From Tricharina praecox (Eukaryota), in assembly GCF_024521635.1 (NCBI RefSeq), contig NW_026250418.1, positions 434,001-498,000 of the forward strand: a DNA stretch of 64,000 nucleotides. The letters run 5' to 3'. Position 1 is the first letter of the stretch; the number at the start of each line of letters is the position of its first letter. Of the stretch, positions 1 through 64,000 are shown one piece after another. The position numbers and the translations under genes were made by a program. Below the pieces are notes generated by a model, which worked only from the letters and a program-made list of their open reading frames with translations, searched no databases and was not told the DNA's origin.

Positions 1-217
1 TGACGGCGAGCGTGGATTTTCCTACGCCGCCCTTGGCGCTGGACACGGCGATGATCTTGGAGATCCCCGGGAGGCGCCGGGGCTTGGGCGGTGCGTGTTG
101 CGCCCGCGGGAAGAATTTGGGGCCCGACGAGGAGTGCGGGAGGCCGAGCGGGTTTTCGTGGTGGGAGACGGCGGAGGTGGTGAAGCGCCGGAGCGCGGAG
201 AGGTGGGGAGGCCGCAT
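1..217 (-). CDS. IND1: Mitochondrial Fe-S assembly P-loop NTPase Ind1/NUBPL (Mrp/NBP35 family), N-terminal part, runs off the window edge
   Basis: Manual translation from ATG at 217: MRPPHLSALRRFTTSAVSHHENPLGLP...RRLPGISKIIAVSSAKGGVGKSTLAV. Presequence-like start, ENPLGL motif and deviant Walker A (KGGVGKST). Not in the ORF track. Confidence 0.9.
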   Translation of the reverse strand, partial: MRPPHLSALRRFTTSAVSHHENPLGLPHSSSGPKFFPRAQHAPPKPRRLPGISKIIAVSSAKGGVGKSTLAV

Positions 218-493
218 TTTAGTGGGGCAGGTGGTGGGACGGACAGTGGTGGGGTTGTGGCCGGCTGAGGTGACGTATAGACAATCGGGATGAGCCTATG
301 CAGGTTATTCCGCAAGCTGATCGATGCTGCAGAACCGGCGACAACTTGCATGGGAGGGATCATCGGAACCCCACAAAAGTAGTCTATATACTCTACATAC
401 ACCCCCGCATTTAGCGTTCATCCCATCTGACATCCGCAACCATATCTCCATCCCCCCACCATCTTCCACCACGACCACCCAGCGATAATCACA

Positions 494-1598
494 ATGTCTG
501 AAGAACTCTCCACCCAACCCGTAACTACCCCACTTTTACCTGCCCGTAGCTCTGCGTATCTAACCCCCACCTTCAGCCGCCGCCGCCCATGCCCGAGTAC
601 GAAGACCTCGACGACTTTGCGCAAACGCGCGGCGCCGACGATCTCTTCGAGTCCGAGATCCAGCCTATCGCGCACCCATCACCGCCACCCCCGTCCGCGC
701 CCTCGGCACCCCGTAACCCACGGCACCCACACACGCCCGCGGCCACCAGCGCCGAGCGCACGCTCTCCGGCGGCATCAAAAAGCCAAAACTTACGGAGGA
801 TGAGCTCGCCGCGCGAATGGAGCGCGTGCGACTTAATAATGCACGGCTGACGGAGCGCGCACAAAAGGCGGCGGACGATCAGACGTCGTATCAGGTGCTG
901 GAGGAGCAGAGGAAGACGCAGGATTCGGCGAGGCGCGCGAGGGAGGGCAGGATGAGGGTCGAGGAGATGAAGAATCGGAAGGAGATTGAGTATGCATCAC
1001 CGCTCTATGGGAGGTGGAAAGTGTGCAGGCTAATATGTGGGGCAACAGTGATGAACGAGAGCGGAACCGTGCGCGGAAGATGAAGGCTGTTCAAACGAGG
1101 GAGTGGGATAGCGAGAAGAAGGAGGAGGACTATAACCCGCGTGGACCAGGCTCGCAGTTCCGTCGTGGTGTGAACGGAGGAATCACCCCCGCCCCAGAAT
1201 CATCTGCGCATGGCAACAACTGGGATTCAAGAAGGAACGACGAGAGCCGCCCTCGTGGCAGCTATGAATCCCGCGGTAGCTATGATTCCCGCGGTGGCCG
1301 CGGTGGCCGCGGTGGTAGAGGAGGCAGAGAGGGACGAGGGGGGAGAGGTGATCTTTTTTCTTCCGCCTACGCACCCACCGACGCCGACACCAAACAATCC
1401 GCCGCGCCAGCTGCTGCGACAGCGAAACCAACGCCACCAGTCGAAGATAAAAGCCAGTGGCCAGACCTCCCCGGGACTACCGACAAGGAGAAGAAGATTA
1501 TTGCTGCGTTGCCGATGGCTTCGCCTGCACTGGGGTCCTGGGCGGATCAGGTTGAGGCCGGTAGTCCGGCCACTCCTACTGCTGCGCCGGGATCGTGA
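494..1598 (+). CDS. Hypothetical protein with coiled-coil and RGG-rich region (3 exons: 494-520, 577-989, 1049-1598)
   Basis: Introns 521-576 (gtaact..ctaac..cag) and 990-1048 (gtatgc..ctaat..cag) join the ORFs in frame; ERERNRARKMKAVQTREWD and RGGRGG repeats. Confidence 0.8.
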
Positions 1599-1968
1599 TT
1601 GTGACGTGAATGGGTAATGTTTGTTATGGATTGTATGTACGGTGGTAGGGGAGTTCAGGGTCGGTTGTTTTTCTTGTTGCTGCTCTTATTGCTGCTCTTG
1701 CATTGATGATGACATCTTTGTACTGGATTTGAATGGTATGGTCAGTTGTTTTCCTTTGAGAGCGAGTAACGGATTTCCCATTTGGAGTAATACAGGTGCC
1801 CTTTCTCTCTGAATGTTCCTCGTGAGCTCTGTCATCCTTCTTATTAGGGCGGCTGGGTATGTACCAACCGACGTCAGGAAACCGCGGGTCGTTACAGCTA
1901 TAATACAGTAGAAGATGGCGTTAAAAATGAAGGTGCTGGTGGGTACAGTCTGACCTGACGCCGTTCCT

Positions 1969-3151
1969 TCACCAGCCGCCTCCACCACCACCACGGTATC
2001 CACCGCCTCCACCTCTCCTCTCGTAGCCACCACCACCACCTCCCCTTTCATAACCACCTCCGCCACCTCTTCCACCCCAATCACCACCACCTCGACCACG
2101 GTATCCACCTCCTCCCCTGCCTCTGTAACCACCTCCGCCTCTGCCCTCTCCGCGGTAACCCCCACGATCGTAACCGCCATCACCATGATGCGACTGCCGG
2201 CCACCATCGTAGTCTCGCGGTGGACCGCCAGGACCGCCCCTAGAACCGGTGTGCAATCCGTGCTCCTCTTGCAGCTTCTTGAGCGTCGACCGCATGTGTG
2301 CGTATCCCAGATGCATCTGTATCCCATCAGTACCCAGCCCTCCAAAACCTAGCACAGCGGTGCAACCATACCTTTCCATAAAAGTGATCTGCCAGTCGTC
2401 GGTCGTTATCCAGTCGCGAAAGATATGCGCCGCAAACATCACACACCTGCAGCTTTTGGTGCCCACTGGGTCCGGCACTATCCGACAACGCCTTTAGCTC
2501 CCTCTACTTGCTGTTAGCGTCCACACCGGCACACCACCGTATAGATGTGTAACATACCTCCTTCGTATCCTTCTCCGCCTTCGCCGCGCGCACTTTGTGA
2601 TACTCCTCAAGCGCCCTTGCGACCTGTCCCTGCTCGCCCAACACCTCCACCTCGAGCAACCCCGTAGAAATACTCCTATCGAAATCGCCAATCATCTTCA
2701 GAAGGGCGTTGGTCCGAGTGATTTCATCCGGCGTTTTGTCGAGTCTTCGCTGGGCCGCGTCGATGCGACGATTGCAGTCATCGATGTACTTGGACAGATC
2801 GCGCGCATAGTCGACTTCGTAGCCGGGGTCGCGTCCCCGCCCTTTGTCTGCTGCGTACTCTTGCTTGTGCGATTCGAGGTGTACCTTTTTGCACGTGCCC
2901 AGGTCCTGTTTGGTGTTTGTGAAGAGGTCGTGGGGGCAGGTGCCGACGAGGAAGGAACGGCACACGTTGGGGTCGGTGTAGTGGCCGCCTGATGTAGAGG
3001 CGTTGGGCGTGCCCATCAACTACGCGGGTTAGACTGGTCGGAAAACGAGGGAACACGGAGATGGTTTACCTGCTCGAGCAGTCGGCGCTGTTCTAGGAAG
3101 CGTCAGTACGACTCAGTGGAAGGAGGAAGAGATTGACATACCAGCGGCCAT
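1969..3151 (-). CDS. LUC7: U1 snRNP splicing factor Luc7 with Gly/Arg-rich (RGG) C-terminal tail
   Basis: Spliced MAAEQRRLLEQLMG; ZnF1 VCRSFLVGTCPHDLFTNTKQDLGTCKKVH; ZnF2 LQVCDVCGAYLSRLDNDRRLADHFYGKMHLGY. First coding exons are 10 nt and 23 nt. Confidence 0.95.
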
Positions 3152-3952
3152 TGCGATGATTGTTAGGGGCTACGCTTGTAATGATATGTTGGTACTGAAG
3201 GTTCTGAGTGGTGATTGTCGTTACGGTGGAGAGTGAGGTGGAATTGGGGCGTGTAGAGGTCAAATTGACGGCGATCAGCTGGGAAAACGCGACGGATAGA
3301 TTCAGGCACGAGGCGGATCCGGGTAACAGCCGAGTGATACCCAGTGCCGGAATCGAGGCTGCCTCGAGCTCCCCGCATACTCTCGCGAATCACATACCTA
3401 GTACTTTGAAGTGTTTTTCTCGTCTATTGGTAATGTGCAATCGTATGGGGTCGAATCCGCAGCCTATACACGGCCCATTCTTCGAGTCCTATCTCATGAG
3501 CTGCATCCTTGCGAGTATCATACGGTTAGATTTATGTTTCACGATTGATACTTGTACTATAGTCTCAGAAGAGAATTACATATGAGAAATCGAAACACTT
3601 TAAAAGAAAACTGTCACGGCCCATTCCTTCTATATATTTGGTTCTTTGTTTGTCGCCATCGTCTGCTTGCCCGAGAGTGAATGCGGCTTACGTGTTGGCT
3701 GCCTCACTGCTCCATTGACGGTCATTAGCGACATCAGAATCGCGCCAAGCTTTTCTACCTTAACGCAACCCGCGTCCTTTCCTTTGTCACGTTTCTCTAT
3801 TTCTGTCTCAGCCCAACCAACATCACCATAATCCACAAATCCTCGACGCCTTCTTTACCTCCCCCATCTCTCGACCCCCCACCCGCCCTCACTCGCCACC
3901 ATCTTTTCTCAGCCCCGCTCTCCCCTCACAACTCAAGACAACTACCAACACC

Positions 3953-4954
3953 ATGCCTCCCCAGATTCACTCGTCGGACGAGGAGAGTGACGACGATGTG
4001 ATCCTCCCAAAAAAGACCGACGTAGCTTCCGACGAGTCCGACGACGAAGTCGCTGCTAAGGACGGAAGCGAAGATGAGGGATCCGACGTGGATGAAGCTG
4101 ACAACCTGTACACGGTCCACTCGATTCTGGATCACAAGTTTGTGGGCTCCGTAAGTAATTATGGTTACGATGTTGCTTGTCGCGTTAACGGTCGCGCACG
4201 CGACGCGTTGCAACCAAGCTAACGAAACATTGATATCTACAGAAGCTTTTCTTCCACGTAAAGTGGGTAGATTATCCTCTCAAGAAAGACTGGACCTGGG
4301 AACCAGAAGAGCACCTCACGTAAGTTTATCCTTCAACCAAACGTTGCAGCTAGTTTTCGTGTGATGCGATGGCTAATGGTTTCACGTGCAGGGGTGGCTC
4401 GGATGTGATCCTACAGGACTATTACAAATCGATCGGTGGACGACCCAAGCAGCAAATGTCGGCGGTGCGTAAGCGTGGCCGTCAGTCCGTCGGAGCGAGC
4501 GCTGCTGGTACTCCTGCCAAATCGGCGAAGAAGCCCAGGACTTCGGTGACAGCCAGCCTTGCTAGCCCGGTTGGTTCCTTCCGCGCGGAGAGCCCCGATG
4601 AAGAGAAGGACACCCGCAAGCAGACCAAGGGCGATAAGTGGAAGCCTCCTGCGGGCAACTGGGAAGATGTCATCTCTCATATCGATACGATCGAGAAGAC
4701 TGATGCCGGTCTGGTCTGCTACGTGCAGTGGTAAGTCGCGGAAGAACGAAGATGAATAATAATTGCGGCTAACGGTGCGGTACCAGGAGCAATGGAAGGA
4801 AGTCACAACACGATGTCTCGGTCGTCTACAAGAAGTGTCCTCAGAGGGTATGCCTACCCACCCACCACATCAATTCACTACTAACCTCAATCATCCACAG
4901 ATGTTGACCTTCTACGAGCAGCACCTTGTCTTCAAAGAGACAGGAATGTTGTAA
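3953..4954 (+). CDS. swi6: Heterochromatin protein 1 / Swi6 (chromodomain + chromoshadow domain), 5 exons
   Basis: Acidic N-terminus; chromodomain YTVHSILDHK...FHVKWVDY...WTWEPEEHL; basic hinge; chromoshadow WEDVISHIDTIE...CYVQW...KCPQRMLTFYEQHLVF. Confidence 0.92.
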
Positions 4955-5750
4955 CGAATGATCCACGACGTCCGAGGAAATGAGATGGTGGGATAGTGTT
5001 ACGCAACTGTTCACGCTTCACTTTTTCACGACTGTATGCTCTTTTACACCTTTGTCTTTTCATGTCCATCCGTCTTTCTTGTACCACCAATTTCTTCATG
5101 TCGCGGTTCTCTTGTGGGTTTAGGTCTATTTTTCCTTCCTTTTTCTCAATGGGGGTGTTTACATACGGGAAAGGGGGTGCAGTTGGGGGCTCATGACAAG
5201 GAGAACGGGAGTCAATTTGTGTTTTAGTTTCTTCTTCCTGTTACTCGCCTGTATCTACTTTGTTTCTCGCCATCTTTTGCGTGCAATACCTCCCTTCGTG
5301 CAATGCTTTTTATCGTTAGATACCGGTTAAATTGAGTTCGATTCTTCAGGATATGAGTGGCATCTGTAACCAATCGCTGCTGTATGGAGGTTAGGTGGAT
5401 CACCTGTCCACCTACCTACTCCAAATCCAGGGTATGGTAGTCATTGACGCGGAGCGATGGTTTGAAATCCCCACGGTCGCGCCACTCGATCGGGACCACG
5501 GCACTGTACAGTATGGTAAGGACAGATGGTATCAATCTCAGCCCGTCCCTTCTGCTCTCGTCCCTGAGCATCGACGCAGTAAAGATTTGAGCCCACGCCA
5601 CAACGATCATTATGTTCTATGATTTACAACCAGCCCTTGATGACAAAAGCAAACACGCGGATATCCCCCAAGCAAGCAAGCTACGAAACCCGACAAGTAA
5701 AAAGCACACTGGAACCATTTGCACGCCGCGTTTTCATTTCGTTCGTTCAT

Positions 5751-6337
5751 TTACGCCATGTACTTGAACGCGCCGAATCCTATAATGATCGACAGGACGA
5801 TGAAAGCGTAGATCGCACTGTTTTTCACACATGGGGGACACGTCAGCACGTGCACTGCACAGGAAGGAGATGTGGAAGTGGAAGGGGGGTCACTGACGTT
5901 CCGGCATCGGCGGAGGAAGTGTTGGCCGCCTGCGAACCGGAAGCGGACAGCTTGGGCTTCGGGTCGCCGGGGGTGCGCTTGAGAGTTCCCACCAACAGTC
6001 CAGCGAGGATTTCGCGAGCCTCGTCACTGTGACCAACGTCCTCGAAACTGTCGGTAGCGTCGAGTCCTCCGACGTCCATCAGGACTTCTTCTCCTCCACT
6101 GCGAAGGTGTCAGTAAGGCATGGTCAGGTGGGTCACGAGGAAGGAGACGTACGGGTGCTCGTCAACAAAGCCGGAACACTGGTAGACCTTGTCGTGGATA
6201 ACCATAAGGAGATCCTGTTGCGGTTGTTAGCATTGCCGGGGATGGGAAGGGGATCGGGAGAAGCGGGATCGGGAACAAACCTTCTTAATGTTGTGAGACT
6301 TGATGTCATCGTACGAGTACTCCTTGAGTTCCGACAT
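5751..6337 (-). CDS. CYB5: Cytochrome b5, tail-anchored (4 exons)
   Basis: [16 protein letters not shown]...IHDKVY...EHPGGEEVL...[19 protein letters not shown]-terminal [23 protein letters not shown]. Confidence 0.95.
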
Positions 6338-8587
6338 GTTGTTTTGGATCGTGGGTTTTTTGGTTTTATGGTGGGTTATCGCGAAGTGAGGTACGAAGTG
6401 AGTGTTGGGTGGTGAGCGAAGGTGTTGTGTCGCGGGTTGGTTAGGTGGTGGAGAGAAAAGAAAGTTGACAGATAGAAGGAAGGGATGGATCAGAGAACGA
6501 ACTTATGGAACTACCTTAACTTCTCTAGCCCCGAGGGAAGGTACGGTGCCACCCCTGCAGCCGCGAAAGCTGCGTCGGGTAATGGATGTTTTTTTTCCAA
6601 GCTGGGTGATTGGAGGGTGGGGTAGTGCCGAGTGTGGTCGATAATCTGTCCCCTACGAGCAGCACTCCACCGGTATTCCCCGGAGACTTTTGACCATGTA
6701 GTTAACTCGGGTTGCGCTCCTTCCGGCTTGGTCTCGAGATCGTTGACATAAACTCTGGGCTCTCTGGGCTGTAACAGATTGACTCTCATCGGGCTCCTCG
6801 CTCTACAATCGCAACGGCCGAGACTTCGGAAATCACTGAAAGCTGAAGACACGTGGCAAACACCAACCTCGATGTCAGCGATCCCGTCAGCGAGTGACCT
6901 CTAAAGCACCATACCCTGTTTACGGTGCGGATGCAAGCCTGGATTATCTGCAATAGCGGGGAATGTTCCGTCTCGCGGCTGGGGATCTGGAAGGAGAATT
7001 TGCAGCCGTGATCCTCCCCGCGTTTTCCGGGCGTGGTGGTGGGGGTTAGTTAGCCGGATATTCACATGCGGAAGGGAGAAGCTGGCTGGCCTGTAAGTAC
7101 CCGGCAGCTTGTAACCGGGTACCCTAAGAGTAGGAGTGAGATTCGCTTGGACGAGCCATAGAGGTATTGCGAGTATGTACCCTGGCAGGAGTATTTCGCG
7201 AAAGTGAGTTGGTGGACGAGTCGACTGGAGACGAGTGATAGTGCGTGACAAGACACGAGGCTTACGGCCGAATATCGAGGCTGAGCTTGGCCGAGGAGTA
7301 CCGGTGCATTGTGATCCAGACAGTACTCCGTTTCTATTTTAAGCGATTACCATTGGCTGTTGAACGGAAAATATACTGTAATGTCACTTTTTGCAGTAAT
7401 CCGGTATTCGGGATTCGGGATTCGGTATGTGGAACACCCACTACCCAACTCTAACTCCGATTCCTCGGCTAGCAACCTCCATCCAAAGGTTCCTAAGATT
7501 GTAGGTGAAGAATATTGGTTGGATCTTTGAAGTAAGTAATATAGATGGTAAATATAGAGGGTGGTTAAACAGAAATCCCGGCGGAACTGTAAAGCACCGG
7601 TACATACGACAGCCCAACACTACAAGACTATACAAGCGGTCCAATACTGCGGGTCAGTGCTCTATTTCTACTTGGTCGAATATACTGCCTGTTCCAATCA
7701 TACAGCTCCTGAGCAACCAATAATCTAAACTTCTCGTTCCTTCGTACCTCTCACCTACAATTTTCAACTCCGAGCTTGGAACCGAAGGTGATAGAACACT
7801 GTCACCACCCATATCTCCTCTCCGTTAGATCTGAACGCGTAGAATAAGCTTAAACAAAATAGTCGAACCAGCATACAATCGGAGCCTGAAAATCCTCCGG
7901 GCATCCCTGCCGGTGGCGGCGCGGGAATGTAGCGTTGCCGAAAGTCTGGACCGATATGGTTGATTGAAGATGGCTCGGTGGTAGGTGCGGTGGACTAAAG
8001 CTCGGCTTCAATGTTGAAAATAGCGAGCGGTGTCGGCCATGGGGGCTTGGGAAGTTGGGAGGAAATAGAGGGAAACGAGGACGAGTGATGGACTGTGGAC
8101 AATGCTTGAAGATAGGTTATTTGTAGGTGATGTCCGTGCAACTGGTATATGAGGCTGATTAACTGTGCAGCATGGGTAAATTGAGACAGCTGATTGCATA
8201 CTGCTGACCATAGTCCTCGAGAAGAAGTACTCTACATAGAGCGAGCTGCATAATACTGGTCATAGTGAATCAGCAGAGTCTCATGCAACTGTTTCGGAAA
8301 CCACCCCGCCGCGTCTTCGGAGTCTTCCGAAGCTTGATCAGATTTAGACAAGGCGTTTGGGCTCTTTGATACCTTATGTTTCCCCAGTACAGCCACATGA
8401 CAACTGCGCCGCTTGCACCGCCACTCACTACCCCTGTCCTCCCAAGCTTCTGTGTTCCAGGAAACTGCCACGATAGATCCGTCCACCACCAACCAACACG
8501 CGGGCATCACCACAGCCAACAACCTCCTTTCAGCGAGTCGACCCCGCACAAACAAACACACCCCTTTCAACTCACTACCCTTTCTCC

Positions 8588-10268
8588 ATGTCGCGACGAT
8601 TGAATCCAGCCGCAGACAAGACGGCCGCAAACCAGGCCGTCATCAAGAACCTCCTAAAGTTGCCGGCGAACCGGGTCTGCGCTGACTGTAAACGCAATAA
8701 GCTGCCACGATGGGCGAGCTGGAACTTGGGGATCTTTATCTGCATCAGGTGAGTGGTGGTGGTGGGAGATCGGGAGGTTTAGGTGAAGCTTTCGGACTGA
8801 CGGATCGATAGATGTTCGGGAATACATCGTGGGATGGGAACGCACATCAGCAAGGTTAAGTCAGTGGACTTGGATACTTGGACGGACGAGCAGGTGCAGA
8901 GTGTGGTCAAGTGGGGAAACACTCGCGCGAACAAGTGAGTTGATGGGTGCTGCGTTTATGAATTGAGTCGGGACTGACGTGTGGATAGGTACTGGGAAGC
9001 CAACCTCGCACCGGGACATGTTCCCTCAGAAGCGTATGTAGTCGCTAGCTGCGATGTATGGATGCGATGGCGCTGACGGAGGAACAGGAAGATTGAAAAT
9101 TTCATTCGGACCAAATACGAATCCAAGCGCTGGGTGATGGAAGGAGGCATGCCCGACCCATCGACGCTGGAGGACTCTGACGATGACAATGTGGTGAGAC
9201 TAGATATCCGCCCTTTGAAGATATGGCTAATTGAATATGTAGCCTCTGAAGCAGGTGCAGGAGAAGCTCGAGAGGAAGTCATCGGCGGCGGCAGCTGTTG
9301 CGGCAGCCACTGCCCCGCTTGCCCGTCCTCAGCAGCAGCAGTCGCCGCTCGACACTCTCATCGACGACCAGCCCGCCGGAAGGTCCTCCCCGATGCCGAG
9401 ATCGCCCCCGAAGCCGAAGCAGCCCGATACCAACTCGCTGCTGGGTCTTGATATCTTCGGCACCGCGCCGGCCCCTTCGCCGCGACCTTCGTCTGTGAAC
9501 TCGGACCCGGGCAAGATGAGTTCCTCTCGCCCCGACCTCAACAGATCGATTCTCTCGCTGTACGCATCTTCTCCGAAGCCGCAGCAACCCAAGATGCAAA
9601 GTCCCACCATGGGCAACTTCGGATCACCCCTGCAGACATCCATGATGCCGCCGCCACAACAGCAGCAGCAGTCCGCATATGGCGACCTGAACAGCTCCTT
9701 CAGCGGTCTGAACTTCAGCGCGACGGATGCACCCCCCGCCGCACCCCCCAAGCCATCTCCTTTTGCCAACCTCACCGCTAGCATGAAGAAGACCGCAGCT
9801 GCACCACAGCTATCCAAGCCCGCATCCGGTGGCTTTTTCACCCCCGCACCGGCAAAGCCCTCTCCCGTTAGCGCATCCTCCGGTCTGGAAGGCCTCTTTG
9901 ATTTCGGGGCCTCCGCAGCTCCCCAAGCACAGGCACCCGTCGCGCCCGTCGCCTTGAATAACGGCTTCAGCTCGCTGTCCTTCGATGCCGACGCATGGGT
10001 AACCCCCGCCGCCACCACGTCCGCAGCCGCCAACAGCAGCAACGCCTGGGGAACCCCCTCACTGTCCTCCAACTCCTCAGCGAACGCTTGGGGCTCGTCC
10101 GCGCCAGTTTCGAGACCCCCCGTTCAGCAGTCGTACGTGAGTACCACCGACGACGACTGGGGAAACTTTAGCTCTGGAACTACCACTACTGCTCCAGTCG
10201 CCCCAGTCAAGGTCACCCCTGGGGCTTCGGGACTCGACGATGATCTGTTTGGGAACGTGTGGAAGTAG
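8588..10268 (+). CDS. AGE2: ArfGAP, Age2/SMAP-like, with long low-complexity C-terminus
   Basis: [48 protein letters not shown] zinc finger; [14 protein letters not shown]-terminal [10 protein letters not shown]. Confidence 0.92.
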
Positions 10269-10790
10269 ATTGTGCAGAACGAGGTCCTTTGTTTCTTGAA
10301 AATAGTTTTTCCTTTTCTTCTCATTTTCTTCCCATTTTCTCATTCTTCTTGTGTATTAATTCGAGGTGCTGGCTGAGGTTTCTTTCTTCTTTCTTCTTTC
10401 TGCTTTCGTTCCTTTTTCCTTTTACTTGGCGATGCATGATGCGGATGCTATGAGGATGAAATACCTGCTACTGGATATAAGACTGTCATTCATTTGGGGG
10501 TATCGTCATCTTATTCTTATTTACTCCTTCTTCTATCTACATACTTTACTCTAATGCTGCTACACTCCAAGCGTCGTTCCTGTAAATACTTGCGTAAGTA
10601 GGTGTGTCTCGTGTCAACCCATCACCGAGCTCTTTCAAGTTATCTACAGCTCCCATCCAAAAAGCACGGTTAAAGTCTTGGCTTCCTTTCTATGTGCTGT
10701 GCCTGATCACCTCACCCCAGCTCTCCCCCCCAGCTCTCCCCCTCTCCCCCTCCCTTCACCCAGCACAACACAACAAACAAGCAACAGACA

Positions 10791-12160
10791 ATGGACGTAG
10801 CCTACGACCACACGTTCACGGACGACGTCTCCGCCGACGACAAAGGCAAGGGCAAGTCGGTTGCGCCCGCGGCCTCGGCCGAAGAAGAGTCTCTCAACGA
10901 GGAGCTGCAGCAGGCGTACAAGGCGATCTCGAGTTCTCCGTGGGGCGCACGGCTGGGCGCGTTTGTTGGGACTGTCAAGAAACAGGTAACCTTTTTTTAT
11001 ACCAATCTCGAGCGGAGCGAGGGCTGATGGAGGCAGGGCGAGAGCTACTACGATGCCGCCCGCAAAGAGTACCCCACCGCCGTCAAGGGCTTCGGCGACC
11101 TGCGGACGAACCTGGTGGCGCGCACGCGCGCCCTGAGCTTGTCGACCCCGCAACACGAGGGCGCGGAGAAGGGTGAGAGCGCCGGAGCCGCGCCAGGGCT
11201 GCTGGACAAGATCAAGAAGGGCGTGGCGGAGATCGAGGCGGTCGAGGCAAGGGCCGACGAGTACCTTCTCAAGTTTGGGACTAGCATAGGTGGGTTCTTG
11301 CGGGATGCTATCACGATTGCCCCGCCGGTGGCGGCAGAAGGTGAAGGCGGCGAGAAGGGAGAGGTCGTCTTCGAGGCGGCGAAAGAGGGTGGGAAGAAGC
11401 AGATCTTGTGCGTACCTCCCCTCCTCTCCTGTTTGCATGCGTGTGGAGAGGAATGCTGACCGAACCGCGGAATAGCACCACCCGCCTCGACGCGCAACTC
11501 CACCTCCTCCACAGCAACCACGCCCTCTTCAAGACCGACCCGGCGGTAGATAGCTTCGCGCCGTTTGCGGCCTCGTTCTCGGCGGACAAGGAGACGTCGC
11601 GCATCGCGGCGGACCTGGAGAAGTACCCGGAGCTGCGCGCTACCATGGAGGCGCTGGTGCCCGACGAGGTCGAGTACACGCGCTTCTGGATCAGATACTA
11701 TTTCCTCCGCAATGAGCTGGATTTCGAGGAGAAGAAGAGGAAGGAGCTGTTGAAGGGCGCGGCGATCGAGGAGGAAGAGGTCGGCTGGGATGAGGATGAT
11801 TCCGAGGACGAGGAGGACGACGAGGATGAAGAGGAAGATGAGGACGATGAGCAGCAAGCTAAGCCTGTCGCCGAACCCAAAGCTGCCCCAGCTGCCCCAG
11901 TGTTGGCCCCGAAAGCTTCAACCGATACCCTCCAGCCTCAGCCCCAGCCAGAGCCCCAACCCGCAACGAAACCGAAGACTAGCAGCGACAGCGAGGCAAG
12001 CTACGACGTCGTCTCCGGTGCACCCAGCCAGGCTGCGGGTAGCCCACCGCAAAAGGGAAAGGTACTTTACATCCCCTACATCCCCACCTACCCTACGTAC
12101 TGTTCTGATGGAAGATAGCGGAGAGACGAGAGTAGTGACGAGGAGGCGGATTGGGAATAA
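10791..12160 (+). CDS. BSD-domain protein (Dos2-like)
   Basis: MDVAYDH...AYKAISSSPWGARLG; BSD core DLEKYPELRATMEALVPDEVEYTRFWIRYYFLR; EEEVGWDED; last exon RRDESSDEEADWE*. Confidence 0.88.
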
Positions 12161-12783
12161 GCTTACTAGACGAGGCTTGAATGGGGCGTTTGTTTTTGGA
12201 TGGGGGAGGTGAGATTGGAATTACTTGACGATTACCATGAATGGCAACCACGAGACGAATGGAAAGGTGACTGCGTAATATGAGTTGGTTGATGGTACAT
12301 AACTTAGGTTTATCGTCATCACTATTTTTGTTCTTGCGTATTAGTGGCATGGTGATGCGAGTGCTATGGGCCTGGACGGCGTAAAGGAGCTTGGACTGGT
12401 TATTGCGAAGTGCAAATCAAAGGACTCTGATCATGCTGCCTCACTCGCATGATTGTAGTGCCAAAAATTGCCATATGGTCGCTACTGTAATCCCATTTGT
12501 GATGGATGCTTTGGACACACACCACTTCTCCGAGGGCTGTTGCTATACGTTGTTTAATTTCCCCAGATCCAGATTTCTATCCCATCCAGCTCCAGCTTCA
12601 TCTCACGTAAATCTGCTTCCCTTCCCGCTCGCTAATAATACACCCACATCTACCCAGCACAGACGAAAGAAGACCGCCCCCGCCCCAGAACAGCTAGCAA
12701 ACTACAACAGATATTTCTCCTGGTCGGGTATGAAACAACTACAACAACTGAACTATATGCGCCAACAAAACACAAGAACGAAA

Positions 12784-25471: not shown

Positions 25472-27704
25472 ATGATTTCATCAAAGGGCAGCAAAGTCGC
25501 CTGGGCGGCTTCACTGTTCTACCTCTTGTTTGTATGTCTGGCGCCTTTACTGTCGCCGGTCAATGCGGCCGAGAATGATACCGAGAACTTCGGAACCGTT
25601 ATTGGTATCGACTTGGGAACTACATACTCGTAAGTTACACCCTCCTCTGAAACGACCACCGTGGCGGCGGATCTGAAGTGTTTCGTGTGCTGACGTTTCG
25701 AAGTTGTGCTGGTGTGATGAAGGGAGGCCGTGTCGAGATTATGGTCAACGACCAAGGAAACCGTATCACCCCGTCGTACGTCGCTTTCACCGAGGACGAG
25801 CGATTGGTCGGAGACGCCGCAAAGAACCAGTACGCCGCCAACCCCACAAACACCGTCTTCGATATCAAGTAAGTGGATTCCCCCTCCCTGTCAGCAGCGA
25901 GCTTTGGAGTGAGCTGCAGAGAGTGTGTGATGTGAGTGACGTGTCGCTAACATGCTTCCCCCGATAGGCGTCTCATTGGCCGCAAGTTCAACGACAAGGA
26001 CGTTCAGCAAGACATCAAGCACTTCCCCTTCAAGGTCATCAACAAGAATGGAAGCCCCAATGTCCAAGTTGAGGTTTCCGGAGAGAAGCGTGTCTTCACT
26101 CCCGAGGAGATTTCCGCCATGATTTTGGGCAAGATGAAGGAGATCGCCGAGGCCTACTTGGGCAAGAAGGTCACCCACGCCGTCGTCACTGTCCCCGCCT
26201 ACTTCAACGACGCCCAGCGTCAGGCCACCAAGGATGCCGGTACCATCGCCGGTCTTAACGTCCTCCGTGTCGTCAACGAGCCCACCGCCGCCGCTATCGC
26301 CTACGGTCTTGACAAGAAGGGGGGCGAGCGCCAGATCATCGTCTACGATCTTGGTGGTGGTACTTTCGATGTCTCGCTTCTTTCCATCGACCAGGGTGTC
26401 TTCGAGGTCTTGTCGACTGCCGGTGATACCCACTTGGGAGGAGAGGATTTCGATCAGCGTGTCATCTCCCACTTCACCAAGCTCTACAACAAGAAGCACA
26501 GCGTCGAGATCACCAAGGACCTCAAGACCATGGGCAAGCTGAAGCGTGAGGTCGAGAAGGCCAAGCGTACTCTGTCTTCGCAGATGTCTACCAGAATCGA
26601 GATTGAGGCTTTCCACGACGGCAAGGACTTCTCCGAGACTCTCACTCGCGCCAAGTTCGAGGAGCTCAACTTAGACCTCTTCAAGAAGACCCTCAAGCCG
26701 GTCGAGCAGGTCCTCAAGGACGCCAAGGTCAAGCGTGAGGATGTCGACGACATCGTCCTTGTCGGAGGTTCCACCCGTATCCCCAAGGTCCAGCAGCTTT
26801 TGGAGGAGTACTTCAAGGGCAAGAAGGCTTCCAAGGGTATCAACCCCGACGAGGCTGTTGCCTACGGTGCTGCCGTCCAGGGAGGTGTTCTGTCCGGTGA
26901 GGAGGGTACCGACGATATCGTCCTCATGGACGTCAACCCCTTGACTCTCGGTATCGAGACCACCGGTGGTGTCATGACCAAGCTCATTCCCCGCAACACC
27001 GTCATCCCCACCCGCAAGTCCCAGATCTTCTCGACCGCCGCCGACAACCAGCCCATCGTTCTCATCCAGGTTTATGAGGGAGAGCGCTCGCTGACTAAGG
27101 ACAACAACCTGTTGGGCAAGTTCGAGCTCACCAACATCCCCCCGGCTCCCCGTGGAGTTCCCCAGATTGAGGTCTCGTTCGAGCTCGACGCCAATGGAAT
27201 CCTGAAGGTTTCCGCCGCCGACAAGGGTACCGGAAAGTCTGAGTCGATCACCATCAACAACGAGCGTGGTCGCCTGTCGCAGGAGGACATTGAGCGCATG
27301 GTTTCCGAGGCCGAGAAGTTCGCCGACGAGGACAAGGCCAACCGCGAGAAGATCGAGGCGCGCAACGCGCTCGAGAACTACGCCTTCTCCCTCAAGAACC
27401 AGGTCAACGACAAGGAGGGTCTCGGAGGAAAGATCAGCGACGACGAGAAGGAGACTCTTCTCACCGCCGTCAAGGAGGCTACCGCTTGGTTGGAGGAGAA
27501 CGGAGCTACCGCCACCACTGAGGACTTTGACGAGCAGAAGGAGAAGCTCAGCCAAGTCGCTTACCCCATCACCTCCAAGAGTAAGTTTAACCCCACCTCG
27601 CGTCATGACTATTCTTCCGAACTTTAAACTAACGCATTCGCTCTTTAGTGTACGGTGGTGCCGGAGACGATTCGTCGAAGCCCGATGATCACGATGAGTT
27701 GTAA
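25472..27704 (+). CDS. KAR2: ER Hsp70 chaperone BiP/Kar2 (4 exons)
   Basis: Signal peptide, [37 protein letters not shown]-terminal HDEL*. Confidence 0.98.
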
Positions 27705-28561
27705 ATTCGTATGACTTGTTGCTTTCTTATTTTTAGGCTATCATTTTTTTTTTGCTACATGTGCTTCTAGAAATGGAGTTACCGTTTTTCTGTGTAAACC
27801 CTTCTGTTCTGTTTGTTGTTGTGATGCAGCAGTGTATTCGTGATAATGTTCATTCTGGAGGAAGATGGTAAAAATGCAAAGTGTTGCGATGTTAACGAAT
27901 CTTATCATATCACACTCGCGTGCAGATACCGGCTGATCACCAGACCCGTCACCCGCAACTCCACTTAGCTCGCCACTTGTGCCCGCCACTTGCCTGAAAA
28001 GGGGATCTCGCTGGGGCTAGCGCCGAGTGATCACTGTGACTGGGCGCGTAGAGTTCCAACTGCATATGGTGGATTCCAGGTGGATGCCTGATAACCGACT
28101 CTACTCTCTGACTCTTTGAGTCGATGTGTCTCTTCTCTTTGAGTCCATGTGTGTATGCGTGTTTATGTGTGTGTGGTTCCAAGAGGTCATTTTTCATTTC
28201 ATCAATTGCCCGCAACTTCGTTCCCATAAAATGCCCACCAAACCGAACCGTCCCTGACTCCCATTGCCCAAACCCACCAGTGTCCAGTGTCCAGTGTCCA
28301 GTCATTCTGTTCCCTCCGTTCCCTCAGTCCCTCCGTAAATAGAGTAGTAAAGCGAGAGTAATAAGCAAAAAAGTTAACCAGGTAAATGCAGAAAAGAAAA
28401 GAAAGAAGAAATAGAGGAAATAGGGAAAATGAAAGAAGAAGAAAAAAAGGGAGAAAGAGGAAGAAGAAGAGAAAGAAGAAATAGAAATAAAAGGAAATAA
28501 AGTATCTACAACGAACCGCGCTATCCCATATCCCGTCCCCCGTCCCCACCCTCCATCGCAT

Positions 28562-29230
28562 CTAGAACTTCCCCAGCAGCATCTTCCAAACGCCCGGCTT
28601 AACCTCGCCCTCAATAGCGGTAACCTTATGTCCTCCCTTCTCCAGCTCCTCAAGTCCGACCTTACTAGCACTCGAACTCCGATCCGCGAGCTTAACCTCT
28701 CCACGGCGGTTGACAATGATCTTTGCATTCATTGGCAGCGCGCTGCGCCGCTTCACCTCGCGCTCCCACTGCTTCTTGCGATGGAAGTAGTAGACAATGA
28801 TACCGATGAACAGCGCGAGCGCGACGACGACAACCGCAGCGATGATCCCGATCTGTGCGCCTACCCCCACCCCCATAAATGCGTCCGAGTTTCCCGCTCC
28901 CCCGCCGTCGGAATCGGAGACTTGGTTGTTGCCCCCTACCGTACCGTCGGAGCCTACAAGGTCGTCGTAGGATAGGCCCGGCTCGGAGGGGTAGTACTCG
29001 CTGGACTCGCGAGTTTCGGAGGCGGAGGCGGAGGCGGATACGGTGGAGGGCGTGCTGCTCACCCGCGAGGCGGAGGCGCTGGCGCTGGGGGTGGAGGAGG
29101 AGGAGCGCGCGGAGATGGCAGAGCTGCGTATGCTGGATGCGGTCGGTGTAGGCGATGGCGAGTCTTGTGCCAGCACGCCGGTCATGCCCAGGAAGGCGAG
29201 GAGGAGGAGGTGGGTTGGTCGGAGACGCAT
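28562..29230 (-). CDS. Type I membrane protein with Ser/Ala-rich ectodomain (Mid2/Wsc-like architecture)
   Basis: 222-aa ORF: signal peptide, S/T/A-rich stalk, TM IGIIAAVVVVALALFIGIIVYYF followed by HRKK. Confidence 0.85.
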   Translation of the reverse strand: MRLRPTHLLLLAFLGMTGVLAQDSPSPTPTASSIRSSAISARSSSSTPSASASASRVSSTPSTVSASASASETRESSEYYPSEPGLSYDDLVGSDGTVGGNNQVSDSDGGGAGNSDAFMGVGVGAQIGIIAAVVVVALALFIGIIVYYFHRKKQWEREVKRRSALPMNAKIIVNRRGEVKLADRSSSASKVGLEELEKGGHKVTAIEGEVKPGVWKMLLGKF

Positions 29231-32200
29231 GGTGGATGTGGATGTGGCGGTCGATTAGGTTGTGGGTTGTGGGTTGTGGATTATTCGAATGGAGGCCAGC
29301 TGCTGGATGTATGTCTTTGGGGAGAGGCTGCTGCTGCTACGGTGTATGCGTTTTCCGGTGGGGAAAAATGGGCGGCTTCTCCTTCTTGTACTGAACGAGG
29401 AGGGCGGGAGTGTTTACTCTATCGTATGAAGGGAGGGTGTTTGAAAGGTATATACTATGGTAGGCGCTGGCACCCACGGAACCGAAGATGACAGACAAGA
29501 CGAAGGACGGCAGACAAGTCAGGAAAAAGGAAAGCGCAGAGGATTCCGATGCAGTAGCAGGCAGGCAGGCAGGCAGGTGTGAGGAGCTGGCTGCGGGGCG
29601 GGCGTCTACGTACAATACATATACTCTCTCCTATTTCGATCACGGCCTGGCAGTCGAAGCTGTCCTACGCCGTCCCATCGTTAGGTGCAGATAGACGCTG
29701 GAGATGGTGATGGGAGGGGGGGGGGGGTAGGATCCGCAGGGATGGAGGAGATGTTGGTGCTGGGTTGCCATCTATTCCCGGTGGTGGGTGTGCGGGCGCT
29801 TAAGCACAAGTGCACACAACATTGGCTGGGCCGCACAGCTGATTGGCTCGTTTGCAGCCATGGAACAGTTTCGGATTTGGGACCTGCAGCCAGTCAGACT
29901 GGAGAGCTGGGTTGGGTTGCATAGATGCACGCCCGTGGGTTTCGCGTTGTTGCTGGTCAGTGGTGTTTTTTTTGTTATTGTTTTTTTTTGGTGACGGCTG
30001 GCTGGGAAGGCGAGTTTTTCTTTCGGAGGCGAGATGCTTCGGCGGAGGACGGAATAGGGAATCGAATCGAAGTCGCGACGTCAGAGGACCGGACGGCCGG
30101 TCGCATTGAGGGCTGCGGTTTGGCATCTGTCGAGGGAAGGAAGGAAGAGAAGCGGCTGGTTAAACTGGGCTGCTGCCGTGCTGAAGAGGCCAAACGCATA
30201 AATCTTGGATCTCGCAGAAATGCACTTCGGCTGCGGGATCTCCCTCCATGCAAAGCGTGACCCCTGCTCCGGCGATATGTATACTTTTCTTCAGGATCTT
30301 CCGGGCTGGAGAATCAAGACGTAGTGTATGCACATAAGTCAGTATCTACAATCAATTGTCACACTACAACCGCTGATAGACATCGAGTGCAGCCAGGTGC
30401 TTACGTATAGTCAGTCCTCTCGTGGGGTCGATGGAAGCGAGGCGAATAACGAGTCGTCGATGCGAGGCCGTATGCACTCGTCAGGCCATCCAGAGACCGA
30501 TCGGTAGTTAGATGCCCAACTTCCAAGACGGGTAGATTTCCATGAGATTGCCCACGCCGAGCCTTTTGGGGCGAGTTCGGCGGCTATCCGGTGAACCGAC
30601 TGCTGGATCCAGGACTCAGGCTGCATTCGGGGCGTTTGCCCCGAGGAGTCGAGGACAACCGTCTCGAACTGGGGAATATCTACTGCCAATCGACACTTCG
30701 CAACCGGCAGAGTTTTCCAGTGACCGCTTGCATGATACATACATCTTATCGACGAGTGGAGAGGATCGGCAACGGGGGGTGATGACGGATGTATGGATGG
30801 ACGGACGCCTGCTCGAACGCTTGATGATGCAGAGTGGACTTGCGCAGAGATGTTGTGTTGTTGTTGCGGTCCGCTGACAGGATTTATCCAGGCAGCCAGC
30901 ATTTCCAACATGGCTCTTCGGGCGACAAGCGGAGATGCAGAGTTCTTTTAAGCTGCTTACCGTGCGTCATGGTTCTTCGTCATATCGGAAGCGATGATTT
31001 GGCATCGCGCCTCTTCGAGGCGGGGAGGAACAGGCTGGGTGGAGGGTGGGGTGCGGCACGGCGGGGTGGGAGGACACAGCAAAGGATAGGCTGCGTGGGA
31101 TTCCAAGAGCAACGACCTAGAACTCCGGCTTGGATAAGGAATGGTCCACGCGCCTCTCAACCTCTAATGATTTCAGGCGCCCACTCACTCACTGCGCCGC
31201 ACCCGCCTCTTCACCTCACCTTGAGCTTTCAGTTATTGATAGCCCCCACGCGCCTCTCCACGTCAGAGCAGCACAACACAAGCACAAGCACGTTGCATAT
31301 TCCCTCGATATTCAGTTCGGGGTCTGGTGCGTCTCGCTCTTCGCTCTTCGTCTTCCAGTTACCAATGACCATTGGCAGCGTTTGGCGCTCCCACTCATCC
31401 ACGGGACGAGTCGACGGAGTTGGATACGGACCAGGAGCAGGAGACCCTGACCAAAAACAGGAGAACGGCTCGTCGGAAATCGGCAGATACTCTACATACA
31501 TCGAATCAGCAGTCTGAGGAGACCAATACCTATCTTCGGCAAGACGGCTTGGGTCAATGGTTGAGCACTCAGGAGCATCGTCACACAGCTCCCTGTCGCG
31601 ACTCTTCTTACCACGCATGCACCACCCAAGAACGATAACCACAGCCACAACCACACTGTCTCCAGGCCCTCCGAAGCCGAATAGCGTTCTCCGACGAGAC
31701 CTGTGAGCTTAGAGAAGACGCTGGCCCCTCTCCCTCCTCCTCCACCCCCTCCTCCTCCTACTTCCAACGAAATTAACCACAGCTACCACCACAACCATAG
31801 TAACACCTACAACAACAACCCACAGATCATGGCATGTTACAGCCCATATCCTTCCCACTAAGCCACTCCAAGAAATAGTAGCCTCGTGGTGCTACAAACG
31901 AGCCCGCTCAAGGCTTGGCAGAGTGCTCCTCTGTGAAGCTACCTATACAGACTTCCTAGGAACACCTCCCGAGTCCCATCTAGCCCGCTCGATAGAATCT
32001 AGATTTATCATCACGCACTGCAGTTCCGATGTACAACTACCAAGTCCGGATCTCTCTCGTATTACACGTTCCGAGCTGAGCTGGAAGATGCACTCTGCCG
32101 TGAAGGATAGATAGCAGCTTGACGGTCTAGGTATTCGGGTATCGATGCACCCCAAGCAGAAAGGATATCATGAACTAACCCTAGAGAGTTTGGATCGATA

Positions 32201-34750
32201 TATCAAAGAGTCGCAACATCACGGTGGCACGAATCATCTACCTATGCTCATCACATCCAGCCTGGACCCTGCCTGCCAAACTACTCGATGCCAACAGCAT
32301 TTTCGGGAAACAGGACCAGATCACGAACTACCTACCTACACTCCATCTCATCTTGCTGGTGGCACCCCCCGTTACCGTTCGAGATACCATGACCCACATG
32401 GGGAAGGATGTGATGGTGAGGGGGCATGTGAGGATGGGTTGCAGAGGGAGAGTCGAGACTTGAGCACGACCCGTCGTCGTCGTGCTCTATGTAGTTTCAG
32501 GCTTTCAGTGGGTTTCCTTACGATAGTCTAGACTTTACATTCGATAGATTTACCCCGACCAGCCAGCACCAAATCTTAAAACCTCGTGTGTGAGTTTCAC
32601 CTGGATCCACGCTTCCTGCTCCACCTATACTTGCTACCAGCTCGCTGAAGAACTTTGCTTCCTCACATACCTAGCACTCGGACATGGCTACCTATCGGAA
32701 GAATCCTATCGACTGTTTGCTAACTTTTAGCTGATACTAGGTATATTCCACATTACACCTGGAAACACGGTTGCCTTTAAGATTGAAAAACTCGACTGGA
32801 ACAATCTCCTGCTCGGATAAAGTGTCCATGGGATTCACGTGCTACCCCATGGCTATTACTCCTGCAGCTGAATCGTTATGGCTAAGCAGGCTTCTGGAGT
32901 CTGACCGGCGTCCCATATATCGTGATGGCCTTGGCCAACCTACTTAGCCACCCATCGTGCTACAACTTAGGTCGAACTACCCAACGATGTACCTTGTGAC
33001 CTTGTCCGCTCTCCGGGAATGGACGAAGCAAGGGCCCGTGGGCACTGCGGGGGTTTTTCGAGAGCCACAGTCCACGTTGGGGCGGGGGTCTCCAAACTCT
33101 CTACGCTCTCCACACAACCACATGAGCATATAAGCATATGGGCGTTGAATGCTCTGGGTAAGTTGTGGGCAGCAAATCCGGACAGTTCGTGTTCCGTGTT
33201 GGCGGTGGAGAATCCATCTAGGAGTTGCCGCTGGATGCATGGAAGGATTGGGCACTCGTTCAGGTGTGCGGTGCGTGCAGGTGCTTCGAACGTTCGTAGT
33301 CACTCGCCCATCTGCTATCTTTTCGAGTGTCGGTGACGGTAGCTGTATTCTGAATTGAGAGGAAACCATACATACCACTGTCGAGGCTGCGAGCTACCGT
33401 CGTTACTTTTCCTAAGTCCTGACCGAACCAAAATTGGTCGAACTATTTATTCTGAGGTTGTGCAAGTGGCAACAGGCCAGACGTTCGTTCGTTAACCGCC
33501 TCACCGTCAAACTATCCAATCGAATCATTGAGGTGAGCCTTCCCCGCTGCCGGAAGGAACAAGTTCTCAGATTGGAGACGGCTGGCGCGGTGCCTGCTAA
33601 CTACTAGTTATGCCGGATGATCGTCGCGGTAAATACCCGCTGCGTCTGACGCCGACCATCGCTGCCGAACGCGCTAAGCTCTGACCAAAGATTCGAGTTA
33701 TCGGCAACGTCCTGTGCTCTAGCATAATTATCCCCCATATCTATTGTCTGGCATCAGCTCGTGATTTTGCCTGGAAACGGAGCTCTAGAAAGTGTACTCT
33801 ACTGTAGATATTCGCAAGGAATTTGTCCCGCCGTATACGGTACTCAGATAACCGTGAGCCGCACGTCTTGTCTATGTATACTACAAGCATAGTATGTTTC
33901 AAAAACAGAGGTGTAGATGAGGATGTTAATTCTAATGGCAAATACATGTCCGGCGGTAGTATATCTGTTGGACCTCCCTAGCTTGCCCCAATTTGAACTG
34001 ACGCAGAAAGGTTGGCAATGAGTGATATCAAAAGCATTCGGCGAGTGGGCTCTTCCGCAAAGCAACATGTGTGAATTAGTACAAACAGGCTCTCCAACAT
34101 TATGTATCTAGCAGCGTATATTCCCACTTCCCTTCTCCGAAGCTTTTCTAAACATTTGACAGTGCACCTAGTACCTGGTAAAGTCCACCGCCGCCGCCCT
34201 CGGTGTATGTAGTAGTAGAGTCCGCCACCGGCGTAGTAGTATTCGCCGGTGGCCTGTCTGCAACATGGCTGCTTTTTTGTAACTCGAGTCCCGGCCCGAT
34301 AGCCTCTGTATCAGCGCTGTTGCTCATTTCTCTGGTATTGGAACCGCGGATGTTTGAAGTACCGTGGGTCAGAGGTGGCGACAGCGACTGTCATAGTAGC
34401 AACCGTGACTGCTACCAGCACAGCTGCAACCAAACTAATTGATATAGTGAGCCGTGTGGTTGTGTAGACGCACTACCGCCTCCTAATCGGGCCTAATCGG
34501 GCATACTTTGCAGTGCAACAAATATACTCCCGCCCAGGACATGTAGGGGTTAATATTTCAACGAACGGTTTCCGGTTATTGTAAGCCATTATCACCATTT
34601 CGTGACTCCTCCAAAGCACCTTCAACCTCAGTCAGTTAGTGAATATCAAGTTTCAGGATTCTTCAGGAATTGAGATCGAGTGAGTGAAAGTGCAACACTC
34701 GGTTCCACGTGACAACCGACATCCATACAACCCAAGATCCTCGAATTGTC

Positions 34751-34873
34751 GAGTCAATAATTGTGATTGACTCCGATTGACTCTGGGACAAGCCTGGTCA
34801 GTTACCGCGATTGACTCCGGTACATGTTTAGTCAATAATCGTGATTGACTTGGTGCCGTCTCGAGTCAATAAT
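34751..34873. promoter_or_regulatory. Cluster of seven AGTCAAT/ATTGACT half-sites, including two AGTCAAT-N7-ATTGACT palindromes
   Basis: Half-sites at 34752, 34766, 34776, 34810, 34830, 34844, 34864; about 720-840 nt upstream of the SLM1-like ATG. Repeat is seen; function is inferred. Confidence 0.45.
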
Positions 34874-35591
34874 CTATGATCCTCTTCCTGCGAGCCTTTT
34901 CGAACCGACTAGATAGGGGGTTGATGTGAAGGCTGCCTCTACTCTGCAGAGACACAACTCTTACTGAATCCAGCGAAGCCTGGCGGAAATATATCCGCAA
35001 CTAAAAATCCACAGATCTCATGATATATCGTCTGCGGGGTCAACACTTCCCGGAAGTCACACATTCCGAAAAATGTCGTGCCCCTAGGCTCGGCGGTTCC
35101 ATCCACCAGGGGAGCTCTGGGTGACGAAGCGAAGAGGACCCTTCCAACCGACAGTCTAGGTACAAATAAACCCCCACCATAGTTGTCCATCACGACCACC
35201 ACGTATCAATCCCTTCCTACTTATGCTGCACCTGTGAGGAGCTCTCGAAAAAAGTGAAACAAATGACGCCGATGACGATGATCGCATACAACAGCTCTCA
35301 GATATTTCGTCATGGATAACGGTCCTTTGTACGGGGCGGGGCGCGTGCAACTGCGATTGGCGACCGCCAGCGGACGAGTAGCGAGATGCATCAAACAAGG
35401 TCTGGGCTATTCGGTTCCTTGGCATGGACCATCCCACCTTGGGGAATAATTGGCTGCTTGTTATACATATAGTACTCGGCGCCGGCTTCCTTGCTGCAAC
35501 GTACGATTGAATCCTCCGAGCTACCTATACCTTACCTCCCCACCTACATCACGGACCCGACACAACACACCTCCACACAGCTCATCCTAAA

Positions 35592-37116
35592 ATGACCACC
35601 CCCACATCTCCAATCGGCACAAGCCGTACCGGCACAATGGAGAGCGAAAACGCAATCCCTCCCGAGGTTGGCGACGTCGGCGGACTCCTCGTCGAGCGTC
35701 TACGAGCCTGGAAACACGCGGTCGCCTACCTCGAGTCCTACATCACGCAGACCGAGAGCGTGCACAAGACGCTCGGCAAGGAATACCAAAAGGTGCTGAA
35801 ATCCGTCGACGAGCCATTGCGCGAAGGACACCATTTCCAGCAGTCCGTTGGCGGCGTGGCATCGCTGTTTGAGAACATCCGCGCGAACACGGTGCGCCTC
35901 AGCACATCGCACCAGGAGACCGCGGGGGAGCTGAAGAGCACCGTCCTGCCCATCCTGGAGAGACTGCATAAGGAGATCCGGGACAGGCAGAAACATGTGC
36001 AGAGCGAGAGCGAGAAGAGCGCGAAGAGTGTCGCCAAGACGAGGAACAGCACGCAGGCGCACATTGAACTTCTCGGACAGCACGTTGCGGCGTTTCAGAG
36101 CTCTGGCGGGATCAGCGCGGGAGGCCACGACGGCCATCACTTCAAGCTGCATCATTCCAACACGGGTGGGAAGAACAAGCCGGAGTTTGACCCGTACCTG
36201 CTCAAGAGAGGAATCCTCAGTCGCCTTGTGAAACAGGTCCATGAGGAAAATGCACAGAGACAGGACCTCCTCGGCGTGCAGACCCACTCACAGGAGTTTG
36301 AGGCGAAGATTGTCCAGACTGTCCAGCAGGCACTCGCTGCGTTTAATCAAACAATGAATGTACAGGCGGATCTGCAGAAACAGTTGTATGGGGACATCGT
36401 TGGTTTGTCATTCCGCTTCGTCCACCCTCACTGCTCACCGCTAACGGAACACAGAGAAAGCAACTGCTATCCCTCCCGACATCGAATGGGTCAACTTCCT
36501 CTCCCGAAACGCAGAGACAATGATCGATCCCTCAGCGCCAAAGCGCACAGTGGAGAGCATCCGGTTCCCGAACGAAGAACATTCCAGCACTATGCCGTTG
36601 ATTGAGGGCGCCCTCATGCGAAAGGGCAAGATTATCCGTAGCTACAACCAATCGTACTACGTCGTCACGCCGAGCAAGTACCTGCACGAGTTCAAAGACC
36701 TCGATGTACGTTCCTTCCCCCCCTTCCCACCACCCAGACTAACCCTCGCTTCGCAGCACCTCAACCGCGAGCCGGAGCCTGAGCTCTCTCTCTACCTCCC
36801 TGACACCGTCCTCAGCGCCCTTAACTCCGAGGGAAAATTCCAAATCACGGGTAAAGACGCGGGGTCAAAGCTGAGCACGAAGCACGAGTACGCGTTTAAA
36901 GCGAGCTCCCACGACGAAGGCCAGCGCTGGTACGAGGCCATCTCCGCGTGCGTTAACCACAAGTCCGATCTTGCGCCTGCTGTTACTCCCCCCGGAGGCG
37001 CATCAACCGTAGCTATCGAGCCTCCGGCGTACGATAAAACCCCGCCGGCAGTGACGGGCCAGCAGTCCGGTGTTACGACAGCGGCTGTGCCGGTGGTGGC
37101 TGAGAAAGCAGCTTAG
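35592..37116 (+). CDS. Slm1-like BAR/coiled-coil + PH domain protein (3 exons)
   Basis: LLVERLRAWKH N-terminal helical domain; PH domain IEGALMRKGKIIRSYNQSYYVVTPSKYLHEF...PELSLYL...YAFKASSHDEGQRWYEAI. Confidence 0.88.
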
Positions 37117-37493
37117 GAGGCTGCTGGATGGGATGAGAAGAGGTTGCACTAAGTGGGCAGGGTGCATTGTCCGAATAGTACTCTATGATTGCGACGCGAT
37201 GATCAGTATTGTTGTTGATGTTGCTAGCCATGGAGTTTCTTTCTTTTCTGTGTTTTATGACTGTACGAGGGGGCGGAAGTTGCATATGATATCACTCCTG
37301 TACTCTAATCAAGTTGCTTTGTGCGATTAATGACGATGGCAATTGTGAAGCGGGATGGATCTTTCCTGTAACCACAGCACCTAAATCACTGTAAAAAACT
37401 TGTCTAGAACCCTAAAGTCGTATTTCATATAATACGCTCTACATGCAAAAAGATATTCCACGGTATATCCACAACCCAAAAAGCCACTAAATC

Positions 37494-38669
37494 TCACCGC
37501 TCTCCATCCGTCTTCCCTTCCTTCTCCGCCCTCACAGCCATGTATCCTTTAAACGCCTCCAGCTCCTCCTTTCCGATCGGATACGTATGTTCCTTCTTCG
37601 GATACTCGCCCTGCCTAACCTCGCGCATATACTCCTCCATGCCGCTCTTAGCATGCTCAAACAGATTCGCATAGCGCTTCACAAACTTCGGCATGAACCT
37701 TCCCTCGGGGTAGTGGCCCAGCATATCGATCTGGACCAGCACCTGCCCACTGGTGCCCGCGCCCGCGCCAATGCCAATAGTGGGCACATCCAGCTCCTTG
37801 GTGACGATCTCCGCGATCTCGGCGGGGACGGCCTCGAGCACCATGCCGAAGCACCCGGCCTCCTGCAGCGCCAACGCATCCGCCAGCAGCTTCTGCGCCG
37901 ACGAGAGCGTCTTACCCTGCACGCGGAACCCGCCCAGCGACGACGCGCGTTGCGGCGTCAGCCCGATGTGCCCGAGCACCGCGATGCCCAGCGACGTGAG
38001 CCGCTTAATCGTCGGCGCGAGCTCGGAGCCGCCCTCTAGCTTCACGGCGTGCACCCGCCCCTCTTGGATCAGCCGGATCGAGGATTGGATCGCTTGTTCG
38101 GGGGACACTTCGTACGAGCCCATCGGCAGGTCGCCGATGAGGAAGGCGGACTTGACGGCGCGCGAGACGGCCCGGCAGTGGTGCAGCATGGCGTCGAGGG
38201 TTAGCTGGTTGGTATCCTGCGCTCCCACATACGTTAGCTGTCCGCAACTTCTTCCCCTCTGCGTGCGTGATGTGCGTCAACTCACTTCCATGCCCAGGGC
38301 GACCATTGCCAGCGAATCACCCACGAGGACTATGTCGACGCCCGCCAGGTCTGCCGCCAGGCCCGACGGGAAGTCGTGGGCCGTCACCATCGCGATCGGA
38401 GTCTTTGCGGCATGGAGGTTGCGCAGCGTGTTGATGGTGACCTTCTTCCGTGTGGGGGTAGCGGTCGGCGATAGTGGGGAGTGCGAGGACGATCGACATT
38501 GTGTGTAGCGGTGTTGTTGCTGGGGTGGTGGTTGTCGACGTTGACGCAGGGCGGTTTGTGACACCCCAATCACGTTGGATAACGGACGGGCGGCGATGGG
38601 CGTTAGAGTTGAGCGCCATGCGACTGGTGCCAGACGCCGTAGCAGCGAGGTCGGTGGTTGGAGGGGCAT
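37494..38669 (-). CDS. panB: 3-methyl-2-oxobutanoate hydroxymethyltransferase (pantothenate synthesis) with mitochondrial presequence
   Basis: [17 protein letters not shown]-type motif [49 protein letters not shown]. Confidence 0.96.
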
Positions 38670-39511
38670 ATCTTCTCGGGGCCGACTTTGTCTTCCAGCT
38701 GCGCACGCTTCGGCTTTGTCCTCCGTCCGTCCGCTAGTTATCGCTCTTTTTGAATCCTTTGAAGCGCCGTGACGGAAAGAATACCGTGGACCGCGCGATG
38801 CAATGTGTGATTCCGAAGGGCCTTCTTTCTTGGTGGGATTTTGTAGAGATTCTGAAGATCCTCATTCCCCCTTTCTCCTAACTCCTTCTCCTTTTTAGTC
38901 GGTCGGATGGACGTCGGCCCGCCGTGAGAAAAAATAATCTGTGATCGAGACCAGGCCCTCGGTAAAACCGTGACAGGCCTTTCCGGGTAGTGGTCATGTC
39001 GCCACCAAAGATTCCCATGCCTTCCCCCGCCTTGCATTTCCCCTGATGCAGCCAGCTTATGTACCTACCCCGCAATGCGACCCCGCCAGTGCATGGTGAT
39101 AACGGCGGCGGTGGTGGTGGTGGACCATGGTGGTACATACTGGTGATGGAGGTGGAGGTCATGTGGGTGCTGCGTATTTCATGACGCCCGTGACTTTATT
39201 GCCGTTCCCGGCCGTCCGTCGCACTTCCACTCTCACAAACCTCCGCCAGCACCTACCTCTTCGTCCTCCACGACAAATATCTACACCTAATCATCAATAA
39301 GCAAATAGTCGTACCCGCCGATTCACGTAGAAAGCTGGCAGAGCGCCTTTCCATCGTCCCTTCCATCAACCCCGTCCATCAATCCCAGCAATCCACCCCG
39401 CTAGCGCCAACAAGCTCTTCAAAGCTCTCGCGAACATCTTGAGCTTCCTCGCCTCCATTCGCGAACAAACGACCAGCGATCACACAAGCCAGCCAGCCAG
39501 CTTCTACAGAA

Positions 39512-40620
39512 ATGAGTTCGCCAAGGAGAAGGATCGAGACCGATGTGAGCCCGCCCTGCCCGCCAGCTTTCCTCAGGTGTACGGAATAGTGTATAGTAAT
39601 GACGCGTGCTGCTTGCGGGAGGAGTAGGTCATGAAGTATGCAACTCACCCTCTCTCTCTCTCTTTCATGCTCCTCTCTCTCTCTCTCTCCATAGCTAACA
39701 CTCCCGTACAGACTGTACGTTCCCCCCGCCGACCTGTGCTCGACCAGCCAGCCCCGACCTGACCAGACCTGACCGTGTGAATGTGTCTATGTACAGGTTG
39801 ATGAGCGACTATGAAGTCACCCTGGTGAACGACAACAGTATGCTCCATCTACACTCACCTTTCTTCCGCCCTCCCTGCCGTCGCTGACCGCGAGTGCACA
39901 GTGTACTATACCTACTCTCCCCTTCAGCCCGCCGTTGTCCCATCGCACATCACATCGCACTCGCTGACCACCGCCGCAGGTCCGAATTCTTCGTCCGCTT
40001 CAAGGGCCCGGAAGAGAGTGAGCACATCCCCCCCGTCCCTCCCTCCCTCCCCCGCCCCCTCCTTTCCCCCCTCACTAACCCCCCTCCTTTAGCACCCTTC
40101 AAAGGCGGCACGTGGAAGATCCACGTCGAGCTGCCGGACCAGTACCCGTACAAGTCTCCGTCGATCGGCTTCCAGAACCGCATATTCCACCCGAACATTG
40201 ACGAGATGAGCGGGTCGGTCTGTCTCGACGTGATCAACCAGACGTGGTCGCCCATGTACGACATGATTAACATCTTCGAGGTGTTCCTGCCGCAGCTGCT
40301 AAGATACCCGAATCCGACCGATCCCCTCAATGGGGAAGCGGCGGCATTGTTGATGCGCGAGCCCAAGGCGTATGAGGAGAAGGTTAGAGGTATGTGAAAG
40401 TCGAGGGAGGGGGAGCGGGGGAGGGATGGGATTAGGGGGGGAGGGGCCAGGGGGGGAGGGAGGCTGATAAGGTGTGCGGACAGAGTATGTCGAGAAGTAT
40501 GCGACCAAGGACGCGATTGAGGATGGCACCGACGACGACGAGGAGGAGGACGAGATGAGCTCCGTCGGTAGCTATGGCGACGACGAGGACGACGAGCCCG
40601 CGGGGCAGATGGAGGTCTGA
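39512..40620 (+). CDS. UBC8: Ubiquitin-conjugating enzyme Ubc8/UBE2H; proposed 8 exons: 39512-39544, 39628-39635, 39712-39714, 39797-39837, 39902, 39980-40017, 40093-40389, 40484-40620 (558 nt, 185 aa)
   Basis: Spliced product [47 protein letters not shown]...[23 protein letters not shown]...acidic tail. Confidence 0.95.
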
Positions 40621-41445
40621 CGTCGACGTTTTCGTATCTTTTTTCCCACCTTTCCCCACCTTTTTTCCTACCTTTTTCCACCGCCTGTTTGTTTCCGTTG
40701 GCCCAATGATGGGGTTCCTTGCCTTGCCTTGCCTCGCTGGTGTTTTTGTGTATTTTTATGGACTTTTCCTTGTTTCTTGTTTGTGTAGCGGGTTGATGGA
40801 TGCGTGGAACGTGCGCGTAATGAATGAGATCTCGAGAGTCGAGACGGCGTTGCGATTGCACGCTTCGTGTTTACCTTTCCGTCCGTCAAGTACTCAGTAC
40901 TATGGTGACGATGCCCGAGCCTTTCCCGTCTTCTCGTTCTCTACTCTCATGATGAGGGTCGCATCCACGAAGATGAATAGAAAAAAAACGAACGCCGATA
41001 CCGGAGCTTTTCGCTTCCCGCTTCCATTATGTTTCAAGCTATATATTCCAAATAAATATCCAGACAGAACATCAGACAGTACCTCAAGCAAAAAAGCAAA
41101 ACTCCTCTATCATCCTATCCCCCTCTCCCCCACCCCCACCTTCTCCGTAAAACATCGTGTGAATAGACTACCATACTGTAGCAAAGAAGAAGCCAGGAAA
41201 TAAGTGTTATATTTACAGGGTGAATTGAAAACCACCCGAAACCGAACCCAAAAACGCCAAAATGAAGCCCCCCCCTTTCGCGCCGCCCCCCGTCGCCCCC
41301 GAAAAGGAAAATAAGAAAACGACTGGTGTAGAGGTAGGTAAGGTAGGTAGGTAGGATAAAATAATCTTCAAGATGGAAAGAGAAAAAACGCCTAGACGTA
41401 AAGAAAGATCCCCAGCAAATACCGTATGAAATCACTTAACATTAC

Positions 41446-44400
41446 CTACTCCTTCTTCGCCTCCGCCGCCGCCGGGGGGACAGCAGCGCCCAAAAACCAA
41501 CCCCCGCGCTCCCACTGGCCAGGGACATACTCTGCCTCGCGCCGGAGGGCAGTATCTCTCGTGCCCTCGAGGAGCTTTCCCAACCGACCAAAGTCAATCG
41601 GCTTCAGGATCCACCCGTCGAAGCCGATGTCGGCGTACTCGATCCAGCGCTCTTCGAACAGCGACGCCGAGACGGCAAATATCGGGATGCGGCCGTGGGT
41701 GGCGTGGCGGCGGGGGACGGGGTGCTTCGAGTTCGACTCGAGCCCGCGGATGCGCGTCGTCGACTCGCTGCCGTTCATTATTGGCATCTGTGCGGATTGT
41801 TAGTGTGAGTGATCGGATTCCAGATGGGGTGGGGATGGCAATAGATAGACTCACCTGCATGTCCATCAGGATTGCGTCGTAGTCGGCGCAGGCTTTGCTG
41901 AAGCTGTGGAAACACTCGTCGCCGTTGGCGGTCATGGCGACGCTGTGGCCCATGCGTTCCAACCTGGAATTACCGCTATTAACATAATTCCTTTCGCAAA
42001 ACGGGGTCTGCGTCTGCGTCGAGAATGCCTCACCTCTTCTTGATGATCTTGCTGTTGATAGGATCGTCTTCTGCGACCAAGATGGTGAACTTGACCGCAT
42101 CTTCCGCGCGCACCTGCGCTGGCTGCCTAGCAGGCGGCGGCAAAGGCACCACGGCACCCGACGGAACCGTGTCACCCTCACACGGAATCCGCACCGGTCT
42201 CACGGGCGCCAGGCTTCCACTGAGGATTTCCTTGCCTGGCGAGAACTTGCCGTCCATCAACCGATCAAACACCGGGGCCTTGTAGGAAGACTTAGCTGCA
42301 CCCGCCGATGCCGGTCGACTCGGTACGAGTGGACGCGAGGGCGGCGATTGAGGTCCATCCGCCACCAAGCTGGAATTTGCAGTGAAGTATTCATTCGTCG
42401 AGGAAGGCGAGCCGACGATGGACGGGCTCGAGATGGCATCGACGAGCCGGTCGATCTCAATCGAGCTGGCACTCATGGAACTTTCGCCCCATTCGGGTGC
42501 GTTCCACTTGGCAGGTGGTTGGATCAGAGTCACCTCGCCTTGCGTTGGCGGAGGTGTTCTGGCCGGTTGCTGAATCGCCACATTGTCCGGAGACTCCTCC
42601 TTGGGAATTGTAAACGGAACACACAGAGTAAACCTCGAGCCCTTCCCTTCCTCGGACTTCAGTCGCAGCTGGCCATTCATATTCCTAATCGCACGAGCTA
42701 CGACAGCAAGTCCCAAGCCAAGAACCCTTTGGCCAGGCATCTTGCTAAGAGCATTGAAGGATGCGCTCTCTTCGTGGGATAGCGAGAGGATATCCCCCTC
42801 CTCCTCCGTGTGGATTTGTTCGAATTCTCCGAAGAGAATGTTCAGCTTGGCGGGCGAGATTCCCTCGCCAGTGTCTTCAACTGCGATTTCGATATCGCAT
42901 TTCCCACCTTGGATGCCCCCAGCCCATATCTCAATCCTCAGTCCTCCCGCGGACGTATGTTTGACGGCGTTGGCCGTGACATTGCTGATGACCTGTCGCA
43001 GTCGTGCCGGGTCTCCCTTGACATACGATGGTAGGCCTGGATATTCCACCACCTCGAAAGTGAGTTTCTTCCGATCGGTATCCGCACGGAACTTGTCCGT
43101 CGCTTCGAATACTACCTGGCGAAGGTCAAAGATTTCATCCTTCATCAGGTCCTGGCCCTCTTCTGTGCGGGTGAGATCCAACAGGTCATTGATAACATAA
43201 ATCAAGGACTTCGATGCAGAATGGGACCGCGCCAAGTTGTCGCGAGTCTCTGTATCGAGCGGTCCTTCGAGTGCTATCTCCAAATAGTTGATGATGGCGT
43301 TTAACGGTGTCCGGACTATCAACAGATTAGCACGAAGCGTCTGCTGTACCTAGGTAAGTACTCATGAACACCTCACCTTCATGTGAAGCATTAGCAAGCA
43401 GCAGTCGAGTGAGCTGACTATTCTTCAGCGCAGCCTCTTTCTGCCTCCACACCTCAATAAACTTTCCATACACCAAGCAAAGTACCGCCGCGGTTTCGAC
43501 TATTCTCCCCGCACAAGTGATTAGCAAAGCAAACCTCCCCATCCCCCATCCCCCAGACACATCCGGATAAAATCCACACACCTTGTTCTTCGGTCCATTC
43601 ACGACTTCGTCCAACGACAGTTTCTGACCATATCTGTCGATACCAATGAGTCTCCCCTCACTACGACACTACGACGGGGTCGCGAGTTTACCTTGAAGCT
43701 TGTCTAAATTTACATATTAGCCTGTGATTCCAAACTTCTAAGATATCCATAGCACCTTACCCTTGGCTCGAGATACGCATCTGTACCTTCCTTCAACTTC
43801 TTATCGTACGGATTTCCAGCCCAGTGGACGTGCTGTGCGCGCGAGAGTTCTTGTCAGAAAAGAAAAAACAATCAAACCCAGACCTAGACGACCAACTAAC
43901 CGATATCTGTGGCTGTCTGAAAAACACTATAAAGTCGCGCCCTTCAGAGCTCAGCGGCACCAACAACAAGCCAGCAATGACCTTGAACCCGGGCTTATAT
44001 TTCAGATCTGGGAAATCCTTTACCATGTCTTGCGAGGTGATAACAGTGTTAAAGTTCCTGACACGCAGATACTCGAGCATAGCGAGGGCCTCCTGCGAAT
44101 TCTCCGACTTGCCCAGCACCTTCGTTTCGTCGCGGATGCTCAACAGACCACAGTCGGCATCGAACAGCTTCAGCAGGTCATCGGAGCTCGCAACGATATA
44201 GCCGCCCGGATTCTGTTCCGTGGGCACGGTGTTGATCAGTTTGCGAGCGTGCAGCCGTCGGGCGTACGACAGACGCTCGATGGTGCGGCTGGCAGTCTCG
44301 CCGACTAGACGGCACATCTTCCGGATTGGAAACGATACGCGCATCGGACTGTAGGAATGGCAGGAAACGAGGCCCCATAGCTGGTTGAAAGCGGTGATGG

Positions 44401-46221
44401 AAATGCTCATGCTTGCCCTGACTCCCATGTGGCCCAGATATTTGAGGTGAATCGGGCTCATAGCCCGTAGATAAGAGTGTGTTAGGTCCAGCGGAGTCTC
44501 CAAATCCTCGCGAGTATTGCATACGAGTCTGGCCGTTGTCTGCTCTCGGTCGTAAAGAAGTCGGACCTTGTTGATGGTGTACAAGGCTCGGGCCTGTGCC
44601 GGAATGTCGGACGCCGGGAAGTGAAGACCTTTGTACAAATCCTTAGTAGCCCTCGGATCCACCAATTCTGTGACAACCCTTCCATTCCACGCCTCGTCGA
44701 ACTGATAAATCATGACGCGGTGAAACCCCGTGAGTTCCTTTACCAGGCCCACGACGATCTTCAAAAACGTGGTCAGATCGGCAGCGGAAGCCAGTTGGTC
44801 TGTGTATGCCGATCAAGTCAGATCAATGCTCAACCCATAACGAAAGCACCCAGAAGCGAAAGCATATATACCTTGAATCTGACTCATCAAACTGAAAACC
44901 TTTATATAGCCGAGTCAATCCCAGTATTCAAACCACATAGCGCATCGCATCCGCCCCGCAGTATGGGAATAACAAACCTCCATTGCCGCGGCATCTCCCC
45001 TCCTTTTCCGCGCGGACCGCAACACGCGCAGTGGTCTACTCGAGCTCATTGTGCTCTCCAGCAACTCCTCGTGTGTGGGCTTCGAGTCGAGCGTCTCGGA
45101 CGGCTCCGAACTGTCGGATGCAAGGCTGAGCGGAAACAGGCTGTCATCCTCCAATTCGAATTCGCAAATGAACAGACTTTTGTCCCCCGCTGGCAAGTGT
45201 ATCGCACACCACAGCTTGATCTGAATTGCATCGGGCCCGGTAACATTGAGAGAAAAGACCTCGGGGCCATCGAGTCGCGCGTCCGAGTCGTCCCGTACGA
45301 ATTCGATGTGTTCGGCGAGGTGGTCGGCTTGCTCATCCGACAGGACGGACAGGAAATTGCCCCGTGCAAACAGTTCGCTGGGAGAGTAGCCGATGATGCT
45401 TTTCGAATTCTGTGTGGAATAGGGTTAGAAAACGCTATTTCTCCCCGTGGAATGAAAATACATGCTTCGCTGACGACTCGGACATCTAGTATTGCCCCGT
45501 CCTCCAGTTCTCTCATTGCCACAAGGCAACCAAACCCCTGCACCGCTCCCGGAATATGGATTGCCTCGTCCTCACAACGCTGCATCTTTTCCACCCCCGC
45601 AACCCCGGTCACTATCATATGTCCATCTTCGGTGATGACGTGCTTATGTCTCTCGGTGTAGAAACCCGTCCCCGCGCCCGAATCGGCCGAGCCGCCGTTC
45701 TGCGACCCTGGAGCCTCCGCCGTGAAATAACTGACGCTCGCCGATCTCGCTGCGGTAGACGGTGCGGCAGAGCTCAGATACGGAGTCGTATTCGTGGTGG
45801 ATCTTGAATGGCTGTCCAGCTTGAAGAAGGACTCGGAGTCCTCCCGCGCCGGCGTCCCGACCAAACTATTCATGAGGCTCATGGTGCTCAGGGGACCAAC
45901 ACTGCTGCCAGACACGCTCGCGCTGCTCCTTGCACCTGGCGACTCCGGGCCGAACGGCTGCGGCTCGATGTTGACGACCGACCGTATCGGAAACACCCTG
46001 TCGTACCCCTCTCTGTCCGATGGGGCAAAGTTGCCAGGAAAGGGCGGCCGCGAGACCGATACGCTCGAGACACTGCTCAGCAATGGCGGTGCTGTCGGTG
46101 CAGAGGCAGATTTTGGAATCGTGATACCGGTAATGCTCGAGCATGTGGCGGCGCTTGGGTCTGTCTCGGACGGGCTAAGGTGCCCATCCGAGCACCTAGT
46201 TTCCTCCTCCGGGGGACTCAT
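41446..46221 (-). CDS. fphA: Fungal phytochrome (N-terminal extension-PAS-GAF-PHY-histidine kinase-receiver); start taken as first in-frame ATG and uncertain
   Basis: Bilin-binding Cys in RCEDEAIHIPGAVQGFG; FHRVMIYQFD; HFPASDIPAQAR; SPIHLKYL; WAGNP; PR|TSF; H-box NASHEVRTPLNAII; receiver LVAEDD, ILMDMQMP. Confidence 0.96.
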
Positions 46222-46570
46222 CGAGATGTCTGTGCAATGACAGCACGACCTAGTACCTATTACCGTTATCGAAGCAATCGGTGCAATCGGTGTAGGGCCA
46301 GGTTCGGCAGGATGGACAGTCTGTATCAACCGAGTACTGCGACCGATGGGAGGGGCGGTCGATTATTGTTGGTCGGTGGACCTTACTGGGCGAGGGGTTG
46401 AACGATCCGTTCTCAACGACTTTCCAGTCAGCGCTCCGTTTCCCGGCCGGGCTGGATGTGGCAAGTGGAGTGGCTACGCTCGAGGGCCGCAGATGCGTAT
46501 CGGACGACGGCGGCGGCGGCGACGGTGACGTATCGACGGACTAGTTGTAATTGTGCGGGCGGTATGGAGT

Positions 46571-46571
<1 letters not shown>

Positions 46572-46620
<49 letters not shown>
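46572..46620. repeat. (CT)n microsatellite upstream of phytochrome
   Basis: About 24 perfect CT units. Confidence 0.95.
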
Positions 46621-46625
<5 letters not shown>

Positions 46626-47407
46626 TTCTTTGAGGGATATCTGCAGCAGAACAGAGGGCCGGAAAAAAAAAGATCGTGCAACCACGAGCAGAACCGAACC
46701 GAGTGGAAGTTTTTATGTATGTATGTAGATATGTATGCCGCAAAGGTTGGGCTGGATTGGACGCGTGCGGAGCTTGAGGAAATGAGAAGCTAGAAGAGCT
46801 AGGCCCTCCGTTCCAGCTAGGTAGCAATCGAGGCTGCAGTTAATGCACAGTCCGCCGCCACCCGCCGTTTTGGTGGTTATGCGAAAACGCCGAGGAAATG
46901 ATATGTGGCCCGCACCACCACCCTTCTTCCTTCCGTCCTCCTCCTCCTCGCACGCTAATTCGGTGGCTTCTTAACGAAACGACCGACACAGCCGGTCTCG
47001 ATAACTATTCGTGCAGAGTATGTGGATGGGTAGGTATGTATGTAGATGTGTAGGTAGGTGGGTAGGTGGGTAGGTACGGTATATAGGTAGGACACTAGGT
47101 AGATAGGTGCGGACACTGGACGGGTATGTTGGAAGGCACTCCCCCGGCCGTGGTTCTTAAAAGCCACGAATGTGAAGCCCCGCGTCGATGAGCAGACGAA
47201 TTACAGATTCGCTGGGGGGATGGCGTTGTGTGCTAGGCGCAAGACGCAACAGAAAAATGATAATTGCGGAAGTGCATCAATAGTAAGAGTAAGAGTAAGG
47301 CCCCTGCGCACACCCTCCTCCTATGTAGATACTCCTCTTCCCATGCAGCAGCACCGCGAACGCAATCCTGGTCGGCTTTTCGGTGTCAGTGCGGATACAA
47401 GGCTGCA

Positions 47408-47558
47408 GGTGGAGGTGGAGGTGGTGAAGATGGTGGTGGTGGTGATGGGTGGTGGTGGTGATGGTGTTGGTGGTGAAGGTGGTGGTGGTGGTGGAGTTGT
47501 GAGTGCAGGTTCGGTGGAGTGGAGTGGAGTGGAGTGGAGTGGAGTGGAGTGGAGTGGA
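47408..47558. repeat. Imperfect (GGT)n tract followed by (GGAGT)n pentanucleotide array
   Basis: ggtggtggt... at 47408-47493; ggagt x8 at about 47516-47555. Confidence 0.9.
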
Positions 47559-50500
47559 ACAGAGCGGAGTTCGGTGCGAGCGAGCGAGAGTTGTTGGGTG
47601 CACGAATGGTAGATTAGTTATGTGGAGGAGAGACACGACAAGACAAGAGGATTCTTCTTCTTCGTCGGCTTTGCTTCGACTCGACGGGGTCGGGAGGGGC
47701 TGGCGGTTTTTCGATGTGGCCGTATGTACCTATCTAGAGTACTTGCCTATACTATTCCTTTAGCAGGGGCACATTTTGCGGATCGCTTATGCCGGAGGGA
47801 AAATCCGTGTCTCTCCATCTCAGCAGTTGTTCGGGACTACGAGGATGATTAAGCATGGAGGAGTAGGAGGAGCAGTAGGAGGAGGAGGACGCGGGGACGG
47901 GGGGAGGAAGCGGAGGAGGTGGATGGTGCAAAGATCTCCATCAAGGCTTGTGTGGCGTCGCATCTACTGCCGGTGCTAGAGCAGCATATCTAGCAGTAGA
48001 GTGATGACTATCCCATGCAGACTGGCGAAAGCCTCACACTCCACAGTATAAAAACGCATGGAGATCAGACACGTACAATACAATATAGCACTACGGCATA
48101 CACAGGGGCGCGTTGAGCAGACTCGGCAGCACATAGCAGATACTCGATAGTCGGATGCATGGAGTTTACTGACTCTACCCTACCATGTGCCGGTATGCAC
48201 CAACCCTACCTACACACCGCCCGGCCCAACGTCAGCGTGCACCGTCACGCAGCAGCGAAATAGAGTGGAACCCACACGCCGAACAACTTCCCCAGCAAGT
48301 CGGAATCTATGGCAAAGATTCCCCATCAAGATTGCATCTGTCGATCCGGAGCAAGCACACACCCTGTGCTGTGTGCGCTCTCCACTCGCCTCCGATGCTC
48401 CATCCCATCCATCCCATCCCTCCCATCAATCACATCCCTCCTTTCCCGGCGCGCCACTGCGTCCCATCCCATATGCCCATCCCATACATAAATCCCATCC
48501 CATCCGCCTCTCCACTCCAGGTGGCTGGCTGGCTCTTCTCTTTCGGCAGCAGCGAGACCTGCATGCACCGCAGTAGGCGCTCTATTCTGGGGGTAGGTAT
48601 GGTACCGTGTTTACATACTCCACCGTACTCTGCAGTATGGAGAGCGGTCCATGTATGGACGGTTGTCCCACCCATCCATAGGCCGAGTACCTACACGACC
48701 TCCTGCATTTATGGAGGTCGAGGATGAAACATACCAACTCACTTGCCCACATATCCCGCTAACTATGAACTATGGGGTGCGTTTATCCTCTGGTGTCTGG
48801 GGGAGAGGAAAGGAAAAGGAAGAAGGTATGTACGAGTACATACTGTGTAGATATGATACCTAGCAGTCAGTAGGCCCTGTCGATGGCGATCGGCAGTGGT
48901 TGATCTTTAACCTAACTATCGCGATACCAGATTGCCGTTGTCCGACGGGGGGGGAGGGTGTGACGCTTGGCTGGCCGGCTGGGTGGGTGCGGGCGCACCA
49001 CCATGGCACCGCACCACCAAGAGCCCATGGCACCACCAAGACACCGCAACACCGACATCGAAAAGGACAAAATTCCCATTCCCATTCCCATCCCCATCCA
49101 CCGATAGTTACATATCCGTATCTCTGTCCGTAGGCTGCCTACATACCGGTGTCTACTCTACTCTGCTACGGTACAGCCTACGTTACCTAGGTGCCTCCCC
49201 TTGTTGGACATGTGCCTCCATGGAGTAGGTACTCAAGTGGTTGGGCGTACCGTGCGATAGTTACATGATACATGATACAGGTATCCCTAGACAAAACGCC
49301 AATGCCCCCGCCCGTGTCCCGACTCCCGAAGTCCAGGTTTGCCGCTCTTATTTTTGATGCCACATGCAAACGAACGACACTCGTCCCACAGTCCGCTCGT
49401 CTGGATGCCGCTGGTGCAGTTTTGGTGGAGTTGCTGTGGTGGTGGTTGCGGTCGTGATGGTGGGTGCGGGGATATGTACGGTAGGTGCTCGGGCCGGGGG
49501 GCGGTAACTAGAGTAAATAGAGTAACTATTAGTAGTGCTATAGTTATAGCAGAGTAGATACATCTCGATTCGCTGCGCGGGGGCGGAAGCTTCATGCTGG
49601 TTAGATCGTACTCCAGTCTCCAGCTGCAACCCCGTTCGTCCCCCGAAATCGGAATGTCCGACGACGACGGAGAGGCGGGCCCGCCAGATTTCCAACATAG
49701 ATAGATCCCAAAGCCCAGCTGGCGTATGTATGTAGCAAGAATCGCACGAGGTACTCACTCTACTCACTCAAGGTACTATAGCGAGCGGCACCAGTGACCA
49801 AACACCAAAAACTCGCCGTTAGGCAGAAGCCGGAGGGAGGTATGTAATCCGCGGGCTCGATTTCCAACCTCGATTCTAGGCTTCCGACGCAAGGACTGGT
49901 AACTGCTCCAGTGCCAGTGCCAGTGCCAGTGCCAGTTTTCCACGGGCCCCGGCTAAACCAGATGCCGAACCGAACGTATGTAGCTCGCCGGTCAAACGCT
50001 GTACTGTACAACTGTCTATATACCTACCTGTCACTGCTCTTAGTATGAATCATGATAGGTATGAAATGATAGGTATGATACCCAGCGGAACACCCCCGAG
50101 GCGCCCCGATGCGCAGGCACAGGTCGTCCGTCCAGATCGGAGAACTACATACGGTACCTACAAACTATAGTTACGGGCGGCTCGCCCATACGGTACGTAG
50201 CGGGCGCTCCACAAACCCACGACGGAGACTATCTAAGTACATACCCAGGTAGGCAAAATCATACGAGTCACGAGTGCGCCCGAAACACCACTGGGCGGAC
50301 CATGCTTCTCTCTATTCTATAGCAGGCGTATGTACTCTACATAGGTACATACACCTATCCAACCAACTGTGCGATGATCCCGCGAAAGATTTGGATCCTG
50401 GATTCTGGAACCCCCACCTAACTGTAGTAAAAGCACAGGATCTCACTCGAGCGCCACCGCTGCAACGCCGCAACACCGCAGCGAAACATCGCATCCATCC

Positions 50501-51498
50501 AGAAATGCGGGACTGCTCTACATGTGACTTGGGATTATTGCTTGGGATTATGGCTTGGAACGGGCTTGGGAATATGGCTCCACACACTACACTACTATAG
50601 GCTCTGGGTAGGCTCTGGGTCGGCTTTGGGGAGGCGGTGGTAGGCAGTGCTAACCCGAGCCGTAATTCGCCATTCGCCACCCATAACTGCAGATAGCTCT
50701 GGATACTCCCGGGTTATTCACGGGATGGATGCTCTAGTTAGGCTGCTCAGGGCTTTTGTGATGGTGGCGCCACCCGGTGACCCGACTGGGAGGGAGGGGG
50801 GAGTTAGTTGAATCCCAACCATCATCACGGGTCAGCTTACTCCACGGTAGCATGTGTTGAGAGGAGAGAGGGCGCAGTTCGAGCTTCGGAAAGCGAAGGC
50901 GGCTTGTTTGGCTACCCCACCCCATCTCCTCCAGAGGCATGTGAAAAGGAACCGTACAGCACGTCGGCATGTCGGCACCTGCCGGGGCCGAGGCCCGGCG
51001 GACCCCCCAGGGCCCAGGGCTGCTGCTGCTGCTGGTTGACTCAATGGGATGGCTCGAAATGTCTTCTGCCCTTTTCCTACCGAAGCTCGCCGGCCACCGA
51101 GCAAGCCGCTGCCGCCACGTCTCGCCGCGAGTGAGGGCACAAATATCGCAGCCTCGCCTCCCCCCCTTCCCCGGGAGGTCAGCCTTGCGAACCACACCGT
51201 CCATCGTCCATCGTCGTCGTCGGACTCCCGGGCCTGTACCGTATGGTGAGGCGGGTACGAAGTTACGCGAAATCCCCTGCCCCTCCCCCTCCCCCCTCCC
51301 CCCTCCCCCACTCCGCCCCTTACCTGGATTATATTGCTGCGATTGCTGTGACCCCATTGGAGCACTGCATCGATATCATAGAATGTGATGGAAGGTCGAA
51401 GGCAAAGAGGCAATGAGGGAACATCGAATTGTTGCTGTTGTTGTCGCATACGGCGGCCGGCCTGTCTAGACTGCGACCTACCTGTCTAGACCGCGGCA

Positions 51499-51573
51499 AC
51501 TGGACTGCGGCGACTGGACTGTGGAGACTGGACTGCGGCGACTAGATTGCGGCGACTGGATAGTGGACAGTGG
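51499..51573. repeat. Degenerate 14-nt tandem repeat (actggactgcggcg), about 5 copies
   Basis: Directly visible. Confidence 0.8.
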
Positions 51574-51701
51574 AGCGTAACGAATCGGGTAAAGTGCGAA
51601 ACTGGAAACCGCAAACCGCAAACTGCGACGAGTGAGGATGCGTGAGCCGCTGCGGTTGTCACGACTCACGGTTGCGGCGATGCAAGCAAGGTTGCTGACA
51701 T

Positions 51702-51779
51702 CTGACTGCTCTGACTGCTCCGACTGCTCCGACTGCTCTGACTGCTCTGACTGCTCCGACTGCTCCGACTGCTCTGACA
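51702..51779. repeat. 9-nt tandem repeat (GACTGCTCY) x8
   Basis: Directly visible; produces the spurious SDC/SEQ repeat ORFs. Confidence 0.92.
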
Positions 51780-51920
51780 GCTCGTGCATCGTCACATATG
51801 GCACAGCGGATCCTTGCCTTCCTATGCATGCATATCTCTTGTATGTAAGATGTACCATATAGAGGCACGCAATAAAGTCATCAAGATTATGTCGTCCTTA
51901 TCATAAGGGAGGTATTCAGA

Positions 51921-53703
51921 TAATTCTTATATAAGCCAGTCATAAGCACGTGCAACCCCGTAGGGTTTCTATAAGGGGAATGCCAAAATAAGGCATATGT
52001 TCCCATAACTCTAGAATTCTCATGGCTCCTACATATTGCCGGCCCAACAGAAACCACTGTTCATAAATCAGCCTTCTCACCTTGTGAGACTTAGGCCATC
52101 CTAAGGGATATGTAGTCAGTGTTGACATGCACAGCCCTGACGTATGATAATGACTGTGAGACTAGCAGGTTTTGGGAAGCATTATAAGCTATCTCGGCCT
52201 GATCCAAGAAAACCCTTCGAGCGCCACAGGCTTGATTTCTTCACAAGCATGATATAAGCGTTTAATGAGCTTATTCGAAACCATGGGTTCTATCGCCTTT
52301 ACGGATCCATGGCGCATATGCGAAAATCAGACTGCTTGACACGGAACTTCTTACATCGGCCTTATGTTCATCTAGCACTGGCGCTCCGAGTAAGGGATGT
52401 CGTCACTAAGTATGCACTCCCAACTTTTTCATGCCGTCGACCCCCCACAACCCTCCCCACTACACTACCTACACTACAACTCCTCCTCCCGCCGGCAGCT
52501 CCCCCCATTACTTCCTCATCTCGCTGACAATTCCTCTTCCCGCTGGCAGCTCCCCCATCACTTCCCATCTCGCAGACAGCTCCCCCACCACTTCCTCATC
52601 GCGCTGACTACTCCTCCTGCCACAGACAGCTCCCCCACTACTTCCTCATCTCGCTGGCAGTTCCCCCATCACTTCCCATCTCGCTGACTACTCCTCCTCC
52701 TACAGACAGCTCCTCCATCACTTCCTCATCTCGCTGACTACTCCTCCTCCCATAGACAGCTCCTCCATCACTTCCTCATCTCGCAGACAGCTCCTCCTCT
52801 CGCTGGCATCCCTCCTCTCGCCTACTATAGCTCCTCCATCACTTCTTTCACTTTAGGTACTACTAATTCGCTGCGCCGCCAGCGCTGTATCCGCTGCGAG
52901 AAGACATTTTTGCAGACGGCTCTTTTGCTAACACCTCTAGGCTGGGGCGGGTAGAGAGGAACACACACAGAATGAAGAGGAGGTAGGGGTTGATCGTCTA
53001 TTCCGTTATGATGAGGAGAGAGAGAGGCCTCTCGAGAAGCTTCCCAGGTTCGTTCCTTCCTCATTGGCTGCCCTAACTATCCTCACTAGCTATTACATCT
53101 GATCCTTTCGCCGACAGCTACTAGGTTACCATCCCGCGGCCCGCCGCAGCACTGCCCACACATCGTCAACGCTGGACTCGGTAAGCTCGATCAGGGTGAT
53201 GGTAAAGCAGCTTACTGCTTGTAGTAGGTGGAGTGGGAGGCGGTACAAAATTTGTGAATCTAGTATATATACTCACAGGATAGTGTGGGCTGGGCTGGTG
53301 AGTGGGGGAGGATATGGGAAGGGGGCAGGGAGGGAGGGAGCGGGGAAGGAGTAGTTTAGGTATATAAATAATAAAGGTACGGAAGAAGAGCATCGCCAAG
53401 TGAAGACCATTGATAAGTGAAGAGCATTGATAAGTGAGAAGTATCGCATGGCGTAAAGCTTGATGCAGAAAAAGTCCTTATGAGCGTATAAGCCTTACTA
53501 TCCCTTATTTATTGAAATGACTTATGGCATCCTTATAGAGCCTTATGAGCTCACAAGGTTTGCGGTGAGTAAGCCTTGCAGAAAGCTTTGGAGTCGCGAA
53601 TCATTTTCACAGCGCCAGGATTGAGGAAGGATTATTCAACAAAATGCCCTGGAATCTGAAAACCCTGACCAAACATTTTTTATGAATAGGCTTATTGAGA
53701 ATT
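51921..53703. mobile_element. Possible degenerate non-autonomous element with imperfect inverted ends and an internal minisatellite
   Basis: AT-rich ATAAG/CTTAT-enriched flanks; aattcttatataagccagtcataa (51922) resembles the reverse complement of 53680-53703 (aattctcaataagcctattcataa). No transposase ORF or TSD seen. Confidence 0.3.
52478..52845. repeat. Compound minisatellite of 50-nt and about 30-nt related units (core cagctccyccaycacttcctcatctcgc)
   Basis: Near-identical 50-nt units start at 52681 and 52731; shorter variants are interleaved. Confidence 0.88.
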
Positions 53704-54316
53704 TATACAAATATAAGTATAAATATTTTCATGCGGGTTGTGTCAAAATCGTGCCCATACCAGGCTGCCACAAGCTTGATGACTTTATTGCCTGGCTCTA
53801 TATGGTATGTATGTGGTTGCACCTTTATGTAGGCCTCCCGCGTCGTTGGAGCATCGTTGGAGCCCAACTGCCAACATGATCGATCGGAGCCGACAAATCT
53901 GTCGGGGTTATGTAAGTCTGGACTCTGATGGTGATGACCACAGCCTCCGAGACTGAGGATACAAACCACACATGTAATACCACGATACATCTAGTGCCAT
54001 TCACAATTCTCCAGTACTTACGTAGGTGCGCCAAACATCGTCGCCTGAAGGCTGGCTCCTGGCCACGGCCTACGCGTGCAGCAGTAGCACTGGAGGTCAA
54101 GTAATCCTCATACCTACCGTATCCCGCGCCCGGCGAAGGGGGACTACCTAGTGATTGATACACCGCTTATCTACCTATAGTATGCATGAGTTCGCCGGAT
54201 CGGCGGAACTTACTCACCGAACAGATGAACTGATGAATAGAACCACACCATCGCCTTGCACAGTGCAGCCGGCCGACTGGAAGTCTGAAAGCTATCGTAC
54301 AAAACGGCATCCTGCC

Positions 54317-54362
54317 CATCGGACATCGGACATCGGACATCGGACATCGGACATCGGACATC
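54317..54362. repeat. 7-nt tandem repeat (catcgga) x6
   Basis: Directly visible. Confidence 0.92.
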
Positions 54363-55257
54363 CCGCTGGTCTTTCCGGCTATCCTTGGGAGCTCCGAGCA
54401 ACTACGCACATGGATTCGTGCATCTCCTCCGCAAAGGACCCAAACTGACAACAACACCGCCGCCGCCTCGCAGGACGGCGGGGCGAGTTTGTTGCTCTGC
54501 CAGAGGGAGTGAAGGAGAGGTTCTTTCAGTACCTGGATTATTATCTGAAGCCGGAACATGAAGAGTTCACGAGGTGGTTTTATTGGGGGTGGCTGGAGCG
54601 GGGGATCAGCGAGGGGACGCTGCAGCTGGCGAGGGTAGAGGTCGTGCCTGGGGATTGTAGGAGGCGGAGGAGGCGCTGAGGACGTTGCAGGCTTGCAGCG
54701 TGGGGTCTGTGATGTTAAGTTGATCATTGGACCAGTGGCCGAGTAGCGGCGGGGAGCCATGATGGTCTACAGCAGATGGCACGAGTTGGAAAATTCCTCG
54801 TTGGGGGGCTGCATGTGTTTATGCCTTGCTTCCTAAGATTCATCTCGCACTCTGATATCATGCATGTTCGGTGGTCCTTATGGACTGTGTATTGGAAAAG
54901 AGCAAGAAGCGCAAACTCTCTATTTCATATTGGAGAACTCGCGGTGAGAGGGTAGGCGGTTACATAAGACTATGCCTCTCAAATTCGCTTAGTCCCACGC
55001 CTTTTCGTGCAGCAGCCACGTTGGGATTGAACTCGATGCCCGGAAGCCCTCCCCCCGAAGCCACTCACTGTGAGTAATGCCCAAAGCCCGGAAGAGACGG
55101 TGGAACCAAGATGCCCGTAAACAAAGCATTTGAAAGTGAAGTAGGAGTGACGGATTTTGGGTGGACGGCTCCATCTCTCTCGAACCATATCCTCTCGTCC
55201 CATACCCCAGCCCTTCCGTACCAAACCACGCAGCGGCAGAAACGGGGAAGTGGGGCA

Positions 55258-55849
55258 TTACTGCGCCTCCCCGGCACCAGCCGCCATGTCCCCGCCGTCT
55301 GCACTGCCTACGCCGCCCAGCGGCTTCGGCGGCAGGAGGCGTTTTACCGTCGCCAGGATCTCAACCTGCACGCTCTCATCGAACCGCGTATCCATCTCCT
55401 CGACGATGCAGTCTAGCTCCGCGATCGTCTCGGGCCGCTCATTGACGATCTGCAGCAGCTCACCCTTTTCTAGCGGCCATGCGCTCACCGCCTCCATGAA
55501 CGTCGAGATCTGCCCGTCGGTTTGCGATGCGCACGGCGATACGAGGAGGTAGTCGCGGACCTGGGAGGGCGGGGGCCCGCGGGTTAGCGATCGACCGGCT
55601 GACTGCGAATGTGGGACGGGATCGATACACACTTCTTTCATCACGGTCTCGAGGTTTTCGGCCTTCATTGCGTGTGCGCCGCCGACGCGGTGGTGTATCT
55701 CGGTGTAGCGCGCTTTCATCGCAGTAATGTGCACGAGGACTTCGTGGTTGCTGAGCATTCCGACGCGGGGGTTGAGAATCTGTGTTCGGCAGGCCAGGTC
55801 AGTTACGTGCCGTGAGGGAGCGCCGGAGTGCAAGCCCCCCTACCTTCAT
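55258..55849 (-). CDS. RPC17: RNA polymerase III subunit C17/RPC9 (Rpb4 family), 3 exons
   Basis: MK|ILNPRVGMLSNHEVL; ENLETVMKE|VRDYL; LEKGELLQIVNERPETIAELDCIVEEMDTRF. Confidence 0.92.
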
Positions 55850-57644
55850 GGCGGATGCGTTGCTGTGAGTGTGCTCAGTTGTTTGGTAAGGATTTTGTTG
55901 CTGTTGTTGTGTCTGTCACGGCGGGAGTGTGTGAGGAATCAGAGTCAATGATGGTGTAGCGTTAAACGCGGTGGAAACTAGGTGGAAACTAGGTGGAAAC
56001 CTTACCCACGGCGCACGCACTCCTGCCGGTCCTATTTTTGTTTCGCTCGCTTGATCAACTTCCAAGCTTTGGTTAGTCCGCATGGTGGGGTCCAGATCAC
56101 AAAATCACAGTGTCGGCGGAGCGATAAATGATGCGACGAGGCTGGAGATCCACGTTCTCCACCGGCGAGGCCATTGATGTGTATGATCCGAAGGTAAATG
56201 TGACGTTGAGAGAACAAATATTCCTGGACACTGGGGAGCGGGGGAGAGGGAGGAACAGCTCGAATCATAACGTATGGAACGCAAGTGCAGGAACCAGACC
56301 CCCGGCAGGAAAAAGCATTGGGCGACACCTCAATGCAGGGAAGACATCGGCAACCGCGGCGGGAATGAGTTCGTTAAGCGCACATTGCATTCCGTCGCTG
56401 CCGCCAATAGGGCGCCCCCACAGTGCGTATGTATGGTCACTACATACGCGAGGTTAGCACGGGTGGTGAACGAGACATGCGGTTAGTGATGCGCGGGGCC
56501 CACCTAGATGTAGATGTAGATGCCATTGGTCTTGGGAACTGGGAGGGCGGGAACGCCTCAATTCATCCTATTCCTCATCACCCTACCGGTATTTGCACAT
56601 CAACAGTGGACTTAGATAAGCTCATGTCTGGGAACCCGCACGGATGCAATCCCATTTGGTGGTGCCTGGCTTCGTGATGTACACTGATCACCAAACTGGT
56701 CCTCTCACGCCGATGTTGCAGGTGAAATGAAACAAGAGAAGTTCCTACATAGGCTAGGTAGTGTGGCGGAGCGATGTAGGAGCTGTCGGCGAGAGGAGGA
56801 AGTGAAGGAGGACACCTGTCGGCGGGAGAAAACCAATGTGGTTAGCAGTGGGCATCAACGTTGGTCGGAATCGACATTGGCAGGCAGCAGTGGCGGGGTC
56901 TTCTTCTTCTTCTTTTTCATCATCATCTATCGAATACCTAGACGGTCAACCCCCCATTGGTGCCGTATCAATTGGCTAGCGACAGTAAGAAGGACAAGGA
57001 GAATACATCGTTAGTCATGAGAGTGATACTTCTTCACACCAGAAACAAAGGTAGAGTACAGCAGAAAGACAAGATCCAAAGAAAGGTGTAGAGACTGACA
57101 GGGGCAGGGGGAAAGCAAGCAGAAGAAGAACCCCAAAAAACTGCCTTGGCATCATGCTCTGAGCGTCTCGGTTTCAGACAGCCAGGAAGATCTAACGGGG
57201 GTATATTGCGCTTGAAAAGGAAGCTCCCGCCAACCGAGGCATCGTCTTTGGCGCCCGAATGAGGCGTTAGCCGCCAAACATATCGAAACCAAAGCACTGA
57301 AACAAAATAGAAGAACAATTATGGTAGTCGAGGATAAGACGGATCACTCTGCCGGGTGATGAACCGGCCCGCCCCACAACATCTCACGACCCACGTGCGA
57401 CTCCGCAACCGCCATACTTCGGGCTTACCTTAAAAATTAATCAGGAAAATAGCTAAAACAAGTGGGCAGCTTGCATATTTTGAGATAATTATGACTGAAA
57501 ACATGAAAGGTGAGAGAAAGTGAAGCCCCCTGAGAAACAGAGAATGTGGAAGACACGTGTGACCGGCGTGCAGACTCATCCTATTTGGGAAAGTATGACA
57601 AAGGAAACAGCCCCCCATATGGTCTGGCCCACCCTGACAGGGCG

Positions 57645-58970
57645 TCAATTGGCGCCATTGATATCATCAATGTAGTTCATGATTTCCTCCAAGCCCCGGA
57701 CTTCTCCGATTTCAGGCTCTAAGAGCCGTCCGGATCCCATAGTGTGGAGGATCCTACTACCGACACCACAGACGAGGGCATTCTCCGCTCCATCCGCATC
57801 CCTCCTGATGAATATATCTGAGACGCACGCATCCGACCACGCCACACCAACTCTCTGGGTGATCTCAGCCGCTTCGACGATCTGCCGCTTCCATTTCTGT
57901 CTGGTGGCCCGGTCCTTCTCCGTCGGATCGATTGCGTCCAGAAATTCGCCCTCGACGTACTCCCGTAGGAGTCCGTCGATCCTTCCATCTCCTTCCTCGG
58001 ACTCGGCCAAACCCGCCAGAACCGGGAATCGCGGCGAACCCTGGAGCTTGACGAGATTGTCGACGAGCCGGATAAAGTACTGGGTGTCAAAGAAGCCCTG
58101 CAGCGACTTGAAGAGGTATCGCGAGCCGCCAGCGATGACGAGATTGCCGAGCCGCCCGTGCACCAATGGGCCCAGGGTGACATGTGTGGGGCCAAACACT
58201 GCAAGGCTCGGCCAGGTGTTCGGCAGAGGGTCGTATCGGGGCCATCTGAGCGTTTCGAGGTGTTCCTTGGTCGCAATCGTGCCATCCACCGTGAAGACGT
58301 GGAGCTTGACAAGAGTCTTCTTCCGTCCGTGGGGGAAGGGTGAGCCCCTCCTGGCAATGAGGTTCGGAGTCGTTGCCCCCGACGTCATCTGCCGCATCTG
58401 CGAGAGATAGTCCGCTTTGACCACGGGATGCCAAAGATGTTCCAGGTCGCGCCAGGCCCTCCATATAGCGTCTTCGCGGCCGTCGTCGTTTAGGTCGCGG
58501 CTCATGGAGGCTTTGCATTCTAGTAGGAGCGTCTTCTCAATACAGGAAGCCGTCTCGTCACTGCACGTAATGAGGATGTGGTAGCGCATGGTGCCGTAGT
58601 CGCAGAGCTCGTGGAGAGCGTAGTAGCCCCCGCCGGGAGATGAAGAGTGAAACGTGAAGAGCTCCGATGTGAGTGGACGGATATCCATGTCCAACTGGCT
58701 ATGGTCAATCGGAATCTTTTGGAGCAAGTCGTAATCTGCGCTGCCGATGGTTCTGGCCATTACGCTCCGTATGTCCCGCCTAAGAGCCTTCTCTTCTCGG
58801 ACGCTGCCGCTAGTGCCGAAATTGAGTCTTTGGATAGGAAGATTGTTGTAGATGAGAACTATGGGCGGAATATTTGGACCGCCGGGTAGACACCGCCGAG
58901 AGTGTTCAGATGGAAGGGATTGTTTTCGTTTGCCAGCTAACCTGGATACAACAGTGGGGGATGGCCCCAT
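57645..58970 (-). CDS. Intronless 441-aa protein with C-terminal kinase-like fold, probable pseudokinase
   Basis: YLFKSL (VAIK-like), LLREYVEG hinge, KWKRQIVEAAE helix; catalytic-loop position reads WSDACVSD and DFG position reads CGV. Confidence 0.7.
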   Translation of the reverse strand: MGPSPTVVSRLAGKRKQSLPSEHSRRCLPGGPNIPPIVLIYNNLPIQRLNFGTSGSVREEKALRRDIRSVMARTIGSADYDLLQKIPIDHSQLDMDIRPLTSELFTFHSSSPGGGYYALHELCDYGTMRYHILITCSDETASCIEKTLLLECKASMSRDLNDDGREDAIWRAWRDLEHLWHPVVKADYLSQMRQMTSGATTPNLIARRGSPFPHGRKKTLVKLHVFTVDGTIATKEHLETLRWPRYDPLPNTWPSLAVFGPTHVTLGPLVHGRLGNLVIAGGSRYLFKSLQGFFDTQYFIRLVDNLVKLQGSPRFPVLAGLAESEEGDGRIDGLLREYVEGEFLDAIDPTEKDRATRQKWKRQIVEAAEITQRVGVAWSDACVSDIFIRRDADGAENALVCGVGSRILHTMGSGRLLEPEIGEVRGLEEIMNYIDDINGAN

Positions 58971-61108
58971 TTTGATACCTCAGGATACATACTTGACCAG
59001 CCAACCGATCAACAATCCATAGGACTGCTGATTCCGGTGATGAAGAAACGCCCAACGCAGCTGTACGGCACGGCAGTCGGGCGAGACGACGTGGGTACAC
59101 GCTGGCGGATGGACGAGTGAGAAGTTATGGTAGGGCGCTATTTGCGAGTTTTTTTTTGACAACCACACCACCAAACGCATCCATAATCAGTAATGGATTA
59201 CTCCCCGCTAATGCATTTACTCGGAAAAACAAAGCATAGGCCATCATAGCATGGACCGAATTTCCGGGCTCTTCTACGGCGCGCAAGACGACTGTCTCGG
59301 TCAACACGTATGTAGCTGTACAAACAAGCAACGCCATGTTCAGCCACAAACTCACGCGGCCTGGTGCCCACCGTACACACACTACTCTAGAGTCCGGCAT
59401 TCCGAGCGCAATATACTTTCCATGGGAACCTGGGGGATGCTGCTAGCTTTGTGTTTTGGAGAACAGCAATGCGTACCAGGATTAACGTCCAGGCTAGGCA
59501 TAAGTTCCAACAAGCCCTACAAATGTCGCACGATGCGTGGCTATCTCCAGAAGAATAGCTACCACGATCGATCTTCCGGCTGCGAGGTCAGCATGAACGG
59601 AGTGAACTGTCAAGCGGCAGATTCATTGAAAAATCCTTCCGGTCCTCCCCAACGGATTTCGCTGGCGCACACGGCTGCTGCAGTGCGAACATTCTCGACT
59701 TCCCCAAGCGGAACATTCTTCAGGGCCCCCGTTGCACATGACTCGGATATTTGGGGGTTTGCGGTCAGAAATTGCTTTACCGCACTTTTCCTTTGGCGAC
59801 AGCATTGAGTCGTCGCCTGTAGCGGGAGTCTCAGTGCTATTCTTGCACTTTATGCCCCGGATTTTGCGTTCTTCCCCGACGGAAAGAGAGAGCTCGGAAA
59901 TCCGGGACTCTGTTGATCCATTCCGTCTCACGGCGTTGGAGGATAGTTAGACCATGATGGTAACCAGAGACATCACCAGGAACGCGATGGTACGTACGAC
60001 CGACATTGATCGGTTCGAGCGATATCCGACGAAAAAAAGAAATTTGGACTTTCTAGAAGTAAATGCGAATCGGTTCAGCTGCACTCAATCCTTGCCGGGC
60101 ATTACAACCGATCGTCATGCATCACCCTACCTACTGTATAGTAGCACTCTGATCAACTCCTACCGTCAAAAGTATGGATCACCACACGACTGGTTGATGA
60201 AGCGACGCGCACGAGGTTGGGAGTCAGGACTCAAACTCCTTTTGGCGGATCAATGGGTACGGGTGGGGGTTTCCATGCGTTCCATGGGTGGTCACTCGTG
60301 TCTCGGATCCAGTTCGCTTTTAGAATCCCCCGCCATGCGCCGTGGAACCAGTAACCGATTGGGCAAACTAGGAGGGGACGGAAAAGATGTAGTTCGTTTG
60401 CAGGATTGGATTCGGTTGGATGTGATATGACGAACATGGTAAGAAAAGAAAAGAAAAGAAAAGAAAACATGCCGCCCATGCGAAAGAGCTAGAGTCAGAT
60501 CTCAATTCCACGACGGGTTCTGCCAGTGAGTAAAGTGTCGATCTCTTCCCAACTGGCTTTCAGGCGTTGGGTGAAGAATGGTAGTTACCTCATGCTGCAG
60601 TGCCAGTGCTTGTCGCATGGAAGAACCGCCGCTACCGATCGCTTATTTGCGACCCACGCACTAAACCCATGTGTGACGCCCCCCCTGATGTAACGATGCG
60701 GCGTCGGAATCTTAAAACTATACTTGTAAACACGATAACCCTCGGACCACTGCGCTTCAGCCGTCGGCTGACGCCAGACGTCCGGTTTCCGCGGGCCCCC
60801 GCGTTAGGCGAAACCAGTACACGTGTTATATCTCTCCGAGCGGTGAGGAGTGGGTTTCACTACATACCGTACCGTGGCAATGCTCAGCTAATTCTAGTTA
60901 AGCGATTGCTGGATTGAGCTTCCCCGCCCTCGTTTGTCCAGGAGCCCTACTATTTACTATTTGTTAGTAGCAGGATGGCAAGGCGAGGTCAGATATCTGC
61001 AGGCAGTCGTGGTGAATCGCGCGGTTAAGAGCAAGGAGAAAAATGAGAAGTCCCACATAACATTTGTTGTGTGCAGAGTTTGATCACTACCTCCCGACTG
61101 CTACCAGG

Positions 61109-61184
61109 TAGCTGGTCCAACAATCCTGCGGATAACGCCGTAATCACCAGCCACGAACTGTCCGCAGAATTGTTGGATCAGCTA
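61109..61184. repeat. 24-bp inverted repeat (hairpin) with 28-nt spacer and TA at both ends
   Basis: tagctggtccaacaatcctgcgga ... tccgcagaattgttggatcagcta, 22/24 complementary. Confidence 0.85.
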
Positions 61185-62094
61185 TGTAACTAGTAAACAT
61201 CAGATACGCAGCGCCATAAGTTAGTATGCACGGATAGGTGATGACATCTCTCTGCCTTTAACGGAGAAGTAGCCTCCCGGCTATGGCTCTATTCCATCTG
61301 AAAAAATTGTATCTTACTCTACCTAATCACTGACTGGACTAAGTGGCCCACCGAACGTGGCTGACCGATAACCCTAACTATGTACACTGGTGTAAGGGTA
61401 AATGCTGCCTCACCAGTTTTTCCCCCATACGACTTAGCGTTTCTTGCCCATGCAACTTAGTCACATCCACTCACTCATTTGATTGTATATGGCTTAGTGC
61501 GCTTCTAACATAGACTAGTGCTTATAATTCGTAATGGTGGTGAGGCACCACTTATCGGCAGCTCCTAGTACGTAGTGGTGGATGCAGTGTACAGCTCACT
61601 ATTCATTGGGCCGGATAGGAATATCCAAGACTACCGGTGAACGTGGTAGGGTATGGGTACACATGGCCTGCGTTTAGTTACGGTCATTCCACCGAATGGA
61701 AGCCCACCGTCCGAAAGAAGCAATCTCCGAACACAGGCTTTGGTAGTGACATATCGAACCTCCCGTCCACCGTCAATGTCATTCCGTTCTTCTACACCGC
61801 GATGCTAAGACGGAGGTAATGGGGCGCAGCTCCAGCAGTTTTACTCTACAGAACAGCCTCTATGCATACCATATGCGAAAATTGCTTTTCGTGTTTGTGT
61901 GTGTGTGGCTCCCGAACTATGGATCATCCCGCACGACTCGCACTCTACGAGTGACATCTATGATGGCGATATGTATCGACCACTTCTACAGCAGCAGCAG
62001 TAAATAACAATAGGGGAGGACAGAAATGGTATTGGATTCAAGCATTCCCGAGGTAAACCCCCGACTCAATGCACCAGCCCTCTCGCCCAGCCAG

Positions 62095-62673
62095 CTAATG
62101 AACCATAAGGCTCAGATCCTTGAGCCACCACTCCCAGCTGCCTCCGGCCCTACCCATCACATCGTTTCCACAACCCATCCTAACCATCTTGACCATCGAG
62201 ATAACGGGGTCACATTTCATGCTGTTATTGGACTTGCCACACAGCGAGACATTGCCTCCCTTGTACTTCGCCAGCATGGTGCACTTGCTGCCGATCCCGT
62301 TGTACTGGTGCCAGCGACAGCCCTTGCCGCTCTACGCCTTCTTAAGAGTCTTGATGAGTCCGTCGATCTACGAATAAGTCGGGGAGGCCCACGAGGTCTT
62401 GCAGGTAAGCTGCTGGGCCTCGGGTCCCTGGAAGGGGTCGTCGGTATCGTTGGATGGAGTATTAATGGCGTCGTCGTCCCGGATCTTGAAGCGAGGGCTG
62501 TTGACCAGATTGATTCTCGTCTCGTCGGTCTTGGAGGTGATGCCGCCGGAAGGGTCGAAGGTGGACGGAACCGCAGAGGTGGTGCCGCTGGAGGGGCCGA
62601 AGGCGGTCGGAGCCGCCGAGGTGAAGACGGCGATCGTACAGAGGACCACCAAGATGTTGAGATAGATCTTCAT
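62095..62673 (-). pseudogene. Secreted Cys-rich protein gene (192 codons) interrupted by two in-frame TAG codons; pseudogene or editing-dependent gene
   Basis: ORFs 62368-62673 and 62095-62277 share one frame: ...CKTSWASPTYS*IDGLIKTLKKA*SGKGCRWHQYNGIGSKCTMLAKYKGGNVSLCG...; clear signal peptide. Confidence 0.75.
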
Positions 62674-63324
62674 GTTGACGTTGGAAGCTATATCGATGGT
62701 AGATAATGGTGGTGGGAAAAGGTTGTTTATGGTAGTAGATAGGGCTGATAGGGAAGAGAGGTGGGAGGGGGAGAGAGGGGAGAGGCGGAAGAAGGTACAT
62801 AAAAAGATCGCGGTTTAGAATGACTTATTCCAATCCAACTTCGAGTGCTGCCAGGAACAACATCATCGATATCACTCGCACAGCAACACCTAGCGTCGAC
62901 ACAGACGGCTACACGAGGGCAACTTAGGGTTGCCGTGAGTTAGGTGTAGTGCATCGAGAGGGCCAGGCACTTAATTTGCTTTCTTTCGGAGACGAGACAC
63001 AGCCAGGCTCAAAATTACCCGATACGGCAGAGACATCATCTATATGCAAGGCCAGTAATTTTAAGCTCAGAGCTCGAGTAGTATGTACTGTGGAAGTGCT
63101 GTTTGCTGTGACTGCTCACCGCCCCACCTTTGTCCTATAAAATTCGTTCTGCCCCTCCTTGCCGCTGAAGCAAACATCACCGCCAGCCAAGATATCACCA
63201 TCCCCCATCGCACTCCAACAAGCTCCACCCACACAAGCTTTCGATCACCAACCGGAGTCGACACCGACACCGATCTTTCGTTTCACTAGCCAACCATCAT
63301 TCTTCTTCTCCTCTCCACGCAACA

Positions 63325-64000
63325 ATGCGCGAAAGCCTCACTACCATGCCACCGGAGCTCCTGTTGATGATCATCGAAAACCTGCCGCGGTTGGGCAATG
63401 CGGTCAACCTAGCCTATACCTGCCGTCGATTCGGGTACCTGTACGAAGCGAATATCGGTACCATCGGACGTATGCTGCCCCCAAAGGACTCCGTCTTCGC
63501 CAACAACATCGGACGGAGCTTGTGGAAGGATGCGCTCCGGCTGCACGACCTCTGCCATGGTACGTGCAAGCTATCCGATATATCCACTGTCGGAACCCGA
63601 ACTAACCGCCTCCAAATAGGTGACTCCGGCATGACTAGAGGTGAAAGATACAGAGAGATGTTCACCACTGCGCGAAACGTTGCAACCGCAGCTCTGCGAA
63701 TCGAGAGGGTGCTTTGTCACAATCTTGGCCGTGTTAGCGATAAGTGTCGCCACCGTTCAATTCAGAAAGCGCTATACGATTACTTGTACGCTGTCAACAG
63801 CAGGGACATAGATCCGCTGTTGCAGGCTACGGTTCGCAAATCCCGCGACGGCGACCCCGATGTGCCTCGCAGTTACTCATCATTTCTTCGGATGGTTTGG
63901 AAGGACTGGGATGTGAGCTGGCGGATACCCAGAATGCCAGCCGAGGCGAGGCGATTAGTGAAAGAGTTCGAGGAGGCACACTATCCGGGAGGCCAGGGCC
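63325..64000 (+). CDS. F-box-domain protein, partial (runs off window); probable intron 63560-63619
   Basis: Manual translation MRESLTTMPPELLLMIIENLPRLGNAVNLAYTCRRF (F-box pattern); frame open to the window end; not in the ORF track. Confidence 0.75.
   Translation, partial: MRESLTTMPPELLLMIIENLPRLGNAVNLAYTCRRFGYLYEANIGTIGRMLPPKDSVFANNIGRSLWKDALRLHDLCHGTCKLSDISTVGTRTNRLQIGDSGMTRGERYREMFTTARNVATAALRIERVLCHNLGRVSDKCRHRSIQKALYDYLYAVNSRDIDPLLQATVRKSRDGDPDVPRSYSSFLRMVWKDWDVSWRIPRMPAEARRLVKEFEEAHYPGGQG

Follow-up and report, generated by a model that had tools for sequence, protein, structure and literature searches.

A transcript-supported single-nucleotide exon within a conserved methionine codon of the UBC8 gene of Tricharina praecox

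The window analysed here is a stretch of 64,000 nucleotides of Tricharina praecox DNA, and the locus at positions 39512 to 40620 of its plus strand is a gene for an E2 protein of the UBC8/UBE2H type. The gene model consists of eight exons of 33, 8, 3, 41, 1, 38, 297 and 137 nt (Table 1). A script check of this model gave a coding sequence of 558 nt with 185 codons and no internal stops, and all seven introns were of the GT..AG form. The exon 7 peptide matched PF00179 with an E value of 9.7e-33 and a score of 113 bits (cut-off, 27), and both an HPN motif and an active-site Cys were present in this peptide, while an acidic C-terminal tail was encoded by exon 8. We take an HPN..active-site Cys motif combined with an acidic C-terminal tail to be features of UBC8/UBE2H-type E2 proteins. 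The nearest named relatives carried the names 'E2 8', 'E2 H' and 'UBC8' and had identities of 90 to 100%. An intron-free unnamed protein, P0006, exhibited 95.7% identity with the product of the eight-exon model over 185 aligned positions. The top named match was P0005 of Tricharina praecox (Pezizomycetes), which was 100% identical over exons 7 and 8 and had an N terminus corresponding to a translation of the locus's own intron 1.

Table 1. Exons and introns of the UBC8 locus, in window coordinates (X1 and X2, contigs from two public runs)
Feature	Position	Strand	Description
Exon 1	39512-39544	+	33 nt; X1 and X2 contigs cover 39400-39546
Intron 1	39545-39627	+	83 nt; GTGAGC..TAG; skipped in X1 and X2 contigs
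Exon 2	39628-39635	+	8 nt; GTCATGAA; placed by contig letters at the joint and threading of relatives
Intron 2	39636-39711	+	76 nt; GTATGC..CTAAC..CAG
Exon 3	39712-39714	+	3 nt; ACT; placed by contig letters at the joint and threading of relatives
Intron 3	39715-39796	+	82 nt; GTACGT..CTGAC..CAG
Exon 4	39797-39837	+	41 nt; ends GAC AAC A; contig pieces cover 39797-39837
Intron A	39838-39901	+	64 nt; phase 1; GTATGC..CTGAC..CACAG; predicted branch A at 39887; skipped in both contigs
Exon 5	39902	+	single T, middle letter of the Met codon A-T-G
Intron B	39903-39979	+	77 nt; phase 2; GTACTA..CTGAC..CGCAG; predicted branch A at 39967
Exon 6	39980-40017	+	38 nt; G TCC GAA TTC .. GAG A; contig pieces cover all
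Intron 6	40018-40092	+	75 nt; GTGAGC..CTAAC..TAG; flanking contig pieces adjacent
Exon 7	40093-40389	+	297 nt; UBC core with HPN..C
Intron 7	40390-40483	+	94 nt; GTATGT..CTGAT..CAG; contig joint 40387 to 40482 (cut +2)
Exon 8, coding part	40484-40620	+	137 nt; acidic tail; stop TGA at 40618-40620

The original prediction held that one ATG codon of this gene is built from three exons, the second of which is a single T, and its coordinates and letters between 39837 and 39980 were exact when the sequence was reread. Within the interval from 39838 to 39979, the arrangement AG-T-GT occurs only once, at 39900 to 39904, and AG-T-GC also occurs once, at 39893 to 39897; AGTGT was generated by chance in 543 of 20,000 shuffles of the interval (2.7%). 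Introns A and B measure 64 and 77 nt, compared with 75 to 94 nt for the five other introns of the gene, and each has its putative branch-site A within CTGAC, at 14 nt (intron A) or 12 nt (intron B) from the 3' end. The donor of intron B is weak (GTACTA), with no G at +5. RNA folding of positions 39797 to 40017 gave no sign of a structure presenting the T (z of -1.15, with 23 of 200 shuffles giving a fold that was as good or better).

Reading-frame analysis agreed with what had been anticipated. Omission of the T, by joining 39837 to 39980, shifts the frame and results in a stop after 79 codons, at 40207, which lies upstream of the last intron. Use of an acceptor at 39927, the alternative named in the original prediction, was confirmed by script to be in frame; the Met is then replaced by 18 residues in a reading frame of 609 nt with no stops. 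Homologues read NDNM[QS]EF[YF]VRF at the A-T-G site, in agreement with the pattern NDNMxEFxVRF given in the original prediction, and the Met is conserved.

Two public runs from two studies, X1 and X2, had shares of sampled words of 0.44 and 0.42, respectively; that they are RNA is a guess as to their type. Contigs from these runs were aligned on positions 39400 to 40900, and each run contributed one contig, of 1,012 nt (X1) or 942 nt (X2), with no other letters and no gaps relative to the exons. Both contigs aligned to exon 1 with its upstream flank and to exons 4, 6, 7 and 8, and every intron was skipped. Between 39837 and 39980, exactly one letter, a T, was present in both contigs, such that the predicted transcript junction, ACATGTCC, was found and the mature RNA reads ..AAC A-T-G TCC.. 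at the joint of exons 4, 5 and 6. Between 39546 and 39797, both contigs contained CATGAAACT, which represents the remainder of exon 2 followed by exon 3, because the initial GT of exon 2 had been aligned to the donor of intron 1. No contig sequence was present over the introns, which proves nothing in itself, and rare variants are lost from contigs. Metatranscriptome runs X3 and X4 contributed nothing over the same positions, an outcome that speaks neither for nor against the exon. These results showed that the conserved Met codon in NDN-M-SEF is assembled in the mRNA from the A of exon 4, a T and the G of exon 6, and the predicted reading of one codon assembled from three exons was thus in agreement with the spliced contigs and also with the conservation described below.

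The same contigs bear on whether the major mRNA could be one of the in-frame alternatives, either with the acceptor at 39927 or in the form of the public model P0005, in which exons 5 and 6 are missing and translation continues into intron 1. Both alternatives are open (609 nt for 39927 and 519 nt for the P0005 model, with no stops in either), and the second is a deposited model with full identity over exons 7 and 8. Neither joint was found in the X1 or X2 contigs, which carry exons 2, 3, 5 and 6, and both alternatives destroy the conserved NDNM[QS]EF[YF]VRFKGP. Each is contradicted as a major form, and we consider it extremely improbable that either is the main product of the gene.

An equally improbable reading is that the contigs derive from retro-copied DNA or an assembly error and not from the mRNA of this locus. 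The RNA nature of the two runs is, as stated, a guess, and an intron-poor, frameshifted copy of the gene does exist in one relative (locus L080). Against an artefact, identical joints with no mismatches were obtained from two runs of two studies, and the junction is found again in intron-free proteins that come independently from other samples. The 3' ends of the contigs, at 40775 (X2) and 40792 (X1), fall within 17 nt of each other while the genomic DNA continues beyond them, which points weakly to a common 3' end. Furthermore, any retrocopy would have had to arise from an mRNA that already contained the T.

The extra letter in the mRNA is contiguous with neither exon block in the genome. As no T adjoins the joint on either side, a single intron could not have provided it. 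The one AG-T-GT in the interval, taken with the one extra T in the contigs, argues that T39902 is a real 1-nt exon: it is flanked by AG and GT, lies between two complete introns, is needed for the frame and is conserved in orthologues. Its identity as T is fixed by the middle position of the Met codon. The contigs are blind to which T is used, and the AG-T-GC at 39893 to 39897 offers a second candidate, T39895, with a GC donor; a noncanonical splice or a post-transcriptional insertion would be other ways of obtaining the letter from elsewhere. For T39895, the branch-site A would be only 7 nt from the acceptor and GCACAG would be required as a donor, and relatives keep AG-T-GT rather than AG-T-GC (89 of 90 distinct intervals among the matches listed). 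The AG/GT flanks and this conservation point to position 39902 as the probable source of the T, and an origin of the letter from any of these other routes appears very improbable.

Conservation of the arrangement, which the original prediction had proposed as a check in related fungi, was examined by scanning metagenome contigs for a degenerate end of exon 4 (AAYA) followed by GT. At least 116 loci were obtained, and flanks were taken for 80; many of these metagenome loci may derive from related organisms. Because the search pattern demanded AAYA and GT, lineages without intron A cannot appear, and all of the following counts are conditional on its presence. Exon 6 was located downstream in 115 of the 116 loci among the matches listed, with the remaining locus (L111) being short of downstream DNA, and these 115 loci reduced to 90 distinct intervals. 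An AG-T-GT arrangement together with an interval end in AG followed by the G of exon 6 was detected in 89 of the 90 distinct intervals among the matches listed, and in 88 of the 90 a single AG-T-GT had room for introns of 35 nt or more on each side. The exceptions were L070, with two candidates, and L080, with none. The latter locus was set aside as a likely pseudogene or retrocopy, being intron-poor with a frameshift in the core and a decayed CGG-T-GTATGT.

Among the matches listed, the middle letter was T in 89 of 89 relatives. AGTGT was present in 1,192 of 18,000 shuffles of the relatives' intervals (6.6%). At position -3, 52 of these 89 relatives had C, 35 had T and 2 had A, and a G at +5 of donor B was present in 84. 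The lengths ranged from 46 to 107 nt for intron A and from 47 to 95 nt for intron B, each with a median of 58 nt. A YTRAY branch motif was detected in 88 of 89 examples of intron A and 64 of 89 examples of intron B among the matches listed, with a median distance of 12 nt to the 3' end. The introns of relatives are alike only in their splice signals. A codon comparison of exon 7 was performed on 75 loci and the window's own gene, with at least 90 of 98 codons recovered from each. Single linkage at 90% exon 7 DNA identity separated these matches into 52 clusters; the median pairwise identity was 0.78 overall and 0.48 at third positions, which is near saturation. The locus closest to the window among the matches listed (L025) had an exon 7 identity of 85%.

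Loci were labelled by comparing exons 7 and 8 with named proteins, and classes were looked up for six species. Three loci (L018, L051 and L063) exhibited 98 to 99% identity with proteins of Wilcoxina and Trichophaea (Pezizomycetes), four (L003, L017, L020 and L076) had 99% identity with Parastagonospora (Dothideomycetes), and L068 had 99% identity with Hyaloscypha finlandica (Leotiomycetes). Identities of 100% were observed with Pyrenophora and Alternaria (L067, L069 and L073) and with Cenococcum (L024), all three of which belong to the Dothideomycetes. Loci resembling those of Sordariomycetes had identities of only 90 to 94% with named proteins, and labels for Sordariomycetes and Eurotiomycetes accordingly reflect either this level of protein identity or mis-annotated proteins and not DNA of named genomes. 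The distribution suggests that the layout is at least as old as the ancestor shared by Pezizomycetes and the other sampled classes of Pezizomycotina.

Exons near the single T were also short. The 21 nt encoding VMK(M/L)(L/M)MS were threaded through the upstream DNA of 87 distinct loci, with nine loci being without exon 1 in the fetched DNA. Separate 8-nt and 3-nt exons, as in the window, were present in 66 of the 87 distinct loci among the matches listed, and a fused 11-nt exon was present in 19. Intron 1 had been lost in one locus (L070), and introns 2 and 3 had been lost in another (L081). At the 5' end of UBC8, the T exon forms part of a series of ultra-short exons (8, 3 and 1 nt).

Deposited protein models were examined at the same codon in a sample of 80 named Pezizomycotina cluster representatives from among the best 120 homologues. 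Only five of these 80 named models (P0018, P0025, P0050, P0056 and P0111) contained a correct NDNM[QS]EF or DDNMQEF. The other 75 were wrong at the Met codon, a proportion in which diverse wrong models are over-counted and which is not a per-genome rate. Exon 6 was absent altogether from 29 of the 80. In 20 models, QEF was preceded by R, the codon of which would be AG plus G and would result from read-through of the end of intron B. A further 11 models, including those of Pyricularia (Sordariomycetes) and Penicillium chermesinum (Eurotiomycetes), had V before QEF, three read NDN-S-MQEF and seven read NDNKFYV.

Each of the last three forms can be accounted for by a plausible misreading of the interval. 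The V would be G-T-G, produced when intron A stays in the reading frame and splicing starts from the donor that follows the T; the residue before V belonged to a codon family compatible with NYA in 10 of the 11 V models, which fits a Y at -3 and an A at -2. The S-M form may result from use of the second GT (+5/+6) of a GTATGT donor, with the addition of 4 nt instead of 1, and the K form from use of an AAG inside exon 6 as an acceptor, with three residues being replaced by Lys. These error classes, read from the proteins and not from DNA, appear to match the predictions of a hidden 1-nt exon. The deposited model P0005 of the present locus has exon 1 extended into intron 1 and has dropped exons 2, 3, 5 and 6. 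Among unnamed proteins from short contigs, which we infer to be RNA derived because they are intron-free, 23 of 27 contained NDNM[QS]EF or the near variant NDSMQEF (P0004). Over exons 7 and 8, one of these unnamed proteins (P0006) was 99% identical to L025 and another (P0008) was 100% identical to L033, L044 and L048.

The best joint explanation of these observations, and one that we regard as highly probable, is that T39902 is a constitutive 1-nt exon between two complete U2-type introns that would be removed sequentially and that the layout is ancient. Short fungal introns are usually paired across the intron, and hence a 1-nt exon needs no exon definition. Introns A and B would each be recognised across the intron through their own donor, CTGAC branch site and YAG acceptor. 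The AG that ends intron A falls within the -3 to -1 exon positions of donor B that are read by U1, and the putative branch-site A of intron A would be some 16 nt upstream of donor B. Given this overlap of the AG with the donor and the closeness of the branch-site A, two spliceosomes could not occupy introns A and B together and removal would have to be stepwise. Sequential removal, as proposed in the original prediction, is thus soundly argued from the overlapping splice signals.

The order of removal would not be forced, since each intron is present whole in the primary transcript and leaves the splice signals of the other uninterrupted. Removal of intron A followed by intron B may be somewhat favoured, as intron A is transcribed first and its removal would put CAT in place of AGT on the exon side of donor B, with better U1 pairing. 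Exon 4 always ends in AAYA, and so the removal of intron A would place YAT before the GT of donor B in all relatives. The donor at exon 4 and the branch site and acceptor of intron B would also constitute a plausible intron of 142 nt, the use of which would skip the T.

Two known types of stepwise splicing were compared with this arrangement. A stwintron has an inner intron placed within a donor, acceptor or branch signal of the outer one, and this signal comes into being only once the inner intron has been excised. The two must accordingly be removed in a fixed order, and no nucleotide remains between them. Introns A and B of UBC8 are similar in being short, side by side and not removable simultaneously, but they are not a stwintron because their signals are intact in the primary transcript and one letter remains; the comparison with stwintrons drawn in the original prediction was therefore a loose one. 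Recursive splice sites consist of AG directly followed by GT, serve in the stepwise removal of long introns and leave no nucleotide in the mRNA. The UBC8 acceptor likewise abuts a donor almost directly, but AG-T-GT leaves a coding T, and as this T is kept in the mRNA the site is not a recursive splice site or zero-length exon.

It had also been suggested that skipping of the T could act as a frameshift and nonsense-mediated decay (NMD) switch. The frameshift and the premature stop were borne out, and the position of this stop upstream of the last intron and the weakness of donor B would suit a regulated gate in which the ratio of T inclusion to skipping tunes the level of Ubc8 via NMD, in addition to the main explanation. 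For plant VPS55, isoforms with and without its 1-nt exon are described in the accessible part of the published account (PMC8831610). The proposed switch itself was unsupported, with only the T-included form being present in the X1 and X2 contigs, although rare variants drop out of contigs, and the strong conservation calls for no explanation beyond retention of the Met codon and the reading frame. Such regulation is, in our view, unlikely. A broader proposal, that the T exon is ancestral in Pezizomycotina, is probably the most widely kept 1-nt exon of fungi, retained along with the exons of 8 and 3 nt, and is maybe a kinetic gate operating through T skipping and NMD, must as a whole be considered unlikely; if it were true, the gate would control the abundance of this E2, which acts with the GID/CTLH ligase.

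The T exon is best placed among previously published cases. In the available text on Arabidopsis APC11, the letter in the cDNA at a 1-nt exon follows the genomic letter when this is mutated (Guo & Liu 2015, PMC4674806), and the portion available of a later survey describes 1-nt exons of APC11 and VPS55 across land plants, where they are pervasively misannotated (Yu et al. 2022, PMC8831610). As far as these partial texts go, the UBC8 exon is similar to those of APC11 and VPS55 in being a single nucleotide flanked by AG and GT that is constitutive, needed for the frame, conserved in a clade and absent from reference annotations. On the same footing, it differs from APC11 in that the plant gene has long flanking introns, with A333 located 333 nt into an interval of 422 nt, compared with ~60 to 80 nt in UBC8, and it differs from both plant genes in kingdom and gene and in having a letter that is fixed as T within a Met codon and is known from sequence and contigs.

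A closer parallel is the 1-nt exon of Fusarium CYP621A, which the available text describes as the second case overall and the first in a fungal gene (Nelson & Syed 2026, PMC12940212). According to that text, CYP621A is also a fungal nuclear gene in which an AG-N-GT within an over-long 'intron' restores the phase in a conserved motif, with read support from the SRA and with most deposited models being wrong (PMC12940212). Its exon is a G found in 20 orthologues of one genus in a rarely expressed P450 (PMC12940212), whereas that of UBC8, compared on this basis, is a T in a housekeeping E2 of several Pezizomycotina classes, beside exons of 8 and 3 nt. A long-read annotation of Coprinopsis cinerea, in the part accessible, lists 13 exons of 1 nt in 13 genes (PMC12230235); this fungus is a basidiomycete, and the set indicates that such an exon is no singular occurrence among fungi. 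The statement in the original prediction that 1-nt exons are very rarely reported was fair, but the kind has been published in plants and, since 2025-2026, in fungi. A search of the main text of non-subscription articles found no report of the UBC8 micro-exon. The UBC8 exon is therefore a new, deeply conserved instance of an already published kind of exon.

Overall, these analyses provide a transcript-supported 1-nt exon in a conserved housekeeping gene of a fungal group that includes standard laboratory species. The hidden T exon explains a systematic annotation error at one codon, including that in the deposited P0005. Relative to the 2026 report, as far as its available text shows, the 1-nt exon is extended from a case in the genus Fusarium to a layout that has been kept while synonymous sites have come close to saturation. 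The T exon of UBC8 also constitutes a natural substrate for examining how abutting introns are handled under intron definition, in what order they are removed and how skipping is avoided.

Besides the single-nucleotide exon 5, UBC8 has two very small exons, of 8 and 3 nt, which were examined in contigs assembled from runs X1 and X2 (two studies; kind guessed as RNA). Both exons were kept in 66 of the 87 distinct relatives among the matches listed, and a single fused 11-nt exon was present in their place in 19 of these 87. Two stretches were flagged as repeats and skipped in the contig alignment: a CT-dinucleotide run at 39639-39699, within intron 2, and a C-rich tract at 40024-40066, within intron 6.

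Very small exons of UBC8 (window coordinates)
Feature	Position	Strand	Evidence
8-nt exon GTCATGAA	39628-39635	+	present in spliced contigs
3-nt exon ACT	39712-39714	+	present in spliced contigs

The deposited Tricharina praecox protein for this gene (P0005, 179 aa; model for window 39512-40620) runs on into intron 1 and is missing exons 2, 3, 5 and 6, a structure at odds with the spliced contigs. Among the best 120 homologues (P0002-P0121), the NDN-M-QEF junction was right in only 5 of the 80 cluster representatives from named Pezizomycotina, and the faulty models from named Pezizomycotina sorted into a few recognisable predictor work-arounds.

An intron-poor UBC8 copy was detected in one metagenome locus (L080:1-450), with Penicillium proteins as its closest matches. 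Its catalytic core carries a frameshift, and the expected place of the two introns flanking exon 5 holds a decayed 42-nt remnant, CGG-T-GTATGT. Judged by its sequence, this copy looks like a retrocopy or pseudogene.

In the window, exon 7 is uninterrupted and 297 nt long. Among the matches listed for L001-L116, the fungal metagenome loci, the exon-7 peptide aligned by tblastn as one full-length piece in only 29; the expected length of 288 nt was seen in only 4 of these and the remaining 25 were longer, which hints at extra introns within this region in many lineages.

At 38277-38861 (-) lies an open frame whose end aligns with the beginning of ketopantoate hydroxymethyltransferase (PF02548, E 3.7e-13); it probably represents exon 1 of a gene transcribed divergently from UBC8. 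Downstream of UBC8, 41446-41799 (-) scored 19.7 bits against a response-regulator receiver domain (PF00072), a weak match that falls short of the 30.2-bit cut-off.

The donor immediately following exon 5 is GTACTA (39903-39908) in the window and GTATCG in L025, the nearest relative among the matches listed, and both lack the +5 G that is present at this donor in 84 of 89 relatives among those matches. In the Tricharina-like lineage, the single-T exon is spliced via an unusually weak donor.
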